In this document: positions 1 to 64,000 of the stretch, in pieces
Layout: the number at the start of each line of letters is the position of its first letter
Numbering within the stretch: the stretch's first letter is position 1
From: Bacilli bacterium
GTDB taxonomy: Bacteria > Bacillota_I > Bacilli_A > RF39 > UBA660
Length of the DNA stretch: 64,000 bases
Reading direction: 5' to 3'
Assembly (NCBI GenBank): GCA_900768345.1
Contig: CAAGCO010000020.1
Location: 68,002 to 132,001 of the forward strand
The notes under the pieces: generated by a model
The model's database searches: none
Told to the model about the DNA's origin: nothing
The model's input: the letters and a program-made list of their open reading frames with translations, nothing else
Position numbers and translations under genes: made by a program

Positions 1-10398: not shown

Positions 10399-11325
10399 AT
10401 GTTTGAAAAAATATTAAAGAAAAGTACTGGCTTATTATATATATCTACTTCTATTATTCTTGCGACTATTTTAATTTGTATTATTTCACAAGTGTATACG
10501 AAAAAATTAATAGATACAGACACTGAATATGTAACTAAAGCATTTGTAGTTGATAGTGAAAACACTAAAGCAAAAATATCAAATATAGAAAGTATAATAT
10601 ATTTGAATGAAAACTATTATATGGTTCTTACAAAAAGACAAGTTTATATGGCAAGATTATCGCTAAACGAAGCAAAAAGTATTAGAGAAAAAATAAAGAA
10701 TAATAAAGATGCTACGATATATGGTGAAATTAGAAAAGTAAATGAAGAAGCTAAAAAATATTTTATAACAACATACAATAGAGTATCAAATAAAAAAACC
10801 ATCACTGAAGATGAATATGTAAAAAAGATGGGTAATTATTATTTAGAACAAAAAGAACTAAACGATAAAATAGAAAAAACAAATAATACAATGATAATTA
10901 TTTCAATAATACTTGTATCTCTAGGAATTTCATTATCTATAATTTTTATTAGAAATAATAATAAAAACTATAAGTTAATTAGAAAGCTAAGTAAAACTGA
11001 AATTTCTAAAATAGATAAAGAATTATCTAAAGCATTAAAAAGTCACAAAACATATATAACTGAAAACTATATAATAAATTATAGTATGGGAACAAGTTTA
11101 ATAAAATATGAAAATATCTTATTTGCATACAAAAACAATATCAAAAATACAAAGCGTGATATTATTGTAATATATACAAAAGATTTAGAAAAAACTGTAG
11201 TTACAATTGATTCAAATGTTAAACTACTAGATAAAATAAAATCAAAAAATAAAAATGTTTTACTAGGTAAAACAGATAAAAATATAGAAAAACTTGAAAA
11301 AGAATATAATTTAAATATTAATTAA
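10399..11325 (+). CDS. hypothetical membrane protein (N-terminal and mid-protein TM helices)
   Basis: Two hydrophobic segments (residues ~12-32 and ~165-185), otherwise Lys/Asn-rich. No motif recognised. Confidence 0.4.
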   Translation: MFEKILKKSTGLLYISTSIILATILICIISQVYTKKLIDTDTEYVTKAFVVDSENTKAKISNIESIIYLNENYYMVLTKRQVYMARLSLNEAKSIREKIKNNKDATIYGEIRKVNEEAKKYFITTYNRVSNKKTITEDEYVKKMGNYYLEQKELNDKIEKTNNTMIIISIILVSLGISLSIIFIRNNNKNYKLIRKLSKTEISKIDKELSKALKSHKTYITENYIINYSMGTSLIKYENILFAYKNNIKNTKRDIIVIYTKDLEKTVVTIDSNVKLLDKIKSKNKNVLLGKTDKNIEKLEKEYNLNIN

Positions 11326-11350
11326 AAGGAAGAGTAATCTTCCTTTTAAT
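11324..11350. terminator. bidirectional hairpin between convergent genes
   Basis: aaaggaag-agtaat-cttccttt followed by T-runs on both strands. Confidence 0.6.
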
Positions 11351-11351
11351 T

Positions 11352-11555
11352 TTAGTTGTTACAACTATTACAATTATTTGAGCAACCATTATTTATAAAA
11401 CCTACACCAAAAATAATAACTAATAAGATAAATAATACTAATATGATTGCTGCTCCATAGCCATAACTATATCCACCATTATAATAACCAGGATATGCGC
11501 CATAATTCATTGCATTACCGCCGGCATATCCACCATTATATCCATAATAATACAT
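11352..11555 (-). CDS. tiny Gly/Tyr/Asn-rich transmembrane protein (YjcZ-like sporulation small protein family)
   Basis: MYYYGYNGGYAGGNAMNYGAYPGYYNGGYSYGYG, then hydrophobic AAIILVLFILLVIIFGVGF, then NGCSNNCNSCNN. Confidence 0.45.
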   Translation of the reverse strand: MYYYGYNGGYAGGNAMNYGAYPGYYNGGYSYGYGAAIILVLFILLVIIFGVGFINNGCSNNCNSCNN

Positions 11556-11672
11556 ATATTACCTCCTAACTTATCTATATTATTTTATGGTTTATATATT
11601 TTATTGACACAACTAAAAGTATATACAATTTACAATTATACTATTTTTTTGTATAATAAGTATGATTAGAAT

Positions 11673-12911
11673 ATGAAGAAAAAGAGAGTAAAAGTATTAA
11701 GAAATTTAAATAAGTGGATTTTAGTTCTTACTGTAATCTTTGCTTTTGGTGGTGCGTTTTTTATATTAGATGCATCATCTATTTCAGCTACATTAACTTA
11801 TGGTAAATCATCGCCTTATTTCTTCTTTTCAAGACAATTAGTTTTTGTAATTATAAGTTTTATACTTGCATTAATAATGTTAAAGGTAATAGATACAAAA
11901 GCATATGAACCGTTATCAGGAATTGCATCATTGGTGCTACTAGGAATAACGGGAGTAACAGTATTTAGCAGTGTTATAACAGGTGGAATTAGCACACTAA
12001 CTATCAATATAGCAGGAATACAATTGCAGCCAGCAGAGTTTCTAAAACTATTTCTAACAATTTATGTTGGGTCATTTTTAGGAAAATGGAGCAATGGAGG
12101 AAAACCAAAATGGTTAATTTTATTTCCATTATTAATGTGTTTCTTTGCAGTTCTATTTGTAGTTGCAGGTGGAGATTTAGGAAGTGCTGCAATTATGCTT
12201 GCTTTATTTGCATTAATTATAGTAAGTACACCATTAAGAAAAGATATAATTAATTCAGAAAACAAATCTGATATTATATTAAGAAAAGGAATTACCGCAT
12301 TAAAATATATAGCAATAATAGGCTTATTTGGAAGCATAGCAGTACTAAAATTTGGATATAAAATTATACCAGAAGATTGGCTAAATAAGAGTCAAAGACT
12401 TAGTAGACTCATTTATACTAATCCATGTGACAGATACGAGGAACAAACAGGATATCAAGTATGTAACGGATATATTGCGATAGACAATGGTGGACTATTT
12501 GGAGTTGGTCCAGGTAAATCAGTTCAAAAATATTTATATTTACCAGAAAGTCACACAGACTTCATATTTCCGATAATAGTTGAAGAATTCGGAGTTATAA
12601 CAGGAATAGTTATTGTATTCTTATATATAGTTCTTACATACTTAATATTTAAAGTAGCTACTAATACTTATGAATTATCTAATTCAATAATATGCTATGG
12701 AATTGGTATCTATTTTATGTTACATATATTTGTAAATCTTGGTGGAGTGCTTGGAATAATACCATTAACAGGAGTACCACTTCCATTTTTAAGTTATGGT
12801 GGAAGTTCATGTTTAGCAATAATCGGAGCATTCACTGTTGTCCAAAGAATCTATATTGAAAACCAAATTGAAAAGAAAAACAGAGAAATAAATAAAATAG
12901 TTAATAAATAG
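11673..12911 (+). CDS. SEDS-family peptidoglycan glycosyltransferase (FtsW/RodA/SpoVE family)
   Basis: 10 TM profile, conserved GVPLPFLSYGGSS motif near the C-terminus. Confidence 0.8.
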   Translation: MKKKRVKVLRNLNKWILVLTVIFAFGGAFFILDASSISATLTYGKSSPYFFFSRQLVFVIISFILALIMLKVIDTKAYEPLSGIASLVLLGITGVTVFSSVITGGISTLTINIAGIQLQPAEFLKLFLTIYVGSFLGKWSNGGKPKWLILFPLLMCFFAVLFVVAGGDLGSAAIMLALFALIIVSTPLRKDIINSENKSDIILRKGITALKYIAIIGLFGSIAVLKFGYKIIPEDWLNKSQRLSRLIYTNPCDRYEEQTGYQVCNGYIAIDNGGLFGVGPGKSVQKYLYLPESHTDFIFPIIVEEFGVITGIVIVFLYIVLTYLIFKVATNTYELSNSIICYGIGIYFMLHIFVNLGGVLGIIPLTGVPLPFLSYGGSSCLAIIGAFTVVQRIYIENQIEKKNREINKIVNK

Positions 12912-12940
12912 AATTTCATAGAAATTCTATTTTTATTTTA
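12910..12940 (+). terminator. rho-independent terminator
   Basis: agaatttc-ata-gaaattct followed by atttttatttt. Confidence 0.6.
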
Positions 12941-13033
12941 AAAATGTTATAATATAACAAAGAAGGTGAAAGAGATGAACAAATTAATGTAAGTATGGCA
13001 TAAACTTAAATTATGCCCAAAAGGAGGCATAAA

Positions 13034-14566
13034 ATGATAGAAATAAAAGATTTATCTATCAAAGTAAATGATAGATACTTAATTAAAAGTTTAACTCTAA
13101 ATCTTAACAAAAACGATAAATTAGCTATAATTGGTGAAGAAGGAAATGGAAAATCAACACTTCTAAAATGTATAATAGGCAAATGTGATTATGCAGAAAT
13201 AACCGGAACAATAAACTTAAAAAATAACAAAGTAGGCTATTTAGAACAAAATATAAAAGAAGAATATAAAAATCAAAAAGTATATAATTATATTTTTATA
13301 GACGATATAGATTATTATAATAAAATAAACAACTTTTATAAATATTTAGAAATATTAAATTTAAAAGATAATATCTTAGATAAATATATGAATACTTTAT
13401 CCGGTGGTGAAAAAATAAAAGTAGCTATTTTAAAACTATTATTAAATGAAAGTGACGTACTTTTACTAGATGAGCCAACCAATGATTTAGATATTGAAAC
13501 ACTATTATGGTTAGAAAACTTTATAAACAAAGTAGATATACCAATTATTTATATATCTCATGATGAAACACTATTATCTAAAACAGCTAATATGATACTT
13601 CATATTGAAAGTTTAAAAAAGAAAACAGAATGTAAACACACTCTTCTAAAAATTAGATATGATGAGTATGTAGACTTAAGACTTAGGATAATTAATCATC
13701 AAACTCAAATTCATAATTTTGAAAGAAAAGATTATCAAAAAAAGGAAGAAAAACTTATTCATCAAAAGCAAAAAGTAGAATTTGAACAAAATAATATATC
13801 AAGAGGCGATCCACACGGAGGAAGACTTCTTAAAAAAAAGATGCACAATATAAAAAGTCAAGAAAGAAAACTAGAAAATATAGATATAACTGAAAAGCCA
13901 GATCCTGAAGAATCAATTAATTTTAAATTTGAAGAAGTAAACATACCAAATAATAAGAAAATACTAAATCTTAATAATTATAATTTGATTATAAATAACA
14001 ACAATATAAAAATAAATTTAGAAGTATATGGAAATGTTCATATATGCATAATAGGTAAAAATGGTACAGGAAAAACAACATTAATAAGAAAAATCTATGA
14101 CATATTAAAAGACAAAACTGATATAAAAGTAGGTTATATGCCACAAAATTATAACGAAGTGTTTAGTAATTATGATAATGTTTTGGACTATATAACTGAT
14201 AATAGTAAGAATAAAGATGAAATTACTAAAGTAAGAATGTATTTAGGTAATATGAAATTTACTAGTGAAGAAATGACAGGAAAAATAAACAATCTGAGTG
14301 GAGGAAGTAAAGCTAAATTAATATTAATGAAATTAGTACTAGATAAGTGTAATGTACTTGTGCTTGATGAACCTACAAGAAATGTAAGCCCGCTTTCTAA
14401 TCCGGTAATAAGAAAAGTATTAAAAGACTTTAAAGGTACAATTATTTCAGTATCACATGATAGAAAATATATAGAGGAAGTAGCAAATAAGTTATATATT
14501 TTAACTAATAATGGATTAAATCTAATTGAAAAAGATAATTTTATAGATAAATTAATCGAAAAATAG
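13034..14566 (+). CDS. ABC-F family ATPase (two tandem ABC domains, no TMD)
   Basis: Walker A IGEEGNGKST and IGKNGTGKTT, two LSGG signatures (LSGGEKIKV, LSGGSKAKL), inter-domain linker. Start at ATG 13034 after AAGGAGG. Confidence 0.8.
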   Translation: MIEIKDLSIKVNDRYLIKSLTLNLNKNDKLAIIGEEGNGKSTLLKCIIGKCDYAEITGTINLKNNKVGYLEQNIKEEYKNQKVYNYIFIDDIDYYNKINNFYKYLEILNLKDNILDKYMNTLSGGEKIKVAILKLLLNESDVLLLDEPTNDLDIETLLWLENFINKVDIPIIYISHDETLLSKTANMILHIESLKKKTECKHTLLKIRYDEYVDLRLRIINHQTQIHNFERKDYQKKEEKLIHQKQKVEFEQNNISRGDPHGGRLLKKKMHNIKSQERKLENIDITEKPDPEESINFKFEEVNIPNNKKILNLNNYNLIINNNNIKINLEVYGNVHICIIGKNGTGKTTLIRKIYDILKDKTDIKVGYMPQNYNEVFSNYDNVLDYITDNSKNKDEITKVRMYLGNMKFTSEEMTGKINNLSGGSKAKLILMKLVLDKCNVLVLDEPTRNVSPLSNPVIRKVLKDFKGTIISVSHDRKYIEEVANKLYILTNNGLNLIEKDNFIDKLIEK

Positions 14567-14666
14567 CCAAAAAACTAGACAATGTGTATAAATTGTGTTA
14601 TTATTATATCGCTTAATCCGATGCATTTATGTATGATTAAATAAAGCACAAAGGAGGATATATAGT

Positions 14667-15005
14667 ATGAATCTAATTGACAAGATCAATAAGAAACAAA
14701 TCAACCCAAATGTTCCTGCTTTCCAAGTTGGAGACACAGTAAGAGTTGATGTTAAGATCAAAGAAGGTAAAAGAGAAAGAATTCAAGCATTCGAAGGAAT
14801 CGTAACTGCTCGTAAAGGTGGAAGCGTATCTGAAACATTTACTGTTAGAAAGAAAAGCGGAAGCGTTGGAGTTAATAGAATTTTCCCAGTTAATAGCCCA
14901 TTAATCGATAAGATTACAGTTGTTAAAAAAGGAAAAGTAAGAAGAGCTAAACTTAACTTCTTAAAAGGATTAACAGGAAGCTTTAGAATTAAAGAAAGAA
15001 ATTAG
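14667..15005 (+). CDS. rplS: 50S ribosomal protein L19
   Basis: MNLIDKI...[28 protein letters not shown], 112 aa. Confidence 0.9.
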
Positions 15006-15043
15006 GTTTTACACCTAATTTTTTATTAGAAAAAGGAGATTAA

Positions 15044-15538
15044 ATGAAAAAAATATGGTATTCAATAAAAGACTATGTTTATATAGTTTTAATAGTAGTA
15101 CTAATTAGAACATTCTTAGTAACACCAGCAGCAGTTTCAGGAAGCAGTATGGAAAGTACCCTTAACAACCATGATTTAGTCATAATAAATAAATTGGTTT
15201 ATAGAATAAAACCAATCGAAAGATTTGATATAGTCGTAGTCAATAATGAAGAAGATAATGATAGAATTATCAAAAGACTAATTGGTCTTCCAAATGAAAC
15301 AATTGAATACAAAGATAATAAACTTTATATAAATGGAGAACTAATAGAAACAAAACTAAGCTTTAAAGATACAGATGATTTCAAAGTTGAAACTAAAGAT
15401 GATGAATACTTTGTTTTAGGAGACAATAGACCTGTATCAAAAGATAGTAGAATACTAGGAAGTTTTAATAAAAAAGATATTATCGGAAGAGTAGGAATAA
15501 GATTTTATCCATTTGATAAAGTAGGTTATGTAAAGTAA
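15044..15538 (+). CDS. lepB: signal peptidase I
   Basis: SGSSMESTL (catalytic Ser box), RLIGLPNETIEY, VLGDNRPVSKDSR (box E), N-terminal TM anchor. Confidence 0.85.
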   Translation: MKKIWYSIKDYVYIVLIVVLIRTFLVTPAAVSGSSMESTLNNHDLVIINKLVYRIKPIERFDIVVVNNEEDNDRIIKRLIGLPNETIEYKDNKLYINGELIETKLSFKDTDDFKVETKDDEYFVLGDNRPVSKDSRILGSFNKKDIIGRVGIRFYPFDKVGYVK

Positions 15539-15593
15539 TAATGAGTAGCATTATTACTTTTTTTATGTTAAAATTTTCATAGTAGGAGTAGTA

Positions 15594-16439
15594 ATGACTA
15601 AAGAAGATTATTTAAAAATAGCAAAAGAAAAATTTAGTAAGAATACACAATCATTAGTTATAAGGCAAATTAATAATTATTATAAAGCTAAAGAAAAGTA
15701 TAGAATAGAGAAGCCTAAATATAACATCGGTGATAAAGTAAAACTTAGCAAAGGAACACTACTTCATGGCACATACAAAAATATAGATGGACTTAAAGAA
15801 ATATTAAAAGATGGTCTTGTATCTAGTTGGTTTGTAAATGCAAGAACATCTAAGTATCCAAGTAGTGTAAGTGTATGGAATTTAAAACAAGATTATTACT
15901 TAAAAGATTATATTGATTTTTATTCAGGTGGAACTATTTTATATGCTGGAGTATTTGAAAATGGAAAAGATACACAGCAAAATAAAACAGCAGTCATTCC
16001 TCACTCAAGAATGAAAAATATTATAGAAGAATCTAAAAAATATGATTGTCATATGTGGTCAATCGAAGAAACTAAAGAAGCAAGATTCTTACCAAATTTA
16101 CTACAAGATAGAGTACAAATAGGTATAATATTTGATAGTAATAATAAATACATAGAAAAACAATTAAAAGGAGATATCTTATCAAATACTATCTCAAATA
16201 GAAAACTAAAAGAATTTGTAAATCCAGCATACTATGAAAGATTCATAAAAGATAAGAAACACAAAGATGATTTCTTCACAGATAGAGAAAGTGCAATAAT
16301 TTTCGGAATTCCTTCAAACTTCATAGAGGGAATACTAGTTGGAAAAATATATGAAAAAGATGATAAAATATTAGATGAAATAAAAAAACTACTACCAAAC
16401 TCATACATATGTAATCTAGATGGAATAGTTATAAGGTGA
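15594..16439 (+). CDS. ADP-ribosyltransferase-fold protein (PARP/Tpt1-like H-G-T motif)
   Basis: TLLHGTYKNIDGLKEILKDGL matches the LL(W)HG(S/T)...IL..GL signature shared by PARP catalytic domains and Tpt1/KptA RNA 2'-phosphotransferases. Tyr-rich DYYLKDYIDFY follows. Confidence 0.4.
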   Translation: MTKEDYLKIAKEKFSKNTQSLVIRQINNYYKAKEKYRIEKPKYNIGDKVKLSKGTLLHGTYKNIDGLKEILKDGLVSSWFVNARTSKYPSSVSVWNLKQDYYLKDYIDFYSGGTILYAGVFENGKDTQQNKTAVIPHSRMKNIIEESKKYDCHMWSIEETKEARFLPNLLQDRVQIGIIFDSNNKYIEKQLKGDILSNTISNRKLKEFVNPAYYERFIKDKKHKDDFFTDRESAIIFGIPSNFIEGILVGKIYEKDDKILDEIKKLLPNSYICNLDGIVIR

Positions 16440-16443
16440 TAAA

Positions 16444-16995
16444 ATGAATGGTAAAGTTATTATAATAGGTGGAAATAAAAGAGCAGGTAAAACAACATTA
16501 TCTAATTTGCTACATAACAAGTATAATTTTAATCAATATAATTTTGATATGATATTAGACTCTTTAGAAGCAACATTTAAAGACTTAGAAGATGGAAATG
16601 ATGATAAATATATTGAATTACTCGATAATATGATAAATAGAAGTCTTGAAGATGCTAAAAACTATGGAATAAATACTCTATATGAATATATATTTACACC
16701 AAAACAAATATCAAAATTAAAAAATAAGAATAATATAAAAATATATTTTTTAGCAAATCTTGATGCTAATGAAGACAACATTGAAAGTGATATGATAAAA
16801 TACTCAAAATCTTATGATTGGCCAGTAACAGCTACAAAAGAAGATGTAAAAAGAAACATTAATTATATTTTAGAAAGAAATGAACTATTAAAAGAAGAAT
16901 GTAAAAAATATAATTTTAGATTAGTAAACACTAGTAGAGAAGATAATAGAAATAAAATATTGAATGATCTAGTAGAAGAAACAATGAAAGAATAA
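16444..16995 (+). CDS. P-loop kinase-like ATPase (AAA_33/zeta-toxin/PNK-kinase-like)
   Basis: Walker A IIIGGNKRAGKTTLSNLL at the N-terminus, 183 aa. Start 5 nt after the upstream stop. Confidence 0.5.
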   Translation: MNGKVIIIGGNKRAGKTTLSNLLHNKYNFNQYNFDMILDSLEATFKDLEDGNDDKYIELLDNMINRSLEDAKNYGINTLYEYIFTPKQISKLKNKNNIKIYFLANLDANEDNIESDMIKYSKSYDWPVTATKEDVKRNINYILERNELLKEECKKYNFRLVNTSREDNRNKILNDLVEETMKE

Positions 16996-17001
16996 AATAT
17001 T

Positions 17002-17460
17002 ATGAAAGATATAAGATATAAAGAAAACAATTATCAATTTCACTATAGAACATCAGCTATTATTTATAATAAAGATAAAACTAAAATATTACTCTTTAAG
17101 TCATCAAATAGAGACTTTTATATGCTACCAGGTGGTAAAGTAAATGAACTTGAAAGTAGTGAAGATGCTCTTAAAAGAGAAGTGCAAGAAGAAACAGGAT
17201 TAAAAATAAATATAATAGATTTTAAATGCTTTAGTGAATGTGTAGTAACTGATAAAGAAATGACCTATCAGCAAGTAGAAGCTATTTATGAAGCAAGTTA
17301 TAATGATGAAATAAATAATGATGAATTTAATGGTTTAGAAGGAAATTGGATACTATTTAAATGGTTCAATATTAATAATTTGGACAATATACTAATAGAG
17401 CCAAAAGGAATAAAAGATATATTAAAGAATAATAAAAATCACATAGTAGATGGATTTTAA
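17002..17460 (+). CDS. NUDIX hydrolase
   Basis: Nudix box GGKVNELESSEDALKREVQEETGL (GX5EX7REUXEEXGU). Confidence 0.8.
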   Translation: MKDIRYKENNYQFHYRTSAIIYNKDKTKILLFKSSNRDFYMLPGGKVNELESSEDALKREVQEETGLKINIIDFKCFSECVVTDKEMTYQQVEAIYEASYNDEINNDEFNGLEGNWILFKWFNINNLDNILIEPKGIKDILKNNKNHIVDGF

Positions 17461-17476
17461 AATAAGTAGGTGAGTA

Positions 17477-19243
17477 ATGAAACAAAGTGATATAGAAAAA
17501 TTAATAAAGCAAGGATATTCTATAGAAGAAATAAGAGTTGCTTTAAATGGCTTAAGTACTATAGCTTTATCTCCTCAAGAAAAAGAAGCATTGGGTGAAG
17601 GAAGAGATGACAGAACTGTTTACGTAACTCCTCAAAATGGTGAAGAGAAAAAAACAAGCTCTATAATGATGGGATATAACAAACAGGGTATAGAACTAGA
17701 AAACGGAGAGTACGTAAATTTTGATGAAGTATCAGAAGCAATTAATAAAGAATTACAAACTGATGAACCAAATATAGTATATGTAAGCAAGAAAACAGGC
17801 AAAAAGATAGCTAAACCAGAAGTAATAGAAGAACTATTTAAAGATGTAATTGCTGTATCAAATGGTTTAAAAATAAGTGAAGATAATTCTATTCAAAATC
17901 AAAATACTGCAAGAATTGCAATCGAAGAATATGCTAAAAACAAAGAACATAATAAAGGTGTAATGATGTTCGGAAACGAAGGAATAGAACTACCAAACGG
18001 AGACTATGTTCTCATTTCGGAAATAGAAAGTGCTTTAGAAAATTATGTAAGAATGACCCCATCAGAAATAATTGAAATAGAAGACCCAACAAAAGGACAA
18101 GACACAAAACAAAAGCCTAAGAAAGAAGAAAAATATAGAGTAATAGATAGAATCAAAAAGAAAATGACTATCATACCAATTATTATAGCTATCGCAGGTA
18201 CACTTGCAACTGGATTTAAAATGGAACCTACATTTACTACAGAGGTAGTACAAAATGATAGAACGGAAGCTATATATATGGTAGATGAACTTCATGAAAA
18301 AAGTGAGCAAGAATTAACAGAGGAAGCAGTAGAAAGAATACAAGATATTAAAACGGGCGATAAAATTCAAATGGAAGAAGGAATTGAATACCACGAATCA
18401 AGTACTTATAAATATGGTGGAGCAAACAAAAGTGCTGAGTTTGGTGGAAAATATAGAGAAGCCGGAGAATATAATGTAGAATACATTTCAATACTTCATG
18501 ATGGCAAAAGAGTACAAGTTAAATATAATGAAGGAGAAAGTCTAGGGGAAAACTTAAAAGAAACAGCAGATAGACTAGGAGTATCCATAAGTGACTTAGA
18601 ATCATACCTTCATATAGGTGGTCCAGTAGCAGGATGGGTATCAACTGATGATTTAGTAAAGTTCCAAGTAGATAAATCACTAGAAGATAAAAATGTTATA
18701 TTAGAAACAAGCAAAAACATCAAAGTAGAGAATAAAGACTTCAACGGAAGCACAATAAGTATAAATGAAAACGGCACTAATGTAGACTTAAAAGTAGTAG
18801 ATGAAAATGGTAACTTATTAAATCCAGGTTCCATAGTGACAGGTTCAAACGGAGTAAAATATAGAATACAAGATTATAATTTAGAACAAAAACTTGATAA
18901 AGAAGAAAAACAAATTCAAACAGGTGAACACCTAACTTGGAGTATACATAATATCAGTAGTGAAGTTGCACTATTATCAGCAGCAGCATCTCTAATAGCA
19001 ACAAAATTAAGTAAACGAAATGATAAAAAGATGGTAACACTTACTGAAAGCAAAATAAATGAATTAGTAGGAAATGCAAGGCAAAAATTTGAACACGAAA
19101 GTGAATTCCAAAAAGCAGTAGATTCTTTAGTAAGTAAAAGAATAAAACCAGAAATAGCTGAAAAAGCAAATCTTAAAGATGCATTAATAGATAAACAAAT
19201 AACAGTTGAAGATATAGAAAATTTAGGAGGTCCACAATTATGA
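17477..19243 (+). CDS. hypothetical bitopic membrane protein with internal repeats
   Basis: Single TM (IIPIIIAIAGTLATGF) mid-protein. N-terminal half has repeated ~30-aa units (GYNKQGIELENGEYVNFDEVSEAI / MFGNEGIELPNGDYVLISEIESAL). Confidence 0.5.
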   Translation: MKQSDIEKLIKQGYSIEEIRVALNGLSTIALSPQEKEALGEGRDDRTVYVTPQNGEEKKTSSIMMGYNKQGIELENGEYVNFDEVSEAINKELQTDEPNIVYVSKKTGKKIAKPEVIEELFKDVIAVSNGLKISEDNSIQNQNTARIAIEEYAKNKEHNKGVMMFGNEGIELPNGDYVLISEIESALENYVRMTPSEIIEIEDPTKGQDTKQKPKKEEKYRVIDRIKKKMTIIPIIIAIAGTLATGFKMEPTFTTEVVQNDRTEAIYMVDELHEKSEQELTEEAVERIQDIKTGDKIQMEEGIEYHESSTYKYGGANKSAEFGGKYREAGEYNVEYISILHDGKRVQVKYNEGESLGENLKETADRLGVSISDLESYLHIGGPVAGWVSTDDLVKFQVDKSLEDKNVILETSKNIKVENKDFNGSTISINENGTNVDLKVVDENGNLLNPGSIVTGSNGVKYRIQDYNLEQKLDKEEKQIQTGEHLTWSIHNISSEVALLSAAASLIATKLSKRNDKKMVTLTESKINELVGNARQKFEHESEFQKAVDSLVSKRIKPEIAEKANLKDALIDKQITVEDIENLGGPQL

Positions 19244-19533
19244 GAGAAGACTCATCATTTAACCAATATGTAAATGCATATAAAAAATTACCACTTCAAA
19301 AGAAGAAAGAAATGGTAAACGAAGAAACTAAAAAACTAATCGCATTCATTGAAAAAATAAACGCAGATATGGGTATAAAAGAACAAACATTATTTAATAG
19401 AGAAATACTTGATTTAAATAGCAATAACATTAGTGATGATGATTTTACTGAAGCTATGTTTGTATATATTCATACTATTAGAGAATCACTTGGAGCATAC
19501 TTCAATAAAGTATCAGAAGTATTATATAAATAA
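19240..19533 (+). CDS. hypothetical protein (overlaps upstream stop by 4 nt)
   Basis: ATGA overlap suggests coupling with the 588-aa gene. Confidence 0.4.
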   Translation: MREDSSFNQYVNAYKKLPLQKKKEMVNEETKKLIAFIEKINADMGIKEQTLFNREILDLNSNNISDDDFTEAMFVYIHTIRESLGAYFNKVSEVLYK

Positions 19534-19542
19534 GGAGGATTT

Positions 19543-19770
19543 ATGATAGAAACAGGTGAAATAATAACATTAAGTAATAATAAGGAATATATTTGTTTTA
19601 GTTCTTTGAATTATGAAGGAAAACATTATATATATTTAATAAGCAATTTTAAACCATTAGAGATTAAATTTGGAATTCAAACTATTGAAAATAACGAAAT
19701 AAGTATAGAAATTATAAACGATCAAAAAGAAAAAGAAAAAGTCTTATCTTTATTCCAAAATCAAAAATAA
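19543..19770 (+). CDS. hypothetical small protein
   Basis: 75-aa ORF with RBS AAGGAGGA upstream. Confidence 0.4.
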   Translation: MIETGEIITLSNNKEYICFSSLNYEGKHYIYLISNFKPLEIKFGIQTIENNEISIEIINDQKEKEKVLSLFQNQK

Positions 19771-19800
19771 AATGTAGAAAATTAATTCTACATTTTTATT
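19770..19800 (+). terminator. rho-independent terminator closing the 15.6-19.8 kb cluster
   Basis: aaatgtagaa-aattaa-ttctacattt followed by ttatttg. Confidence 0.6.
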
Positions 19801-20090
19801 TGATTTCAGTTCCTCCCCATTCAAGGACTGTATAACCATTTCTATTTACTTTGGTTAATTTTTGTTCTTTAATATCTATTTTATTATCTAGTTTTTTATA
19901 TGTCATAAGAACTCTTATAAGTGTTTCAAGTTTTGGTAACCAATATATTATAAATTCTTTACTTTCTCTTTCATTAAGTCCTAGTATTTCTAATTTTTAT
20001 TCTAAGAACTTAGCTGTATCTTTTCCTTCAATAACAAATCCATCATCAGTACTAAAATTAATATTTTGTTTGCTTTCATATCAAATGGAA
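19795..20090 (-). pseudogene. degraded small secreted-protein gene remnant
   Basis: Minus-strand translation gives MKANKILILVL... (signal-peptide-like) and, in shifted frames, ...DDGFVIEGKDTAKFLE* and ...IIYWLPKLETLIRVLMTYKKLDNKIDIKEQKLTKVNRNGYTVLEWGGTEIK*. Multiple stops/frameshifts, no long ORF on either strand. Confidence 0.3.
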
Positions 20091-20168
20091 AAATACTAGA
20101 AAGTAATCAAGAAAAAATAACTATGTAATAAATTATGAATTTAAAAAATTATTAATCATAAAATTAAT

Positions 20169-20780
20169 ATGCAAGAGTTTATTATAAATATAATGAATAG
20201 TTATGGATATCTAGGAGTATTTCTATTAATATTAATTGAAAATATTTTTCCACCAATCCCGTCAGAAGTAATATTATTATTTGGTGGATTTATGACTACG
20301 TATACTAGTTTAAATGTTTTAGGTATGACTATGTCTTCTACATTAGGCTCAGTTTTAGGAGCACTTATTCTCTATAAAATCGGCAACTTTTTTAATGAAA
20401 AAACATTAAAGAGATTAATTCATACAAGACTAGGAAAACTATTAAGGATTAATAATAGTGATATAGACTCATCATTTAATTACTTCCAAACTAAAGGAGA
20501 AAAAACAATATTTTTTTGTAGATTCATTCCACTTATTAGAAGTCTTATCTCACTACCAGCAGGTATAAATAAAATGAATATAACAAAGTTTACTATTTAT
20601 ACAACACTAGGCTCATTAATATGGAATATAGTTTTAATAACACTAGGGCATATAGTTGGAAGTAACTGGAAAAGTATCTTAAAAATATTTGATTTATATT
20701 CTACTTATGCAGTAATAATTATATTTATAATATCAATAGTTTTAATAATTAAATTTTATAAGAAGAAACTTAAAGAGTAA
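20169..20780 (+). CDS. DedA/SNARE-associated family membrane protein
   Basis: YGYLGVFLLILIENIFPPIPSEVILLFGG DedA signature, 203 aa. Confidence 0.75.
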   Translation: MQEFIINIMNSYGYLGVFLLILIENIFPPIPSEVILLFGGFMTTYTSLNVLGMTMSSTLGSVLGALILYKIGNFFNEKTLKRLIHTRLGKLLRINNSDIDSSFNYFQTKGEKTIFFCRFIPLIRSLISLPAGINKMNITKFTIYTTLGSLIWNIVLITLGHIVGSNWKSILKIFDLYSTYAVIIIFIISIVLIIKFYKKKLKE

Positions 20781-21054
20781 AGAAAAAACTACTCTTTTAT
20801 GTTATAATCAAAAAAGAGGTAAGAAGTATGAAAATAATATTTAAAAAGCTAAATGGACACTATTTGATGAAAATGAAATAAGTAATTTTAGACACTACGC
20901 TATAGAATTATTTCCAGAACTAGAATGATAACAGACCCAGTTTTAAATAGTGAACCATTTAATAGTTTATTTCCATTTAATGAAAAAGCATACGATAGTT
21001 TCTATAAATTAAAAGATATAAACTATGAAATAATTGGTGTAAATAGGAGAAATA

Positions 21055-21783
21055 ATGAAATTATTAAGTGATATAGGAACAGAATCTATTGTATATGCTA
21101 ATGATAATTATGTATACAAGATATTTAGAAAAGATTATAAATTAAGTCATAAAACACCACAAGAATTAGAATTCTTAGCTTCATTAAAAACAACTAGAAT
21201 CTTAATGCCAAGTTCATTAATTATGGAAGACAATGAGTTAAAGGGATATAAAATGCCGTATATAAAAGGAAACATGGATATATTAGATACTCCTATGAGA
21301 GAATTAATCGATGAGTTACACCTTATCGATGAAGACATTAAATTACTAAGTAACTCATTAGTAAGATTGATGGATATAAATAAAGAAAATACGATTTTTA
21401 ATGGTAAGTTATATTTAATAGACCCAGGGAATTATTTTATAAATGATATAAAAGCTCTTCTTCCATATATAGGAAATAAAGAACCAACTCCTGAAGAAAA
21501 AATTGAATTAATTGAAGCATGGAACTATGATAAACTAAACAAATTATTAGATGAACTATTGTTTATTAATAATGATGAAATAGATTTCTATTTGCTTAGA
21601 AAAATAATAGAATTTTTTAATCAAGAAAGAGCTAAAAAAAGACTTAAATCTAACTTAGGTATATTTGAATTATACTTTGATAAATCACTAACAGTTAGAG
21701 AATCAATAAATAAATTTATAAAAGAATATATAAAAATAGATGAAAAAGAAAGACAAATGATAATATCATTAATACTAAAATAA
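21055..21783 (+). CDS. protein-kinase-like fold protein (small atypical kinase / CotS-like)
   Basis: N-lobe-like IGTESIVYANDNYVYKIF, catalytic-loop-like MDINKENTIFNG and LYLIDPGN (DxG). Confidence 0.35.
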   Translation: MKLLSDIGTESIVYANDNYVYKIFRKDYKLSHKTPQELEFLASLKTTRILMPSSLIMEDNELKGYKMPYIKGNMDILDTPMRELIDELHLIDEDIKLLSNSLVRLMDINKENTIFNGKLYLIDPGNYFINDIKALLPYIGNKEPTPEEKIELIEAWNYDKLNKLLDELLFINNDEIDFYLLRKIIEFFNQERAKKRLKSNLGIFELYFDKSLTVRESINKFIKEYIKIDEKERQMIISLILK

Positions 21784-21859
21784 ATGAATATTAATATGAA
21801 AGATAATATGATATAATAATGAAGAAAAGCACTTTTAGAGCAATTAAGGAGTGATGAAA

Positions 21860-22717
21860 ATGAACGAAAATAGAACTAACATAAATTGGTATCCAGGACA
21901 CATGGCCAAAACTAAAAGAGAAATAAGTAGCATAATGGGAATGGTAGACATAGTTATTGAAGTAATAGATTCAAGAGTACCATTTTCAAGTAGAATACCA
22001 GATTTAAAAAAATTAACAAGAGAAAAGCAAAATATAATAGTATTTAATAAATATGATTTATGTGATAAAAAAGAAACCGAAAAATGGATTAATAAATATA
22101 AAAGTGAAGGGTACATAACTGTCACATGTGATTCTAAAAATTCAAATGATTATAAAAAAATTATTGAAGAAGTAAGAAAATTAATGATAGATGTTAATAA
22201 AAAAAGAGAAGCAAAAGGAATGCTTCCTAAAAAGGCAAAATGTTTAGTGATTGGTGTACCTAATGTAGGAAAAAGTACTCTTATTAATAAACTAGCTGGA
22301 AGAAACATCGTAGGTGTAGGAAACAAACCAGGTGTTACTAAGCAAATAAATACAATTAAAATTAATGAGTTTATGGATCTTTTAGATACTCCTGGAATTT
22401 TATGGCCAAAGTTTGAAAATCAAAATGTTGCTTTAAATTTAGCTTCTATGACAATTATTAAAGAGAAAATTCTAACAATAGAAGAAGTAGCAATTCATAT
22501 ATTAAAGAAACTAGATAAGTATTATAATGAAATATTAAAAAAAGAATTTGGAATAGATTATTATAGTGATGACGAAGTAGAAGAATGTTTTACTAAAATA
22601 TCTAAATGTAAGAATATCCCAGTAAATGGTGAAGTAGATTATGAAAGAGTTAGCTTAGTAATATTAAATTCTATTAAACAAGAAAAAATAAAAGGAATTA
22701 CATTCGATAGAGTGTAA
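21860..22717 (+). CDS. rbgA: ribosome biogenesis GTPase A (YlqF/RbgA)
   Basis: NWYPGHMAKTKRE, circularly permuted GTPase motifs (NKYDL... IGVPNVGKSTLINKL... GVTKQ). Start at ATG 21860 (RBS AAGGAG 9 nt upstream). Confidence 0.8.
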   Translation: MNENRTNINWYPGHMAKTKREISSIMGMVDIVIEVIDSRVPFSSRIPDLKKLTREKQNIIVFNKYDLCDKKETEKWINKYKSEGYITVTCDSKNSNDYKKIIEEVRKLMIDVNKKREAKGMLPKKAKCLVIGVPNVGKSTLINKLAGRNIVGVGNKPGVTKQINTIKINEFMDLLDTPGILWPKFENQNVALNLASMTIIKEKILTIEEVAIHILKKLDKYYNEILKKEFGIDYYSDDEVEECFTKISKCKNIPVNGEVDYERVSLVILNSIKQEKIKGITFDRV

Positions 22718-22811
22718 TTTTTTATATGTATCAAAAATGTAACATAATTGTTGACTTATATATTTAACTATGATATAATGTACACGTAATCAAAAGGGGG
22801 TTTTGATTTTT

Positions 22812-23387
22812 ATGGGACAAACTTTAAGAGATAGAAGAGAGGCTTATGCAAGAGCAGATCTTGAAATGAACTTTAAAAAATTTACTCAAGAACTTGGAAA
22901 CGCTACAACTGGAAAAGTTGTTGCAAACAGTATATGTTATGGAACAAATACTATTGAAAGTGCCAAAAAAACAATTGCGTTAGTTAAAAAAATATTCGTT
23001 GCTAATGGTTTTACTGAAGAGCAAGCAGTTGAATACATTAATCAAAATAAATATGTATTTGAAGTAGGTTATGCTAAATTAGTATCAATGTTAGCAATAT
23101 TATCAATCGGAGGAGTAGATAATAAAGCTGTATTTGAAGAACCTAATTATTTAATTAGAGAGCAACACAATATTGCTAGAATGTATGATGCTGTTAAAAA
23201 AGTAAGAGCTGAAGGAAAAGAAGTAACTATTCCTGAGATTAGAGAGATAGAAAAAGCTAAAGAATCTCCAATTGAATATCCATTAAAAAAAGATAGATTA
23301 GCTATATATCAAAAATTATATTTAGCATCATTAGTTAAAAAAACTAAAGAATTAGAAAATCAAAGAGTTATGAAAAAAGAAGAGTAG
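22812..23387 (+). CDS. hypothetical protein
   Basis: ORF after AAGGGGG. ATG at 22812 preferred over TTG at 22803. Confidence 0.4.
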   Translation: MGQTLRDRREAYARADLEMNFKKFTQELGNATTGKVVANSICYGTNTIESAKKTIALVKKIFVANGFTEEQAVEYINQNKYVFEVGYAKLVSMLAILSIGGVDNKAVFEEPNYLIREQHNIARMYDAVKKVRAEGKEVTIPEIREIEKAKESPIEYPLKKDRLAIYQKLYLASLVKKTKELENQRVMKKEE

Positions 23388-23399
23388 TAACTCTTTTTT
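23379..23399 (+). terminator. rho-independent terminator
   Basis: aagagt-agta-actctt followed by ttttt. Confidence 0.5.
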
Positions 23400-23473
23400 T
23401 GTGAAATTTTAATTTTAAGGTTTACATTTATTTAAATTACTTTTATAATAAATACTCGTACACAGGAGGAAGC

Positions 23474-25792
23474 ATGATTAAAAGTAATTTGCCGGTTATT
23501 TTATTAAAAAATCTTGTACTACTTCCTTATCAAGAGGTTAGAGTTGAAATCAAAAGTGACGTAAGTAAAAAGGTCACTGAGATATCAAAACTATATCATG
23601 ATAACGAAGTATTAATCGTGTGCCCCCTAAATTCTCTTGAAGAAAAGCCTGACACTTCAGATTTACCTAGAATCGGAGTAGTAGGAAAAATAAAAAGTAT
23701 TATAGATTTACCTAATGGAAATATGAGAGTAATCATCTATGGACTCTATAGAGTTAAAGTAATAAGCTATGTAAATTATTCAAATGAAGAAGATATTTTA
23801 GATAGCATAATAACTGGAATAGAAACTCAAGACAGTGAAATAGAATGTTCTGCATATCAAAGAAAATTAATGACAGAATTGGAAAGCTACGTTGATAAAA
23901 ATCCATTTATAACAAACTCAATAATGTCTCAAATAAAAAGTAATGTATCATTAGATAAACTAACTGATTTAATAGGTAATTTCTTACCACTTAGTTTTGA
24001 GAAAAAGCTTAATTTAATGCTTGATGCATCATCAATAAGTAGAAGTAAATTATTAATTAAAGAATTAGCTATTGAAAGCGCAGTAATGGACCTAGAAGGC
24101 CATATAGAAACAGAAATTAAAAAAGGCCTTGATGATACTCAAAAAGAATTTATATTAAAAGAAAAACTAAAAGTAATAAAAAATGAATTAGGTCAAAATG
24201 ATACAAAAGATGACGATGTAGAAAAATTTAAAGAAAAATTAAATGGTGAAGAATTTCCAGAAAGAATAAAGACAAAACTTCTAACTGAAATAGAAAGATA
24301 TAGTGCAACTAGTGAAGTAAGTCCGGATGCTGGTGTTATTAGAAATTATATTGAATATTTATTATCAGTACCATGGTACAAAGAAACAAAAGATGAAAAA
24401 GACTTATTAAAAATAGAAAAGAAATTAAATGAATCTCACTATGGAATGGAAAATGCTAAAACAAGAATTATTGAATATATTGCAGTTAAAAGTATATCTC
24501 CAGAAATAAATAGTCCAATTCTTTGTTTGGTAGGTCCTCCAGGTGTTGGTAAAACTACATTTGCTGAATCAATATCATATGCATTAAATAGAAATTTCGT
24601 AAAAATATCATTAGGTGGTATGAGTGACTCATCAGAATTAGTAGGGCATAGAAGAGCATATATAGGTTCAAATCCAGGTAAAATAGTTTCATCTCTTATA
24701 AGATGTGAAAGCAATAATCCAGTATTTCTATTAGATGAAGTAGATAAATTAAAAAAGGATTATAAGGGTGATCCTGCATCAACACTTCTAGATATACTTG
24801 ACGTAAGTCAAAATAAAAGATTCGTAGATAATTATATTGATGAAGAAATAGACTTAAGTAAAATACTATTTATATTAACAGCAAACGATATATCACAAAT
24901 TCCAGCAGCCTTACTAGATAGACTTGAAATAATAGATTTAACTGGATATACAGATAGTGAAAAACTATTAATATGTGAAAATTACTTAATACCAAATATT
25001 TTAAAGAAAGCAGGACTTAAAAATACAGTAATAAAATTTGAAACACCTGCGATAGTAAAAATCATAGAAGAATATACAAACGAAGCTGGAGTAAGAGAAC
25101 TAGAAAGATGCATAAGTAAAATAACAAGAAAGGTTATAACAGAGCATATAAAAGCATCTAGAAAAATAGTTAGTGTAAGAATAAAAGAAGCAGACTTACC
25201 ACATTATTTAGAACAAGAACTTTATAGTACAAAGAAAGCTAAAAAAATAACATCAACTGGTGTAGTAAGAGCAGTTGCTTGCAATAAATCAGGTGGAACT
25301 ACACTTGATATAGAGTGTTCATCATTTAAAGGAAATGGTAAATACACATTCACAGGGTCACTCGGAGATGTTACAAGAGAAAGCATTGAAGTTGCGATTA
25401 GTTATATAAAAAGTAATAGTAAATTTTTAAATATAGATGAAGATTTTTTTGTAAATAACGATATACATATTCATTTTACTGAAGGAGCTTCACCAAAAGA
25501 TGGACCATCAGCAGGAATAGCAATAACAACAGCAATCTTATCTCATATAAAAAATCAAAAGATAAGCGATGAAATTTCAATGACCGGAGAAATATCATTA
25601 AAAGGTGACGTACTAAAAGTAGGAGGAATAAAAGAAAAGTCAATCGCATGCTTTAGAAATAAAATAAAAACATTATATATACCAGAAGATAATAAAAATG
25701 ATATAGAATGGCTAGAAAAAGATTTAAAAGAAAGTATAGAATTTATACCAATAAATAATTACGAAGACCTATTTAAAAAAATATTCTCATAA
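23474..25792 (+). CDS. lon: ATP-dependent Lon protease
   Basis: Lon N-domain (LPVILLKNLVLLPYQ), AAA+ Walker A GPPGVGKTT, S16 protease motif PKDGPSAGIAITTA (catalytic Ser). Confidence 0.9.
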   Translation: MIKSNLPVILLKNLVLLPYQEVRVEIKSDVSKKVTEISKLYHDNEVLIVCPLNSLEEKPDTSDLPRIGVVGKIKSIIDLPNGNMRVIIYGLYRVKVISYVNYSNEEDILDSIITGIETQDSEIECSAYQRKLMTELESYVDKNPFITNSIMSQIKSNVSLDKLTDLIGNFLPLSFEKKLNLMLDASSISRSKLLIKELAIESAVMDLEGHIETEIKKGLDDTQKEFILKEKLKVIKNELGQNDTKDDDVEKFKEKLNGEEFPERIKTKLLTEIERYSATSEVSPDAGVIRNYIEYLLSVPWYKETKDEKDLLKIEKKLNESHYGMENAKTRIIEYIAVKSISPEINSPILCLVGPPGVGKTTFAESISYALNRNFVKISLGGMSDSSELVGHRRAYIGSNPGKIVSSLIRCESNNPVFLLDEVDKLKKDYKGDPASTLLDILDVSQNKRFVDNYIDEEIDLSKILFILTANDISQIPAALLDRLEIIDLTGYTDSEKLLICENYLIPNILKKAGLKNTVIKFETPAIVKIIEEYTNEAGVRELERCISKITRKVITEHIKASRKIVSVRIKEADLPHYLEQELYSTKKAKKITSTGVVRAVACNKSGGTTLDIECSSFKGNGKYTFTGSLGDVTRESIEVAISYIKSNSKFLNIDEDFFVNNDIHIHFTEGASPKDGPSAGIAITTAILSHIKNQKISDEISMTGEISLKGDVLKVGGIKEKSIACFRNKIKTLYIPEDNKNDIEWLEKDLKESIEFIPINNYEDLFKKIFS

Positions 25793-25832
25793 AGAATATT
25801 TTTTTTCATATATTTTATTGAAAGGAGAATAT

Positions 25833-26528
25833 ATGAGAGAAATTATTACAATTAAAAAAGATATTATATTTAAAACAAAAATAGGTGAGTTAAATAATAT
25901 AAGTTTAGACCATGACTATAAAATAAATGATGATGTTATTACAGGTACTGTTGCTATAAGTGGTACTTATAAAATGACAGAAGCAAGCGTTATAGAAGAA
26001 GAATTTTATTACACAATACCATTTGAAGTAGCTATATCAAAAAGAATAGATAAAGATACAATAAAAATAGATATAGATGATTTTAAATATACAACTGAAA
26101 AAGATATATTAAAAGTTAACATTGATTTAGAATTATCATGTGAAGAAACAAGAGAGGAGGAGCCTATAAAAGAAGAATATGATCTTGATAACTATATAGA
26201 TAACTACTTTGAAGATAAAAAAATAAATTTACAAAATGAAGAACACAACGAAGAAATAAAAGATAACAATATAAATACAACCATAGATACAGACATAAGC
26301 TTTGAAAAAAAAGATATAGATTTAAATAATAATATTAATAACATTACAAATATAATAAATAGTGAAAATAAATACTATACATACAAAGTATATATAGTTA
26401 GAGAAGGAGATACAATTGAAACTATATGTTCAAAATACAACATCGATATAAATGATATTAAAGAATATAACAATATAAATGAAATAAATGTAGGAGACAA
26501 AATAATAATTCCACAAATAAATGAGTAA
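25833..26528 (+). CDS. LysM-domain protein (SpoVID/SipL-like morphogenetic protein candidate)
   Basis: C-terminal LysM: YKVYIVREGDTIETICSKYNIDINDIKEYNNINEINVGDKIIIP. Acidic N-terminal region. Confidence 0.5.
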   Translation: MREIITIKKDIIFKTKIGELNNISLDHDYKINDDVITGTVAISGTYKMTEASVIEEEFYYTIPFEVAISKRIDKDTIKIDIDDFKYTTEKDILKVNIDLELSCEETREEEPIKEEYDLDNYIDNYFEDKKINLQNEEHNEEIKDNNINTTIDTDISFEKKDIDLNNNINNITNIINSENKYYTYKVYIVREGDTIETICSKYNIDINDIKEYNNINEINVGDKIIIPQINE

Positions 26529-27339
26529 AAAATTTATTAATAAAGTAATAATTGATAAAGATAAAGTTATTAAAAAAAGAAATGATGATGTAATAGAACT
26601 ATATGATTATTTAGAAACTAGGAATTTTGATAATTTTCCAAAAATAATATCTAAAGATGATAGAAATATAGAATATGAATACATTGAAGAAAAAAAGTAT
26701 CATGAAGTAACTAACGGAGTAGAGTTTATTAAAACTGTATCTATGCTTCACTATAAAACATTATTTTTTAAAGATGTAAGTAAAAATAAATATAGAAAAA
26801 TATATGATAAATTATCTGATAACATTGATTACTTAAAAGAATATTATGAAAACATGATAAGTGAAATTGAAGAAGAAGAGTATATGAGCCCATCTCATTA
26901 TCTTTTTGCTAGAAACTATACTGCATTAGATAGTTCACTGGTTTATGCTAAAAAAGAGTTAAAAAAGTGGTTTAACATGGTATCAAATAAATCAAAAGAA
27001 AGAGTCTGTATAATACACAATAATTTATCTTTAAAACACTTTATCAGGGGAGAAAAAAATTATCTTATAAGTTGGGATAAATATAAGGTTGATACTCCAG
27101 TTTTAGATATATATAACTTTTATAAAAAAGAAGGTTTTAAATTGGATTTTAAATATTTAATGAAAGTATATAATGATAATTTAGAATTACTAGAAGAAGA
27201 AAAAAAACTTCTTTATATACTTATATCTATACCACCAAAATTAATAAATATAAAAGAAGAACACTTAAATACAATAAATGTAAAAGAGTTCTACGATTAT
27301 ATATATTGTGGGATGGGAATTGTTAATGAAAATAAATAA
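26521..27339 (+). CDS. CotS/YsxE-like spore coat kinase-fold protein
   Basis: 8-nt overlap with the upstream LysM gene, mirroring the Bacillus spoVID-ysxE arrangement. Kinase-like IIHNNLSLKHFI...LISWD segment. Confidence 0.35.
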   Translation: MSKKFINKVIIDKDKVIKKRNDDVIELYDYLETRNFDNFPKIISKDDRNIEYEYIEEKKYHEVTNGVEFIKTVSMLHYKTLFFKDVSKNKYRKIYDKLSDNIDYLKEYYENMISEIEEEEYMSPSHYLFARNYTALDSSLVYAKKELKKWFNMVSNKSKERVCIIHNNLSLKHFIRGEKNYLISWDKYKVDTPVLDIYNFYKKEGFKLDFKYLMKVYNDNLELLEEEKKLLYILISIPPKLINIKEEHLNTINVKEFYDYIYCGMGIVNENK

Positions 27340-27403
27340 TCTACATAAGTAGATTTTTATTTTTTTTTGTTATATAATTAATACATAATAAGGGAGTGAA
27401 AGA

Positions 27404-28636
27404 ATGAATAAAAAAGGTTTTATATCAATGACATTAGTATACACTTTTTTAATTTTATTCTTATTTTTAATGCTTAGTGTAATGCATGCATATTCAGAAA
27501 AAAATAAGTTTTTGGATACTATAAATGATAAAATAGATTTAAGATTGACAACACCAACTAGCTATGGAATGACTATACTACAAGCACTACTAAATAAATA
27601 TGAAGCAGAAGAAAGTGGAATTATAGATTATTCTAAAAATTCTGAAGGTAGTTATTATAGTAATGGTAGTTTAGTTCAAGATATGAGTGCAACTTCAAAT
27701 GGATTTTATTTTACTCAAGTGGTAGAAGACGAAGACAATAATAAAATACATATGACAGAAGATGATAAAACAGTTTACTTTTTTAGAGGCGTAGCAGAAC
27801 AAAATTATATAGAATTTGCTAACTACTGTTGGAGAATATTTAGAAGTAATGAAAATGAGGGAGCTAGATTAGTTTTATATGGTAACTATTCAGAAGGAAG
27901 CGGTTGTACACTAAATAAGTCAATATTACCACAAGCGGCATATAACTTAACATCAAATAATAATGCATATATAGGTTATATGTATGGAAGTAATTCAAGT
28001 TCATATAATACTACTCATGAAAATGTAAATAATAGTACAATTAAATCAGTACTAGATACATGGTATGAAAATATACTACTAGATACAAAATATGAAAAAT
28101 TTATTGATGATAATGTTTTTTGCAACGATAGAGAAATAGGACAAGGTGGTTCATTTAATGGACTTACATATTATATGAATGGAACTGGAACAAGTAATAC
28201 GCTATATCAATCATTTAGAAGAAACGCAACAGGTGGAAAAGGAGGAACTTCAATAAGTATGAGTTCTGCATATCCAGTATTCGTTTGTTCAAATCAAGAA
28301 GACAAATTTACAAAAAACAATTCAAAAGGAAATACAAAATTAACTTATCCAATAGGAACATTAACAGCAGATGAACTAGTAGTATCTGGTACATCATTCA
28401 AAAGTGGAAATAGTTCATTTTTCTTAAATTATGGATTAAATATATGGACAATGACTCCAAGTACATTTACAAGTGGAGAAGCAAGAGCTGTAAGTATGCA
28501 ATTATCAGGAGAATTAGTAGAAGCACCAGTTACAAGGATATATTATGCTTTACCGGTAATATCTTTAAAAAATACAACGTTAATAAGTACTGGTGATGGA
28601 ACAAAAACTGCTCCATTTAGAGTAAAGGTGAACTAA
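27404..28636 (+). CDS. large prepilin-type N-terminal-domain protein (minor pilin / tip-pilin-like, PilK/ComGG-like)
   Basis: MNKKGF-ISMTLVYTFLILF: prepilin leader plus hydrophobic helix but no Glu at +5. 410 aa Ser/Asn/Thr/Gly-rich ectodomain. Confidence 0.5.
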   Translation: MNKKGFISMTLVYTFLILFLFLMLSVMHAYSEKNKFLDTINDKIDLRLTTPTSYGMTILQALLNKYEAEESGIIDYSKNSEGSYYSNGSLVQDMSATSNGFYFTQVVEDEDNNKIHMTEDDKTVYFFRGVAEQNYIEFANYCWRIFRSNENEGARLVLYGNYSEGSGCTLNKSILPQAAYNLTSNNNAYIGYMYGSNSSSYNTTHENVNNSTIKSVLDTWYENILLDTKYEKFIDDNVFCNDREIGQGGSFNGLTYYMNGTGTSNTLYQSFRRNATGGKGGTSISMSSAYPVFVCSNQEDKFTKNNSKGNTKLTYPIGTLTADELVVSGTSFKSGNSSFFLNYGLNIWTMTPSTFTSGEARAVSMQLSGELVEAPVTRIYYALPVISLKNTTLISTGDGTKTAPFRVKVN

Positions 28637-28637
28637 T

Positions 28638-29189
28638 ATGAAGAAAAATGGTTTTATATTTATGGAAAGTTTAACAGTCTTAATAGTAACATTACTTGCT
28701 ACAACATTATTATTAAGTAGTTATTCTCTTTATGTAAGAAAAGCAAAAGAAAAAGAAAGTTATGAGTTACCAAGCGATAGATATCAATTATTTAATATTG
28801 CAACATTAGGTAAAACAGGTACAATAACTAGACAAGATGGCCCAGGATTTATTGCTAATAGAAGAGCATATAATGCTAGTACAAATCCTTATGGATGTGA
28901 AGGTACGCCTATAGCAAATAGACTTAGTAATTGTAGACAAGTATTTATAGATAATAATCTCGTATATTATATATTGATCTATGATATTGTAGAAGAATTA
29001 TCAAAAACAGATGTAACAACAAAATATGATAGTGGAACAATAGAATACTTAAAAACACTAAGAAAATATAGTAAAGAAAATTATGAAGAGCAAAAAAAGC
29101 AAGGACAATCTAATGGATATATAGTTGGTGTATTCTATAAAAATGGTAAATATAGATATGCATCAATTCCACTATATAGTGAAGATTAA
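28638..29189 (+). CDS. type IV pilin-like protein (minor pilin)
   Basis: MKKNG-FIFMESLTVLIVTLL: prepilin cleavage motif with Glu+5. Starts 2 nt after the upstream stop. Confidence 0.5.
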   Translation: MKKNGFIFMESLTVLIVTLLATTLLLSSYSLYVRKAKEKESYELPSDRYQLFNIATLGKTGTITRQDGPGFIANRRAYNASTNPYGCEGTPIANRLSNCRQVFIDNNLVYYILIYDIVEELSKTDVTTKYDSGTIEYLKTLRKYSKENYEEQKKQGQSNGYIVGVFYKNGKYRYASIPLYSED

Positions 29190-29201
29190 AGCAGGTGAGT
29201 T

Positions 29202-29831
29202 ATGAATAAGAAAGGGTTTACACTTATAGAACTTATAGTAAGTATAATATTAGTAAGCATAGTATTAATATCAATGACAGGTACACTTGTTAAATTAAAA
29301 GATACATATAGTGTAGTAAATGAAGATGCGGATGCTAGAATATACGGAGCTACGATTTCTAAGATAGTGAATGATGATCTATTAAAAAATAATGGTATAA
29401 AAACAATAGATTGTAATGAAGATGAAAAAGTAAGTATATGTGAAATATCTATGGGAAATAATAAAAAAAGAACATTAGAAATTTTAAGAAATGAAACATC
29501 TAATGATACAGAAAAAATAACATCAAATGGAAAAGAAATCGGAACTAAAACATATGAAAAAACAACACTAAGATATAGTGATTCAACAACGGGAGATGTA
29601 AAAACAATATTAATAAAAACCATAGAATTAGTTATTAGAACAAACAATGAAGATGGAAATGATAGTGTAACAACTAGTGGATATAAATTTACAACATTAT
29701 CACAAGAATCATTTAAATATGAAAATGTAAATAATAGTACAAAAGTAGACAAAATGACACATATAACAATAGGTCTTAGTGATGAAAAATATAATATTGA
29801 TTTATATTCGTCTGGTACATATGATAATTAA
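29202..29831 (+). CDS. type IV pilin (prepilin-type N-terminal cleavage/methylation domain)
   Basis: MNKKG-FTLIELIVSIILVSIVL: canonical class III signal with Glu+5. Confidence 0.7.
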   Translation: MNKKGFTLIELIVSIILVSIVLISMTGTLVKLKDTYSVVNEDADARIYGATISKIVNDDLLKNNGIKTIDCNEDEKVSICEISMGNNKKRTLEILRNETSNDTEKITSNGKEIGTKTYEKTTLRYSDSTTGDVKTILIKTIELVIRTNNEDGNDSVTTSGYKFTTLSQESFKYENVNNSTKVDKMTHITIGLSDEKYNIDLYSSGTYDN

Positions 29832-30725
29832 TAAGAATGTAATAATACTAAACATTAACTTAATTGTTAATGTTTTTTTAATATTTATTTTATAATCAGA
29901 AAGAATACTAAAACTTTGAAATAATATAGATAAACTACTAAAGTTTAAAATAAGACTTGTTAAGGCAAATTTAATATTAAAAGGTATATTTAATAGAGAA
30001 ATAGATATAACACCACTAGTAAGTTCTAAAAAGCCCGTAAAAATAGATAAAATAGTAGAATCAACAGGAATATACCTAATTAATAAATTAATTGTTATAG
30101 TAAATACTATTAAATTACCAAGAATAATAAAAGAAGTATTTATAGCTTTAATAATAGATAACTTAAAACATTCAAAAAAACATATATCTTTAGTTTCATT
30201 ATTAATGTTTTCAATATAAGAATTATCTTTTCTCAAATATAATCCAATTAATATATTATTAATAAAACAAATAATCCAAAGTAATAAACCAATTTCAAAA
30301 CTATTATAAAGAGAAATACCTATAACACCTATAACAAATGCTATTGAAGGAAAATACGTATATATAAGTATTCTATTAGCTGTCTTAATATCTATTATCT
30401 TACTATCAAGTAAATTTTTAATATAAACAGCATTACTAGGATGACTAGTAAGAATACTAAGTATGAAAATAATACTAGTATTAGAATCTATATTAAATAT
30501 TTTATTAATGATTTTACCAAATATTTTTTTAATAAATAAATGATAATTAAAATATATAAGAATGTCACATAATATAATAAAGGGAAATATAGTAATAAAA
30601 ATTTTCTTAAAGAATAAAACACTTGCATCATACGTAGAATTAATTACTACTTTAATATTCAAAATAAATACTATTAATATTAAGGTTAACACTATATATT
30701 TTAGTTTTTTAATAATTGTATTCAT
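29802..30725 (-). CDS. polytopic integral membrane protein (YlbJ-like sporulation membrane protein candidate)
   Basis: ~8-10 TM helices. Divergent from a YlbL-like gene, echoing the Bacillus ylbJ/ylbL neighbourhood. Confidence 0.3.
   Translation of the reverse strand: MNTIIKKLKYIVLTLILIVFILNIKVVINSTYDASVLFFKKIFITIFPFIILCDILIYFNYHLFIKKIFGKIINKIFNIDSNTSIIFILSILTSHPSNAVYIKNLLDSKIIDIKTANRILIYTYFPSIAFVIGVIGISLYNSFEIGLLLWIICFINNILIGLYLRKDNSYIENINNETKDICFFECFKLSIIKAINTSFIILGNLIVFTITINLLIRYIPVDSTILSIFTGFLELTSGVISISLLNIPFNIKFALTSLILNFSSLSILFQSFSILSDYKINIKKTLTIKLMFSIITFLLIIICTRRI
29850..29880. terminator. hairpin terminator after the pilin block
   Basis: aaacattaac-ttaatt-gttaatgttt followed by tttttta. 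Confidence 0.6.
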
Positions 30726-30757
30726 CTGTGATATAATATTATAGTTAGGAGAAATTT

Positions 30758-31750
30758 ATGACAAAATTATTTAAATATATAAAAAAAGATATAAAAAATT
30801 ATTTAGCTTTTATTTTAATAGTACCTTGGTTATTTATTTCATTTGATTGCAATATTTATTCACCAGGTTCACTCGTAGATTTAACTGATAGAATAGAAGT
30901 TGATAGTAGTTATGAATCTAAAGGAAGTTTTAATCTTACTTATGTAACTGCTAGAAAAGGAACGCTACCAAATATTATATTATCTAAATTTTTCAAAAAC
31001 TGGGATATAGTAGGTAACGAAGAAAATAGAATAGAAGATGAAAGTGAAAGTGAGATAGTTGAAAGAAATAAAATATATTTAAAAGAAACAAGCTATGACG
31101 CTATTATCGCAGCATTCACTGAAGCAAATATATCATATGAGGTAGAAAGTATTGATGTAACAGTAACACATGTTTATGAGTATGCTAAAACTGATATAAA
31201 AACAGGAGATATAATAAGAAATATAAATGGTACAACCATAAAAGATTTTAATTCATTAAAAGAAGAAATAGCTAAATATAAAAAAGGGGACTCTTTAAAA
31301 ATAAATGTAGAAAGAAATGGTAAAATAATAGAGTGCAAAGCAGAATTAGTTAGTGAAGATGACAGAGTAATAATCGGAGCAACTCTATCAGAACTAAAAA
31401 ATATTAAAACAGATCCAAAAGTAGAATATATATTTAAAGATAATGAAAGTGGAGCATCAAGAGGACTACTTTGTGCACTTGATATTTATAACAAAATTAC
31501 AAAATTTGATTTAACTAAAGGAGATATCATTTCAGGTACAGGTTCAATTGATCAATATGGAAAAGTTGGAAGTATAGATGGAGTTAAATATAAATTAGCT
31601 GGGTCTGTCAAAAAGAATGCTAAAGTATTCATAGTACCTACTGGTAATTATAAAGAAGCACTATATGAAAAAGAAAAAAATAACTATGATATAGAAATAA
31701 TTGAAGCAGATACTCTTCATAATGTAATTGAAAAGTTAAAGGCAAGATAA
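30758..31750 (+). CDS. PDZ plus Lon-like (S16 C-terminal) protease-domain membrane protein (YlbL/SepM family)
   Basis: N-terminal TM, PDZ (TGDIIRNINGTTIKDFNSLKEEI...GDSLKINVERNG), C-terminal Lon-C-like GASRGLLCALDIYN...SGTGSID. Confidence 0.6.
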   Translation: MTKLFKYIKKDIKNYLAFILIVPWLFISFDCNIYSPGSLVDLTDRIEVDSSYESKGSFNLTYVTARKGTLPNIILSKFFKNWDIVGNEENRIEDESESEIVERNKIYLKETSYDAIIAAFTEANISYEVESIDVTVTHVYEYAKTDIKTGDIIRNINGTTIKDFNSLKEEIAKYKKGDSLKINVERNGKIIECKAELVSEDDRVIIGATLSELKNIKTDPKVEYIFKDNESGASRGLLCALDIYNKITKFDLTKGDIISGTGSIDQYGKVGSIDGVKYKLAGSVKKNAKVFIVPTGNYKEALYEKEKNNYDIEIIEADTLHNVIEKLKAR

Positions 31751-31754
31751 TATG

Positions 31755-31779
31755 AAAAGTAAGAAATTACTTTTTTTTA
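31755..31779 (+). terminator. rho-independent terminator
   Basis: aaagtaa-gaaa-ttacttt followed by ttttt. Confidence 0.5.
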
Positions 31780-31832
31780 ATTTGTAGTGTTTTCAAGATT
31801 TATATCTAACTATAATAATAGGGAGGTAAATA

Positions 31833-32531
31833 ATGAAAGATAACACTATTAAAGAAATGTTAGAAAGCGAGCGTCCTAGAGAAAGAATGTTATCACTTGG
31901 AACAAATAACTTATCTAATGAAGAGCTAATTTCTATAATACTTAAAACTGGTACGAGTGGTTACTCTGTAAAAACACTATCAAGAAATATTCTTAGTGAA
32001 CTAGATGACATAACTTCTCTAAAAGATATGACTATAAATAGATTAACTAAAATAAAAGGAATAGGCAAAGTAAAAGCAATAGAATTATTATCTGCGATAG
32101 AACTTGGAAAAAGAGTGTATTACGCAAGCGAGCAAAAAGAAGTAGTACTTAATAATTCAAGAAAAATATTTGAATATTTCAAGAATATTTTTACGTATGA
32201 AAAACAAGAAAACTTTTATGCATTATATCTAGATACTAAATCTAAACTAATATCATTTAAACTATTATTTAAAGGAACACTTAATTCATCTACTGTTCAT
32301 CCAAGAGAAGTATTTAAGTATGCATTCTTAGAAAGTGCGGCTAGTGTTATAGTTATCCATAATCATCCAAGCGGAGACATAAGTCCTAGTATTCAAGATA
32401 TAGAAGTAACTGAATCACTTATGAAAATAGGTTCAATAATAAAAATACCTGTAATAGACCATATAATAATAGGAAAAGACAAATATTATAGTTTCTATGA
32501 ATATATGAATACACTCAAGAATAAACTTTAG
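31833..32531 (+). CDS. radC: RadC-family JAB/MPN domain protein
   Basis: N-terminal HhH region, JAMM motif HNHPSGDISPS, 232 aa. Confidence 0.85.
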   Translation: MKDNTIKEMLESERPRERMLSLGTNNLSNEELISIILKTGTSGYSVKTLSRNILSELDDITSLKDMTINRLTKIKGIGKVKAIELLSAIELGKRVYYASEQKEVVLNNSRKIFEYFKNIFTYEKQENFYALYLDTKSKLISFKLLFKGTLNSSTVHPREVFKYAFLESAASVIVIHNHPSGDISPSIQDIEVTESLMKIGSIIKIPVIDHIIIGKDKYYSFYEYMNTLKNKL

Positions 32532-32532
32532 T

Positions 32533-33090
32533 ATGACATACGAAGAATATAAAAATAAGAAGAATCATAAAGAACTAAACGAAAATAATTTTTTTAAGAA
32601 TTTACTTAGTAAATTTCTAACGATAGTAGTTTTCACTCTTTTAGTAGTTATCATCAGTAATAATAATCCATCTTTTAAGTCGTTTATAATAGATAAAGTA
32701 TTAAATTCAACATTTGATTTTAGTAAAATTAATAAACTTATAAGTAATGTAACTGGAATATTTGATTCAAAAGAAAATACACAAAATGTTTCTAAAGTTT
32801 ATAGAGATAGTGAAAAATATAAAGATGGAATTAAATATATATTAAGTGGAGAAGAAAATGTATATTTAAATGATTCTGGAATAGTAACATTTATTGGAGA
32901 AAAAGAAGGGTATAATAATACTATAATAGTACAACAAAGTAATGGATATTATGCTTGGTATGGTAATGTAACTGAAAAAATAAAATTATATGATTATGTA
33001 GAAAAAGGCACTATTATAGGACGTGCTACTGATGAATATTATTACGTTCTTTTAAAAGATGATAAACCAGTAAATATAAATGAAAATTAA
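32533..33090 (+). CDS. SpoIVFA-like membrane protein with degenerate LytM domain
   Basis: N-terminal TM, C-terminal M23-like fold lacking HxxxD/HxH. Overlaps the M50 protease gene by 11 nt, as in the spoIVFA-spoIVFB operon. Confidence 0.5.
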   Translation: MTYEEYKNKKNHKELNENNFFKNLLSKFLTIVVFTLLVVIISNNNPSFKSFIIDKVLNSTFDFSKINKLISNVTGIFDSKENTQNVSKVYRDSEKYKDGIKYILSGEENVYLNDSGIVTFIGEKEGYNNTIIVQQSNGYYAWYGNVTEKIKLYDYVEKGTIIGRATDEYYYVLLKDDKPVNINEN

Positions 33091-33814
33091 TATAAATAAT
33101 TTTACATATATATGCTTACTTTTATCTTTTTTAGCAGGTTATTTTGAGTACGTGTATTTGTTCTTAATAACAATTTTAATACATGAATGTGGACACATGA
33201 TATTTGCAAAAATAATAGGTTTTAAATTTGATAAAGTAATTCTTTATCCTTTTGGTGGAATAACTATTTATAATGAAGACTTGAATGTAAGTACAAATAA
33301 AGAATTATTTGTTTTATTAGGTGGAATAACTTTTCAATTAATATTTTTATGGTTGATTTATATACTTTATAATCACTCATATATAACAGAACATACTTTT
33401 TCAATCATTAAAAGAATAAACATGATATTAGTATCCTTTAACTTTATGCCAATCTTACCACTTGACGGAGGAAAATTAACAAATATAATATTTGATAAAA
33501 TATTTTCATATAGGCTTTCTAATATTATTAGTATAGTAATAAGTGTATTTTTTATATGCTTTTTTATCATAAAAAATAAAACTATTTTCGGAGTAATTTT
33601 AACTTTATTCTTAATAAAAAGTATTATCATAGAAATAACAAATTTAAAGTATAAATACAATAAATTTATACTAGAACGTTATATAAACAACTATAATTTT
33701 AAAAAAACAATTATAGTATCGACTCTATATAAATTTAAAAGAGATAGAAAACATATTATAAATAATACTTTTGAACATAATTTTTTATGTAAATTATTTG
33801 ACACAACTAAATAA
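33080..33814 (+). CDS. spoIVFB: site-2 (M50) intramembrane metalloprotease, SpoIVFB-like
   Basis: HExxH within a TM helix (ILIHECGHMIFA), LDG motif (PILPLDGG), polytopic. Located directly upstream of rplU-prp-rpmA, as in Bacilli/Clostridia. Confidence 0.7.
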   Translation: MKININNFTYICLLLSFLAGYFEYVYLFLITILIHECGHMIFAKIIGFKFDKVILYPFGGITIYNEDLNVSTNKELFVLLGGITFQLIFLWLIYILYNHSYITEHTFSIIKRINMILVSFNFMPILPLDGGKLTNIIFDKIFSYRLSNIISIVISVFFICFFIIKNKTIFGVILTLFLIKSIIIEITNLKYKYNKFILERYINNYNFKKTIIVSTLYKFKRDRKHIINNTFEHNFLCKLFDTTK

Positions 33815-33826
33815 ATATGCTAAAAT
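33798..33826 (+). promoter_or_regulatory. sigma-A-type promoter for the rplU operon
   Basis: TTGACA-17 nt-TAAAAT, overlapping the end of the M50 protease CDS. Confidence 0.55.
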
Positions 33827-33926
33827 ATCCATGTTTGTAGAAATCTTTCTCTACAACCGCATTGAGAAGGTCAACAAAAAAGAGTAATCTTACCTTAAGA
33901 GCGAGTCTTATTGAAGGAGGAATAAA
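33827..33926 (+). ncRNA. ribosomal protein L21 leader (autoregulatory 5' UTR element candidate)
   Basis: ~100-nt structured leader between promoter and rplU (ctctacaaccgcattgagaaggtcaacaaaaaagag...gcgagtcttattgaaggagg), typical position of the Firmicute L21 leader. Confidence 0.35.
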
Positions 33927-34226
33927 ATGAAAGCAATATTCGTAACTGGTGGAAAACAATATATGGTTGAAGAAGGACAAGAACTATATATTGAAAAACT
34001 AGACAATGAAGTAGAATCAGAAGTTGTTTTTGATGAAGTTTTATATGTTGATGGTAAAGTAGGTACTCCTACTGTTAAAGGAGCTAAGGTTGTTGCTAAA
34101 GTGTTAAAACACGGAAAGCAAAAAAAGATTTTAGTATTTAAATATAAACCAAAGAAAAAATATAGAAAAACTCAAGGACATAGACAACCTTATACTAAAA
34201 TTCTTATCAAATCTATTACTAAGTAA
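33927..34226 (+). CDS. rplU: 50S ribosomal protein L21
   Basis: [25 protein letters not shown], 99 aa. Confidence 0.9.
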
Positions 34227-34543
34227 TGATTAGAGTAGAAATAAATAAGAAAAATAATGTCATTGAAAGTATCCATTGTATAGGTCATGCAGGATATGCA
34301 GATTATGGAAAAGATATAGTTTGTGCATCTTTTAGTACAATGATCATTACAACAATAAATGCAATACTTGAATTTGACAAAGAAGCTATTAGTTATACTG
34401 ATACTAATGATTTAAAGATTATTAATATTAAGAAAGATAATATAACAAATGGCCTACTTAATAACTTAGTTAATATGATATATGAACTAAGGGAAAATTA
34501 TGACAAAAATATTAAAGTTAAGGAGGAAAACCAAGATGTTTAA
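34226..34543 (+). CDS. prp: ribosomal-processing cysteine protease Prp (YsxB family)
   Basis: [25 protein letters not shown] catalytic Cys/His region. Sits between rplU and rpmA. Confidence 0.85.
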
Positions 34544-34820
34544 AATGAATTTAAATATACAATTATTCGCATCTAAAAAAGGTGTTGGTTCTACAAAGAA
34601 TGGTAGAGATTCTGCTGGTCGTAGATTAGGAGCTAAGCTTAGTGATGGACAAGTTGCTAAAGCTGGAGCTATTATCTATCGTCAAAGAGGAACTAAAATT
34701 TATCCAGGTACTAACGTAGGTATGGGTAAAGATCATACTTTATATGCTAAAGTTAGCGGAAATGTAAAGTTTGAAAGAAAAGGAAAAGATAAAAAACAAG
34801 TTAGTGTTTATGAGAACTAG
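34536..34820 (+). CDS. rpmA: 50S ribosomal protein L27 with cleavable N-terminal extension
   Basis: [26 protein letters not shown]: Prp cleavage motif F-A-S before the mature L27 N-terminus. Start at ATG 34536 after AAGGAGG. Confidence 0.9.
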
Positions 34821-34843
34821 AAATAGTTCTCTATTTTTTTTTA
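34812..34843 (+). terminator. rho-independent terminator after rpmA
   Basis: gagaact-agaaat-agttctc followed by tattttttttt. Confidence 0.7.
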
Positions 34844-34987
34844 CAATATTATTAGTAACAGTTTTAAATGTACCAGAAAAATATAAAAATTTAACTCCGA
34901 TATATACAAAATAATAGGTAAATAATGTAACTAAAAAACGCTATAATTCATACCATATTAATGAATAGAAATAAAGGAGTGGATTAT

Positions 34988-35419
34988 ATGTGTAATAATA
35001 ATAACGACAATAACAATTACAATAAATGTGATAATTGTATAATGGAAATCCTACAAGTTATCAATGTTTTACAATCTAATGCTTGCCCTGATAGTTGCTT
35101 ACTTTCATGCGATAGACCTGCATTAGGTGGAGGAACAAATTGTGTAATATGCAATACTCGTCCAATAATGTTATATACTTGTGCAGGAAATGGTACACCA
35201 TTTAGTATGCCAGTTAGTAGAAGTGAAACAGATACTAATAGTAGTGTATTTAGAGTTGAAAAAATAGATGGATGCTGTTGTACATTTAGAGTACTTGCTA
35301 CTAATCCAGATACAACATCACTTTATCCATATGTAAGTACAGAATCATTATTCACAATGGATTGTAATTGCTTATGCGCAATAAGATGTTTAAACGATAC
35401 ATACATAGAATGTTTATAG
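34988..35419 (+). CDS. CotY/CotZ/ExsY-family cysteine-rich spore coat / exosporium protein
   Basis: NTRPIMLYTCAGNGTPF...VFRVEKIDGCCCTFRVLATNPD...DCNCLCAIRCLNDTYI parallels ExsY/CotY conserved blocks (NTRPFILYT..G.PF, FRVESVD, CFCAIQCL). Start at ATG 34988 after AAAGGAG. Confidence 0.6.
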   Translation: MCNNNNDNNNYNKCDNCIMEILQVINVLQSNACPDSCLLSCDRPALGGGTNCVICNTRPIMLYTCAGNGTPFSMPVSRSETDTNSSVFRVEKIDGCCCTFRVLATNPDTTSLYPYVSTESLFTMDCNCLCAIRCLNDTYIECL

Positions 35420-35517
35420 AGTTCTTAAATGAACTCTTTTTGTTTGGCTTGACAAACTAATTTTTAATGTATAATATTATTTAAAGGGAAAGACATAATA
35501 TAAAACAAAGGAGAAAT

Positions 35518-37584
35518 ATGAAGAATCTAGTAATCGTAGAAAGTCCAAGTAAAAGTAAAACAATAGAAAAATATTTAGGAAAAGATTATAAAGTATTATC
35601 TTCAAAAGGTCATATTCGTGATCTTGCAACTACTGGTAAATATGGATTAGGTGTAGACTTAGAAGATAATTTTAAACCAAATTATAAATTAATGCCAGGC
35701 AAAACTAAACTGGTTGGAGAACTTAAAAAAGAAGTTAAATCTAGTGATAATGTTATATTAGCAACCGACCCAGACCGTGAAGGAGAAGCAATTAGTTGGC
35801 ATTTAAAAGAAGCACTTGATATAAAAAATGATAACTATAGTAGAGTAGTATTTAATGAAATAACAGAACCTGCTATAAAAGAAGCTTTTACTCATCCTAG
35901 AAAGATTGATATAGACCTAGTACATAGTCAAGAATCAAGAAGAATACTTGATAGAATTATAGGATTTAGATTAAGCAAGTTAATGCAATCTAAAACAGAT
36001 GGTAAAAGTGCTGGTAGAGTACAAAGTGTGGCATTAAAACTTATAGTTGATAGAGAACGTGAAATCGAAGCATTTGTTCCTGAAGAATATTATACAATCG
36101 AAGCAGATTTTAAAGATTTCAAAGCTGAACTAAAAAAATATAAAGGAAAAGATATAGAAGTAAAATCTTCAAAAGAAGCAGATGATATTATAGCGTCACT
36201 TTCAAATGCTTATAATATTGCTTCAGTAGATAAAAAGCTAAAGAATAAACAAAGTAAGTTACCATTTACAACAAGTACACTTACTCAAATGGCATCAACT
36301 CGTCTAGGCTATCCTGCATCAAAAACAATGAGCATAGCTCAAAAGTTATATGAAGGAATCTCTTTAGGAAATGAAACAGTTGGTTTAATTTCTTATATGA
36401 GAACAGACTCAATAAGATTATCTGATTTATTTGTAAATGATACTGAAAAATATATAGAAAAGAATTATGGTAAAGAATATGTAGGCTATAAGAAAAAATC
36501 AAAGAAAACAGAAAATGTACAAGATGCTCACGAAGCAATAAGACCAACAAGTATTTTAAGAACACCAGAGTCAGTAAAAAAATACTTAAAACCAGATGAA
36601 TTTAAACTTTATAATTTAATATATATAAGAACACTTAGTTCTCTAATGGCTGATGCTAAAGTAGAAGCAACTAGTGTAGACTTAGAAAATAATGATTACA
36701 TCTTTAGAGCAAATGGATCAGTATTAGTATTTGATGGATACTTAAAAGTATATAAAGATTTTGAAGATTCAGAAGATACAATACTTCCAGACTTTGCAAA
36801 CTATAAATCTAAAGTAATAGTTGCATCTAAAGTAGATAAAATACAACACTTTACTGAGCCAAAATCTAGATATACAGAAGCTAAACTAATTGCAGAATTA
36901 GAGAAACTAGGTATTGGAAGACCAAGTACATACGCTAAAATAATAAGCGTCTTAGAAGAAAGAAAATATGTAAGTTTAAAAGATAAAAAATTCTATCCAA
37001 CAGAGATAGGCATTATAGTTACAGATAAACTTCAAGAATTCTTTTCATCAATCATAAATGTAAATTATACAGCTAATATGGAAACTGAGTTAGATGAAAT
37101 AGCTGATGGAAAACTAGTGTGGTACACAGTACTTGATAAATTCTATAAAGACTTCGAACCATTACTTCAAAAAGCATTTAAAGAAATGGAAAAAGAAGCA
37201 CCTGAAGAAACAGGAGAAACATGTCCAGAATGTGGAAATCCATTAGTAATCAGAAAAGGTAAGTATGGAAAGTTTACTGCTTGTTCAAACTATCCAGAAT
37301 GTAAATACATCAAGAAAGAGGAAAGAGAAACACCTGAAGAAACAGGAGAAACTTGTCCAGAGTGTGGAAGCAAGATGGTAGTTAGAAAAGGCAAGTATGG
37401 TGAATTTACAGCATGTTCAAATTATCCAAAATGTAAATATATCAAACAAGAAGAACCAAAAGAGTTAGAAGAAACATGTCCAGAATGTGGTAATAAACTA
37501 GTTGAAAGAAAAGGAAGATATGGTAAATTCATAGCATGTTCAAACTATCCAAAGTGTAAGTATATTAAGAAAAACAAAGAATAA
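35518..37584 (+). CDS. topA: DNA topoisomerase I with three C-terminal C4 zinc ribbons
   Basis: TOPRIM N-terminus (LVIVESPSKSKTIEKYLG), catalytic Tyr region, 3x CPECG...CSNYP(E/K)CKY repeats. Confidence 0.9.
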   Translation: MKNLVIVESPSKSKTIEKYLGKDYKVLSSKGHIRDLATTGKYGLGVDLEDNFKPNYKLMPGKTKLVGELKKEVKSSDNVILATDPDREGEAISWHLKEALDIKNDNYSRVVFNEITEPAIKEAFTHPRKIDIDLVHSQESRRILDRIIGFRLSKLMQSKTDGKSAGRVQSVALKLIVDREREIEAFVPEEYYTIEADFKDFKAELKKYKGKDIEVKSSKEADDIIASLSNAYNIASVDKKLKNKQSKLPFTTSTLTQMASTRLGYPASKTMSIAQKLYEGISLGNETVGLISYMRTDSIRLSDLFVNDTEKYIEKNYGKEYVGYKKKSKKTENVQDAHEAIRPTSILRTPESVKKYLKPDEFKLYNLIYIRTLSSLMADAKVEATSVDLENNDYIFRANGSVLVFDGYLKVYKDFEDSEDTILPDFANYKSKVIVASKVDKIQHFTEPKSRYTEAKLIAELEKLGIGRPSTYAKIISVLEERKYVSLKDKKFYPTEIGIIVTDKLQEFFSSIINVNYTANMETELDEIADGKLVWYTVLDKFYKDFEPLLQKAFKEMEKEAPEETGETCPECGNPLVIRKGKYGKFTACSNYPECKYIKKEERETPEETGETCPECGSKMVVRKGKYGEFTACSNYPKCKYIKQEEPKELEETCPECGNKLVERKGRYGKFIACSNYPKCKYIKKNKE

Positions 37585-37591
37585 AGGTATA

Positions 37592-37627
37592 TAAAGGCTA
37601 GAAATACACGATTTTTAGCCTTTTTCT
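37592..37627 (+). terminator. rho-independent terminator after topA
   Basis: aaggcta-gaaatacacgattt-tagcctt followed by tttttc. Confidence 0.6.
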
Positions 37628-37659
37628 ATGATAATTATGTAAAAAAAGCATCAATTTGC

Positions 37660-37687
37660 TTGCAATTTACATGAGTTATGCTACAAT
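37660..37687 (+). promoter_or_regulatory. promoter for hup (TTGCAA-16-TACAAT, with TGn)
   Basis: Followed by ~60-nt leader containing a gcatcg...cgatgc stem-loop. Confidence 0.4.
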
Positions 37688-37753
37688 TAATATGTAAGCA
37701 TCGTATGAAAAATATATGCGATGCCGAAGTAGAAAAATGGGAGGTAATTTACG

Positions 37754-38026
37754 ATGAGTAAAACTGAATTAGTAGAATTCGTTGCTGCTAAAGCCGGATT
37801 AACTAAAGCTGATGCACAAAGAGCATTAGAAGCTACAATTGAAGGAATCACAACTGGACTTAAAAAAGAAGGAAAGGTTGCCTTAGTAGGATTTGGAACT
37901 TTCACTGCTAAACAAAGAGCAGCAAGAGATGGAATCAATCCATTAACTAAAGAACCAATGAAAATTCCTGCAACTGTTGCAGCATCATTTAAAGCTGGAA
38001 GCAAATTAAAAGAAGCTTTAAATTAA
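37754..38026 (+). CDS. hup: DNA-binding protein HU
   Basis: MSKTELVEFVAAKAGLTKADAQ...GFGTF...ARDGINPLT, 90 aa. Locally higher GC and codon bias typical of a highly expressed gene. Confidence 0.9.
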   Translation: MSKTELVEFVAAKAGLTKADAQRALEATIEGITTGLKKEGKVALVGFGTFTAKQRAARDGINPLTKEPMKIPATVAASFKAGSKLKEALN

Positions 38027-38027
38027 T

Positions 38028-38050
38028 AAAAAGCCTTAGGGCTTTTTTTA
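38028..38050 (+). terminator. rho-independent terminator after hup
   Basis: aagcc-ttag-ggctt followed by ttttttta. Confidence 0.6.
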
Positions 38051-38086
38051 TTGGAAAAAAATACATATTGTGTTAAAATAAATTAT

Positions 38087-39172
38087 ATGAAAGAGATAAT
38101 GGATAAAATAATTGAAGAGGGTTTTGAATGTTATATAGTAGGTGGATATGTACGTGATTATCTACTAGGATACAATTCTAAAGATATAGATATATGCACA
38201 AATGCTAAAGTTGAAGATATAATTAAAATCTTTAAAGATAGTGGAAAAACTAATATAAATTACTTTAGTTACCATATCAAAGATGGTGAATATACATATG
38301 ATATTACATCTTATAGAAAGGAACTTGAGTATAAAAAAAATAAACCTGTAAAATTAGAATATGCAAAAGATCTAAAAACAGATTTATTAAGAAGAGACTT
38401 TACTATTAACACATTCGCATTAGATAATAATGGAAGATTAATAGATATGCTGGGTGCTAAAAAAGACTTAGATAATAAAATAATTAAAGTAGTCGGAAAC
38501 ACTGAAGAAAAACTATTAGAAGATAAAACTAGAATTATAAGAGCAATAAGATTTTCATGTACCTTAGATTTTGAATTAGATGATGAAATAAAACTATTTT
38601 TAGAAAAAAACAAAAAAGTATTAAACCAAATACCTAAAGAATATATAAGAAAAGAACTAGATAAGATATTTGAATCAAATCACTATGACAAATTTTTTGA
38701 TTTAGTAAATAAATATGATTTAGGCAAGTATTTAAATATTAAGTTTGGAGAAATACGCAAATCTTATGATAAATATGGTGTATGGGCTCAAATAGAGACA
38801 ACATTACCATTTTCTAATAGTGAAAAGACAATAACATCATATATTTCAAATATTGTAAAAAAAGGTTCAATTAATACTGGAGAATTAATTATATATAGTG
38901 ATATAATAACAAAGAATGCAAGTTATATACTAGGATTAGATGAATCAGTAAATTCATTTGAAGAAATTGGAAAATTACATAGTGTTATTGATATGGATAT
39001 AACACCACAAGAAATTGCAAAATTCGTAGATGTAAGATACGTAAAAAAAGTATATAAATATATAGAAAGAAAAATAATGGAAGGAACATTATTAAACGAT
39101 AATAAAACAATAAAAGAATTTCTAAAAAAGATAGATTTAAAGAATATATTAAAGGAAACAAATTATGAGTGA
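38087..39172 (+). CDS. cca: CCA-adding tRNA nucleotidyltransferase / poly(A) polymerase-family protein
   Basis: Pol-beta-like head motif IVGGYVRDYLLG...DIDICT and RRDFTINT. The start codon is uncertain (ATG 38087 chosen; the track uses the TTG at 38051). Confidence 0.7.
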   Translation: MKEIMDKIIEEGFECYIVGGYVRDYLLGYNSKDIDICTNAKVEDIIKIFKDSGKTNINYFSYHIKDGEYTYDITSYRKELEYKKNKPVKLEYAKDLKTDLLRRDFTINTFALDNNGRLIDMLGAKKDLDNKIIKVVGNTEEKLLEDKTRIIRAIRFSCTLDFELDDEIKLFLEKNKKVLNQIPKEYIRKELDKIFESNHYDKFFDLVNKYDLGKYLNIKFGEIRKSYDKYGVWAQIETTLPFSNSEKTITSYISNIVKKGSINTGELIIYSDIITKNASYILGLDESVNSFEEIGKLHSVIDMDITPQEIAKFVDVRYVKKVYKYIERKIMEGTLLNDNKTIKEFLKKIDLKNILKETNYE

Positions 39173-39761
39173 TTTAAGAAATATATTTACAAGTAAAGAT
39201 TTTATAATAAATTCTAATGTTATTAAATGTATTAGTAATATAGATATAACATTAGATGAGTTTTTGCTTGTATTATATTTCATTAATGTTTCTTCATACT
39301 TAGATACTAAAGATATTCAAGATAAGCTTGGATTTACTGAAGAGAAAGCTTTTAATACATTTACTAGTTTAATAAATAAAAAATATATAGAGATGATAGT
39401 ATCTAATAAAAATGGAGAAGTAATTGAAAAAATAAGCTTAGATCCTTTATATGATAGATTAGCTCTTAATAAAAAGACTGAAGAACCAAGTAATGACATA
39501 TATGCATTATTTGAGAGTGAGTTAGGAAGAACACTTTCATCATTTGAATATGAAATAATAAACAAATGGATAGAAAATGGAATACCAGAAACTACAATAA
39601 AAGGAGCTTTAAAAGAAGCAATTCTAAATAACGTAAGGAACTTTAAGTATATTGATAAAATAGTTTATGAATGGTCTAAAAATGGTGTTAAAAAACAAAT
39701 AAAAGAAGAAAAAACAAATAATGAATTATTTGATTATGATTGGTTAGATGATAATGAATAA
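39165..39761 (+). CDS. DnaD/DnaB-C-terminal (DDBH2) domain replication protein
   Basis: C-terminal YEIINKWIENGIPETTIKGALKEAILNNVRNFKYIDKIVYEWSKNGV matches the DnaD domain. Followed directly by nth, as in the Bacillus dnaD-nth locus. Confidence 0.5.
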   Translation: MSDLRNIFTSKDFIINSNVIKCISNIDITLDEFLLVLYFINVSSYLDTKDIQDKLGFTEEKAFNTFTSLINKKYIEMIVSNKNGEVIEKISLDPLYDRLALNKKTEEPSNDIYALFESELGRTLSSFEYEIINKWIENGIPETTIKGALKEAILNNVRNFKYIDKIVYEWSKNGVKKQIKEEKTNNELFDYDWLDDNE

Positions 39762-40374
39762 AGAAAGAATAATAAATTATTTAAATGAACTATTTATAAA
39801 TCCAAAGTGTGAACTAGAATATACTAAAGATTACGAATTATTACTATCAGTAATGTTATCAGCACAAACAACTGATAAAAGTGTAAATAAAGCAACAAAA
39901 GAATTATATAAGAAATATAACTCATTAGATAAATTAAAAACTTTATCAGTACAAGAAATAGATAATTACATAAAAAGTCTAGGTTTTCATAAAACAAAGG
40001 CTTCAAACTTTAAATATATAGTAGATGAAATATCAAAGATTGGTTATGTACCAGATAATAGAGAATACTTAGAATCATTAAAAGGAGTAGGTAGAAAGAC
40101 AGCAAGCGTTGTACTTGGAGAATTATTTGACATTCCGTCTTTTGCAGTAGATACTCATGTACACAGAGTTTCCAAAAGGTTAGGTATAGCAAATAGTAAA
40201 GATGATGTATTAAAAACAGAAATGAAACTTAAAAAGTACTTTGATGAAAAAGACTGGAATAGAATAAACTCACAACTAGTGCTTTTCGGAAGATATCATT
40301 GTAAAAGTAAAAATCCTAATTGTGAGTCTTGCAAATTAAAAGATATATGCAAAGAAAAAAATCCTAATAAATAG
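39748..40374 (+). CDS. nth: endonuclease III
   Basis: HhH-GPD (LKGVGRKTASVVL), catalytic Lys/Asp region, C-terminal 4Fe-4S cluster CKSKNPNCESCKLKDIC. Confidence 0.85.
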   Translation: MIMNKERIINYLNELFINPKCELEYTKDYELLLSVMLSAQTTDKSVNKATKELYKKYNSLDKLKTLSVQEIDNYIKSLGFHKTKASNFKYIVDEISKIGYVPDNREYLESLKGVGRKTASVVLGELFDIPSFAVDTHVHRVSKRLGIANSKDDVLKTEMKLKKYFDEKDWNRINSQLVLFGRYHCKSKNPNCESCKLKDICKEKNPNK

Positions 40375-40382
40375 GAATTTTT

Positions 40383-43181
40383 TTATTGAACTAATACAGT
40401 TTGAACTTTTGTTTTAGTAGTATTAACACCATTATATGTAAATGTAATAGTATAAGTAACTCTATATGTACCAGCTTCTTTTGTTATATCACCAGTAGAA
40501 ATACTTGTACTAGCTCCATTCTTAGTTATTGCTGTAACACCAACTTTTAAATTAGTAACACTAGATTTAATATTAGTACCATTAAGTGTAATACTTTCAA
40601 TAGCACTAGTTCCAAGAACATTATAAGTATCATTTACTTTTAGAGAAGTTGATAATCCTAACATTGAAATTACATAGTTATTAGTAACAGGAGTATTAGG
40701 ACTAGAACTAAATAATATCTTTATACCATCAGAAGCATTTCTTCTAAATATTGAGTAAGCACTCTTAATAATAACTCCGTCATATGATCCAGGATAATTA
40801 TTCAAATTTATTGTATAGTTAGTATTTTCTGTCCATCCAACATAAGTTGATGAAGAACCAGACGTTAAGTATATCAAGAATCCAAATTTACCAATCTTAC
40901 TATTATTATAACTAATACGTTTATTTAAATATTTTTGAGCCCAAATTGTATATCCAGTATTAAAGTAATTTGTTAAGTAATCAGTACTTATTGCATCAGG
41001 AGTTCCAGGAGATTCCCAAGAAAGATTTAATGAATTACCATTTAATGAATAAGTATAATTTGAAGGATCACTTAACTTACTAAATCTTGTTGATGTTTCA
41101 CTTGGTTCAGTACCATTTATAAATAAATAACTCTTTCTTAAATCTTTTGGAGTATAAGCACTAGGCTTTTGAGCAGGTATAGTTTCAAGTTCTACTTCAA
41201 CGCTACTTATACCACCTGGATTTTTAAATTTAACATTCTTATCATGAATTTTATTATTTATTTCTGCTTGTATTTTTTTACGTTCAGTAATAGCAGGACC
41301 ATTTTTTAAATAATGTTTATTTTTAACAGCAGTAGCAGTTAACCATTCAGGATATCCATACCAAATTGCCACACTATAGTTAGCAGAGAAGGTTGCTGTC
41401 CATGCATCTGGTATTACTGAACTACTAAGTTTATATTTTCTAAGTAAGCTTGTATCATATGAAGTAGTTCCTGTCTTAGATGCTAATTGAGTACCAGATA
41501 CTCTAACTGTAGAAGGAGTAACACCTCGTAACACTGTAGAAATTAAATATGCTGTTTGAGGTTTCATAACTCTCTCACGAGTAACATCTTTTACATATTC
41601 ATCACCAGTTTCAGTATAAACTATCTTAGTAAATGAATAAGGTTCTGTATAATATCCACCTGAACCAAATGAAGAATAAGCAGCTGCTAGTTGAACGGGA
41701 CTAACACCATTAAATGCACCAATTGAATAAGATTCGGGAAGAGTAGTTACACCTTCCGGTGGATTTATTCCAATTGATGTAATAAACTTAACTTTTTCAT
41801 CATTACTTGTTAATTTAAATGCTTGTAAAGCACATGTATTCATAGATTTAACTAAGCAATCTCTCATACTCATAAATCCTGAATACCTGTGATTGAAGTT
41901 TCTCATTGTACCACTACCATAAGGAGTTTCATCATCAATGAATGGACCATAAGTACTTAAGTTAGTATATTCAATAGCAGGTCCATAATCTATGATTGGT
42001 TTAATTGTTGAACCAGGTTGTCTTTTTGTTTGACCCCAGAATGTAGCCATATTCATTGTAAGAGCACCAGTTTTATTACGACCAGCACCAACAGCTACTA
42101 TAGCACCAGTATTATTATCAATAACACCAATACCAACTTCAACCTTACTATCTTTAAATTTATGTGTTTTATAGAAATTATTAATTACATCTTGTCTTGA
42201 TTTATCCATAGTTGTATATATTGTCATAGAAACATCATATGGGTTGTTACCAGTTTTATCAATTATTTCTTGAACAACTGTATCTATAAATCCTTGATAT
42301 TGATTAGTAGATGTAACTCCGCCTTCTAAGAAATCTTTAATCTTAACAGAAGTAGCAACTTTATATTCAGTATCACTAATATAACCATGTCTTTTCATAA
42401 GATATAAAACTGTATTTTTACGACTATTAGCATCATTAGGATTATTATAAGGATTATATCCATTAGGTGATTGGAACATACCTGCTATCATTGCAGCTTC
42501 TACTAAATTCAAATCTTTAACATCTTTATTAAAATAATATTTACTAGCTTGTTGAACTCCATAAATATTACCACCCATACAAGGAGTATTTACATAATAT
42601 TCAAGTATTTCATATTTAGTAAAGTTTCTTTCAATTTTGAATACTGACATATATATATCAGTAAACTTTCTTATAATACCTTTAATACCTTCAGCTTCAA
42701 TAGAAGTAAAAGATAATTTTGAAAGTTGCATTGTTAGGGTAGAGGCACCTCCACCACCACGTCCTAAAAGTTGACTTATAGATGCTTTTAAAAATCTTGG
42801 AGCATCAAATCCATTATGTTGAAAAAATCTTGAGTCTTCAGTTGCAATTATAGCATCTACTAGTACTTGAGGAAGTTCATCATATGTAACTTTTTCTCTT
42901 TGCTCAGCACCAAGTGATGCAATTAAGTTTCCTTTAGAATCTAATACTTTGGTTGCTTCTTTCTCAAACATTCTTTGTGCATCAAATTCAGGAGCACTCT
43001 TAACTATGTAGTAGCAAAAACCAATTCCTGCAACAAAGCAAACAAGAGCAAAAAACATAACTACAACTAAGAACCAGTACCAAAATCTAAAATTTCTTGG
43101 TTTACCATTTTCATTGTTTCTAACTTTTCTTTTCACTTTTCTTCCATCCTTCTTTTCTTTATTGTTCTTTAAAGTATGCAT
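40383..43181 (-). CDS. ponA: class A penicillin-binding protein (PBP1A, transglycosylase plus transpeptidase) with ~250-aa C-terminal extension
   Basis: GT51 motifs (EDSRFFQHNGFD, RGGGGASTLTMQL), TP motifs STIKP (SxxK), SMN, KTGTT. Ser/Thr/Asn-rich C-terminal beta-rich domain. Confidence 0.85.
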   Translation of the reverse strand: MHTLKNNKEKKDGRKVKRKVRNNENGKPRNFRFWYWFLVVVMFFALVCFVAGIGFCYYIVKSAPEFDAQRMFEKEATKVLDSKGNLIASLGAEQREKVTYDELPQVLVDAIIATEDSRFFQHNGFDAPRFLKASISQLLGRGGGGASTLTMQLSKLSFTSIEAEGIKGIIRKFTDIYMSVFKIERNFTKYEILEYYVNTPCMGGNIYGVQQASKYYFNKDVKDLNLVEAAMIAGMFQSPNGYNPYNNPNDANSRKNTVLYLMKRHGYISDTEYKVATSVKIKDFLEGGVTSTNQYQGFIDTVVQEIIDKTGNNPYDVSMTIYTTMDKSRQDVINNFYKTHKFKDSKVEVGIGVIDNNTGAIVAVGAGRNKTGALTMNMATFWGQTKRQPGSTIKPIIDYGPAIEYTNLSTYGPFIDDETPYGSGTMRNFNHRYSGFMSMRDCLVKSMNTCALQAFKLTSNDEKVKFITSIGINPPEGVTTLPESYSIGAFNGVSPVQLAAAYSSFGSGGYYTEPYSFTKIVYTETGDEYVKDVTRERVMKPQTAYLISTVLRGVTPSTVRVSGTQLASKTGTTSYDTSLLRKYKLSSSVIPDAWTATFSANYSVAIWYGYPEWLTATAVKNKHYLKNGPAITERKKIQAEINNKIHDKNVKFKNPGGISSVEVELETIPAQKPSAYTPKDLRKSYLFINGTEPSETSTRFSKLSDPSNYTYSLNGNSLNLSWESPGTPDAISTDYLTNYFNTGYTIWAQKYLNKRISYNNSKIGKFGFLIYLTSGSSSTYVGWTENTNYTINLNNYPGSYDGVIIKSAYSIFRRNASDGIKILFSSSPNTPVTNNYVISMLGLSTSLKVNDTYNVLGTSAIESITLNGTNIKSSVTNLKVGVTAITKNGASTSISTGDITKEAGTYRVTYTITFTYNGVNTTKTKVQTVLVQ

Positions 43182-43692
43182 TATCTACAGCATCTAAATA
43201 TTTAAGTCTAGGAGTATAACTTTCTACAATCTTATAACCTTTTTCTTTAATATAATTAAATTCTATAGATTTTCTTGTACCTTTATCAATAAAGTCTAAT
43301 ATATCTTCACCTTTCATCAAAAAAAACTCATTATTCATAAATATTATAAGAAATACAATACCGCCTTGCTTTATAACTTTTCTCATATGTAGAACCTGAT
43401 GATCTTTTATATTTGATAAAGGAAAAGAGGTTTTATTATGACATTCTTTAGCATCATATTCTATATACTTACATTTATATATTCCATTATAATCAAGTGT
43501 AGATATACTAGAATAAACTGCTTTATTTATCAAATGCGATTTATTAGTTGGATAACTTACATTTAATACTTTAATTGGAGTAGGCTTCTTATATATTAAA
43601 CATTTATCTATACTATTATAATATGTATTAGAATCATTTAATATATTTTCAAGAAACATACCTCTGTTTTTATAAGTACTAGTATCCACCAA
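43159..43692 (-). CDS. recU: Holliday-junction resolvase RecU
   Basis: Conserved recU-ponA tandem of Firmicutes. LDYNGIYKCKYIEYDAKEC matches the RecU catalytic block (DY.G....G..I.FDAKE). 23-nt overlap with ponA. Confidence 0.6.
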   Translation of the reverse strand: MVDTSTYKNRGMFLENILNDSNTYYNSIDKCLIYKKPTPIKVLNVSYPTNKSHLINKAVYSSISTLDYNGIYKCKYIEYDAKECHNKTSFPLSNIKDHQVLHMRKVIKQGGIVFLIIFMNNEFFLMKGEDILDFIDKGTRKSIEFNYIKEKGYKIVESYTPRLKYLDAVDNAYFKEQ

Positions 43693-43823
43693 AAATCACC
43701 ACTTTAATTATACTATATTTATATATTTTTTTCTATCTATTACATTAATAAATGTAAAGTTAATTTTATATTGCATAATTAACATTTTATGATAAAATTA
43801 AATCATAGTAGGAAGAGTGAGCA

Positions 43824-45494
43824 ATGAAAAACATTTTTAAAATTTTATTAGTTATGATTTTATCATTTTCTTTAAGCATGGTTTATGCATCACAAGAAGA
43901 AATTGATAATGCAAAAAAAGCAACTGAGGAATATTGCGAAGAAGATAAAGAGAAAAAAGGGTGCATTTATGATTCGAATAATATACTTTATACAGACAGT
44001 GGAACAGTTAGAAACGAAAATGCTGCCGTCAGTTTGACTTTGAGTGGACGAAAACTTGTAAGAGGATATCAAGCAGCTGATGCAAATGGAAATATGGTTT
44101 TTGCTGGTTGCTATAAGGCAAATGTTAGTAATGTTGATTACTGGGGAGATGGAGACTACTACATATTTAAGGTAGTTAAGTTTAGTGGAAGTAGTTGTTC
44201 AACAGTTGCATCAGACATTGTACCAGCAAAAGGAACTAAATGGAAATTTGGCATATTTAATGGCGAATATGATGGAAATAATGGTATAGGAAATAATATG
44301 GCAACATACGAAGGATGGACTGCTAAAAATGGTGGAGGATGTCCACTAATGTTTGGATTAACAGCGAATACAAGATGGTATACAAGTTCAAAAAACACCT
44401 ATGTTTTTTCAGATGATGCCGCAGGATTTAATTTACAAGTATTCTCATTTTTTGGAGATGAAGAGTACAAACAATCTCCTGGATGTACAATAATGGATAA
44501 AGACGGCCACGAAGAAGCAGAAGAATGCTTTAATAATGCGGCAAGTAAGATAGAAAGCTATAGTTGTCCAAGTGATATGTCAAAACTTTCAGAAATGGCA
44601 ACTGAATTAGAAAAATATCAAACAGAATGTAAAAGTGAATTTAAAAAATTATATTCAAAAGGTTTATTAGAGTCAGAAGCAGAAGAATTTTCAACATTGC
44701 TAAAGAATAAAGTGAAAGAAAAGATTAACTCATGTCAGTATAGCAAATGTAATATATCTTCTACACAAATTCAAAAAATAATTGATGCAAAAGCAGGAAC
44801 AAAATGTGAAAAAGGTTGTTCAATCTCTATGAAAGAACAAAGTGAAGCAGAAAATGCACAATGCTATTGTTGTGGAGGTAGTAGAGGATGTTCATATACA
44901 TGGACAGATAAACCATCAAGTTCTTGTAGTAAATCTAATAAAACTAAAGACAAATGTGTCGGTACAACCGATACAGATGTATGCTTAACTTGTCTTGAAG
45001 ATGCATATAAAAAAGCAGGATTAACTAGTGCTCAAAAGAAATGTATGATTGAATCTGATATAAAAAGAGCACAAGCTGAAAGCAAAGTAACATCTGATAT
45101 AGATAAACAATTTGATGATCAAGTGCAAAAAGACCTTGAAGAAAATAGACAGACAAGAGATGAAATAGAAAAATATGAATTTAATGCTGATTTACCAGCT
45201 CAAGGATTTGGAGAAGGTGGAGAAAGCTGTGAAGCAATTGTAGGGCCAAATATAGCAAAACTTATAAAAATGGCATTAAATATTCTTAGAATAATTGGTG
45301 CAATTATAGCAATAGTAAATGGTATGATGACATTAATACCAGCAGTTGTAAACAAAGATCCAGAAGCACTTAAAAAAGCTGGAAATAAATGCGTAAAAAT
45401 TGCCGCAATATTATTAGTAATTGGTGTATTCCCATCAATATTAAGAGTTATAGGTAAAATATTTGGTTACGATTTAAGCTGTATATTTGGTTAA
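43824..45494 (+). CDS. secreted Cys-rich protein with conserved C-terminal two-helix membrane domain
   Basis: Signal peptide MKNIFKILLVMILSFSLSMVYA, >30 Cys in the ectodomain (CCGGSRGCSY..., CVGTTDTDVCLTCLE), C-terminal ~95 aa paralogous to the next ORF. Confidence 0.6.
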   Translation: MKNIFKILLVMILSFSLSMVYASQEEIDNAKKATEEYCEEDKEKKGCIYDSNNILYTDSGTVRNENAAVSLTLSGRKLVRGYQAADANGNMVFAGCYKANVSNVDYWGDGDYYIFKVVKFSGSSCSTVASDIVPAKGTKWKFGIFNGEYDGNNGIGNNMATYEGWTAKNGGGCPLMFGLTANTRWYTSSKNTYVFSDDAAGFNLQVFSFFGDEEYKQSPGCTIMDKDGHEEAEECFNNAASKIESYSCPSDMSKLSEMATELEKYQTECKSEFKKLYSKGLLESEAEEFSTLLKNKVKEKINSCQYSKCNISSTQIQKIIDAKAGTKCEKGCSISMKEQSEAENAQCYCCGGSRGCSYTWTDKPSSSCSKSNKTKDKCVGTTDTDVCLTCLEDAYKKAGLTSAQKKCMIESDIKRAQAESKVTSDIDKQFDDQVQKDLEENRQTRDEIEKYEFNADLPAQGFGEGGESCEAIVGPNIAKLIKMALNILRIIGAIIAIVNGMMTLIPAVVNKDPEALKKAGNKCVKIAAILLVIGVFPSILRVIGKIFGYDLSCIFG

Positions 45495-45495
45495 C

Positions 45496-45524
45496 TTGAA
45501 AAAATATTAAAAATATGGTACAAT
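45496..45524 (+). promoter_or_regulatory. promoter of the small paralogue (TTGAAA-17-TGg-TACAAT)
   Basis: Extended -10 with TG. RBS AGAGGGG before ATG 45558. Confidence 0.5.
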
Positions 45525-45557
45525 ATACGAATCTTTAAAAAGAGGGGTAATAGGTTC

Positions 45558-45980
45558 ATGAAAAAAAAGTATATAATTATATTATTAATAATGATAACTG
45601 CATTTATAGGAATTAAAAACATAAATGCATCAGAAATAAAACCAAGTGATTTACTGAATGTAGTTACAACAGCAGGAGAATTACCATCATCTGGATTTGG
45701 CAATGCAGGAGAAAGTTGTGCAGACTTAGTTGGTGAAAATTTAGGTAAGGTAATAAAACTAGGCATTAATATATTAAGAATAGCCGGCGCAATTATAGCA
45801 ATTGTAAATGGTATGCTAACAATGGTTAAAGCGGTAACCTCAAAGGATCCAGGAATGATAAAAAAAGCCGGAGAAAAATGCATGAAAATGGGTATTGTCT
45901 TATTAGTTATAGGTGTATTTCCAACAGTTTTAAGAGTAATTGCTAAACTATTCGGTTACGATTTAAGTTGTATATTCTAA
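45558..45980 (+). CDS. small secreted two-helix membrane protein, paralogue of the C-terminus of the 556-aa protein
   Basis: Signal peptide, then GFGNAGESCADLVGENLGKVIKLGINILRIAGAIIAIVNGMLTMVKAVTSKDPGMIKKAGEKCMKMGIVLLVIGVFPTVLRVIAKLFGYDLSCIF, near-identical to residues ~455-556 of the upstream protein. Confidence 0.6.
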   Translation: MKKKYIIILLIMITAFIGIKNINASEIKPSDLLNVVTTAGELPSSGFGNAGESCADLVGENLGKVIKLGINILRIAGAIIAIVNGMLTMVKAVTSKDPGMIKKAGEKCMKMGIVLLVIGVFPTVLRVIAKLFGYDLSCIF

Positions 45981-46007
45981 AAAAGAGTGAAAAAACTCTT
46001 TTTTTTA
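45981..46007 (+). terminator. rho-independent terminator
   Basis: aaaagagt-gaaaaa-actctttt followed by tttt. Confidence 0.7.
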
Positions 46008-46145
46008 CTGGAAAAATATGCTAAAATAATAACGCTTTAAGAAAAAAAGACATACCTATTGATTTAATATTCTAGTGCTTAAATAACATTAAGTGAATAT
46101 TAATTAAAAGATAGGTAGAAGAATTAACGAAAGGAGAGAAGAAAA

Positions 46146-47075
46146 ATGGCAGTAATTGCAAAAAGTTATTTATTAGAAGCAGGTGTACACTTTGGACACC
46201 AAGCAAAAAGATGGAATCCAAAAATGAAGGAATACATCTTCACAACTAGAGATGACATTCATATTATTGATTTACAAAAAACTGTTGAAAAAATTGAAGA
46301 AGCTTACGCTGAACTTCTTAAAGCATGCGAAAATGGTGGTAAGGTTCTATTTGTAGGTACTAAGAAACAAGCTAAAGAAGCTAGTATCGAAGAAGCTACA
46401 AGATGTAATAGTTTTTATGTAACTGAAAGATGGTTAGGAGGAATCTTAACAAACTTCAGAACAATAAGAGAAAGAATCAAAAGATTAGTTGAAATCGAAA
46501 AAATGGAGAAAGATGGTAAATTCGAATTACTTCCTAAAAAAGAAGTTGCTCAAATTCAAAAAGAATATGACAGATTAAACAAACTTCTTGGTGGAATTAG
46601 AGAAATGGATCGTCTTCCAAAAGCTATTATCGTTGTAGATCCAAGAGTAGAAATCAATGCTATTCGTGAAGCTCGTAAATTACACATTCCAGTATTCGGA
46701 ATTGTAGATACAAACTGTGATCCAGATGATGTAGACTTCCCAATTCCAGCAAATGATGATGCTGTTAGAAGTGTTAAAGTAGTTTTAGGTGTACTTGCTA
46801 ATGCAGTGTGTGAAGCTAATGGACTACCAACAGTTGATTACGTTACTGAAGAAGAAGTTTCTAGTAAACCAGCTAAAGAAATCAAAGTTGAAACTAAAGT
46901 AGTTGAATTTGATGATTTTAGTGAAGAAAAGAAAGAAAATAAAAAAGCTGAAAAAACAGAAACACCAAATTATACAGATATGACTGTTTCAGAATTAAGA
47001 AAACTTGCTAAAGACAAAGGTGTAGCTGGATATTCAACTATGAAAAAAGATGAATTAATTTCATCATTAAATTAG
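46146..47075 (+). CDS. rpsB: 30S ribosomal protein S2 with ~60-aa C-terminal extension
   Basis: [27 protein letters not shown]... Tail rich in E/K ([20 protein letters not shown]...). Confidence 0.9.
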
Positions 47076-47084
47076 GAGGAAATT

Positions 47085-47957
47085 ATGGATATTAGTGCAA
47101 GTATGGTTAAAGACCTAAGAGAAAAAACAGGCGCAGGAATGATGGATTGTAAAAAAGCCCTTGTTGAATGTAATGGAGACATGGACAAAGCAATCGATTA
47201 CTTAAGAGAAAAAGGTATTTCTAAAGCTGCTAAAAAAGCTGAAAGAATCGCTGCAGAAGGTCTTTCTAATATTTATATTAAAGGTAATGATGCAGTAGTT
47301 GTAGAATTAAACTCAGAAACTGATTTCGTTGCTAAAAACTCTGAATTTAAAGAATTATTAGATAAAATTGGAAACACTATTTTAGATAGTAAAGTTGAAA
47401 CTATGGATGATGCTTTAAATACTAAATGTGGTAATGAAACTATTAATGAATTAATCGTTAATGCTACAGCTAAAATAGGAGAAAAAATCAGTCTAAGAAG
47501 ATTTGAAAAAGTTACTAAAGAAGATACTCAAGTATTTGGTTCTTATTTACATATGGGTGGTAAAATATCTTCATTAACAGTTGTTGATGGTGATAAAGAA
47601 GACGTAGCTCGTGATGTAGCAATGCAAGCAGCAGCTATGAGACCACTTTATATCAATATTGAATCAGTACCAGCTGAAGACTTAGAACATGAAAAAGCTG
47701 TAATCAAAGAACAAGTTATCAATGAAGGAAAGAAACCTGAATTCGCTGATAAAATTGTTGAAGGAAGACTTAGAAAATTCTATGAAGAAACTGTTCTTGA
47801 AGAACAAGCATTCATTAAAGATTCTAATATTACAGTAAAAACTTACTTAGAAAATAATAATTCAAAACTTGTTAAACTTGTAAAATATGAAGTAGGCGAA
47901 GGAATGGAAAAAAGAAACGATGACTTTGCTGCTGAAGTTATGAGTCAAATTAAGTAA
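47085..47957 (+). CDS. tsf: elongation factor Ts
   Basis: MDISASMVKDLREKTGAGMMDCKKAL (UBA-like N-terminus), 290 aa. Confidence 0.9.
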   Translation: MDISASMVKDLREKTGAGMMDCKKALVECNGDMDKAIDYLREKGISKAAKKAERIAAEGLSNIYIKGNDAVVVELNSETDFVAKNSEFKELLDKIGNTILDSKVETMDDALNTKCGNETINELIVNATAKIGEKISLRRFEKVTKEDTQVFGSYLHMGGKISSLTVVDGDKEDVARDVAMQAAAMRPLYINIESVPAEDLEHEKAVIKEQVINEGKKPEFADKIVEGRLRKFYEETVLEEQAFIKDSNITVKTYLENNNSKLVKLVKYEVGEGMEKRNDDFAAEVMSQIK

Positions 47958-47965
47958 TTAGCTAT

Positions 47966-47996
47966 AAAGTATGGACTTGTCCATACTTTTGTTTTA
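47966..47996 (+). terminator. rho-independent terminator after tsf
   Basis: aagtatggac-ttg-tccatactt followed by ttgtttt. Confidence 0.7.
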
Positions 47997-48020
47997 TAAT
48001 AAAGCACCGAGGAGAAAGCT

Positions 48021-48392
48021 ATGAACGTAGATGAGCAAAGAGTAATAAAAGAAATGATAGAAATATATAAACCGGATGACTATGACTGGATGGGTAGTAA
48101 AATTAGTAAAAAGAACGTTCTAACATTTCACCATATAGTTAAAAGAAAAACAGGAAGAACAATAAGAGAAAACGGTGCTTTACTTACACAAAAAAGTCAT
48201 GAAAGACTTAATAAATTAGAAGCACATAATCAAGATTTATTTGAACGTTGGCAATGGTTATTTGTAAGAATAAATTGTTCTGGTATGCCACCAAGTGAAG
48301 AGTTAATAAATGAAATACAAGCATTAAAAAAAGAAACAAGTGACTTTATATATGGAAAAACCTCAGAGCTAAAATTAATAAAAAATAGATAG
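48021..48392 (+). CDS. HNH endonuclease-domain protein
   Basis: LTFHHIVKRKTGRTIRENGALLTQKSHERLN: His-Asn-His-type motif. 123 aa, inserted between tsf and rpsU. Confidence 0.5.
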   Translation: MNVDEQRVIKEMIEIYKPDDYDWMGSKISKKNVLTFHHIVKRKTGRTIRENGALLTQKSHERLNKLEAHNQDLFERWQWLFVRINCSGMPPSEELINEIQALKKETSDFIYGKTSELKLIKNR

Positions 48393-48449
48393 TAAAATTA
48401 AAAAAATATAAAAAATAGTAAAAGTGTGAAAATTTATTGTAGAATTTGC

Positions 48450-48478
48450 TTGAAATTTGGCACTTTTTGTACTATAAT
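48450..48478 (+). promoter_or_regulatory. consensus sigma-A promoter for rpsU-yqeY
   Basis: TTGAAA-17 nt-TATAAT. Confidence 0.6.
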
Positions 48479-48509
48479 CAAATGTAGTCATGAAGGGAGG
48501 GAAGAGATA

Positions 48510-48701
48510 ATGACACACGTAGAAGTAAAAGACGGAAATGTTGAGGGTGCATTAAAACGTTTTAAGATGAAAGTTCAAAGAAGCGGAGTCCCTACTGAAA
48601 TGAAAAAAAGAAGAGAATATTCTAAACCAGGCATTGTTAGAAGAGAAGCTAAAAAAGAAGCCATTAGAAACGCTAAAAAGCATAATAAGCAAAGATATTA
48701 A
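48510..48701 (+). CDS. rpsU: 30S ribosomal protein S21
   Basis: MTHVEVKDGNVEGALKRFKMKVQRSGV...RREYSKPG. Start at ATG 48510 after GAAGGGAGGGAAG. The track ORF from 48426 is an upstream over-extension. Confidence 0.85.
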   Translation: MTHVEVKDGNVEGALKRFKMKVQRSGVPTEMKKRREYSKPGIVRREAKKEAIRNAKKHNKQRY

Positions 48702-48724
48702 TATAATTATTAAGGAGTGATACT

Positions 48725-49174
48725 ATGTTATATGAAAAAATATCAAATGATATGAAAGAAGCAATGAAAAATCATGACAAAGAATCCTTAAGTACATTAA
48801 GACTTCTTAAGTCAGCAATCGATTTATATTTAGTAAATAATAAATTAGAAAGAAACCATGCTTCAGATGATATCGTAATAGATGTAGTAAGTAAACAAGT
48901 AAAAACTCATAAAGAAAGTATTGAAGAATTCAAAAAAGGTAATAGACAAGATTTAATAGATGGTCTTGAGAAAGAGATTAAATTATTAAGCACTTACTTA
49001 CCTGAACAACTTTCAGAAGAAGAAATCAGAGCAAACATTGATAAAGTTTTTGAAGAAATTAAACCTACAAGTATGAAAGATATGGGTGCTATAATGAAAG
49101 CATTAAATCCAATATTTAAAGGTAAAGCTGATATGAAACTTGTTAATGAAATAGTTCGTGAAAAGTTAAATTAA
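48725..49174 (+). CDS. yqeY: GatB/YqeY-domain protein
   Basis: MLYEKISNDMKEAMKNHDKESLSTLRLLKSAI. Conserved rpsU-yqeY pair. Confidence 0.8.
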   Translation: MLYEKISNDMKEAMKNHDKESLSTLRLLKSAIDLYLVNNKLERNHASDDIVIDVVSKQVKTHKESIEEFKKGNRQDLIDGLEKEIKLLSTYLPEQLSEEEIRANIDKVFEEIKPTSMKDMGAIMKALNPIFKGKADMKLVNEIVREKLN

Positions 49175-49198
49175 GAAACATATGTTTCTTTTTTTTTG
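49175..49198 (+). terminator. rho-independent terminator
   Basis: Perfect palindrome gaaacatatgtttc followed by tttttttt. Confidence 0.7.
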
Positions 49199-49229
49199 CC
49201 ATAATGATATAATTTTAATGTGGTGAAAT

Positions 49230-50087
49230 ATGAAAAAAATAATTATAAGTTTGCTACTATTAATACCATTTATGGTAAAAGCAGATATAAATAAAATGTA
49301 TATAGATTCAGAAGTTGATATAGCTGGGAACCTAATAGTAAAAGAAATAATAGAAGTAGATTCTACTGATGAGTTTATACTATCAATTCCTTACAAATCA
49401 CAGAATTCTAAAGTATATAAAGAAAACAATATAGTAAAAGATGATAGCATTATATATGATGCTGAAAATATTCAAATAAACAAAATTGGAACAATTGACA
49501 CTGAGTACGATATAAATGATTTATACAAAGATGACTTTAGTAAGAATGTAACTGAATATAAAGACTATAAAATAAATGATACAAAAACTAACATAGAAAT
49601 AACTTTCGAAGAAACAAAAAAGAATAAAATATATTATTTAGAATATTTAGTGCTTTGCACATCAGTTAAACATAATGATTCAGCAGAATTATATTATTCT
49701 TATATAAGAAACTCTAATCAAAATATAAAAGAAGCAGTCATTATCACAAGATTACCAGAAAATTCAAACTTATTTGAAGTATATGCTCATGGCAATAATA
49801 AAATAAATGTTTCAAAAGATGATAAAGATTCTATAGTTTTAACTAAAATAAATAATTTAAAAAGAGGTAGTAGTTATAATATTAGAATACTATATGATAA
49901 AGATATATTTAAAATAGCTATAAATGACTCTAAAAAAAGTAATATAAATGCAGTAAATTTAATAAAAGATATAGAGAATAGCAAACTAAATAAAAGTAAT
50001 TTTTTAAATGTATATAAATATATAAGTATTCCATTAATTATAGTACTAATTGTTTCATTTATAATAATTAAAAGGAAAACAAAATGA
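49230..50087 (+). CDS. hypothetical secreted protein with C-terminal membrane anchor
   Basis: Signal peptide MKKIIISLLLLIPFMVKA, C-terminal TM IPLIIVLIVSFIII. 4-nt overlap with the next gene. Confidence 0.4.
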   Translation: MKKIIISLLLLIPFMVKADINKMYIDSEVDIAGNLIVKEIIEVDSTDEFILSIPYKSQNSKVYKENNIVKDDSIIYDAENIQINKIGTIDTEYDINDLYKDDFSKNVTEYKDYKINDTKTNIEITFEETKKNKIYYLEYLVLCTSVKHNDSAELYYSYIRNSNQNIKEAVIITRLPENSNLFEVYAHGNNKINVSKDDKDSIVLTKINNLKRGSSYNIRILYDKDIFKIAINDSKKSNINAVNLIKDIENSKLNKSNFLNVYKYISIPLIIVLIVSFIIIKRKTK

Positions 50088-50929
50088 AAAAAGCATTAAG
50101 AAATATATTAATAATTTTAGGTGTATTGATAGTAAGTACAGTTTTAATTGTATTAGATAGTTACATTAACATTGATGTAAGTCATTATGAAATTAAAAGC
50201 GACAAATTAAATCAAAAGTATAATAATTATAAAATAATGCTTTTAACAGATTTACATAATAGAGATATAACAGAAAAACTAGTAAAAATAGTTAATGAAG
50301 AAAATCCAAATATTATAGTTATGAGTGGTGACATGATTAATGAAAAAGTAGATGGCTTTGATAATTTCTTTAATCTTTGTGAAGAACTAAAAGACAAAAC
50401 TGTATACTATGTTTTTGGCAATCACGAAGAAAATATGTCAGATGAAAAACAAAATGAATTTATAGAAAAAATAAAAGAAAAAACAAATGTAATTTTACTT
50501 AATAATGATAAAGTAGAACTAGATGATAGTTTTACTATCTATGGATTTAGTCACCAAGTTAAATATTATTTAGCAAGTACTAAAGAAAAAATAGACTTAA
50601 ATTATATTGAAGAAAGAATAGGAAAAATAGATATTAATAAGTTTAATTTACTTATATCACATGATCCATTATTATATAATTTATATAGCGAATATGGCTT
50701 TGATATGGTATTAAGTGGACATTTGCATGGCGGTATTATAAATATTCCATTTGTAGGAGGACTTTTATCACCTGATTTCACATTCTTTCCAAAGTATTAT
50801 AAAGGAGTAAATAAGATAGGAAATACTAATTTAGTTATTTCAAGAGGACTTGGTTATGGTTATATGATACCTATAAGAGTGTTTAATAGAGGAGAAGTAG
50901 TAATTATAAATTTAATGAAAAACGAATAG
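50084..50929 (+). CDS. membrane-anchored calcineurin-like metallophosphoesterase
   Basis: N-terminal TM, motifs LLTDLHN, SGDMIN, GNHE, SHDP, GHLHGG. Confidence 0.75.
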   Translation: MKKALRNILIILGVLIVSTVLIVLDSYINIDVSHYEIKSDKLNQKYNNYKIMLLTDLHNRDITEKLVKIVNEENPNIIVMSGDMINEKVDGFDNFFNLCEELKDKTVYYVFGNHEENMSDEKQNEFIEKIKEKTNVILLNNDKVELDDSFTIYGFSHQVKYYLASTKEKIDLNYIEERIGKIDINKFNLLISHDPLLYNLYSEYGFDMVLSGHLHGGIINIPFVGGLLSPDFTFFPKYYKGVNKIGNTNLVISRGLGYGYMIPIRVFNRGEVVIINLMKNE

Positions 50930-50962
50930 AATTATGATATACTAATATAGGAGATAGGGTAA

Positions 50963-51574
50963 ATGAAATATATATTATATAAAACAATAAAAACACTAGG
51001 AAGACCAATATATAAGATTTTATTTTTTCCTAGATATTATGGAGTAGATAACATTCCAAAAGAAGGGGCTGTTATTTTAGCAGGGAATCATACTAATAAT
51101 TTAGATGCAGCAATGATGGTTGGAAGCCCTAATAGAGTTGTACATATGATAGCTAAAAAAGAACTATTTAATACAAAGCTAAAAAACTGGTTTTTTAGAA
51201 GCATGGCTTGTATTCCAGTAGATAGAAGTATACATGATGAAAAGTGTAAAAATGAAGCAATAGAGTATCTTGAAAGAGGAGAAGCAATTGGATTATTTCC
51301 AGAAGGAACAGTAAATAAAACAAAAGGCACTGATCATGAAGAATACTTGTTACCATTTAAATTCGGAGCAGTTTCATTTGCTAAAAAAACAGGAGCATAC
51401 TTAGTACCATTCGCAATTAATGGAAAATACAAATTATTCAGAAAAAGTATAAAAATAACTTATGGAAAACCATATAAAGTTACTGGAGACTTAGAAAAAG
51501 AAAATGAAATTCTAAGAAATAAAGTATATAAATTAATGAAAGAAGGAGACCGAGAGTATGAAAAAAGAAAATAA
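50963..51574 (+). CDS. PlsC-family lysophospholipid acyltransferase (paralogue 1)
   Basis: H(X4)D block AGNHTNNLDAAM, FPEGTVN block, LPFKFGAVSFAKK. Confidence 0.75.
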   Translation: MKYILYKTIKTLGRPIYKILFFPRYYGVDNIPKEGAVILAGNHTNNLDAAMMVGSPNRVVHMIAKKELFNTKLKNWFFRSMACIPVDRSIHDEKCKNEAIEYLERGEAIGLFPEGTVNKTKGTDHEEYLLPFKFGAVSFAKKTGAYLVPFAINGKYKLFRKSIKITYGKPYKVTGDLEKENEILRNKVYKLMKEGDREYEKRK

Positions 51575-53303
51575 TAAAAAAGAAACAACTAAGAATTATG
51601 AACAACCTTGGTTCAAGTATTATAAAGGTGTAAGAGCCCATATAGATTATCCCGATGTTTCAATGTACGAACTAGTAAGAAGTTGTGCCGATAAATATCC
51701 AGGCAATATCGCATACACTTATTTTGGAAACAAAGTAACATATAAAACATATATAAAAAATATAGATGAAGCAGCAAAAGCATTCGTAAGACTAGGAGTA
51801 GTAAAAGGAGATGTGGTAAGTATTATAATGCCAAACACTCCAGAAACTATTACCTGTTTTTATGCGCTAAATAAATTAGGCGCCATATGTAACATGATAC
51901 ATCCGCTTTCAAGTGAAGAAGAAATTAAATACGATATAAATCTTACCTCTTCAACATATGTAATAGTTGCAGATATCGCATTTGGAAAATTAAAAAATAT
52001 TAAAGATGAATTAAATCTTAAGAAAATAGTATATTTACCAATATGTGAATCAATGGATCCTCTGATGAAAATTGGATACAAACTTACTACTGGAAGAAAA
52101 GCAGTAAGACCAAGCGGAAGTAATGTAATTCCATATTATAGATTCATTGGAAGAAGTAAATATGAAAAAGAAGAAGTAAAAGATACTGGAAAAGGAGACG
52201 ATACCGCAGTTATTCTTCATAGTGGAGGAACAACAGGTAAACCTAAAGGAATAGTACTTACTAATAAAAACTTTAATGCATTAGTTCTAAGTGAACTTGA
52301 AATTAATAAATGCTTAGGTGATGGAATAAGTATTTTAGCAATAATGCCTATATTTCATGGATTCGGTCTTGGATGCACTTTCCATGCATGCATGGTATCA
52401 GGAGGAACAGCTATCATACTTCCAAGCGTGAATCCAAAGAAATTTGATGAAACTCTACTTAAATATAAGCCAAATATTTTAGCTTGTGTACCAAGTGTAT
52501 TAGAAGGACTTACACTAAGCAAAAAACTAGTTGATGAAGACCTTTCATTCATAAAATGTATTATTTGTGGAGGAGACTCTTTAACTGGAACACTTAATGA
52601 TAAAATAGATGAATTCTTGTATGATCATGGTAGTGAAACACATGTAAGAACAGCATTTGGTATGACAGAATGTGCAGCAGGCGTAACAATGATGCCACTT
52701 GAAACAACAAGAAAAGAAAGTATTGGTATTCCTTGTCCAGACTGTTTAATAAAAATATGTGAACCAGGAACAGACAAAGAATGTAAAAATGGAGAAGTTG
52801 GAGAAATATGCATAAGTGGTCCAACTCTTATGAAAGAATACATTAATGAACCTGAAGAAACTAAAAATACACTAAAAAAACATAAAGATGGACTTACTTG
52901 GTTACATAGTGGTGACCTTGGTACAATGGATGAAGATGGATTTGTATATTTTAAATCTAGATTAAAAAGAATGATCGTATCTAGTGGATATAATATTTAT
53001 CCAGGACAAATAGAACAAATTATATGTGAGCATCCATACGTACAAGCATGCTCAGTAGTAGGAGTTCCCCATCCATATAAAAAAGAAGTAGCAAAAGCTT
53101 ATATAGTATTAAAAGAAGGAATAGTACTAAATAGTGAAGTTAAAAAATCAATAAAAGAACACTGTGAAAAAAATATAGCTAAGTATGCACTACCATATTC
53201 ATATGGATATAGAAAAGAACTTCCTAAAACAAAATTAGGAAAAGTAGCATATAGAGATTTAATTAATTCAAAAAATGAGGAAGATGAAGATGAAAGAGAT
53301 TAA
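51558..53303 (+). CDS. AMP-forming acyl-CoA synthetase / long-chain fatty-acid--CoA ligase
   Basis: AMP-binding motif LHSGGTTGKPKGIV, WLHSGDLG, C-terminal ...SGYNIYPGQIE. 17-nt overlap with the upstream acyltransferase. Confidence 0.8.
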   Translation: MKKENNKKETTKNYEQPWFKYYKGVRAHIDYPDVSMYELVRSCADKYPGNIAYTYFGNKVTYKTYIKNIDEAAKAFVRLGVVKGDVVSIIMPNTPETITCFYALNKLGAICNMIHPLSSEEEIKYDINLTSSTYVIVADIAFGKLKNIKDELNLKKIVYLPICESMDPLMKIGYKLTTGRKAVRPSGSNVIPYYRFIGRSKYEKEEVKDTGKGDDTAVILHSGGTTGKPKGIVLTNKNFNALVLSELEINKCLGDGISILAIMPIFHGFGLGCTFHACMVSGGTAIILPSVNPKKFDETLLKYKPNILACVPSVLEGLTLSKKLVDEDLSFIKCIICGGDSLTGTLNDKIDEFLYDHGSETHVRTAFGMTECAAGVTMMPLETTRKESIGIPCPDCLIKICEPGTDKECKNGEVGEICISGPTLMKEYINEPEETKNTLKKHKDGLTWLHSGDLGTMDEDGFVYFKSRLKRMIVSSGYNIYPGQIEQIICEHPYVQACSVVGVPHPYKKEVAKAYIVLKEGIVLNSEVKKSIKEHCEKNIAKYALPYSYGYRKELPKTKLGKVAYRDLINSKNEEDEDERD

Positions 53304-54132
53304 AGCAACAGATGAATGCAGACACGAACTTGGATATAAATTAATGAGACCAATAGTTTCATGGAATTTTAAAAGAAAATATCATCCAGTCGTAATAGGA
53401 GGAGAAAATATTCCAAAAACAGGTCCATTAGTCTTCTGCGGAAACCATAGACATAAAGATGATCAATACAACGTTATGTTAGAAACTAAAAGAGTAATTC
53501 ATATGCTTTCTAAAGATGAATACTTTAAAGGAAAATCAGCATGGTTCTATAGAGCAGCAGGATGCATTCCAGTAGATAGAAGCATTCATGATGAAAACGC
53601 AAAGAGCGAAGCAAGGGCAATTCTTCATAGTAAAGGTTGCATTGGACTTTTCCCAGAAGGAACAAGAAACGAAGTAACATGTAAAGATGAAGAATTAGAA
53701 AAACTAGAAAAAATATTAAATTTATCAAAAGAAGAAATAATAGAAAAGATTAAATATAAATCTATAAGAACAACACAAGTAAATTTACTTATAGACTTAA
53801 AGAAACAAAACAAAATAACAAAAGATGAACTAAAAGAATTTGTATTAGATGCAGATAATGCATTATTGAAACTACTTAAGAAAAAAATAATCACTAAAGA
53901 AGAATATAATGAATCATTACTTCTACCATTTAAATTCGGAGCAGTATCACTTGCTAAGAAAGAAAATGCTCTTATAATTCCATTCGCAACAACGGGATTA
54001 TATAATGGAGAAAAAGAACAATTAATAACTAGAATTGGTAAGCCACTCGATATTAGCAGTATGGAACTAGAAGATGCAAATAAACTATTAAGAGAAACAA
54101 TGATTAAATTAATGCAAAAAAGTGAAGAATAG
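53275..54132 (+). CDS. PlsC-family acyltransferase with ~70-aa helical insertion (paralogue 2)
   Basis: CGNHRHKDDQYN (H(X4)D), FPEGTRNE, LPFKFGAVSLAKK. Insertion between the last two blocks. 29-nt overlap with the ligase gene. Confidence 0.7.
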   Translation: MRKMKMKEIKATDECRHELGYKLMRPIVSWNFKRKYHPVVIGGENIPKTGPLVFCGNHRHKDDQYNVMLETKRVIHMLSKDEYFKGKSAWFYRAAGCIPVDRSIHDENAKSEARAILHSKGCIGLFPEGTRNEVTCKDEELEKLEKILNLSKEEIIEKIKYKSIRTTQVNLLIDLKKQNKITKDELKEFVLDADNALLKLLKKKIITKEEYNESLLLPFKFGAVSLAKKENALIIPFATTGLYNGEKEQLITRIGKPLDISSMELEDANKLLRETMIKLMQKSEE

Positions 54133-54163
54133 TATATAATATATAAATTGTGAGGTGTAACTT

Positions 54164-55270
54164 ATGAAATTTATTTTAACAGCTGGTGGAACAGGAGGAC
54201 ATATATATCCTGCATTATCAGTTTTAGAAGAAATAAAGAAAGATAAGAAAAATGAATATTTGTACATAGGTACAAAAGATAGAATGGAAAACGAATTAAT
54301 TCCAAGTATGGGTATTCCATATGAAGGTTTAGAAATATACGGACTTTCAAAAACAAATATGGTTAAAAATATTAAAAATATAAAATGCATTAGAGACTCA
54401 TACAAAAAATGTTTAAAAATAATGGATGAATTCAAGCCTGATGCAGTAATCGCATTTGGTGGATATGTAACTCTTCCAGTATGTTTAGCTGCTAAGAAAA
54501 AAGGAGTAAAAGTATTCTTACATGAACAAAATATGCTTCCTGGAAAAACAAACATATTCCTATCTAAAAAGGTAGATGCAGTATTTGTATCATTCAAAGA
54601 TGGAACAAGAAAACTAAAGTGTAAGAATATAATTTATACAGGAAATCCAGTTAGTCAAAGAGCAATCGAAACCAAAAAATATGATAAAACAGACTTGGGA
54701 TTTACTAAAGATAAAAAACTAATTATTATAGTTATGGGATCACTTGGTAGTACATCAGTAAATGAAAAACTTTTAGATTTCTTAAGAACATACGAAAGAG
54801 AAGATACTGAAATTTTGTTCATAACAGGTAAAAAGAGTTATCCTGAATTAAGTAATAACTTAATAGTACCAAAAAGTACAAAGATAGTTCCATTCTTCGA
54901 TAATCTTCCTAGCCTTATGAAATCAGCAGATTTAATCATATCAAGAGCAGGAGCATCAACAATCGCAGAAATAATGGCAACTAAAACCCCATCAATATTA
55001 ATACCAAGTCCTTATGTAGCAAATAATCATCAATATTATAATGCATTAGACTTAGTTGATAAAAAAATAAGTATACTATTAGAAGAAAAAGACTTAAATA
55101 AAGATTCACTTACAGAAGCAATTAATGAAATATTCGAAGAAAATACATTTAAAGAAATAAAGAAAAACTTAAGTGAAATAAAAGATATGTCATCAAGTAC
55201 ATTAATAATGACAGAAATATATAAAGAATTAAAGGAAGAAAATGAAGAAAAGGGTAAGAAAAAAATTTAA
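54164..55270 (+). CDS. murG: undecaprenyldiphospho-muramoylpentapeptide beta-N-acetylglucosaminyltransferase
   Basis: MKFILTAGGTGGHIYPALSV N-terminal G-loop, 368 aa. Confidence 0.85.
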   Translation: MKFILTAGGTGGHIYPALSVLEEIKKDKKNEYLYIGTKDRMENELIPSMGIPYEGLEIYGLSKTNMVKNIKNIKCIRDSYKKCLKIMDEFKPDAVIAFGGYVTLPVCLAAKKKGVKVFLHEQNMLPGKTNIFLSKKVDAVFVSFKDGTRKLKCKNIIYTGNPVSQRAIETKKYDKTDLGFTKDKKLIIIVMGSLGSTSVNEKLLDFLRTYEREDTEILFITGKKSYPELSNNLIVPKSTKIVPFFDNLPSLMKSADLIISRAGASTIAEIMATKTPSILIPSPYVANNHQYYNALDLVDKKISILLEEKDLNKDSLTEAINEIFEENTFKEIKKNLSEIKDMSSSTLIMTEIYKELKEENEEKGKKKI

Positions 55271-55916
55271 TTTTGGTAAGTTTATATTATTCATACTAAT
55301 AATATGTCTTATTTACTTTGGAATAAAATACTTATGCAGTATAAAAACAAAAAATATAATTATAGTAAATAATAACTATTATAGTGATGAAGAAATAATT
55401 GAAACAGCTGGAATTGAAGATTACCCTAAATTCATAACTTTAAGTAGAAAAAAAATAAAAAATAAATTATCTTCTCTAGATTTAATAGAAGATGTAGAAA
55501 TTAAAAAAGAATTTGGCTTTGTATTAAGAATAACTATAAAAGAAAAGAAAATACTTTATTATATAAGAAGTAATAATGAATACAAAGTATCAGATAATAA
55601 AAATTATAGTTTAGATAATGTTAATGGAGTACCAACACTAATCAATTATGTCCCTGAAGAAGTAGAAAAGAAATTTGTAACCAAACTTAAAGAAGTAGAT
55701 TCGAACATAATAAATATGATAAGTGAAATAGAATACAATAAAACATCATATGATAGTGAAAGATTCCTATTATATATGAATGATGGTAACGAAGTATATA
55801 TAACAGTATCAAGAACAAATTTATTAAATAAATATGTAGAAATAGTTACTAAACTAGATAATAAAAAAGGAATATTATATTTAGATAGTGGTAACTACTT
55901 TGAAATAAAAAAATAG
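55242..55916 (+). CDS. cell division protein FtsQ/DivIB-like
   Basis: Short cytoplasmic tail, single TM (FILFILIICLIYFGI), POTRA-like region. Immediately downstream of and overlapping murG. Confidence 0.55.
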   Translation: MKKRVRKKFNFGKFILFILIICLIYFGIKYLCSIKTKNIIIVNNNYYSDEEIIETAGIEDYPKFITLSRKKIKNKLSSLDLIEDVEIKKEFGFVLRITIKEKKILYYIRSNNEYKVSDNKNYSLDNVNGVPTLINYVPEEVEKKFVTKLKEVDSNIINMISEIEYNKTSYDSERFLLYMNDGNEVYITVSRTNLLNKYVEIVTKLDNKKGILYLDSGNYFEIKK

Positions 55917-55954
55917 ATATGCATTATACATATCTTTTTTTAATATAATTTAAT

Positions 55955-56308
55955 ATGACAAAATTAGATAATTTTAAAAAATTTATAGCATCACACCCTG
56001 ATTTTATAGATATGGTTAGAAATAATAATACTACCTGGCAATCTTTATATGAATTATATGATATATATGGTGAAAACGAAAGCATATGGAATAAATACCT
56101 AACTTCATCACATAAAGATATCTTCAGTATGAAAGGTCTCTTAAACACTATAAAAAGTATAGATATAGCTTCATTAGAAGAAAATATAAATTCAATACAA
56201 AAGGCTGTATCATTAGTAGAAGAACTAACCAAAGAAACAAAAAAAGAAGAATCAAGTACTCCAAAAGAATCAAAAATAAATAACCTATATGGAGATAAAG
56301 ATGAATAG
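55955..56308 (+). CDS. hypothetical protein
   Basis: 117-aa ORF, no motifs. Confidence 0.35.
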   Translation: MTKLDNFKKFIASHPDFIDMVRNNNTTWQSLYELYDIYGENESIWNKYLTSSHKDIFSMKGLLNTIKSIDIASLEENINSIQKAVSLVEELTKETKKEESSTPKESKINNLYGDKDE

Positions 56309-56522
56309 AGAAGTACTAAAAAAATTAAAACAAGATCCAAAATATCTAAAATATCTAAGACAAAATTCACTATGGTATAAAACTTTAAATAGGGATCCAA
56401 CCAAATATAATGAATTTGTTAAAGCAATGAAAGTAAAATATAAATTAAGAACAATCGATAAAATTGATAACTTTGTTGATAGCGTAGATTTAATCACAAA
56501 AATCCTAGATGCATCAAAATAA
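56289..56522 (+). CDS. hypothetical small protein
   Basis: 77-aa ORF overlapping the previous ORF by 20 nt. Confidence 0.3.
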   Translation: MEIKMNREVLKKLKQDPKYLKYLRQNSLWYKTLNRDPTKYNEFVKAMKVKYKLRTIDKIDNFVDSVDLITKILDASK

Positions 56523-56635
56523 TAAATGTGTATAATTTATGTAATATAACGTTGACATATATTTTTATTTGATGCTATAATTAAAACATAAGGATAGAGA
56601 AACTATCTCGATAAAGAAAGGATTGTGATTAGTAA

Positions 56636-57101
56636 AATGAATAAGAAAGGATTTACATTAGTAGAGTTATTAGCAGTTATCGCTATCTTAGCTATCTTAG
56701 TAATTATCGCACTACCAAATGTATTATCTATGTACAATGAAGCTAGAAAAAATACATTTGTTACTGAAGTAAGAGATTACTATAAAGCAGGAGAACAAAA
56801 TTACTTATTAAACTCAGGAAAAGCTGTAGTTTATACTAGTTTAACAGGAGTTACTGGTTCTAAAACTATCGAAATGACTGGTAATAAAAATATGCAATAT
56901 TACATTACGTTCGATGCTAATGGAAAATGTACTAAATTATTAGCTACTAATGGTACATATAAGATTGAAGCAACTGCAACTGAAATCAATATTGAACAAT
57001 TAGGCGACACTTATAAAGCTATTGAAACATCAGACGAATTCGCTTTAGCTGTTGATACAAATGGTGCTAAAATTACTGGTACTGCAAAATCAACAAAATA
57101 A
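56636..57101 (+). CDS. type IV pilin / pseudopilin (ComGC/PilA-like), solitary
   Basis: MNKKG-FTLVELLAVIAILAILVIIALPN canonical prepilin signal with Glu+5. ATG 56636 chosen over the upstream GTG. Confidence 0.7.
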
Positions 57102-57125
57102 GACTTATTAAAGTCTTTTTTTTAT
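57100..57125 (+). terminator. rho-independent terminator
   Basis: aagactt-atta-aagtctt followed by ttttttt. Confidence 0.7.
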
Positions 57126-57161
57126 GCCTAAAATATTATATAATTTTTAAAGGTGATAAAA

Positions 57162-58046
57162 ATGAATTTAATAATAGGAAGCCATGTAAGTTTTAATAAT
57201 AAAAAACAACTTTTAGGTAGTGTAGAAGAAGCTATAAGCTATAATGCAAATACATTTATGATCTACACTGGTGGAGCTCAAAGTACTATGAGAAGTGCTA
57301 TAAATGATGAATTAACATATGAAGGCTATAAGTTAATGTTAGAAAATAATATAAATGCAAAAAACGTAATAGTACATGCTCCATATATAGTTAATTTAGC
57401 TAATAGAAGTGATAAAAATAAATATGATTTTTATATAGATTTTTTTATAAAAGAACTTGATAGATGTAAAACCTTAGGATTAGATAAAATAGTATTACAT
57501 CCTGGAAGTGCTACTACTTGTACTAAAGAAGAAGCAATAGAAAATATCGTTCATGGTATTAATCTAGTATATAAAAGCACAACAAATACAATGATTCTTT
57601 TAGAATTTATGTCAGGAAAAGGTACTGAAGTAGGTACATCAATTGATGAATTAAAAGCAATAATTGATAAAATAGAAGATAAGAATAGAATAGGTGTATG
57701 CCTAGACTCTTGCCATATGAATGATGCAGGAATAGATATATCTAAGATAGATGAATTTTTAGATGAATTTGATTCGAAAATTGGAATAGATAAAATAAAA
57801 TGCTTTCATATAAATGACAGTATGAATCCAATTGGAAGCCATAAAGATAGACATGCAAATATTGGATATGGAACAATAGGATTTAATAATTTATTAAATG
57901 TAGTTTATAACAAAAGACTAGAAGGAATACCATTCATTTTAGAAACACCATATATTAATAGAAATCAAAGTGATGCATACGCACCATATAAAATGGAAAT
58001 TGAAAGTATAAGAAAAAAAGAATTTATAGATTTTATAAATAAATGA
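57162..58046 (+). CDS. nfo: endonuclease IV (AP endonuclease, xylose-isomerase-like TIM barrel)
   Basis: IGSHVS...HAPYIVNLA...LHPGS... Zn-ligand His/Asp/Glu pattern. Start at ATG 57162 after AAAGGTGA. Confidence 0.85.
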   Translation: MNLIIGSHVSFNNKKQLLGSVEEAISYNANTFMIYTGGAQSTMRSAINDELTYEGYKLMLENNINAKNVIVHAPYIVNLANRSDKNKYDFYIDFFIKELDRCKTLGLDKIVLHPGSATTCTKEEAIENIVHGINLVYKSTTNTMILLEFMSGKGTEVGTSIDELKAIIDKIEDKNRIGVCLDSCHMNDAGIDISKIDEFLDEFDSKIGIDKIKCFHINDSMNPIGSHKDRHANIGYGTIGFNNLLNVVYNKRLEGIPFILETPYINRNQSDAYAPYKMEIESIRKKEFIDFINK

Positions 58047-58139
58047 TATATAGTATATTAAATTGATATCTATGTTCAATTACTGCATATTGTTTTTTAC
58101 AAGTGTTTGGAATATGTTAATAAAATAAAAATTTATTGA

Positions 58140-58394
58140 TTATTCAATAAACTTTTTATATTCATTATATTTTTCAATTATCTTTTTATAAAGTTCAGGG
58201 TTAAAATTTAATTTATAGTTAGAAATATAGCTCATAAAATTAGTATTTAAAATTTCTTCATAATCATTTTTTATAGCGTTATAGATCATGTCTATTTCTT
58301 CATCAGAAGCAGTAACACATTCTTTGCTTAAATAATTTATAATGTCTTGCTTTGTAAGTCTATTTATATACCCCTTTAATAGTTCTTTCTTCAA
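58140..58394 (-). CDS. hypothetical small protein
   Basis: 84-aa ORF downstream of the PLP enzyme gene. Confidence 0.3.
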   Translation of the reverse strand: MKKELLKGYINRLTKQDIINYLSKECVTASDEEIDMIYNAIKNDYEEILNTNFMSYISNYKLNFNPELYKKIIEKYNEYKKFIE

Positions 58395-58395
58395 A

Positions 58396-58440
58396 TAAAA
58401 ACCTCCTACTAATATAGTTTATTAGTAAGAGGCTTTTTTA
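58396..58440. terminator. bidirectional hairpin
   Basis: cctcctactaat-atagttt-attagtaagagg with T-runs on both sides. Confidence 0.5.

Positions 58441-64000: not shown

What the first reader, a model, noticed from the sequence alone, without database searches (positions are those of the whole stretch)
15594..19800. Accessory cluster: ART-fold (PARP/Tpt1-like) protein, P-loop kinase, NUDIX hydrolase and a repeat-containing membrane protein
Between lepB and a terminator at 19770-19800 lie six same-strand ORFs with tight spacing or overlaps. The first has TLLHGTYKNIDGLKEILKDGL, matching the H-G-S/T...IL..GL signature shared by the PARP catalytic core and Tpt1/KptA NAD-dependent RNA 2'-phosphotransferases. 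It is followed by a Walker-A kinase-like ATPase (PNK/zeta-like), a canonical NUDIX hydrolase (ADP-ribose or NAD-cap hydrolase type box), and a 588-aa bitopic membrane protein with internal ~30-aa repeats. NAD-utilising transferase plus kinase plus Nudix is the enzymatic repertoire expected for an NAD/ADP-ribose-based nucleic-acid or protein modification-and-reversal module, as seen in RNA repair, NAD capping/decapping, and ADP-ribosylation defence or toxin systems. None of these genes belongs to the conserved neighbourhood of lepB or dedA.
Basis: partly seen in the sequence, partly recalled or inferred. Interest (0 to 1): 0.7.

Follow-up and report, generated by a model that had tools for sequence, protein, structure and literature searches.

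The report
New ADP-ribosyltransferase-fold gene, not a module
The first gene of the cluster belongs to an unannotated protein family of uncultured gut bacteria that is confidently predicted to have the NAD-using ADP-ribosyltransferase fold, but the six genes are three unrelated units thrown together in a gene-turnover spot, not one conserved system.

Summary
Six tightly spaced + strand ORFs (15594-19770) lie between lepB and an AT-rich terminator hairpin, and all are under purifying selection.

- **ORF2** is a generic small-molecule/NMP-kinase-fold P-loop protein, not specifically PNK- or zeta-like.
- **ORF3** is a canonical Nudix of MutT/RppH type, without ADP-ribose or NAD-cap signatures.
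- **ORF4-6** form a separate conserved trio found elsewhere without ORF1-3.
- Sister genomes have lepB-ORF1-dedA with none of ORF2-6.

Across 83 ORF1-family loci, neighbours are heterogeneous. However, Nudix genes lie within three genes in 23 loci, and Nudix, HIT or histidine-phosphatase genes in 33, in many different orders.

Best reading: ORF1 is a new chromosomal, vertically inherited ART-fold family, probably an NAD+-dependent transferase loosely linked to nucleotide hydrolases. It sits in a variable islet. It is not a defence, toxin or repair operon.

The parts
15594..16439 (+). ORF1, 281 aa. It founds an unannotated family with a predicted ADP-ribosyltransferase (ART) fold. It has an N-terminal two-helix hairpin (residues 3-35), an ART-like core at about residues 50-180, and a conserved C-terminal alpha/beta extension (181-281).
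15756..15818 (+). Codons for residues 55-75, TLLHGTYKNIDGLKEILKDGL. This is strand β1 (56-60) plus helix α1 (63-73) of the ART core. His58 is the candidate NAD-binding histidine.
   Evidence: DSSP of the model. H58 is present in 31 of 35 family members, G59 in 33 of 35 and G74 in 35 of 35. hhalign places this segment on KptA 99-125 ([27 protein letters not shown]), though only at 12% probability.
16077..16094 (+). Codons for E162-A-R164-F-L-P167, the only invariant acidic residue of the family. It lies in the loop or short helix between the last two strands of the ART-like core and is a candidate catalytic or ARTT-like element.
   Evidence: E162 is present in 35 of 35 members, P167 in 35 of 35, R164 in 30 of 35 and F165 in 32 of 35. 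The functional role is inferred.
16444..16995 (+). ORF2, 183 aa. A P-loop protein with a small-molecule/NMP-kinase fold and an unknown substrate.
17002..17460 (+). ORF3, 152 aa. A Nudix hydrolase of MutT/RppH/YtkD-like type. ORF3-like Nudix genes (a group called NUDIXa here) recur near ORF1-family genes.
   Evidence: PF00293 at E = 1.1e-13. The best NCBIfam match is YtkD at 37.8 bits, below the 154-bit cut-off. The nearest PDB relatives are uncharacterised MutT/Nudix proteins, Dcp2 and RppH. A NUDIXa gene lies within ±3 genes of ORF1 in 19 of 83 loci.
17477..19243 (+). ORF4, 588 aa. A fast-evolving membrane protein with two N-terminal ~30-aa repeats. It is the first gene of an independent ORF4-5-6 trio.
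   Evidence: Hydrophobic segment and repeats. No family or PDB hit. 134 homologue clusters. dN/dS is 0.39. The trio is found alone in L091 and L092.
19240..19533 (+). ORF5, 97 aa. Its start overlaps the ORF4 stop by 4 nt. It is the second gene of the trio and its function is unknown.
   Evidence: A conserved 97-aa partner overlaps the ORF4 homologue in L091 and L092. dN/dS is 0.06.
19543..19770 (+). ORF6, 75 aa. The third gene of the trio, of unknown function.
   Evidence: A conserved 76-aa partner is present in L091 and L092. dN/dS is 0.14.
19769..19802 (+). AT-rich intrinsic-terminator-like hairpin (11-bp stem, 6-nt loop) followed by a T-run, ending the co-directional gene string.
   Evidence: RNA fold of -17.3 kcal/mol, z = -5.15, with 0 of 200 shuffles as stable. 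Sequence.
19799..20125 (.). Decayed remnants of two genes that are intact in sister genomes. One is the C-terminal part of a 373-aa minus-strand gene. The other is the last ~33 codons of a 281-aa plus-strand gene. They mark a deletion in this islet.
   Evidence: tblastn of the L008 proteins against the window. blastn of the spacer against L008 and L009. L008 ORFs.

Best explanation
The stretch is a co-directional, probably co-transcribed string of genes in a gene-turnover islet. It lies between lepB and dedA/rbgA on the chromosome of an uncultured, ~26% G+C gut Bacilli bacterium. Relatives are labelled Bacilli, Tenericutes, Mollicutes or 'Clostridium sp. CAG' metagenome-assembled genomes (MAGs). 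The string contains three evolutionarily independent units.

**Unit 1: ORF1.** ORF1 is the anchored, vertically inherited gene. It represents an unannotated ~280-aa family whose core adopts the ADP-ribosyltransferase fold, closest to the NAD+ lobe of Tpt1/KptA and to DarT. That is the branch of ARTs that acts on nucleic-acid phosphates or bases.
- Shown: the fold, the conserved His in β1, an invariant Glu162, and strong purifying selection.
- Inferred: it binds NAD+ and transfers ADP-ribose to a cellular, non-protein-toxin type substrate. The likeliest substrate is a phosphate or base on RNA, DNA or a nucleotide-like small molecule. The conserved C-terminal extension would supply substrate recognition in place of Tpt1's N-terminal RNA lobe.

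**Unit 2: ORF2 and ORF3.** ORF2 (a gluconate/adenylate-kinase-fold P-loop kinase) and ORF3 (a MutT/RppH-like Nudix) are house-cleaning-type nucleotide enzymes inserted downstream of ORF1 in only part of the genus. ORF3-like and other Nudix genes, HIT hydrolases and histidine phosphatases recur next to ORF1-family genes across the whole family tree, in many different orders. I therefore infer a loose functional link: these hydrolases process the ADP-ribose-containing product or by-product, as NUDT16 does for TRPT1-made RNA-ADP-ribose.

**Unit 3: ORF4-5-6.** This is a separate conserved trio (a membrane protein plus two small proteins) of unknown function. It happens to lie here.
For: **Fold.**
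- AF2 model: pLDDT 93.3, pTM 0.90.
- Foldseek's top hit is DarT1, at E = 2e-3 and probability 0.97.
- The HGT..GL segment aligns to KptA's LYHGT...GL.

**Conservation.** H58 is present in 31 of 35 members, W95 in 29, Y106 in 31, Y110 in 32, E162 in 35, R164 in 30, R231 in 32 and E245 in 32.

**Housekeeping-like behaviour.**
- dN/dS is 0.09-0.11, similar to lepB.
- ORF1 sits at the same position after lepB in five sister genomes.
- The family is confined to gut Bacilli MAGs.
- There are no phage, plasmid or specific defence-model hits for ORF1.
- Neighbours include aminoacyl-tRNA synthetases, SecA, TruB and similar genes.

**Independence of the units.** L010 and L011 lack ORF2-6. L005 lacks ORF4-6. 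L091 and L092 carry the trio alone. L089 and L090 carry ORF2 alone.

**Link to hydrolases.**
- A Nudix gene lies within ±3 genes in 23 of 83 loci and is adjacent in 16. A Nudix, HIT or histidine-phosphatase gene lies within ±3 genes in 33 of 83.
- These neighbours are scattered over the whole ORF1 tree in different orders and on both sides.
- L088 has ORF2 and ORF1 homologues (each about 62% identical to the window's) 2 kb apart in reversed order, with Ham1, GNAT and Nudix genes between them.
- NUDT16 removes TRPT1-catalysed RNA ADP-ribosylation (PMC6582358).
Against: - There is no sequence-level link to any ART family. Pfam, NCBIfam and PADLOC give nothing, and hhalign to KptA reaches only 12% probability over 27 columns.
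- Residue-level superposition was not available. It is therefore unresolved which Glu (E162 or E245) and which aromatic residue (W95, Y106 or Y110) occupy the canonical ART positions.
- H58 is replaced by R, N, Y or T in 4 of 35 members.
- Half of the loci (41 of 83) have none of the recurrent neighbours.
- The loci are not phylogenetically independent, and no genome-wide background was available. The hydrolase association could therefore be partly inherited synteny in small, co-directional genomes.
- No Macro, ARH or NADAR partner was seen among recurrent neighbours.
- The ORF3 subtype gives no hint of ADP-ribose specificity.
Confidence: 0.6

Rival explanations
1. All six genes form one NAD/ADP-ribose-based modification-and-reversal module (RNA repair, NAD capping/decapping, or a defence/toxin system), with ART, kinase, Nudix and membrane protein working together.
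For: - Tight spacing, a single strand and a terminator after ORF6.
- ART fold for ORF1, a P-loop kinase fold for ORF2 and a Nudix for ORF3.
- The full six-gene order is kept in L008 and L009.
- ORF3 matches the PADLOC candidate model PDC-S07 at E = 2.5e-11.
Against: - The six-gene order exists only in the closest relatives (ORF1 at 89% identity or more).
- L010 and L011 (86-88% identity) have lepB-ORF1-dedA directly. L005 replaces ORF4-6 with other genes.
- ORF4-5-6 travel alone, and ORF2 occurs without ORF1.
- No PADLOC system protein matches apart from the generic Nudix model, and ORF1 has no phage or plasmid relatives.
- ORF2 is not PNK- or zeta-like.
Confidence: 0.06
2. ORF1 is a DarT-like toxin that ADP-ribosylates DNA or RNA. 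The adjacent Nudix, or another neighbour, acts as its antitoxin, making this a toxin-antitoxin or abortive-infection defence pair.
For: - DarT structures are among the best fold matches.
- A Nudix gene is adjacent in 16 of 83 loci.
- Some genomes carry 2-3 paralogues, including tandem copies (L064 and L075).
- Fic/DOC genes occur among the neighbours.
Against: - There is no obligatory partner gene. Immediate neighbours differ in most loci and 41 of 83 have none of the recurrent families.
- In the window itself ORF1 is flanked by lepB and a kinase, not by the Nudix.
- No DarT, DarG or NADAR model matches.
- Inheritance looks vertical, at a fixed chromosomal site, with dN/dS of about 0.1 like lepB.
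- ORF1 is absent from phages and plasmids.
Confidence: 0.1
3. ORF1 is a small-molecule ADP-ribosyltransferase, functionally like Arr (the rifampin ART). It detoxifies an antibiotic or xenobiotic, and sits among other detoxification or resistance-type enzymes.
For: - ART fold.
- Neighbours in several loci are resistance- or detoxification-like: APH, GNATs, VanY and an ABC exporter in L001; a nitroreductase in L004; glyoxalase, GNAT and Ham1 in L088.
- An ABC-F gene lies upstream in the window.
- The ORF2 fold resembles the tunicamycin-resistance protein TmrD and chloramphenicol phosphotransferase, among others.
Against: - The family is restricted to one bacterial lineage and has no plasmid copies. 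That is unlike typical resistance genes.
- The neighbour categories are heterogeneous.
Confidence: 0.14
4. ORF1 is a catalytically inactive or non-transferase ART-fold protein, such as an NAD+/ADP-ribose sensor or NADase, or purely structural. Its Nudix, HIT and histidine-phosphatase neighbours reflect inherited synteny rather than function.
For: - The canonical triad cannot be assigned with confidence, and H58 is not universal.
- There is no sequence similarity to active ART families.
- Half of the loci lack the recurrent neighbours.
- The genomes are small and strongly co-directional, so local synteny can persist by descent.
Against: - There is very strong conservation of polar residues typical of an active site: E162 is invariant, and R164, R231, E245 and E254 are present in more than 85% of members.
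- The hydrolase neighbours appear in many different orders and on both sides of ORF1 across the whole tree. Pure inheritance explains this poorly.
Confidence: 0.1

Closest known systems
Tpt1/KptA RNA 2'-phosphotransferase (Pfam PTS_2-RNA), NAD+-binding C-terminal lobe
   Same: - The β1 motif is the same: ORF1 has LLHGT...ILKDGL and KptA has LYHGT...IKKQGL.
- By my reading, the order of secondary-structure elements from residue 56 to about 180 parallels the KptA NAD lobe.
   Different: - There is no PF01885 hit.
- ORF1 has no N-terminal winged-helix RNA lobe carrying the Arg-His-Arg part of the catalytic tetrad. It has a two-helix hairpin instead.
- KptA's fourth catalytic Arg (R125) aligns with Phe80, though the alignment is of low confidence.
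- ORF1 has an extra conserved 100-aa C-terminal extension and an invariant Glu that Tpt1 (motif H-H-h) does not need (PMC8120803).
DarT (DarT1/DarT2) ssDNA ADP-ribosyltransferase toxins of DarTG / DarT-NADAR systems
   Different: - There is no DUF4433/DarT HMM hit in Pfam or PADLOC.
- There is no adjacent macrodomain (DarG) or NADAR antitoxin.
- ORF1 is chromosomal, vertically inherited and housekeeping-like.
- Sequence identity in the structural alignments is only 7-17%.
PARP catalytic domain (H-Y-E ARTD)
   Same: Both have an H-G-[ST] β1 motif. An aromatic pair 11 residues apart (W95...Y106) recalls the Y-X10-Y of diphtheria toxin and PARP, and ORF1 has a conserved Glu. This comparison is inference from spacing only.
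Nudix-ART/NAD-ADP-ribose gene-neighbourhood networks described by comparative genomics (e.g. PMC9503650)
   Same: An ART-fold gene is recurrently linked to Nudix genes. This is the kind of contextual link used to infer ADP-ribose processing.
   Different: The linkage here is loose, seen in 23 of 83 loci. It involves a MutT/RppH-like Nudix rather than an ADP-ribose-type one, lacks Macro, ARH, NADAR and SLOG partners, and is in a non-mobile chromosomal context.

Membership tests
ART (ADP-ribosyltransferase) fold superfamily - ORF1 | Split β-sheet NAD+-binding ART fold | tested here: met
   [not shown]
ART (ADP-ribosyltransferase) fold superfamily - ORF1 | Conserved His or Arg on strand β1 (motif 1) | tested here: met
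   H58 lies in strand 56-60 and is present in 31 of 35 diverse members, followed by G59 in 33 of 35.
ART (ADP-ribosyltransferase) fold superfamily - ORF1 | Motif 2 (aromatic Tyr, or S-T-S) and motif 3 (a catalytic Glu, or a hydrophobic residue in Tpt1) at the canonical structural positions | tested here: inconclusive
   The candidates are W95, Y106 or Y110 for motif 2, and E162 (invariant), E245 (32 of 35) or the hydrophobic residue 178 for motif 3. The tools returned no residue-level superposition, so the positions could not be assigned.
ART (ADP-ribosyltransferase) fold superfamily - ORF1 | NAD+ binding and ADP-ribose transfer | not testable with these tools
   This needs biochemistry.
Tpt1/KptA RNA 2'-phosphotransferase - ORF1 | Match to the PTS_2-RNA family model (PF01885) | tested here: not met
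   There is no hit at E <= 1 for ORF1 or for any of 35 family members. hhalign to KptA covers only 27 columns at 12% probability.
Tpt1/KptA RNA 2'-phosphotransferase - ORF1 | Two-lobe architecture with an N-terminal winged-helix RNA lobe bearing Arg-His-Arg of the catalytic tetrad (PMC8120803) | tested here: not met
   [not shown]
Tpt1/KptA RNA 2'-phosphotransferase - ORF1 | Fourth catalytic Arg just after the GL motif of the NAD lobe (KptA R125) | tested here: inconclusive
   In the only available alignment R125 pairs with F80 of ORF1, but that alignment has low confidence.
DarT toxin (DarTG / DarT-NADAR) - ORF1 | Match to DarT/DUF4433 models | tested here: not met
   There is no Pfam or PADLOC hit at E <= 1.
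DarT toxin (DarTG / DarT-NADAR) - ORF1 | Adjacent macrodomain (DarG) or NADAR antitoxin gene | tested here: not met
   The window neighbours are lepB and a P-loop kinase. No Macro or NADAR family is among the 25 most frequent Pfam families in 150 neighbour-cluster representatives. A rare singleton cannot be excluded.
DarT toxin (DarTG / DarT-NADAR) - ORF1 | Toxicity through DNA ADP-ribosylation | not testable with these tools
   This needs expression and toxicity assays.
Nudix hydrolase - ORF3 | Nudix box GX5EX7REUXEEXGU and a PF00293 match above the cut-off | tested here: met
   The box lies at residues 45-67. PF00293 scores 51.7 bits against a cut-off of 21.1.
ADP-ribose pyrophosphatase / NudC NAD-cap subtypes of Nudix - ORF3 | Match to ADP-ribose-type (YffH/NudF/NudE) or NudC models. 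From my own knowledge, a Pro about 15-16 residues downstream of the box marks ADP-ribose pyrophosphatases and SQPWPFPxS marks NudC. | tested here: not met
   The NudC model NF001299 scores 18.1 bits against a cut-off of 158. NudE scores 14.1 against 169, and TIGR00052 scores 12.9 against 79.6. There is no Pro in the 25 residues after the box. The best relatives are of YtkD, MutT, RppH and Dcp2 type.
P-loop kinase (NMP/small-molecule kinase fold) - ORF2 | Walker A motif and a kinase-type P-loop fold | tested here: met
   [not shown]
Polynucleotide kinase / zeta-toxin kinases - ORF2 | Specific similarity to PNK or zeta toxin | tested here: not met
   [not shown]
Known anti-phage defence systems (PADLOC) | Match of the cluster's proteins to system models | tested here: not met
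   Only ORF3 matches, and only the generic Nudix candidate model PDC-S07. ORF1 has no hit, and the other ORFs have only weak chance-level matches or none.

The most novel reading that the evidence does not exclude
The ORF1 family is a housekeeping nucleic-acid or nucleotide ADP-ribosyltransferase of reduced-genome gut Bacilli. Its ADP-ribose adducts or by-products would be processed by Nudix, HIT and histidine-phosphatase enzymes rather than by macrodomain, ARH or NADAR hydrolases. That would be a macrodomain-independent ADP-ribosylation cycle on RNA ends or nucleotides, built on a Tpt1/DarT-like core fused to a new C-terminal substrate domain.
Probability: 0.15. Interest if true: 0.75.

Novelty: new variant of a known kind. 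Interest (0 to 1): 0.45.

Why it matters
ART-fold enzymes that act on nucleic acids (Tpt1, DarT, pierisin/scabin, RhsP2) are a fast-growing area. Bacterial Tpt1/KptA still has no known physiological substrate.

This finding adds a family of about 1,500 proteins with no annotation in Pfam, NCBIfam, PADLOC or PHROGs. The family is confined to abundant but uncultured gut Bacilli and carries this fold in a non-toxin, chromosomal, strongly conserved form. It also has a repeated link to Nudix, HIT and histidine-phosphatase genes.

That makes it a concrete, testable candidate for an endogenous (non-conflict) nucleic-acid or nucleotide ADP-ribosylation function.

The result also corrects the tempting reading of the six-gene string as a defence or repair module. 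The string is an accidental juxtaposition in a variable islet.

Tried and rejected
- **Sequence-family searches for ORF1.** Pfam, NCBIfam, PADLOC, PHROGs and a PDB profile search found nothing real. The polyubiquitin 'hits' (E about 1e-7) are sums of eight 2.7-bit repeat matches, so they are an artefact.
- **hhalign of the ORF1 family against E. coli KptA.** I tried KptA alone and as a small KptA alignment. Only the HGT..GL segment aligned (12% probability), so no residue mapping was possible.
- **The single metagenome scan, spent on KptA.** It returned almost only E. coli copies and added little diversity.
- **afdb50 fold search.** The library was not available.
- **Consensus terminator scan.** It found none because it requires G-C pairs. 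Folding showed the AT-rich hairpin instead.
- **Whether the unknown genes next to ORF1 in L006 and L001 are divergent ORF2 or ORF3 homologues.** They are not.
- **Whether the 281-aa gene of sister genomes is an ORF1 paralogue.** That gene (cluster c29) carries the motif YVYHMTS...IDETGLNP. No relationship was detectable.
- **The most frequent ORF1 neighbour, U1.** It has no Pfam, PDB or PHROG match.
- **ORF4 against PDB sequences.** Nothing.
- **tblastn of ORF1 against phage and plasmid collections.** No match.

Full report
**1. What is in the sequence**

The region 15594-19770 holds six + strand ORFs of 281, 183, 152, 588, 97 and 75 aa. The gaps between them are 4, 6 and 16 nt, then a 4-nt overlap, then 9 nt. 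Shine-Dalgarno-like sequences precede five of the six.

Upstream lie an ABC-F ATPase, rplS and lepB (Peptidase_S26, E = 2.5e-42). Downstream lie a VTT/DedA protein, an unknown 242-aa ORF and the GTPase rbgA/ylqF. G+C is about 23-32% throughout, with no compositional break at the cluster.

An AT-rich hairpin (19769-19796) followed by a T-run sits right after ORF6. It folds at -17.3 kcal/mol (z = -5.15). The consensus scan missed it because it demands G-C pairs.

All six ORFs are under purifying selection against sister genomes, with dN/dS of 0.06-0.39. ORF1 is at about 0.1, like lepB.

**2. ORF1 is an unannotated family with an ART fold**

ORF1 and 34 diverse relatives match nothing in Pfam, NCBIfam, PADLOC or PHROGs. 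A profile search of PDB sequences gave only a polyubiquitin repeat artefact.

The family is nevertheless sizeable and well conserved. It has 1555 clusters at 90% identity and about 200 at 50%. Nearly all members are stand-alone proteins of 270-290 aa.

In one-genome-per-species data, 211 stretches were found. All 79 retained loci come from metagenome-assembled genomes (MAGs) of uncultured, mostly gut bacteria. Most are labelled Bacilli, Tenericutes, Mollicutes, Erysipelotrichaceae or 'Clostridium sp. CAG:524/433/594'.

AlphaFold2, run on a 35-sequence alignment, gave a confident model with pLDDT 93.3 and pTM 0.90.

These were followed by SopF, TreX, KptA, CteC, pierisin, LT, scabin, OspC3, MTX, pertussis toxin, CC0527, CARDS, TreTu, PARP1, PARP15 and SidE. 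By my count, 29 of the top 38 hits are ART-fold proteins. Foldseek independently put DarT1 first (E = 2e-3, probability 0.97), then other DarT entries and Tpt1.

hhalign places it on KptA's [27 protein letters not shown], the start of the KptA NAD lobe, though with only 12% probability.

The ART-fold idea stands.

**3. What kind of ART it is**

Conservation across the family:

| Residue | Members with it (of 35) |
|---|---|
| H58 | 31 |
| G59 | 33 |
| G74 | 35 |
| W95 | 29 |
| Y106 | 31 |
| Y110 | 32 |
| S111 | 29 |
| G112 | 33 |
| E162 | 35 |
| R164 | 30 |
| P167 | 35 |
| R231 | 32 |
| E245 | 32 |
| E254 | 33 |

The C-terminal motif Y271-I-C-N274..G277 is also conserved.

The order of secondary-structure elements from residue 56 to about 180 is β-α-β-β-α-β-(β)-α-β-β. 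By my reading it parallels the KptA NAD lobe. I therefore infer that the ART core is roughly residues 50-180. It is preceded by a two-helix hairpin and followed by a conserved ~100-aa extension.

No residue-level superposition was available. I could not decide whether the third ART motif is Glu162, Glu245 or a Tpt1-like hydrophobic residue, nor which aromatic residue stacks on nicotinamide.

*Membership tests.*
- **Not a Tpt1 orthologue.** It has no PF01885 match and no N-terminal winged-helix lobe carrying the Arg-His-Arg of the catalytic tetrad (the tetrad and lobe are described in PMC8120803). The fourth catalytic Arg aligns to Phe80.
- **Not a DarT.** It matches no DUF4433/DarT model, and no macrodomain or NADAR gene is next to it.

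ORF1 is best described as a new family within the Tpt1/DarT-like part of the ART superfamily.

**4. The six genes are not one conserved module**

I ran tblastn of all window proteins against 86 loci around ORF1 homologues and inspected called genes.
- The full ORF1-6 order exists only in L008 and L009, where ORF1 is 95% and 89% identical.
- L005 (85%) keeps lepB-ORF1-ORF2-Nudix, then continues with different genes.
- L010 and L011 (88% and 86%) go from ORF1 to dedA with none of ORF2-6. L010 has one unrelated 281-aa gene in between.
- At 45-70% identity ORF1 sits in many unrelated contexts. These include a GNAT and VanY (L001), a nitroreductase (L004), unknown genes (L006), and aminoacyl-tRNA synthetases, SecA, TruB and others.

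ORF4-5-6 form their own conserved trio: a ~590-aa protein, a 97-aa protein whose start overlaps it by 4 nt, and a 76-aa protein. The trio occurs between a PFOR/Flg_new pair and recG in L091, and in another context in L092. ORF4 evolves fast, at 58% identity where ORF1 is 89%.

ORF2 belongs to a tiny family of 60 clusters. It occurs without ORF1 in L089, L090 and a third contig.

The spacer after the terminator (19799-20125) holds remnants of two genes that are intact in L008 and L009. The interval between ORF1 and dedA is therefore a hot spot of gene gain and loss.

**5. A weaker but real contextual signal**

I clustered the three genes on either side of ORF1 in 83 loci. Recurrent neighbour families are listed below; the names are labels used here.

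| Neighbour family | Loci within ±3 genes | Loci directly adjacent |
|---|---|---|
| U1, an unknown protein | 21 | 8 |
| NUDIXa, an ORF3-like Nudix | 19 | 11 |
| Histidine phosphatase | 13 | 8 |
| HopA1-like protein | 10 | 3 |
| NUDIXb, a second Nudix type | 7 | 6 |
| HIT hydrolase | 7 | 2 |

Some Nudix gene lies within three genes in 23 loci and is adjacent in 16. A Nudix, HIT or histidine-phosphatase gene lies within three genes in 33 loci. None of the six families is present in 41 loci.

On a neighbour-joining tree of ORF1 these neighbours are spread over all major branches. They occur upstream or downstream and in several orders. L088 also has ORF2 and ORF1 homologues (each about 62% identical to the window's) 2 kb apart in reversed order, with Ham1, GNAT and Nudix genes between them.

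This pattern is more than a single inherited arrangement. It suggests a loose functional tie between the ART-fold protein and nucleotide-diphosphate or phosphate hydrolases. I had no genome-wide background and the loci are not independent, so I treat the tie as suggestive only.

A plausible chemical rationale exists. TRPT1/KptA ADP-ribosylate 5'-phosphorylated RNA, and the Nudix enzyme NUDT16 removes that mark (PMC6582358).

**6. ORF2 and ORF3**

ORF3 is a bona fide Nudix (PF00293). Its nearest relatives are uncharacterised MutT/Nudix proteins, YtkD, RppH and Dcp2. The NudC and ADP-ribose pyrophosphatase models score far below their cut-offs. The downstream Pro that I recall as typical of ADP-ribose pyrophosphatases is absent.

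**7. Mechanism**

My best explanation (confidence about 0.6 for the package) has three parts.
- ORF1 is a chromosomal, vertically inherited ART-fold enzyme. It probably uses NAD+ to ADP-ribosylate a phosphate or base on RNA, DNA or a nucleotide-like small molecule. Its C-terminal extension would play the substrate-binding role that the N-lobe plays in Tpt1.
- Nudix, HIT and histidine-phosphatase neighbours process the resulting ADP-ribose-containing species.
- ORF2-3 and ORF4-6 are independent passengers in a variable islet.

The fold, the conservation and the independence of the units are shown. NAD+ use, the substrate and the hydrolase link are inferred.

The rivals, with my probabilities:
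- a small-molecule (Arr-like) detoxifying ART, 0.14
- a DarT-like toxin with a Nudix antitoxin, 0.10
- an inactive or sensor ART-fold protein with merely inherited synteny, 0.10

**8. Novelty and interest**

The fold and chemistry are of a known kind, but the family is unannotated. It lacks the defining accessories of both Tpt1 and DarT, carries a new C-terminal domain, and shows a non-conflict, housekeeping-like genomic behaviour. I rate it a new variant of a known kind.

Interest is moderate (0.45). It is a good, testable lead for people working on nucleic-acid ADP-ribosylation and on the biology of uncultured gut Bacilli. The striking 'system' reading is not supported, and all functional claims remain computational.

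Noticed in passing
window 19799-20125: The 370-bp 'spacer' between the ORF6 terminator and dedA is not empty. It holds decayed remnants of two genes. One is the C-terminal third of a 373-aa minus-strand gene (70% identical to L008:10204-11325). The other is the last ~33 codons of a 281-aa plus-strand gene (L008:11431-12276). Both are intact in sister genomes, so a deletion fused them here.
   Followed up: yes
L008:11431-12276, L005:2741-3577, L010:1056-1898 (deleted in the window): The 279-281-aa gene lost from the window (cluster c29) carries YVYHMTSKANASSIDETGLNP. This is another H-x-[TS]...I...GL motif, like the β1 motif of DarT, Tpt1 and ORF1. hhalign finds no relation to the ORF1 family and Pfam gives nothing. 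It could be a second, unrelated ART-like gene in the same islet.
   Followed up: partly
window 16444-16995 vs L005:1498-2046: ORF2 is 95% identical to its L005 counterpart, with dS = 0.12. The flanking ORF1, ORF3 and lepB have dS of 0.6-0.8 in the same genome pair. This suggests recent recombination or transfer of just the kinase gene between lineages.
   Followed up: no
L017, L018, L020, L021, L047, L058, L060, L067 and others (e.g. L060:4567-5127): The most frequent neighbour of ORF1-family genes (21 of 83 loci) is an unknown ~186-aa protein, called U1 here, sometimes present as a ~365-aa tandem-duplicated form. It has invariant WNP, GGFN, RW..RG and P.DA motifs. It has no Pfam, PHROG or PDB sequence match. 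It is not present in this 64-kb window.
   Followed up: partly
window 17477-19770; L091:7001-9315; L092:1952-4226: ORF4-5-6 is a conserved three-gene unit found in different genomic contexts: a ~590-aa membrane protein with N-terminal repeats, a 97-aa protein whose start overlaps it by 4 nt, and a 76-aa protein. It has no family annotation at all. ORF4 evolves much faster than its two small partners, with dN/dS of 0.39 against 0.06 and 0.14.
   Followed up: partly
L064:~5100-6900, L075:~6000-7800; MAGs CANQNL01, JAHZBE01, CAKOMI01, JALEZJ01: Several genomes carry two or three ORF1-family paralogues, including tandem pairs. The family therefore duplicates within genomes even though it looks vertically inherited.
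   Followed up: no
window 21055-21783: A 242-aa ORF between dedA and rbgA has no hit in Pfam, NCBIfam, PADLOC or PHROGs. It is 93% conserved in L010.
   Followed up: no
window 2864-4015: An S41-peptidase-like gene in the window is 59% identical to a gene that lies next to ORF1 homologues in several other genomes, such as L050, L024 and L064. Here it is 12 kb away from ORF1.
   Followed up: no
neighbours of ORF1 homologues (A4 set): Fic/DOC-domain genes form three separate neighbour clusters next to ORF1 homologues. That equals Nudix as the most recurrent Pfam family by cluster count. Like ARTs, Fic proteins are nucleotide-transferring modifiers.
   Followed up: no

Follow-up and report, generated by a model that had tools for sequence, protein, structure and literature searches.

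A pair of exported proteins sharing a C-terminal module with remote profile similarity to T4SS pilin-like families in a Bacilli bacterium

The gene pair between recU and rpsB

The window analysed here, i.e., the whole 64-kb stretch of contig CAAGCO010000020.1 (assembly GCA_900768345.1) of a Bacilli bacterium, contains two neighbouring genes on the + strand, a large one encoding 556 aa (43824..45494) and a small one encoding 140 aa (45558..45980). Both open reading frames, first noticed in an earlier sequence-only reading, were found as described there. The pair is flanked by recU/ponA and rpsB/tsf. The large gene is defined by its reading frame and by the alignment of its C-terminal module to the small protein, the small gene by its reading frame, the module alignment, an AF2 model and hydropathy. 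An antisense reading frame (45491-45883) was discarded as a by-product of the small gene's sequence.

The large protein comprises a signal peptide (aa 1-22), a Cys-rich ectodomain (aa 23-455, the coding segment being 43890..45188 on the + strand), a disordered linker (about aa 452-467) and a predicted hairpin module (aa 456-556, encoded by 45189..45491 on the + strand), the latter being recognized by BLASTP, Cys pattern, hydropathy and a family HMM. In this module, C469, helix 1, the basic loop KDPEALKKAGNKC, helix 2 and the motif YDLSC with C553 follow each other. In the small protein, a signal peptide (aa 1-24) and a 30-residue linker precede the module, which here consists of C54, helix 1 (about aa 60-95), the loop SKDPGMIKKAGEKC, helix 2 (about aa 98-131) and the end YDLSCIF with C138. 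Both proteins start with a signal peptide, as proposed earlier, and as judged from the sequence these are of the Sec type, with AXA-like sites (VYA and INA, each followed by S) and no lipobox. A lipoprotein anchor was therefore ruled out, neither signal peptide having a lipobox Cys, and a CaaX-like signal was dismissed since just two residues follow the last Cys. Likewise, LPXTG or another known C-terminal sorting signal was rejected, the motif being absent and the protein ending in YDLSCIF after two long helices.

The small gene has its own predicted expression signals, which agrees with the sequence-only reading. A sigma-70-like promoter lies at 45496..45524 (+ strand; TTGAAA, 17 nt, TG-extended TACAAT), matching the consensus at 10 of 12 positions with an extended -10 element; it is a consensus match only, in a region where promoter-like sites are not far above shuffled expectation. 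The Shine-Dalgarno sequence AGAGGGG follows at 45541-45547. Downstream, an intrinsic-terminator-like element (45979..46006, + strand) combines a 10-bp A/U-rich hairpin (45979-46004; dG -9.4 kcal/mol, z -2.4) with a U-run; it was left uncalled by a consensus scan because the stem holds only 2 G-C pairs.

The position of the small gene between recU and rpsB was kept in 18/18 related loci compared, with module identities of 40-98%. This strictly vertical position in the core genome bears on the suggestion that the small protein could insert into membranes as a toxin, bacteriocin or holin-like peptide, the sequence-only reading having noted a likeness to toxin- or bacteriocin-like peptides, with the large protein as a related effector or carrier. 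Such a function would suit the general shape only, i.e., small size, secretion, two hydrophobic helices and a separate promoter and terminator, but the genes adjoining it are housekeeping genes, with no immunity, ABC-export or processing gene next to it in the window or in the Pfam context of the syntenic locus L005, and toxin, holin or bacteriocin families were unmatched in Pfam, NCBIfam and PHROGs, the latter yielding weak matches only, to families of unknown function. Together with the occurrence of homologues in T4SS clusters described below, this renders a toxin-like role extremely improbable. Of the two readings offered earlier, it is the one of a VirB2/TrbC-type pilin that found support, namely from matches to PF18895 and NF045849, from a profile alignment (hhalign, 97.9%) and from a module gene heading a T4SS cluster in Clostridium sp. 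CAG:1000.

The shared module and the variable ectodomain

The two proteins share the announced module of about 95 residues, as BLASTP returned one ungapped C-terminal alignment of 100 residues (65% identity, 83% positives, E 3e-44) and no similarity outside of it. A family HMM recovers the module of the large protein with E 1e-43, and an exhaustive search yielded a family of 612 cluster representatives from uncultured low-GC gut Bacilli/"Mollicutes", in which the module is always C-terminal and the host proteins measure about 120-970 aa. Each module features two hydrophobic segments (Kyte-Doolittle) on either side of a loop, as the sequence-only reading had it. This loop bears a net positive charge (4 K/R vs 2 D/E), as it does in 47 of 50 modules of the family. 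A hairpin fold is predicted, with AF2 helices at aa 60-95 and 98-131 in the small and at aa 475-509 and 513-546 in the large protein.

The three Cys described as invariant hold among close relatives, but across 50 diverse modules the loop Cys varies and invariance is restricted to the first Cys, the last Cys and the Asp of (Y/F)D. The spacing between these two Cys is 84 residues in 182 of 200 proteins. Among small proteins, 103 of 105 have no Cys beyond those of the module, and the number of ectodomain Cys in large proteins is even in 76 of 95. We infer a disulfide of the C54-C138 type, which would go along with a membrane topology placing both ends of the hairpin on the outer side.

The ectodomain of the large protein is rich in Cys, although the protein counts 25 of them and not more than 30 as initially estimated; 12 ectodomain Cys are invariant across 25 homologues. 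In the AF2 model (pLDDT 81), a beta-rich domain (aa 61-225) is followed by helical regions (aa 226-323 and 382-450). According to a Pfam search with 134 full-length members, the ectodomains of the family are essentially without known domains. Isolated Pfam matches, e.g., to LytR_cpsA_psr and DegT, occur in single family proteins. Compared with the related locus L012, nucleotide identity amounts to 95-98% in recU/ponA, drops to 58-70% across about 43800-45200, and returns to 95% at the module and to 98-99% in rpsB/tsf. At the protein level, the ectodomains are 52% identical and the flanking proteins 97-99%. In another very close relative, CABULC01, the flanking proteins agree at 94-100%. The ectodomain-coding segment is a recombining, hypervariable allelic cassette, which was counted toward surface exposure, and the ectodomain may have an adhesive role.

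Relation to T4SS pilin-like proteins

The sequence-only reading did not recognize the domain, which is fair because no curated model gets to its cut-off, the family being without annotation in the databases searched. Only two curated families match the module recurrently. The top Pfam family is PF18895 (T4SS_pilin), matched by 12 of 134 members with a best E of 6.7e-5, and the top NCBIfam family is NF045849 ('Mbov_0395 family pilin-like conjugal transfer protein'), matched by 26 of 50 modules with a best E of 1.9e-8. For PF18895, the small protein reaches 14.8 bits (E 0.031, profile positions 17-71 of 71) against a gathering cut-off of 26.6 bits and the large protein gave no match; for NF045849, with a curated cut-off of 40 bits, 16.2 bits were obtained with the small module (E 0.006, profile positions 6-78 of 80) and 11.6 bits with the full small protein. 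Neither protein of the window thus reaches the gathering or curated cut-off of any curated pilin model, which counts against a pilin assignment. A looser definition of VirB2-like proteins (i-Evalue below 0.001, profile coverage more than 50%; PMC12102498) takes in some family members and pil111, a relative from the T4SS cluster L037 which scores 24.9 bits over the whole PF18895 profile, below the cut-off of 26.6; the small protein with its E of 0.031 stays outside this definition.

Direct profile comparison extends these matches. The module alignment is homologous to the pilin-like gene array of L037 (hhalign probability 97.9%, E 3.8e-13, 77 columns), and members of this array are found by hmmsearch with E 4.5e-15 to 1e-4. 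In addition, the proteins combine a signal peptide, two hydrophobic helices and a short, positively charged loop with profile-level homology to pilin-like genes of T4SS clusters, i.e., the features of a VirB2-like protein in the broad sense. On these profile comparisons, the shared module is considered a remote relative of T4SS pilin-like families. Searches among solved structures count against a pilin, as neither sequence nor fold comparison gave one: the module profile matched only a de novo designed helical protein and transmembrane segments of the FSH receptor, neither being a real relative, and Foldseek with the small-protein model found nothing below E 1 in the PDB, a helical hairpin being too simple for an informative search. 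A tblastn search of PLSDB plasmids with the small protein gave one chance match (E 0.9); the plasmids of this collection hence do not carry the family.

The similarity might also reflect convergence of generic hydrophobic hairpins, the family then being an unrelated membrane domain peculiar to this lineage. Every match to a curated pilin model falls below its cut-off, hydrophobic low-complexity helices inflate profile scores, and structure searches were uninformative, all of which would be expected from convergence; yet in Pfam and NCBIfam alike the most frequent match by a wide margin is a pilin-like model, the two having been curated independently, the 77 columns aligned by hhalign reach beyond the hydrophobic stretches to the polar loop motif (S/D)xDxxAhxKA, and the gene position beside VirB6-like, PrgI and VirB4 genes provides independent, non-sequence evidence. 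Convergence is accordingly regarded as improbable.

This gene position was observed in relatives, where genes for VirB6-like, PrgI, TraC-like and VirB4 proteins directly follow module genes and VirD4 lies farther along. In Clostridium sp. CAG:1000 (L029), a VirB6-like/PrgI/TraC-like/VirB4 cluster begins with a module gene of 57% identity, the order being recG, yebC, a 329-aa Cys-rich module protein, a 637-aa polytopic protein, PrgI-like, TraC-like, VirB4 and SpoIID-like. The same order was found in L041, where a 586-aa module protein (E 7e-43) comes first and VirD4 (184.6 bits) is also present, with no relaxase or integrase within 10 kb of the cluster. In L037, four module-like genes (111, 375, 147, and 131 aa) precede a 902-aa protein, PrgI, TraC-like and VirB4. 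The VirB4 of Clostridium sp. CAG:1000 and near relatives shows 99-100% conservation across hundreds of contigs with lengths of up to 1.27 Mb, which indicates a chromosomal core gene in these organisms; the best 120 matches listed all share 88% identity or more with the CAG:1000 protein. One contig (NODE_10_length_333936) carries the cluster with VirD4 together with a 123-aa small gene between recU and rpsB, whose product is 43% identical over the module and 47% overall to the profile query, this co-occurrence being a finding for that one relative only.

The pair of the window adjoins no VirB3-, VirB4- or VirB6-type gene, and tblastn found no T4SS gene in the 64 kb. The statement of the sequence-only reading that no secretion-system genes are adjacent hence holds for this locus, but not for the family. 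Because the window shows no T4SS gene, the T4SS link of its own pair is only inferred. Module genes also occur at unrelated chromosomal loci, e.g., in L015 beside ileS and a sigma factor. Such a scattered distribution would also fit a general membrane anchor.

A module of T4SS-pilin descent could accordingly have become a T4SS-independent C-terminal membrane anchor for Sec-exported, disulfide-rich proteins, with the small protein as an ectodomain-less paralogue that oligomerizes with, stabilizes or regulates them. This role is conceivable, albeit doubtful. It is consistent with the lack of T4SS genes within 6-10 kb of the module genes at the window, L015, L026, and L027, with the strictly C-terminal placement of the module on very diverse ectodomains (proteins of 120-966 aa), and with a lineage poor in sortase-type anchoring, as the related uncultured orders RFN20 and ML615J-28 were reported to be without srtA/B (PMC10868615). 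Nevertheless, it leaves unexplained why module genes head VirB6-like/PrgI/VirB4 clusters in two distant relatives, which is the usual position of a pilin, and why a bare copy, kept at one core locus and served by a promoter of its own, is the most conserved member. Moreover, a simple anchor needs hydrophobicity only, yet strict conservation extends over about 100 residues, loop and Cys pair included.

Proposed function and significance

The explanation favoured here, with a probability somewhat above even, is that the pair represents an undescribed subfamily of VirB2-like T4SS pilin proteins, comprising a bare and an ectodomain-bearing subunit of a chromosomal T4SS. Each protein would be exported by Sec and lose its signal peptide, whereupon the C-terminal module would enter the membrane as a helical hairpin with the short basic loop in the cytoplasm and both ends facing outward. 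The invariant outward Cys pair, one member of which immediately precedes helix 1 while the other lies 2-3 residues short of the C-terminus, could then form a disulfide clasping the hairpin ends. This clasp may stand in for the head-to-tail cyclization of TrhA and TrbC pilins and would be compatible with an N-terminal fusion. The 140-aa protein, conserved and equipped with its own promoter and terminator beside rpsB-tsf, would be the bare subunit, and the 556-aa protein the same subunit bearing a disulfide-rich, fast-evolving ectodomain. A chromosomal FATA-type T4SS might then incorporate both proteins; relatives encode it elsewhere in the genome (VirB6-like platform, PrgI/VirB3-like, TraC-like, VirB4, SpoIID-type wall hydrolase, and VirD4), with no relaxase in view. 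In a pilin-based surface structure, co-assembled bare subunits would act as spacers between ectodomain-bearing ones, and the variable ectodomain could mediate contact with another cell or surface. Counting against this explanation, no VirB2-type pilin with an N-terminal fusion of 300-800 residues is described in the literature searched, and polymerization of fused subunits is a prediction. To our knowledge, no filament has ever been shown for any Gram-positive T4SS.

Among known systems, the PF18895 pilins of Patescibacteria/CPR and other monoderm T4SS loci resemble the module family in the Sec signal peptide, the two hydrophobic helices and the short basic loop. Further common features are the vicinity of PrgI/VirB3-, VirB6-, and VirB4-like genes of chromosomal FATA-type T4SSs with no relaxase in view, which applies to family genes in relatives, the several sequence-divergent paralogues per genome, and recurrent sub-threshold profile matches (PMC12102498); in Patescibacteria, VirB2-like arrays lie beside relaxase-less chromosomal T4SSs (PMC12102498). 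In contrast to PF18895, no member of the module family is at the Pfam cut-off, the hosts are Bacilli instead of Patescibacteria, an invariant Cys pair marks the hairpin ends, most members carry Cys-rich N-terminal ectodomains of 100-850 residues, and copies are dispersed to core loci such as that between recU and rpsB, not just arrayed by virB4. The NF045849 proteins (Mbov_0395/MMCAP2_0565) of Mycoplasma ICEs are the best NCBIfam match and stem from related hosts (Mollicutes and walled relatives), but they comprise about 80 residues and belong to mobile ICEs, whereas the genes studied here are located on the chromosome, passed on vertically and frequently fused to large ectodomains.

The Gram-negative VirB2/TrbC/TraA/TrhA pilins likewise are membrane-stored helix-loop-helix subunits whose loop is positively charged, with closely spaced N- and C-termini and a VirB6 platform gene nearby (PMC12857230). 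[quoted passage not shown] Unlike these, the module family has no detectable sequence match to solved pilins, resides in a monoderm envelope and includes ectodomain fusions; the proposed closure is a disulfide instead of a peptide bond, and the pilus is putative. The VirB2/VirB5 arrays of the Bartonella Trw and Anaplasma T4SSs, whose variable paralogues are thought to vary the T4SS surface for host binding or immune evasion (PMC12857230, PMC12102498), parallel the hypervariable cassette of the large gene. Still, variation there affects the pilin or VirB5 itself, in tandem genes inside the T4SS locus, while here the hairpin is conserved and the appended ectodomain varies at a locus remote from the T4SS.

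A further-reaching and rather unlikely scenario is that walled, small-genome gut Bacilli related to Mollicutes build a T4SS-dependent pilin polymer with a shaft of the 140-aa protein and copolymerized adhesins, whose disulfide-rich ectodomains would be interchangeable, the disulfide clasp replacing cyclization and the T4SS serving cell attachment or exchange. If the polymer exists, Firmicutes would thereby have their first VirB2-type filament, and a T4SS with no relaxase seen would support a lifestyle dependent on a host or partner, as has been suggested for Patescibacteria.

According to a recent review, Gram-positive T4SSs are without VirB2-type pilins, with Patescibacteria as the sole exception (PMC12857230). 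The module family would put pilin-like subunits in a second monoderm group, i.e., abundant uncultured Bacilli of the human and animal gut, with a chromosomal T4SS and no relaxase seen in at least two relatives. The design, in which the hairpin acts as C-terminal carrier of large, disulfide-rich, diversifying ectodomains and a conserved Cys pair is located where some pilins are cyclized, would be new for conjugative pilins in the literature searched. Moreover, several hundred protein clusters without annotation in the databases searched would gain a name and a testable role, including candidate adhesins and antigenic-variation loci in organisms that may be without sortase anchoring. The family may further be a tractable system with which to compare the T4SS and pilin arrays that are essential in epibiotic Patescibacteria.

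The gene pair and its module family

The large gene (43824-45494, 556 aa) and the small gene (45558-45980, 140 aa) lie on the same strand of a window with about 23-33% G+C, flanked by a divergent recU-ponA pair on one side and by rpsB-tsf on the other. The paralogous C-terminal module claimed by the sequence-only reading was borne out by BLASTP of the two products, which returned one ungapped 100-residue alignment (65% identity, 83% positives, E 3e-44), outside of which the proteins have nothing in common. Likewise, the proposed signal peptides were found on both proteins and are of the Sec type (...MVYA-SQEE and ...NINA-SEIK), neither featuring a lipobox, and each module contains the two expected hydrophobic segments with a basic loop between them (KDPxxxKKAGxKC; 4 K/R versus 2 D/E). 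AlphaFold2 predicts a helical hairpin for both modules, the two helices spanning residues 60-95 and 98-131 of the small protein and residues 475-509 and 513-546 of its large partner. The small gene had also been credited with its own promoter and terminator, for which a promoter-like site at 45496-45524 and a 10-bp hairpin with a U-tract 3' of the stop codon were detected. The large protein has 25 cysteines rather than the more than 30 first counted. An antisense ORF of 130 aa (45491-45883, minus strand) overlaps the small gene and is most likely a by-product of its composition, not a gene. A further conserved ORF (48021-48392, 123-127 aa, no Pfam match on record) is situated between tsf and rpsU; two syntenic loci of relatives, L001 and L005, have kept it, and it is missing in L008 and L039, which have other genes at this place.

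A word-indexed search with the module retrieved only 22 relatives, all unannotated; an exhaustive HMMER profile search covering 1.84 billion representatives resulted in a family of 612 representatives at E ≤ 1e-3 and 212 at E ≤ 1e-10. In the best 150 of the 612 matches, the module is C-terminal, a few truncated fragments excepted, and the proteins range from ~120 to 966 residues, nearly all with a signal peptide. About one third are bare proteins of ~125-160 aa, and the remainder carry Cys-rich N-terminal ectodomains, in which no Pfam domains were found. According to the source records, the hosts are uncultured Bacilli, 'Mollicutes', 'Tenericutes', Erysipelotrichaceae or Clostridium sp. CAG:1000, one host chromosome being complete (1.53 Mb). 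Comparison across the wider family upheld two of the three module cysteines formerly regarded as invariant and not the third: in 50 diverse modules, a Cys right before helix 1 never varies, nor do Asp and Cys within the terminal motif (Y/F)D(L/I/V)(S/T)C.

Relationship to T4SS pilins

The pair belongs to a large, unannotated and lineage-restricted subfamily of VirB2-like T4SS pilin proteins. No curated model attains its cut-off on the module; the pilin-family signal, though sub-threshold in all matches to curated pilin models, is consistent. The commonest Pfam match is PF18895 (T4SS_pilin; 12 of 134 members, best E 6.7e-5), to which the small protein of the window aligns with E 0.031 (profile positions 17-71 of 71), and by far the commonest NCBIfam match is NF045849 (26 of 50, best 1.9e-8), the 'Mbov_0395 family pilin-like conjugal transfer protein' from Mycoplasma ICEs. 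Sequence and fold comparisons of the module with solved structures yielded no informative match.

The decisive evidence for the relationship of the module is the gene context in relatives. In the loci L037 and L038, four module-like genes in tandem (111, 375, 147 and 131 aa; E 4e-10 to 1e-4 against the family HMM) are followed by genes for a 902-aa protein, PrgI (27.1 bits, cut-off 27), a TraC-like protein and VirB4. The 131-aa array member, P0250, is the most distant profile match (itself 4.5e-15), the 111-aa member matches the full PF18895 profile with 24.9 bits, and profile-profile comparison of the window family with the L037 array gave 97.9% probability (E 3.8e-13) over 77 columns including the polar loop. 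In L029 (Clostridium sp. CAG:1000), the gene of a close family member, a Cys-rich, secreted 329-aa protein with 57% module identity to the small protein of the window, lies directly upstream of T4SS genes encoding a 637-aa polytopic VirB6-like protein, PrgI-like and TraC-like proteins, VirB4 (sharing 74.6% identity with its L037 counterpart) and a SpoIID-type hydrolase. The same cluster recurs in L041, with a 586-aa module protein (E 7e-43) at its head and a VirD4 coupling protein (184.6 bits) in addition; housekeeping genes flank it, and no relaxase or integrase was found within 10 kb. This L041 cluster occupies 282-304 kb of the contig NODE_10_length_333936, which at 47-67 kb also features recU, a 123-aa small module gene and rpsB. 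Hundreds of contigs of up to 1.27 Mb from Clostridium sp. CAG:1000 and near relatives carry VirB4 with 99-100% conservation, as expected of a chromosomal core gene. Thus, at least two relatives possess a chromosomal FATA-type T4SS that has the family in the pilin position and no relaxase in sight. A similar situation has been described for Patescibacteria, the only reported exception to the absence of VirB2 from Gram-positive T4SSs (PMC12102498, PMC12857230).

Regarding the surroundings of these clusters, the whole cluster immediately follows recG and yebC in L029 (2433-5208) and likewise in L041 (2464-5191); co-localisation with recG and radA has also been reported for T4SS loci of ABY1, a class of Patescibacteria (PMC12102498). 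Directly upstream of the pilin-like array of L037 (1-7800) and L038, an apparent Tad/Flp-type pilus gene set encodes a T2SSE-family ATPase (105.6 bits), a 92-aa Flp-like protein, two TadE-like proteins and putative membrane proteins of 302 and 262 aa, with a DUF5411/Peptidase_M15 wall hydrolase encoded nearby.

No T4SS genes were found in the 64-kb window, and co-occurrence of the small-gene locus with a T4SS cluster was seen in one relative only. The main competing explanation regards the module here as a T4SS-independent membrane anchor, which would suit the dispersal of module genes over several loci and the reported lack of sortases in two related orders (PMC10868615); counting against it are family members positioned in T4SS clusters, a bare copy that is conserved, and conservation spanning ~100 residues. 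The VirB2/TrbC-type pilin assignment, one of the possibilities raised from sequence inspection, is supported by the PF18895 and NF045849 matches and by the cluster position of relatives; neither a toxin function, the other possibility, nor a holin function received support.

Constant and variable parts of the recU/rpsB locus

The small gene recurs here in all related genomes examined (module identity 40-98%) and thereby forms the constant element, and its partners vary. One large module protein is encoded upstream in the window, L005-L014, L017, L025 and L033, two occur in L036, and none in L039; in L001, an unrelated TasA/camelysin-like plus DUF6273 protein is encoded downstream. This 406-aa type of protein (weak Peptidase_M73 match) replaces the large module gene at 10482-11702 of L001 and 2852-4009 of L039, with type IV pilin-like N_methyl plus DUF6273 proteins encoded nearby, so that DUF6273 occurs on two kinds of secretion/anchoring leaders in the lineage. 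CABULC01, which is very closely related to the window organism (flanking proteins 94-100% identical), encodes a third module protein (about 405-421 aa; L015, 5041-6306) ~70 kb from the recU locus, near ileS and nrdD, with a gene of unknown function on one side and a convergent sigma-factor gene on the other; by synteny, its counterpart would fall just beyond the window.

Both genes of the pair evolve far faster than their neighbours, the ectodomain being extreme. Compared with L012, protein identity amounts to 97-99% in the flanks, 95% in the small protein, 94% in the large module and 52% in the ectodomain, and at nucleotide level an abrupt loss of identity (from 95-98% to 58-70%) spans about 43800-45200, with recovery at the module. 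The same segment shows 58-70% nucleotide identity to both L012 and L014, with sharp boundaries and 92-99% in the flanking recU/ponA and rpsB/tsf. From these alignments, the ectodomain-coding segment behaves as an allelic cassette, a pattern typical of a surface-exposed, diversifying domain. Despite this variability, the ectodomain is a real, conserved architecture, as 12 of its cysteines are invariant in 25 homologues (29-92% identity). The confident AlphaFold2 model of the large protein (pLDDT 81) features a beta-rich domain (aa 61-225), helical regions, a small Cys-knot insert and a long stalk helix (402-450), and no recognisable PDB relatives of the ectodomain were found. The Cys-knot-like insert (CYCCGGSRGCSYTW...C...C; 44841-44978, aa ~340-385) is present in most orthologues, lacking in L008, L017 and the homologue P0039, and looks like an indel module within the ectodomain.

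Cysteine pattern and proposed assembly

Two traits of the subfamily are unusual, namely a probable Cys clasp and the use of the hairpin as a carrier of hypervariable ectodomains. The first and last module cysteines are spaced by 84 residues in 182 of 200 proteins, nearly all bare proteins (103/105) have no other Cys outside the module, and of 95 large proteins, 76 have an even number of ectodomain cysteines. Given a cytoplasmic position of the basic loop, the two invariant cysteines would face outward at the two hairpin ends, where an intramolecular disulfide between them may clasp these ends together. In TrhA, and in TrbC according to mass spectrometry, a peptide bond links the two ends of the pilin, and pilus biogenesis requires this bond in TrhA (PMC12037004). 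The proposed disulfide would achieve the same closure and leave the N-terminus free for fusion.

Arranged as a sequence of events, both proteins would undergo Sec export, signal-peptide cleavage, hairpin insertion and disulfide closure, and could then be recruited by a VirB6-like/VirB4 machine into a pilin-based surface structure, in which the pair would depend on a T4SS. The bare subunit is encoded beside rpsB-tsf, i.e., ribosomal genes described as highly expressed, with a promoter-like site of its own. In such a co-assembled structure, bare subunits would dilute those bearing an ectodomain, and this variable domain may contact a partner and thus mediate adhesion.

Follow-up and report, generated by a model that had tools for sequence, protein, structure and literature searches.

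Three overlapping genes in the small genome of an uncultured human-gut Bacilli bacterium encode an acyltransferase (AT1), a fatty-acid ligase and a second acyltransferase (AT2). They form a real and conserved module that is assembled from known parts, a variant of ligase-plus-acyltransferase lipid salvage. We estimate an even chance (probability about 0.5) that it is a dedicated unit for the salvage of fatty acids and the acylation of membrane glycerolipids.

Organization of the module

The window (i.e. the whole stretch of 64,000 nt that was analysed) contains three overlapping open reading frames on the + strand, at 50963-51574 (203 aa), 51558-53303 (581 aa) and 53275-54132 (285 aa). The genes are assigned as follows.

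50963..51574, + strand: AT1, a 203-aa acyltransferase of the LPLAT/PlsC superfamily, upstream (non-Arg) class
51558..53303, + strand: ligase, a 581-aa FadD-like AMP-forming fatty-acid ligase with PF00501 and PF13193 domains
53290..54132, + strand: AT2, a 280-aa acyltransferase of the downstream (Arg) class; the longest reading frame, from 53275, has 285 aa

The AT1 and ligase genes overlap by 17 nt, as originally predicted, and the sequence AAGGAG forms a ribosome binding site 8 nt 5′ of the ligase ATG. The predicted overlap of 29 nt between the ligase and AT2 holds only for the longest AT2 reading frame. The ATG at 53290 is preceded by GAGGAA at a distance of 9 nt, and gene callers applied to the public assemblies chose this start too (giving 280 aa). 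For both reasons AT2 most likely starts at 53290, whereby the overlap would be reduced to 14 nt. The ribosome binding sites of both the ligase and AT2 lie inside the preceding, overlapping gene. Together with the Pfam domains and the retention of the arrangement in relatives, this confirms the proposal of a tightly coupled acyltransferase/ligase/acyltransferase unit. Contigs from numerous human-gut assemblies carry the three genes unchanged (182 indexed blocks contain the ligase, on contigs of up to 1.29 Mb), so the module is neither an assembly artefact nor a chance set of reading frames.

Three features of the surroundings are listed here.

48450..48478, + strand: promoter-like TTGAAA-17-TATAAT ahead of rpsU, from a consensus scan only
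50084..50929, + strand: membrane-anchored, calcineurin-like metallophosphoesterase, YaeI-like (PF00149 E=4.7e-14; NF008460 YaeI 88 bits, below cutoff)
54164..55916, + strand: murG and ftsQ, downstream context outside the module

The metallophosphoesterase gene ends 33 nt 5′ of AT1. It has the same position upstream of AT1 only in loci L007 and L008, and is possibly an accessory gene outside the core of the module. The position directly upstream of murG-ftsQ was correctly predicted, with murG (54164-55270) scoring 286 bits against a TIGR01133 cutoff of 250, and ftsQ having a POTRA_1 domain; this context is common to L007-L009. A scan for terminator-like sites on the + strand between 47989 and 58000 found none, and murG-ftsQ are apparently co-transcribed with the module, as judged from sequence. 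The promoter-like site is a candidate for the start of a long transcript rpsU-yqeY-hyp-MPE-AT1-LIG-AT2-murG-ftsQ-ylbD-ylbE (where hyp, MPE and LIG are a hypothetical gene, the metallophosphoesterase and the ligase), noting that sites found by the consensus scan are not enriched over shuffled sequence. Housekeeping envelope genes surround the module elsewhere too, with murI upstream and an Abhydrolase_3 esterase downstream in L023, L024, L034, L040 and L043.

The ligase is related to FadD

The ligase matches PF00501 (E=1.6e-69, 235 bits) and PF13193 (E=8.5e-18, 65.5 bits), and the core motifs of the ANL family (P-loop, hinge and A10 lysine) are intact as HSGGTTGKPKG, GMTE, SGDLG and LPKTKLGK. 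In BLASTP it aligns over its full length with E. coli FadD (204 bits, 26% identity), compared with 76 bits for E. coli Aas. The best NCBIfam matches are long-chain fatty acyl-CoA synthetase (FACS) models (NF004114, 352.8 bits against a cutoff of 766; NF004837, 338.8 against 476), and the FadD model NF006523 gives 227 bits against 884; every equivalog cutoff is missed. The best match in the PDB is FadD-1 (3g7s, 170 bits), with AasS (8hsy) at 106 bits. The alignment with full-length E. coli FadD reveals no large insertion of the FAAL type, and no FAAL is found among the best 60 PDB matches, which are headed by FACS, 4CL and luciferase. By these comparisons the ligase resembles FadD and neither Aas nor the FAALs, and the prediction of a fatty-acid ligase between two acyltransferases is upheld. 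No beta-oxidation genes adjoin the ligase in any of the ~90 loci examined, so that membership of a beta-oxidation operon, which had been raised as an objection, is not found at any of them.

The AasC enzyme of Chlamydia belongs to the same superfamily and carries an acyl-CoA-ligase-like annotation, yet makes only acyl-ACP (PMC6167442). Given this precedent the choice between CoA and ACP as acceptor cannot be read from the sequence of the ligase, and the earlier description of the acyltransferases as acyl-CoA-type is an assumption.

The two acyltransferases belong to different classes

Both acyltransferases match PF01553 above the gathering cutoff of 23 bits (AT1 E=3.8e-27, 95.1 bits; AT2 E=1.3e-15, 57.8 bits), the match in AT2 being spread across residues 40-238 by the insertion described below. 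Close homologues are named 'lysophospholipid acyltransferase family protein' by NCBI. The HX4D dyad is present in each (NHTNNLD, H43 and D48 in AT1; NHRHKDD, H53 and D58 in AT2), as are IPVDR (IPVDR88 in AT1, IPVDR97 in AT2), FPEGT and LPFKFGAVS(F/L)AKK, and the two proteins are 45% identical across 119 aa (E=3e-30). These common motifs were the basis for describing them as two paralogous PlsC enzymes. They differ in the residue that follows PEGT, which is valine in AT1 (FPEGT-V117) and arginine in AT2 (FPEGT-R126). The same division is found in all 13 two-acyltransferase modules, where the upstream enzyme has V, I or T at this position and the downstream enzyme has arginine, and the Arg-class enzymes are monophyletic in a neighbour-joining tree. 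On this sequence evidence AT1 and AT2 are two old classes in a fixed order and not recent paralogues, so the shared motifs stand while the original description has to be amended. In eukaryotic enzymes the arginine after PEGT is essential in AGPAT1 and GPAT1, and its place is taken by cysteine in LPCAT1/2 (PMC4280512).

AT1 has no transmembrane segment and aligns with residues 43-238 of Thermotoga maritima PlsC (5KYM; phmmer E=6.7e-13). The N-terminal two-helix anchor of that enzyme is absent from both proteins, each having only ~40-50 residues before HX4D; the model of AT2 has a single N-terminal helix (residues 14-31). The AlphaFold2 model of AT2 (pLDDT 82) has 5KYM as its top PDB match (Foldseek E=2e-5). 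Thus the fold is that of the T. maritima enzyme, and HX4D, IPVDR and PEGT are common to all three, with PEGT-Arg kept in AT2. By contrast AT1 begins at the equivalent of residue 43, lacking the first anchor helix, and has valine for arginine, while AT2 carries a helical insertion of 73 aa between motifs III and IV. The lysophosphatidate (LPA) acyltransferase activity that we infer for AT2 is suggested by a single motif residue and one fusion, since both proteins score below the NCBI PlsC-domain cutoff (TIGR00530, AGP_acyltrn: AT1 88.9 and AT2 50.0 bits, cutoff 102.95).

The insertion in AT2 is as follows.

53701..53919, + strand: 73-aa insert of AT2, between motif III (FPEGTR) and LPFKFG

Measured against orthologues that lack it, the insert comprises residues 138-210 of the 280-aa protein. 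It had been described as a coiled insertion of ~70 aa. The length was close to correct, but AlphaFold models a domain of five confident helices (133-143, 147-154, 161-172, 178-197 and 203-210) and no long coiled coil. It contains ITK(D/E)E(L/Y) repeats, and no Pfam family is matched, apart from a sub-threshold SHOCT-like match. The insert is kept in orthologues down to ~60% identity, is missing from the syntenic L007-L009, and has homologues in the fusion proteins P0288 and P0371. According to the model it is a helical domain, which is specific to this lineage and lacking in the nearest relatives with the same synteny.

Recurrence and natural fusions

Ligase homologues were examined in loci of 80 GTDB species. 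An adjacent PF01553 acyltransferase is present in 27 and both classes in 13; many homologues with 42-50% identity stand without an acyltransferase beside them. The order non-Arg acyltransferase, ligase, Arg acyltransferase is found in the 13 species-level loci, all from gut metagenome-assembled genomes (MAGs), with duplicated arrays in L024 and L028.

The components are also fused to one another. Among the closest relatives of AT1 there are fusions of an isoleucine-class to an arginine-class acyltransferase (P0243, P0244 and P0335) and of a ligase to an acyltransferase (P0282 and P0285). In P0288 a PgsA-like CDP-alcohol phosphatidyltransferase (CDP-OH_P_transf) is fused to an insert-bearing Arg-class enzyme. 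Fusions can fill the AT2 slot of modules that are identical in other respects, as AT-LIG-[LIG'-AT] in L093 and AT-LIG-[PgsA-like-AT] in L094 and L095. Taken as sequence evidence, the fusions support the view that the module functions as one unit connected with phospholipid synthesis. That a PgsA-like enzyme is fused to an AT2-class enzyme at the same position of the module strengthens the connection with glycerophospholipid synthesis; to that extent the phospholipid role suggested in the original prediction has gained support from a conserved unit. Acyltransferases of this family are also found joined to other partners, among them GtrA-like and HAD-like domains.

Proposed role and comparison with known systems

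Our proposal builds on the gene structure, the domains and motifs, the two classes in fixed order, the synteny and the fusions; the substrates, the thiol carrier, the formation of a complex and the physiological role are put forward conditionally from sequence. The ligase would adenylate free, exogenous long-chain fatty acids and transfer them to a thiol carrier, by homology most likely CoA, or else ACP. The two small, peripheral LPLAT-family enzymes, probably bound to the ligase, would then carry the acyl group to two different acceptors. AT2 (PEGT-Arg) could act as a lysophosphatidate-type acyltransferase feeding the CDP-diacylglycerol/phosphatidylglycerol branch. AT1 (PEGT-Val/Ile/Thr) would acylate a second acceptor that is bound differently, such as a lysolipid bearing a head group, monoacylglycerol, or glycerol-3-phosphate bound in another way. 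The insert of AT2 would be a lineage-specific addition, possibly for binding the membrane or a partner. RF39-type gut Bacilli are reported to lack type II fatty-acid synthesis (FASII) (PMC6784871), which makes a role in fatty-acid salvage attractive; low GC and contig size suggest that the bacterium may belong to such a lineage.

The closest parallels are Aas of E. coli (with LplT) and the AasC plus LpaT pair of Chlamydia trachomatis, in which an ANL ligase is likewise coupled to a short PF01553 acyltransferase lacking the PlsC anchor. These direct exogenous fatty acids into phospholipid, as we propose for the module. The module differs in having two acyltransferases of different classes instead of one. 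Compared with Aas, its ligase is FadD-like, there is no linked LplT or ACP gene, and the natural fusions of its relatives have the order ligase-acyltransferase, the reverse of that in Aas. The ligase differs from E. coli FadD in lying between acyltransferases, outside a fad/beta-oxidation regulon. There is a further likeness to the eukaryotic Kennedy pathway and Lands cycle, where acyl-CoA is made from free fatty acid and serves PF01553 enzymes, which are divided by the PEGT residue. Those with PEGT-Arg (AGPAT1-5 and GPAT1) and those without (LPCAT1/2) use different acceptors (PMC4280512). The module proteins are by contrast bacterial, small, free of transmembrane segments and encoded in one operon, and so the likeness is one of logic and not of orthology.

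Alternative roles

The best-placed alternative, which we regard as a minority possibility, is a split system for recycling lysophospholipids in the manner of Aas or AasC/LpaT. In that case the ligase would function as an acyl-ACP synthetase, and lysophospholipids arising from lipoprotein acylation, phospholipases, or attack by host or bile would be re-acylated by AT1 and AT2, in the service of membrane repair or remodelling rather than bulk synthesis. Consistent with this, the alignment of AT1 with E. coli Aas pairs residue 4 with residue 1, both proteins having a short N-terminus without the two-helix PlsC anchor; AT1 is also without the PEGT-Arg typical of enzymes acting on LPA or glycerol-3-phosphate. 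Ligase-acyltransferase fusions occur in relatives, and the AasC precedent indicates that members of the superfamily can be ACP-specific. The acyltransferase domain of LplT-Aas fusions (NF006386) is the second-best NCBIfam match of both AT1 and AT2 (77 and 40 bits), but Aas-type models score far under their cutoffs (77 against 1221 for NF006386; 20.5 against 886 for NF005959). The ligase is moreover far nearer to FadD than to the synthetase domain of Aas or to AasS. No LplT-like MFS transporter or ACP gene adjoins the module in the window or the fetched loci (L001-L095 for MFS), and the fusion of the Arg-class enzyme to a PgsA-like enzyme argues for flow into phospholipid made de novo.

It is unlikely, on our assessment, that the module is a complete CoA-dependent replacement for FakAB/PlsX/PlsY/PlsC, with AT1 acting on glycerol-3-phosphate and AT2 on lysophosphatidate so that a host lacking FASII makes phosphatidate. 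The known relatives of Mollicutes retain the FakAB/PlsX/PlsY/PlsC route, which counts against it, and AT1 lacks the arginine that is essential in GPAT1-type enzymes. The two classes do match the two steps, in fixed order and sometimes fused, and the module is kept beside essential envelope genes in a genome from which the longest scaffold recovered measures about 1.3 Mb. No fakA, fakB (DegV), plsX, plsY, acpP or FASII genes were found by Pfam tables and motif scans in the window and its two 10-kb flanks, although these ~84 kb are only ~6% of the genome. The sole FabG-like short-chain dehydrogenase/reductase (SDR) in this region scores below the cutoff and lies with a YnbB-like gene beside efp; on both grounds it is more likely a YmfI-type enzyme of EF-P modification. 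The published loss of FASII in RF39 (PMC6784871) is also in keeping with replacement. A self-contained replacement pathway is thus plausible from the sequence, presupposing a genome without FakAB, PlsX and PlsY. In its fullest form, which we consider doubtful, a eukaryote-like, CoA-dependent ligase-acyltransferase complex would be the main or only route from scavenged fatty acid to phosphatidate in FASII-less RF39-like gut Bacilli of reduced genome, replacing FakAB/PlsX/PlsY/PlsC. The non-Arg enzyme would then act on glycerol-3-phosphate or on lysolipids from diet or host and the Arg enzyme on lysophosphatidate, with the AT2 insert as a new domain for binding membrane or partner.

In ten Clostridia loci an acyltransferase-ligase pair (ligase 45-53% identical to that of the window) comes first in an operon that further encodes a B12-radical SAM enzyme, a CDP-alcohol phosphatidyltransferase and a protein of unknown function. 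The setting there is a specialised head-group cluster and not a housekeeping one, which counts against the main proposal. Five of the ten (L011, L012, L017, L021 and L044) also encode PEP mutase, phosphonopyruvate decarboxylase and a cytidylyltransferase/Fe-ADH fusion. These operons and the GtrA-like and HAD-like fusion partners could point to a specialised lipid, i.e. acylation of a glycolipid or lipoteichoic-acid anchor, acyl-phosphatidylglycerol, or a phosphono- or CDP-alcohol-derived lipid, but this is the least probable role, because the Clostridia acyltransferase is of a third distinct class (SPEAKR motif) present in single copy, the two-acyltransferase modules of Bacilli MAGs lie amid housekeeping genes without the head-group genes, and upkeep of such a function in so reduced a genome would be less parsimonious.

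Significance

Large and prevalent lineages of uncultured human-gut Bacilli are reported to lack fatty-acid synthesis entirely, and for their membrane assembly the fatty-acid kinase route is the only suggestion in print (PMC6784871). The module provides a concrete candidate for the step from fatty acid to membrane in FASII-less gut Bacilli, on account of its cell-envelope gene neighbourhood and because relatives have its parts fused among themselves and with a PgsA-like enzyme. Should it be an accessory repair system, it would amount to an ordinary variant of Aas. As the main route, it would establish a CoA-type (or split Aas-type) pathway of acylation within the Firmicute lineage and distinguish two classes of bacterial LPLAT that differ in their acceptors, and it would point to lipids (free fatty acids and lysolipids) for the culture media of such organisms.

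Organization and expression of the genes

The module comprises three overlapping genes on the forward strand of the window, the GC content of which is about 26%.

Genes of the module, with Pfam matches
50963-51574, +, upstream acyltransferase AT1 (PF01553, E = 3.8e-27)
51558-53303, +, ligase (PF00501, E = 1.6e-69; AMP-binding enzyme PF13193, E = 8.5e-18)
53275-54132, +, downstream acyltransferase AT2, longest reading frame (PF01553, E = 1.3e-15)

The coordinates confirm the original prediction of a 17-nt overlap between the end of AT1 and the start of the ligase, the ATG of which has AAGGAG 8 nt to its 5′ side. The overlap of 29 nt proposed between the ligase and AT2 holds for the longest reading frame, but the ATG at 53290 is preceded by GAGGAA at the right distance and is the start (giving 280 aa) chosen by the gene callers in six public assemblies, so an overlap of 14 nt is likely. 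As had been stated, the module lies directly upstream of murG (above the TIGR01133 cutoff) and ftsQ, with a gap of 31 nt. No terminator-like site was found on the forward strand from the end of tsf (47989) to 58000, so the module is probably part of a long transcript. This may start at a promoter-like site before rpsU; the promoter scan is weak evidence, promoter-like matches being no more frequent than in shuffled sequences.

An index lists the identical ligase protein for 182 collection blocks. Most of these are human-gut assemblies, and the contigs are as long as 1.29 Mb. Close homologues are named 'acyl--CoA ligase [Mollicutes bacterium]' and 'lysophospholipid acyltransferase family protein [Bacilli bacterium]' at NCBI. 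At 90% identity a public collection clusters AT1 (203 aa) together with the ligase (581 aa), the two being encoded at 50963-53303, and fused ORF calls across the 17-nt overlap in some assemblies may be the reason.

The ligase is FadD-like

The highest-scoring NCBIfam models for the ligase are long-chain-fatty-acid--CoA ligases, all below cutoff (352.8 against 766 and 338.8 against 476). The protein aligns with E. coli FadD over its full length without large insertions (204 bits, 26% identity), and with E. coli Aas over the C-terminal part only (76 bits). The best match in the PDB is Archaeoglobus FadD-1 (170 bits), compared with 106 bits for Vibrio AasS, and there is no fatty acyl-AMP ligase among the 60 PDB matches listed. 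From these rankings and alignments the ligase is classed as FadD-like, and assignment as a FAAL or NRPS-type enzyme was rejected. A role in beta-oxidation was also rejected, because no fadE- or fadB-type gene lies near the ligase in any locus examined.

Two classes of acyltransferase

AT1 and AT2 have HX4D, IPVDR, FPEGT and LPFKFGAVS(F/L)AKK sequences in common, all but the second of which had been noted originally, and share 45% identity in their first 119 residues. Both score below the TIGR00530 cutoff. The alignment of AT1 with Thermotoga PlsC (5KYM) begins at residue 43 of the latter, so that of the two helices in the membrane anchor AT1 lacks the first. The AlphaFold model of AT2 has a pLDDT of 82, and its best match in the PDB is also 5KYM.

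The two proteins had been described as paralogous PlsC enzymes, which oversimplifies their relationship. Wherever a module has two ATs, NHT...D and a PEGT sequence followed by V, I or T mark the upstream enzyme, and NH(K/R/I/M)H..D and PEGT followed by arginine the downstream enzyme. Neighbour joining places the Arg-class enzymes, AT2 among them, in one clade, with the non-Arg enzymes outside. This order of classes also holds in duplicated arrays, which read I-ligase-R-ligase-R (L024), ligase-I-ligase-R (L028) and ligase-I-R (L045). The first two are tandem duplications of the module (L024 7071-12263 and L028 9270-13979) in which the alternation of non-Arg and Arg enzymes is kept. AT1 and AT2 are not paralogues that could be interchanged, and this is the key new finding.

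The residue after PEGT is arginine in AGPAT1-5, GPAT1 and DHAPAT and cysteine in LPCAT1/2; motif III is involved in acceptor binding, and the mutations R181A/K and R318K abolish activity (PMC4280512). Since AT2 has arginine at this position it carries the signature of an enzyme using lysophosphatidate (LPA) or glycerol 3-phosphate (G3P). By the same comparison AT1 must be predicted to bind its acceptor differently.

The insertion in AT2

Compared with insert-free orthologues, AT2 contains 73 extra residues between FPEGTRN and LPFKFG (residues 138-210 of the 280-aa form; window 53701-53919). The size agrees with the coiled insertion of about 70 aa that had been proposed, but the AlphaFold model has five confident helices and no long coiled coil. 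AT2 orthologues of as little as about 60% identity still carry the insert. The nearest syntenic relatives (L007-L009) do not have it, so it is lineage-specific and the core function does not require it. No Pfam family was found in the insert, the only match being a sub-threshold, SHOCT-like one over an ITKEEY repeat, and Foldseek comparison of the AT2 model with the PDB matched the PlsC core only. P0288 and P0371, both fusion proteins, contain homologous inserts.

Conservation of gene order

A ligase profile run against a single genome from each GTDB species gave 80 loci, in which ORFs were called and compared by BLAST with the window proteins. A PF01553 acyltransferase adjoins the ligase in 27 of the 80, and in 13 there are acyltransferases on both sides of the ligase or two in a row. 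Closest to the window are L007-L009, with ligases 64-65% and MurG proteins 81-86% identical; all three keep the order AT-ligase-AT-murG, and in L008 and L009 ftsQ-ylbD follows murG. In five more distant Bacilli MAGs (L023, L024, L034, L040 and L043) the module lies between murI and an Abhydrolase_3 esterase. The metallophosphoesterase gene on the 5′ side of AT1 was rejected as a core member, since L007 and L008 are the only loci to retain it there. Searches of the literature turned up no relevant account of an AT-FACS-AT operon from Firmicutes, Mollicutes or RF39.

Fusion proteins

An exhaustive HMMER search of 1.84 billion representatives with AT1 as query revealed fusions among its closest relatives. 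These comprise tandem AT-AT proteins (P0243, P0244 and P0335, the first having PEGT-I then PEGT-R), ligase-AT fusions (P0282 and P0285), a CDP-alcohol phosphatidyltransferase joined to an insert-bearing Arg-class acyltransferase (P0288), and HAD-like-AT and GtrA-AT proteins.

The genomic contexts of the fusions are decisive. P0282 is the third gene of an AT-ligase-[ligase′-AT] array (L093), and P0288 that of AT-ligase-[CDP-OH_P_transf-AT] (L094/L095). By its transferase domain P0288 comes closest to PgsA (77.8 bits against a cutoff of 109). The fusions link the three module proteins to each other and to the CDP-diacylglycerol/phosphatidylglycerol (PG) branch.

In the ligase domain of P0282 (L093 3049-5040) the P-loop HSGGTTGKPKG is replaced by YDYTNSKELKP, the GD of motif A7 is missing, and the C-terminal AMP-binding subdomain is not found by Pfam. 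These features suggest that P0282 carries a non-catalytic ligase scaffold on the Arg-class acyltransferase, and loss of the P-loop suggests that ligase and acyltransferase make contact through such a scaffold.

We note a separate gene for a PgsA-like CDP-alcohol phosphatidyltransferase (241 aa; L089 15381-16106, reverse strand) on a conspecific contig, about 4 kb past the 3′ end of the window. The protein scores 54.8 bits with TIGR00560, below cutoff, and is 28% identical to the P0288 transferase domain.

Other features of the window

A FabG-like SDR was considered as a sign of fatty-acid synthesis (FASII) and rejected.

Genes around efp
58438-59673, -, YnbB-like PF06838 protein
59667-60407, -, FabG/YmfI-like SDR (NF047420, 158.9 bits, below the cutoff of 238)
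60723-61280, +, rpmG-efp, divergent from the YnbB-like and SDR genes

Given its score and its neighbours, the YnbB-like gene and efp, the SDR is more probably an enzyme of the YmfI type that modifies EF-P. A similar grouping with efp is seen for the genes of EF-P 5-aminopentanol modification in Bacillus.

The sole Rfam match in the window is a ribosomal protein L21 leader (RF00559, 42.4 bits; 33845-33918, +) on the 5′ side of rplU-prp-rpmA. Ribosomal protein S2 (309 aa; 46146-47075, +) has an extra Rho_N match (PF07498), unusual for S2. A perfect TTGACA-18-TATAAT with extended TG (56552-56581, +) lies 44 nt 5′ of a type IV pilin-like (N_methyl) gene (56625-57101). A DUF285 gene (477 aa; L089 4635-6068) lies between an AP endonuclease gene and an 84-aa gene; being present in one conspecific contig and missing from the window (compare 58046-58438) and L001-L006, it is an insertion that varies between strains.

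Four long conserved ORFs have no Pfam match: 17477-19243 (588 aa), 43824-45494 (556 aa), 27404-28636 (410 aa) and 49230-50087 (285 aa). NCBIfam gave no match to the 556- and 285-aa ORFs. By eye the 285-aa protein has a signal-peptide-like hydrophobic stretch at its N-terminus and one resembling a TM anchor at its C-terminus; its ORF overlaps the metallophosphoesterase gene by 4 nt.

Proposed role of the module

The most likely role of the module, with a probability of about one half, is as a dedicated unit that salvages fatty acids and uses them to acylate membrane glycerolipids. In this proposal two peripheral acyltransferases associated with the FadD-like ligase would receive from it an acyl thioester, probably acyl-CoA. 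The Arg-class enzyme would acylate lysophosphatidate, leading into the PG branch, and the non-Arg-class enzyme would work on a second acceptor.

A split Aas-like, ACP-dependent system for lysophospholipid recycling is the foremost alternative, and we consider it possible at perhaps half that weight. In both AT1 and AT2 the family ranked second is that of the acyltransferase domain in LplT-Aas fusions, the alignment of AT1 with E. coli Aas begins by pairing residue 4 of the former with residue 1 of the latter, and Chlamydia AasC, of the same superfamily as the ligase, produces acyl-ACP only (PMC6167442). Scanning every fetched locus for motifs revealed no ACP, nor PlsX, PlsY, DegV, CdsA or CoaD/E; the FakA-motif matches were PEP mutase false positives only.

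Full replacement of FakAB/PlsX/PlsY/PlsC by the module is unlikely. No fakA, fakB, plsX, plsY, acpP or fab gene was found in the window plus 10 kb on each side (~84 kb, about 6% of the genome). The bacterium carrying the window is presumably RF39-like. Fatty-acid synthesis is reported to be wholly lost in the gut order RF39, where a fatty-acid kinase route is only guessed (Nayfach et al., PMC6784871); six KO identifiers intended for plsX, plsY, plsC, fadD, fakA and ACP were not found in the supplementary KO tables of that 2019 study.

Least probable is a specialised-lipid module, a reading that recalls an operon of Clostridia MAGs. In ten loci of Lachnospiraceae, Oscillospiraceae and similar organisms just one acyltransferase, belonging to a third class with the motif SPEAKR, and the ligase head an operon with a B12-binding radical SAM enzyme, a CDP-alcohol phosphatidyltransferase and an uncharacterised ~215-aa protein. 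The operon is full in L011, L012, L017, L021 and L044 (e.g. L017 2764-11533), which have additional genes for PEP mutase, a phosphonopyruvate-decarboxylase-like TPP enzyme and a cytidylyltransferase/Fe-ADH fusion, and partial in L015, L016, L019, L022 and L060. It looks like an undescribed pathway to a phosphonate or CDP-alcohol head-group lipid, and shows that specialised-lipid synthesis can draw on the AT-ligase pair.

Every part of the module comes from a well-known family, and its logic has precedents in Aas, AasC/LpaT and eukaryotic ACSL with AGPAT/LPCAT. The module offers a clear experimental path into how the question posed by uncultured gut Bacilli may be answered.
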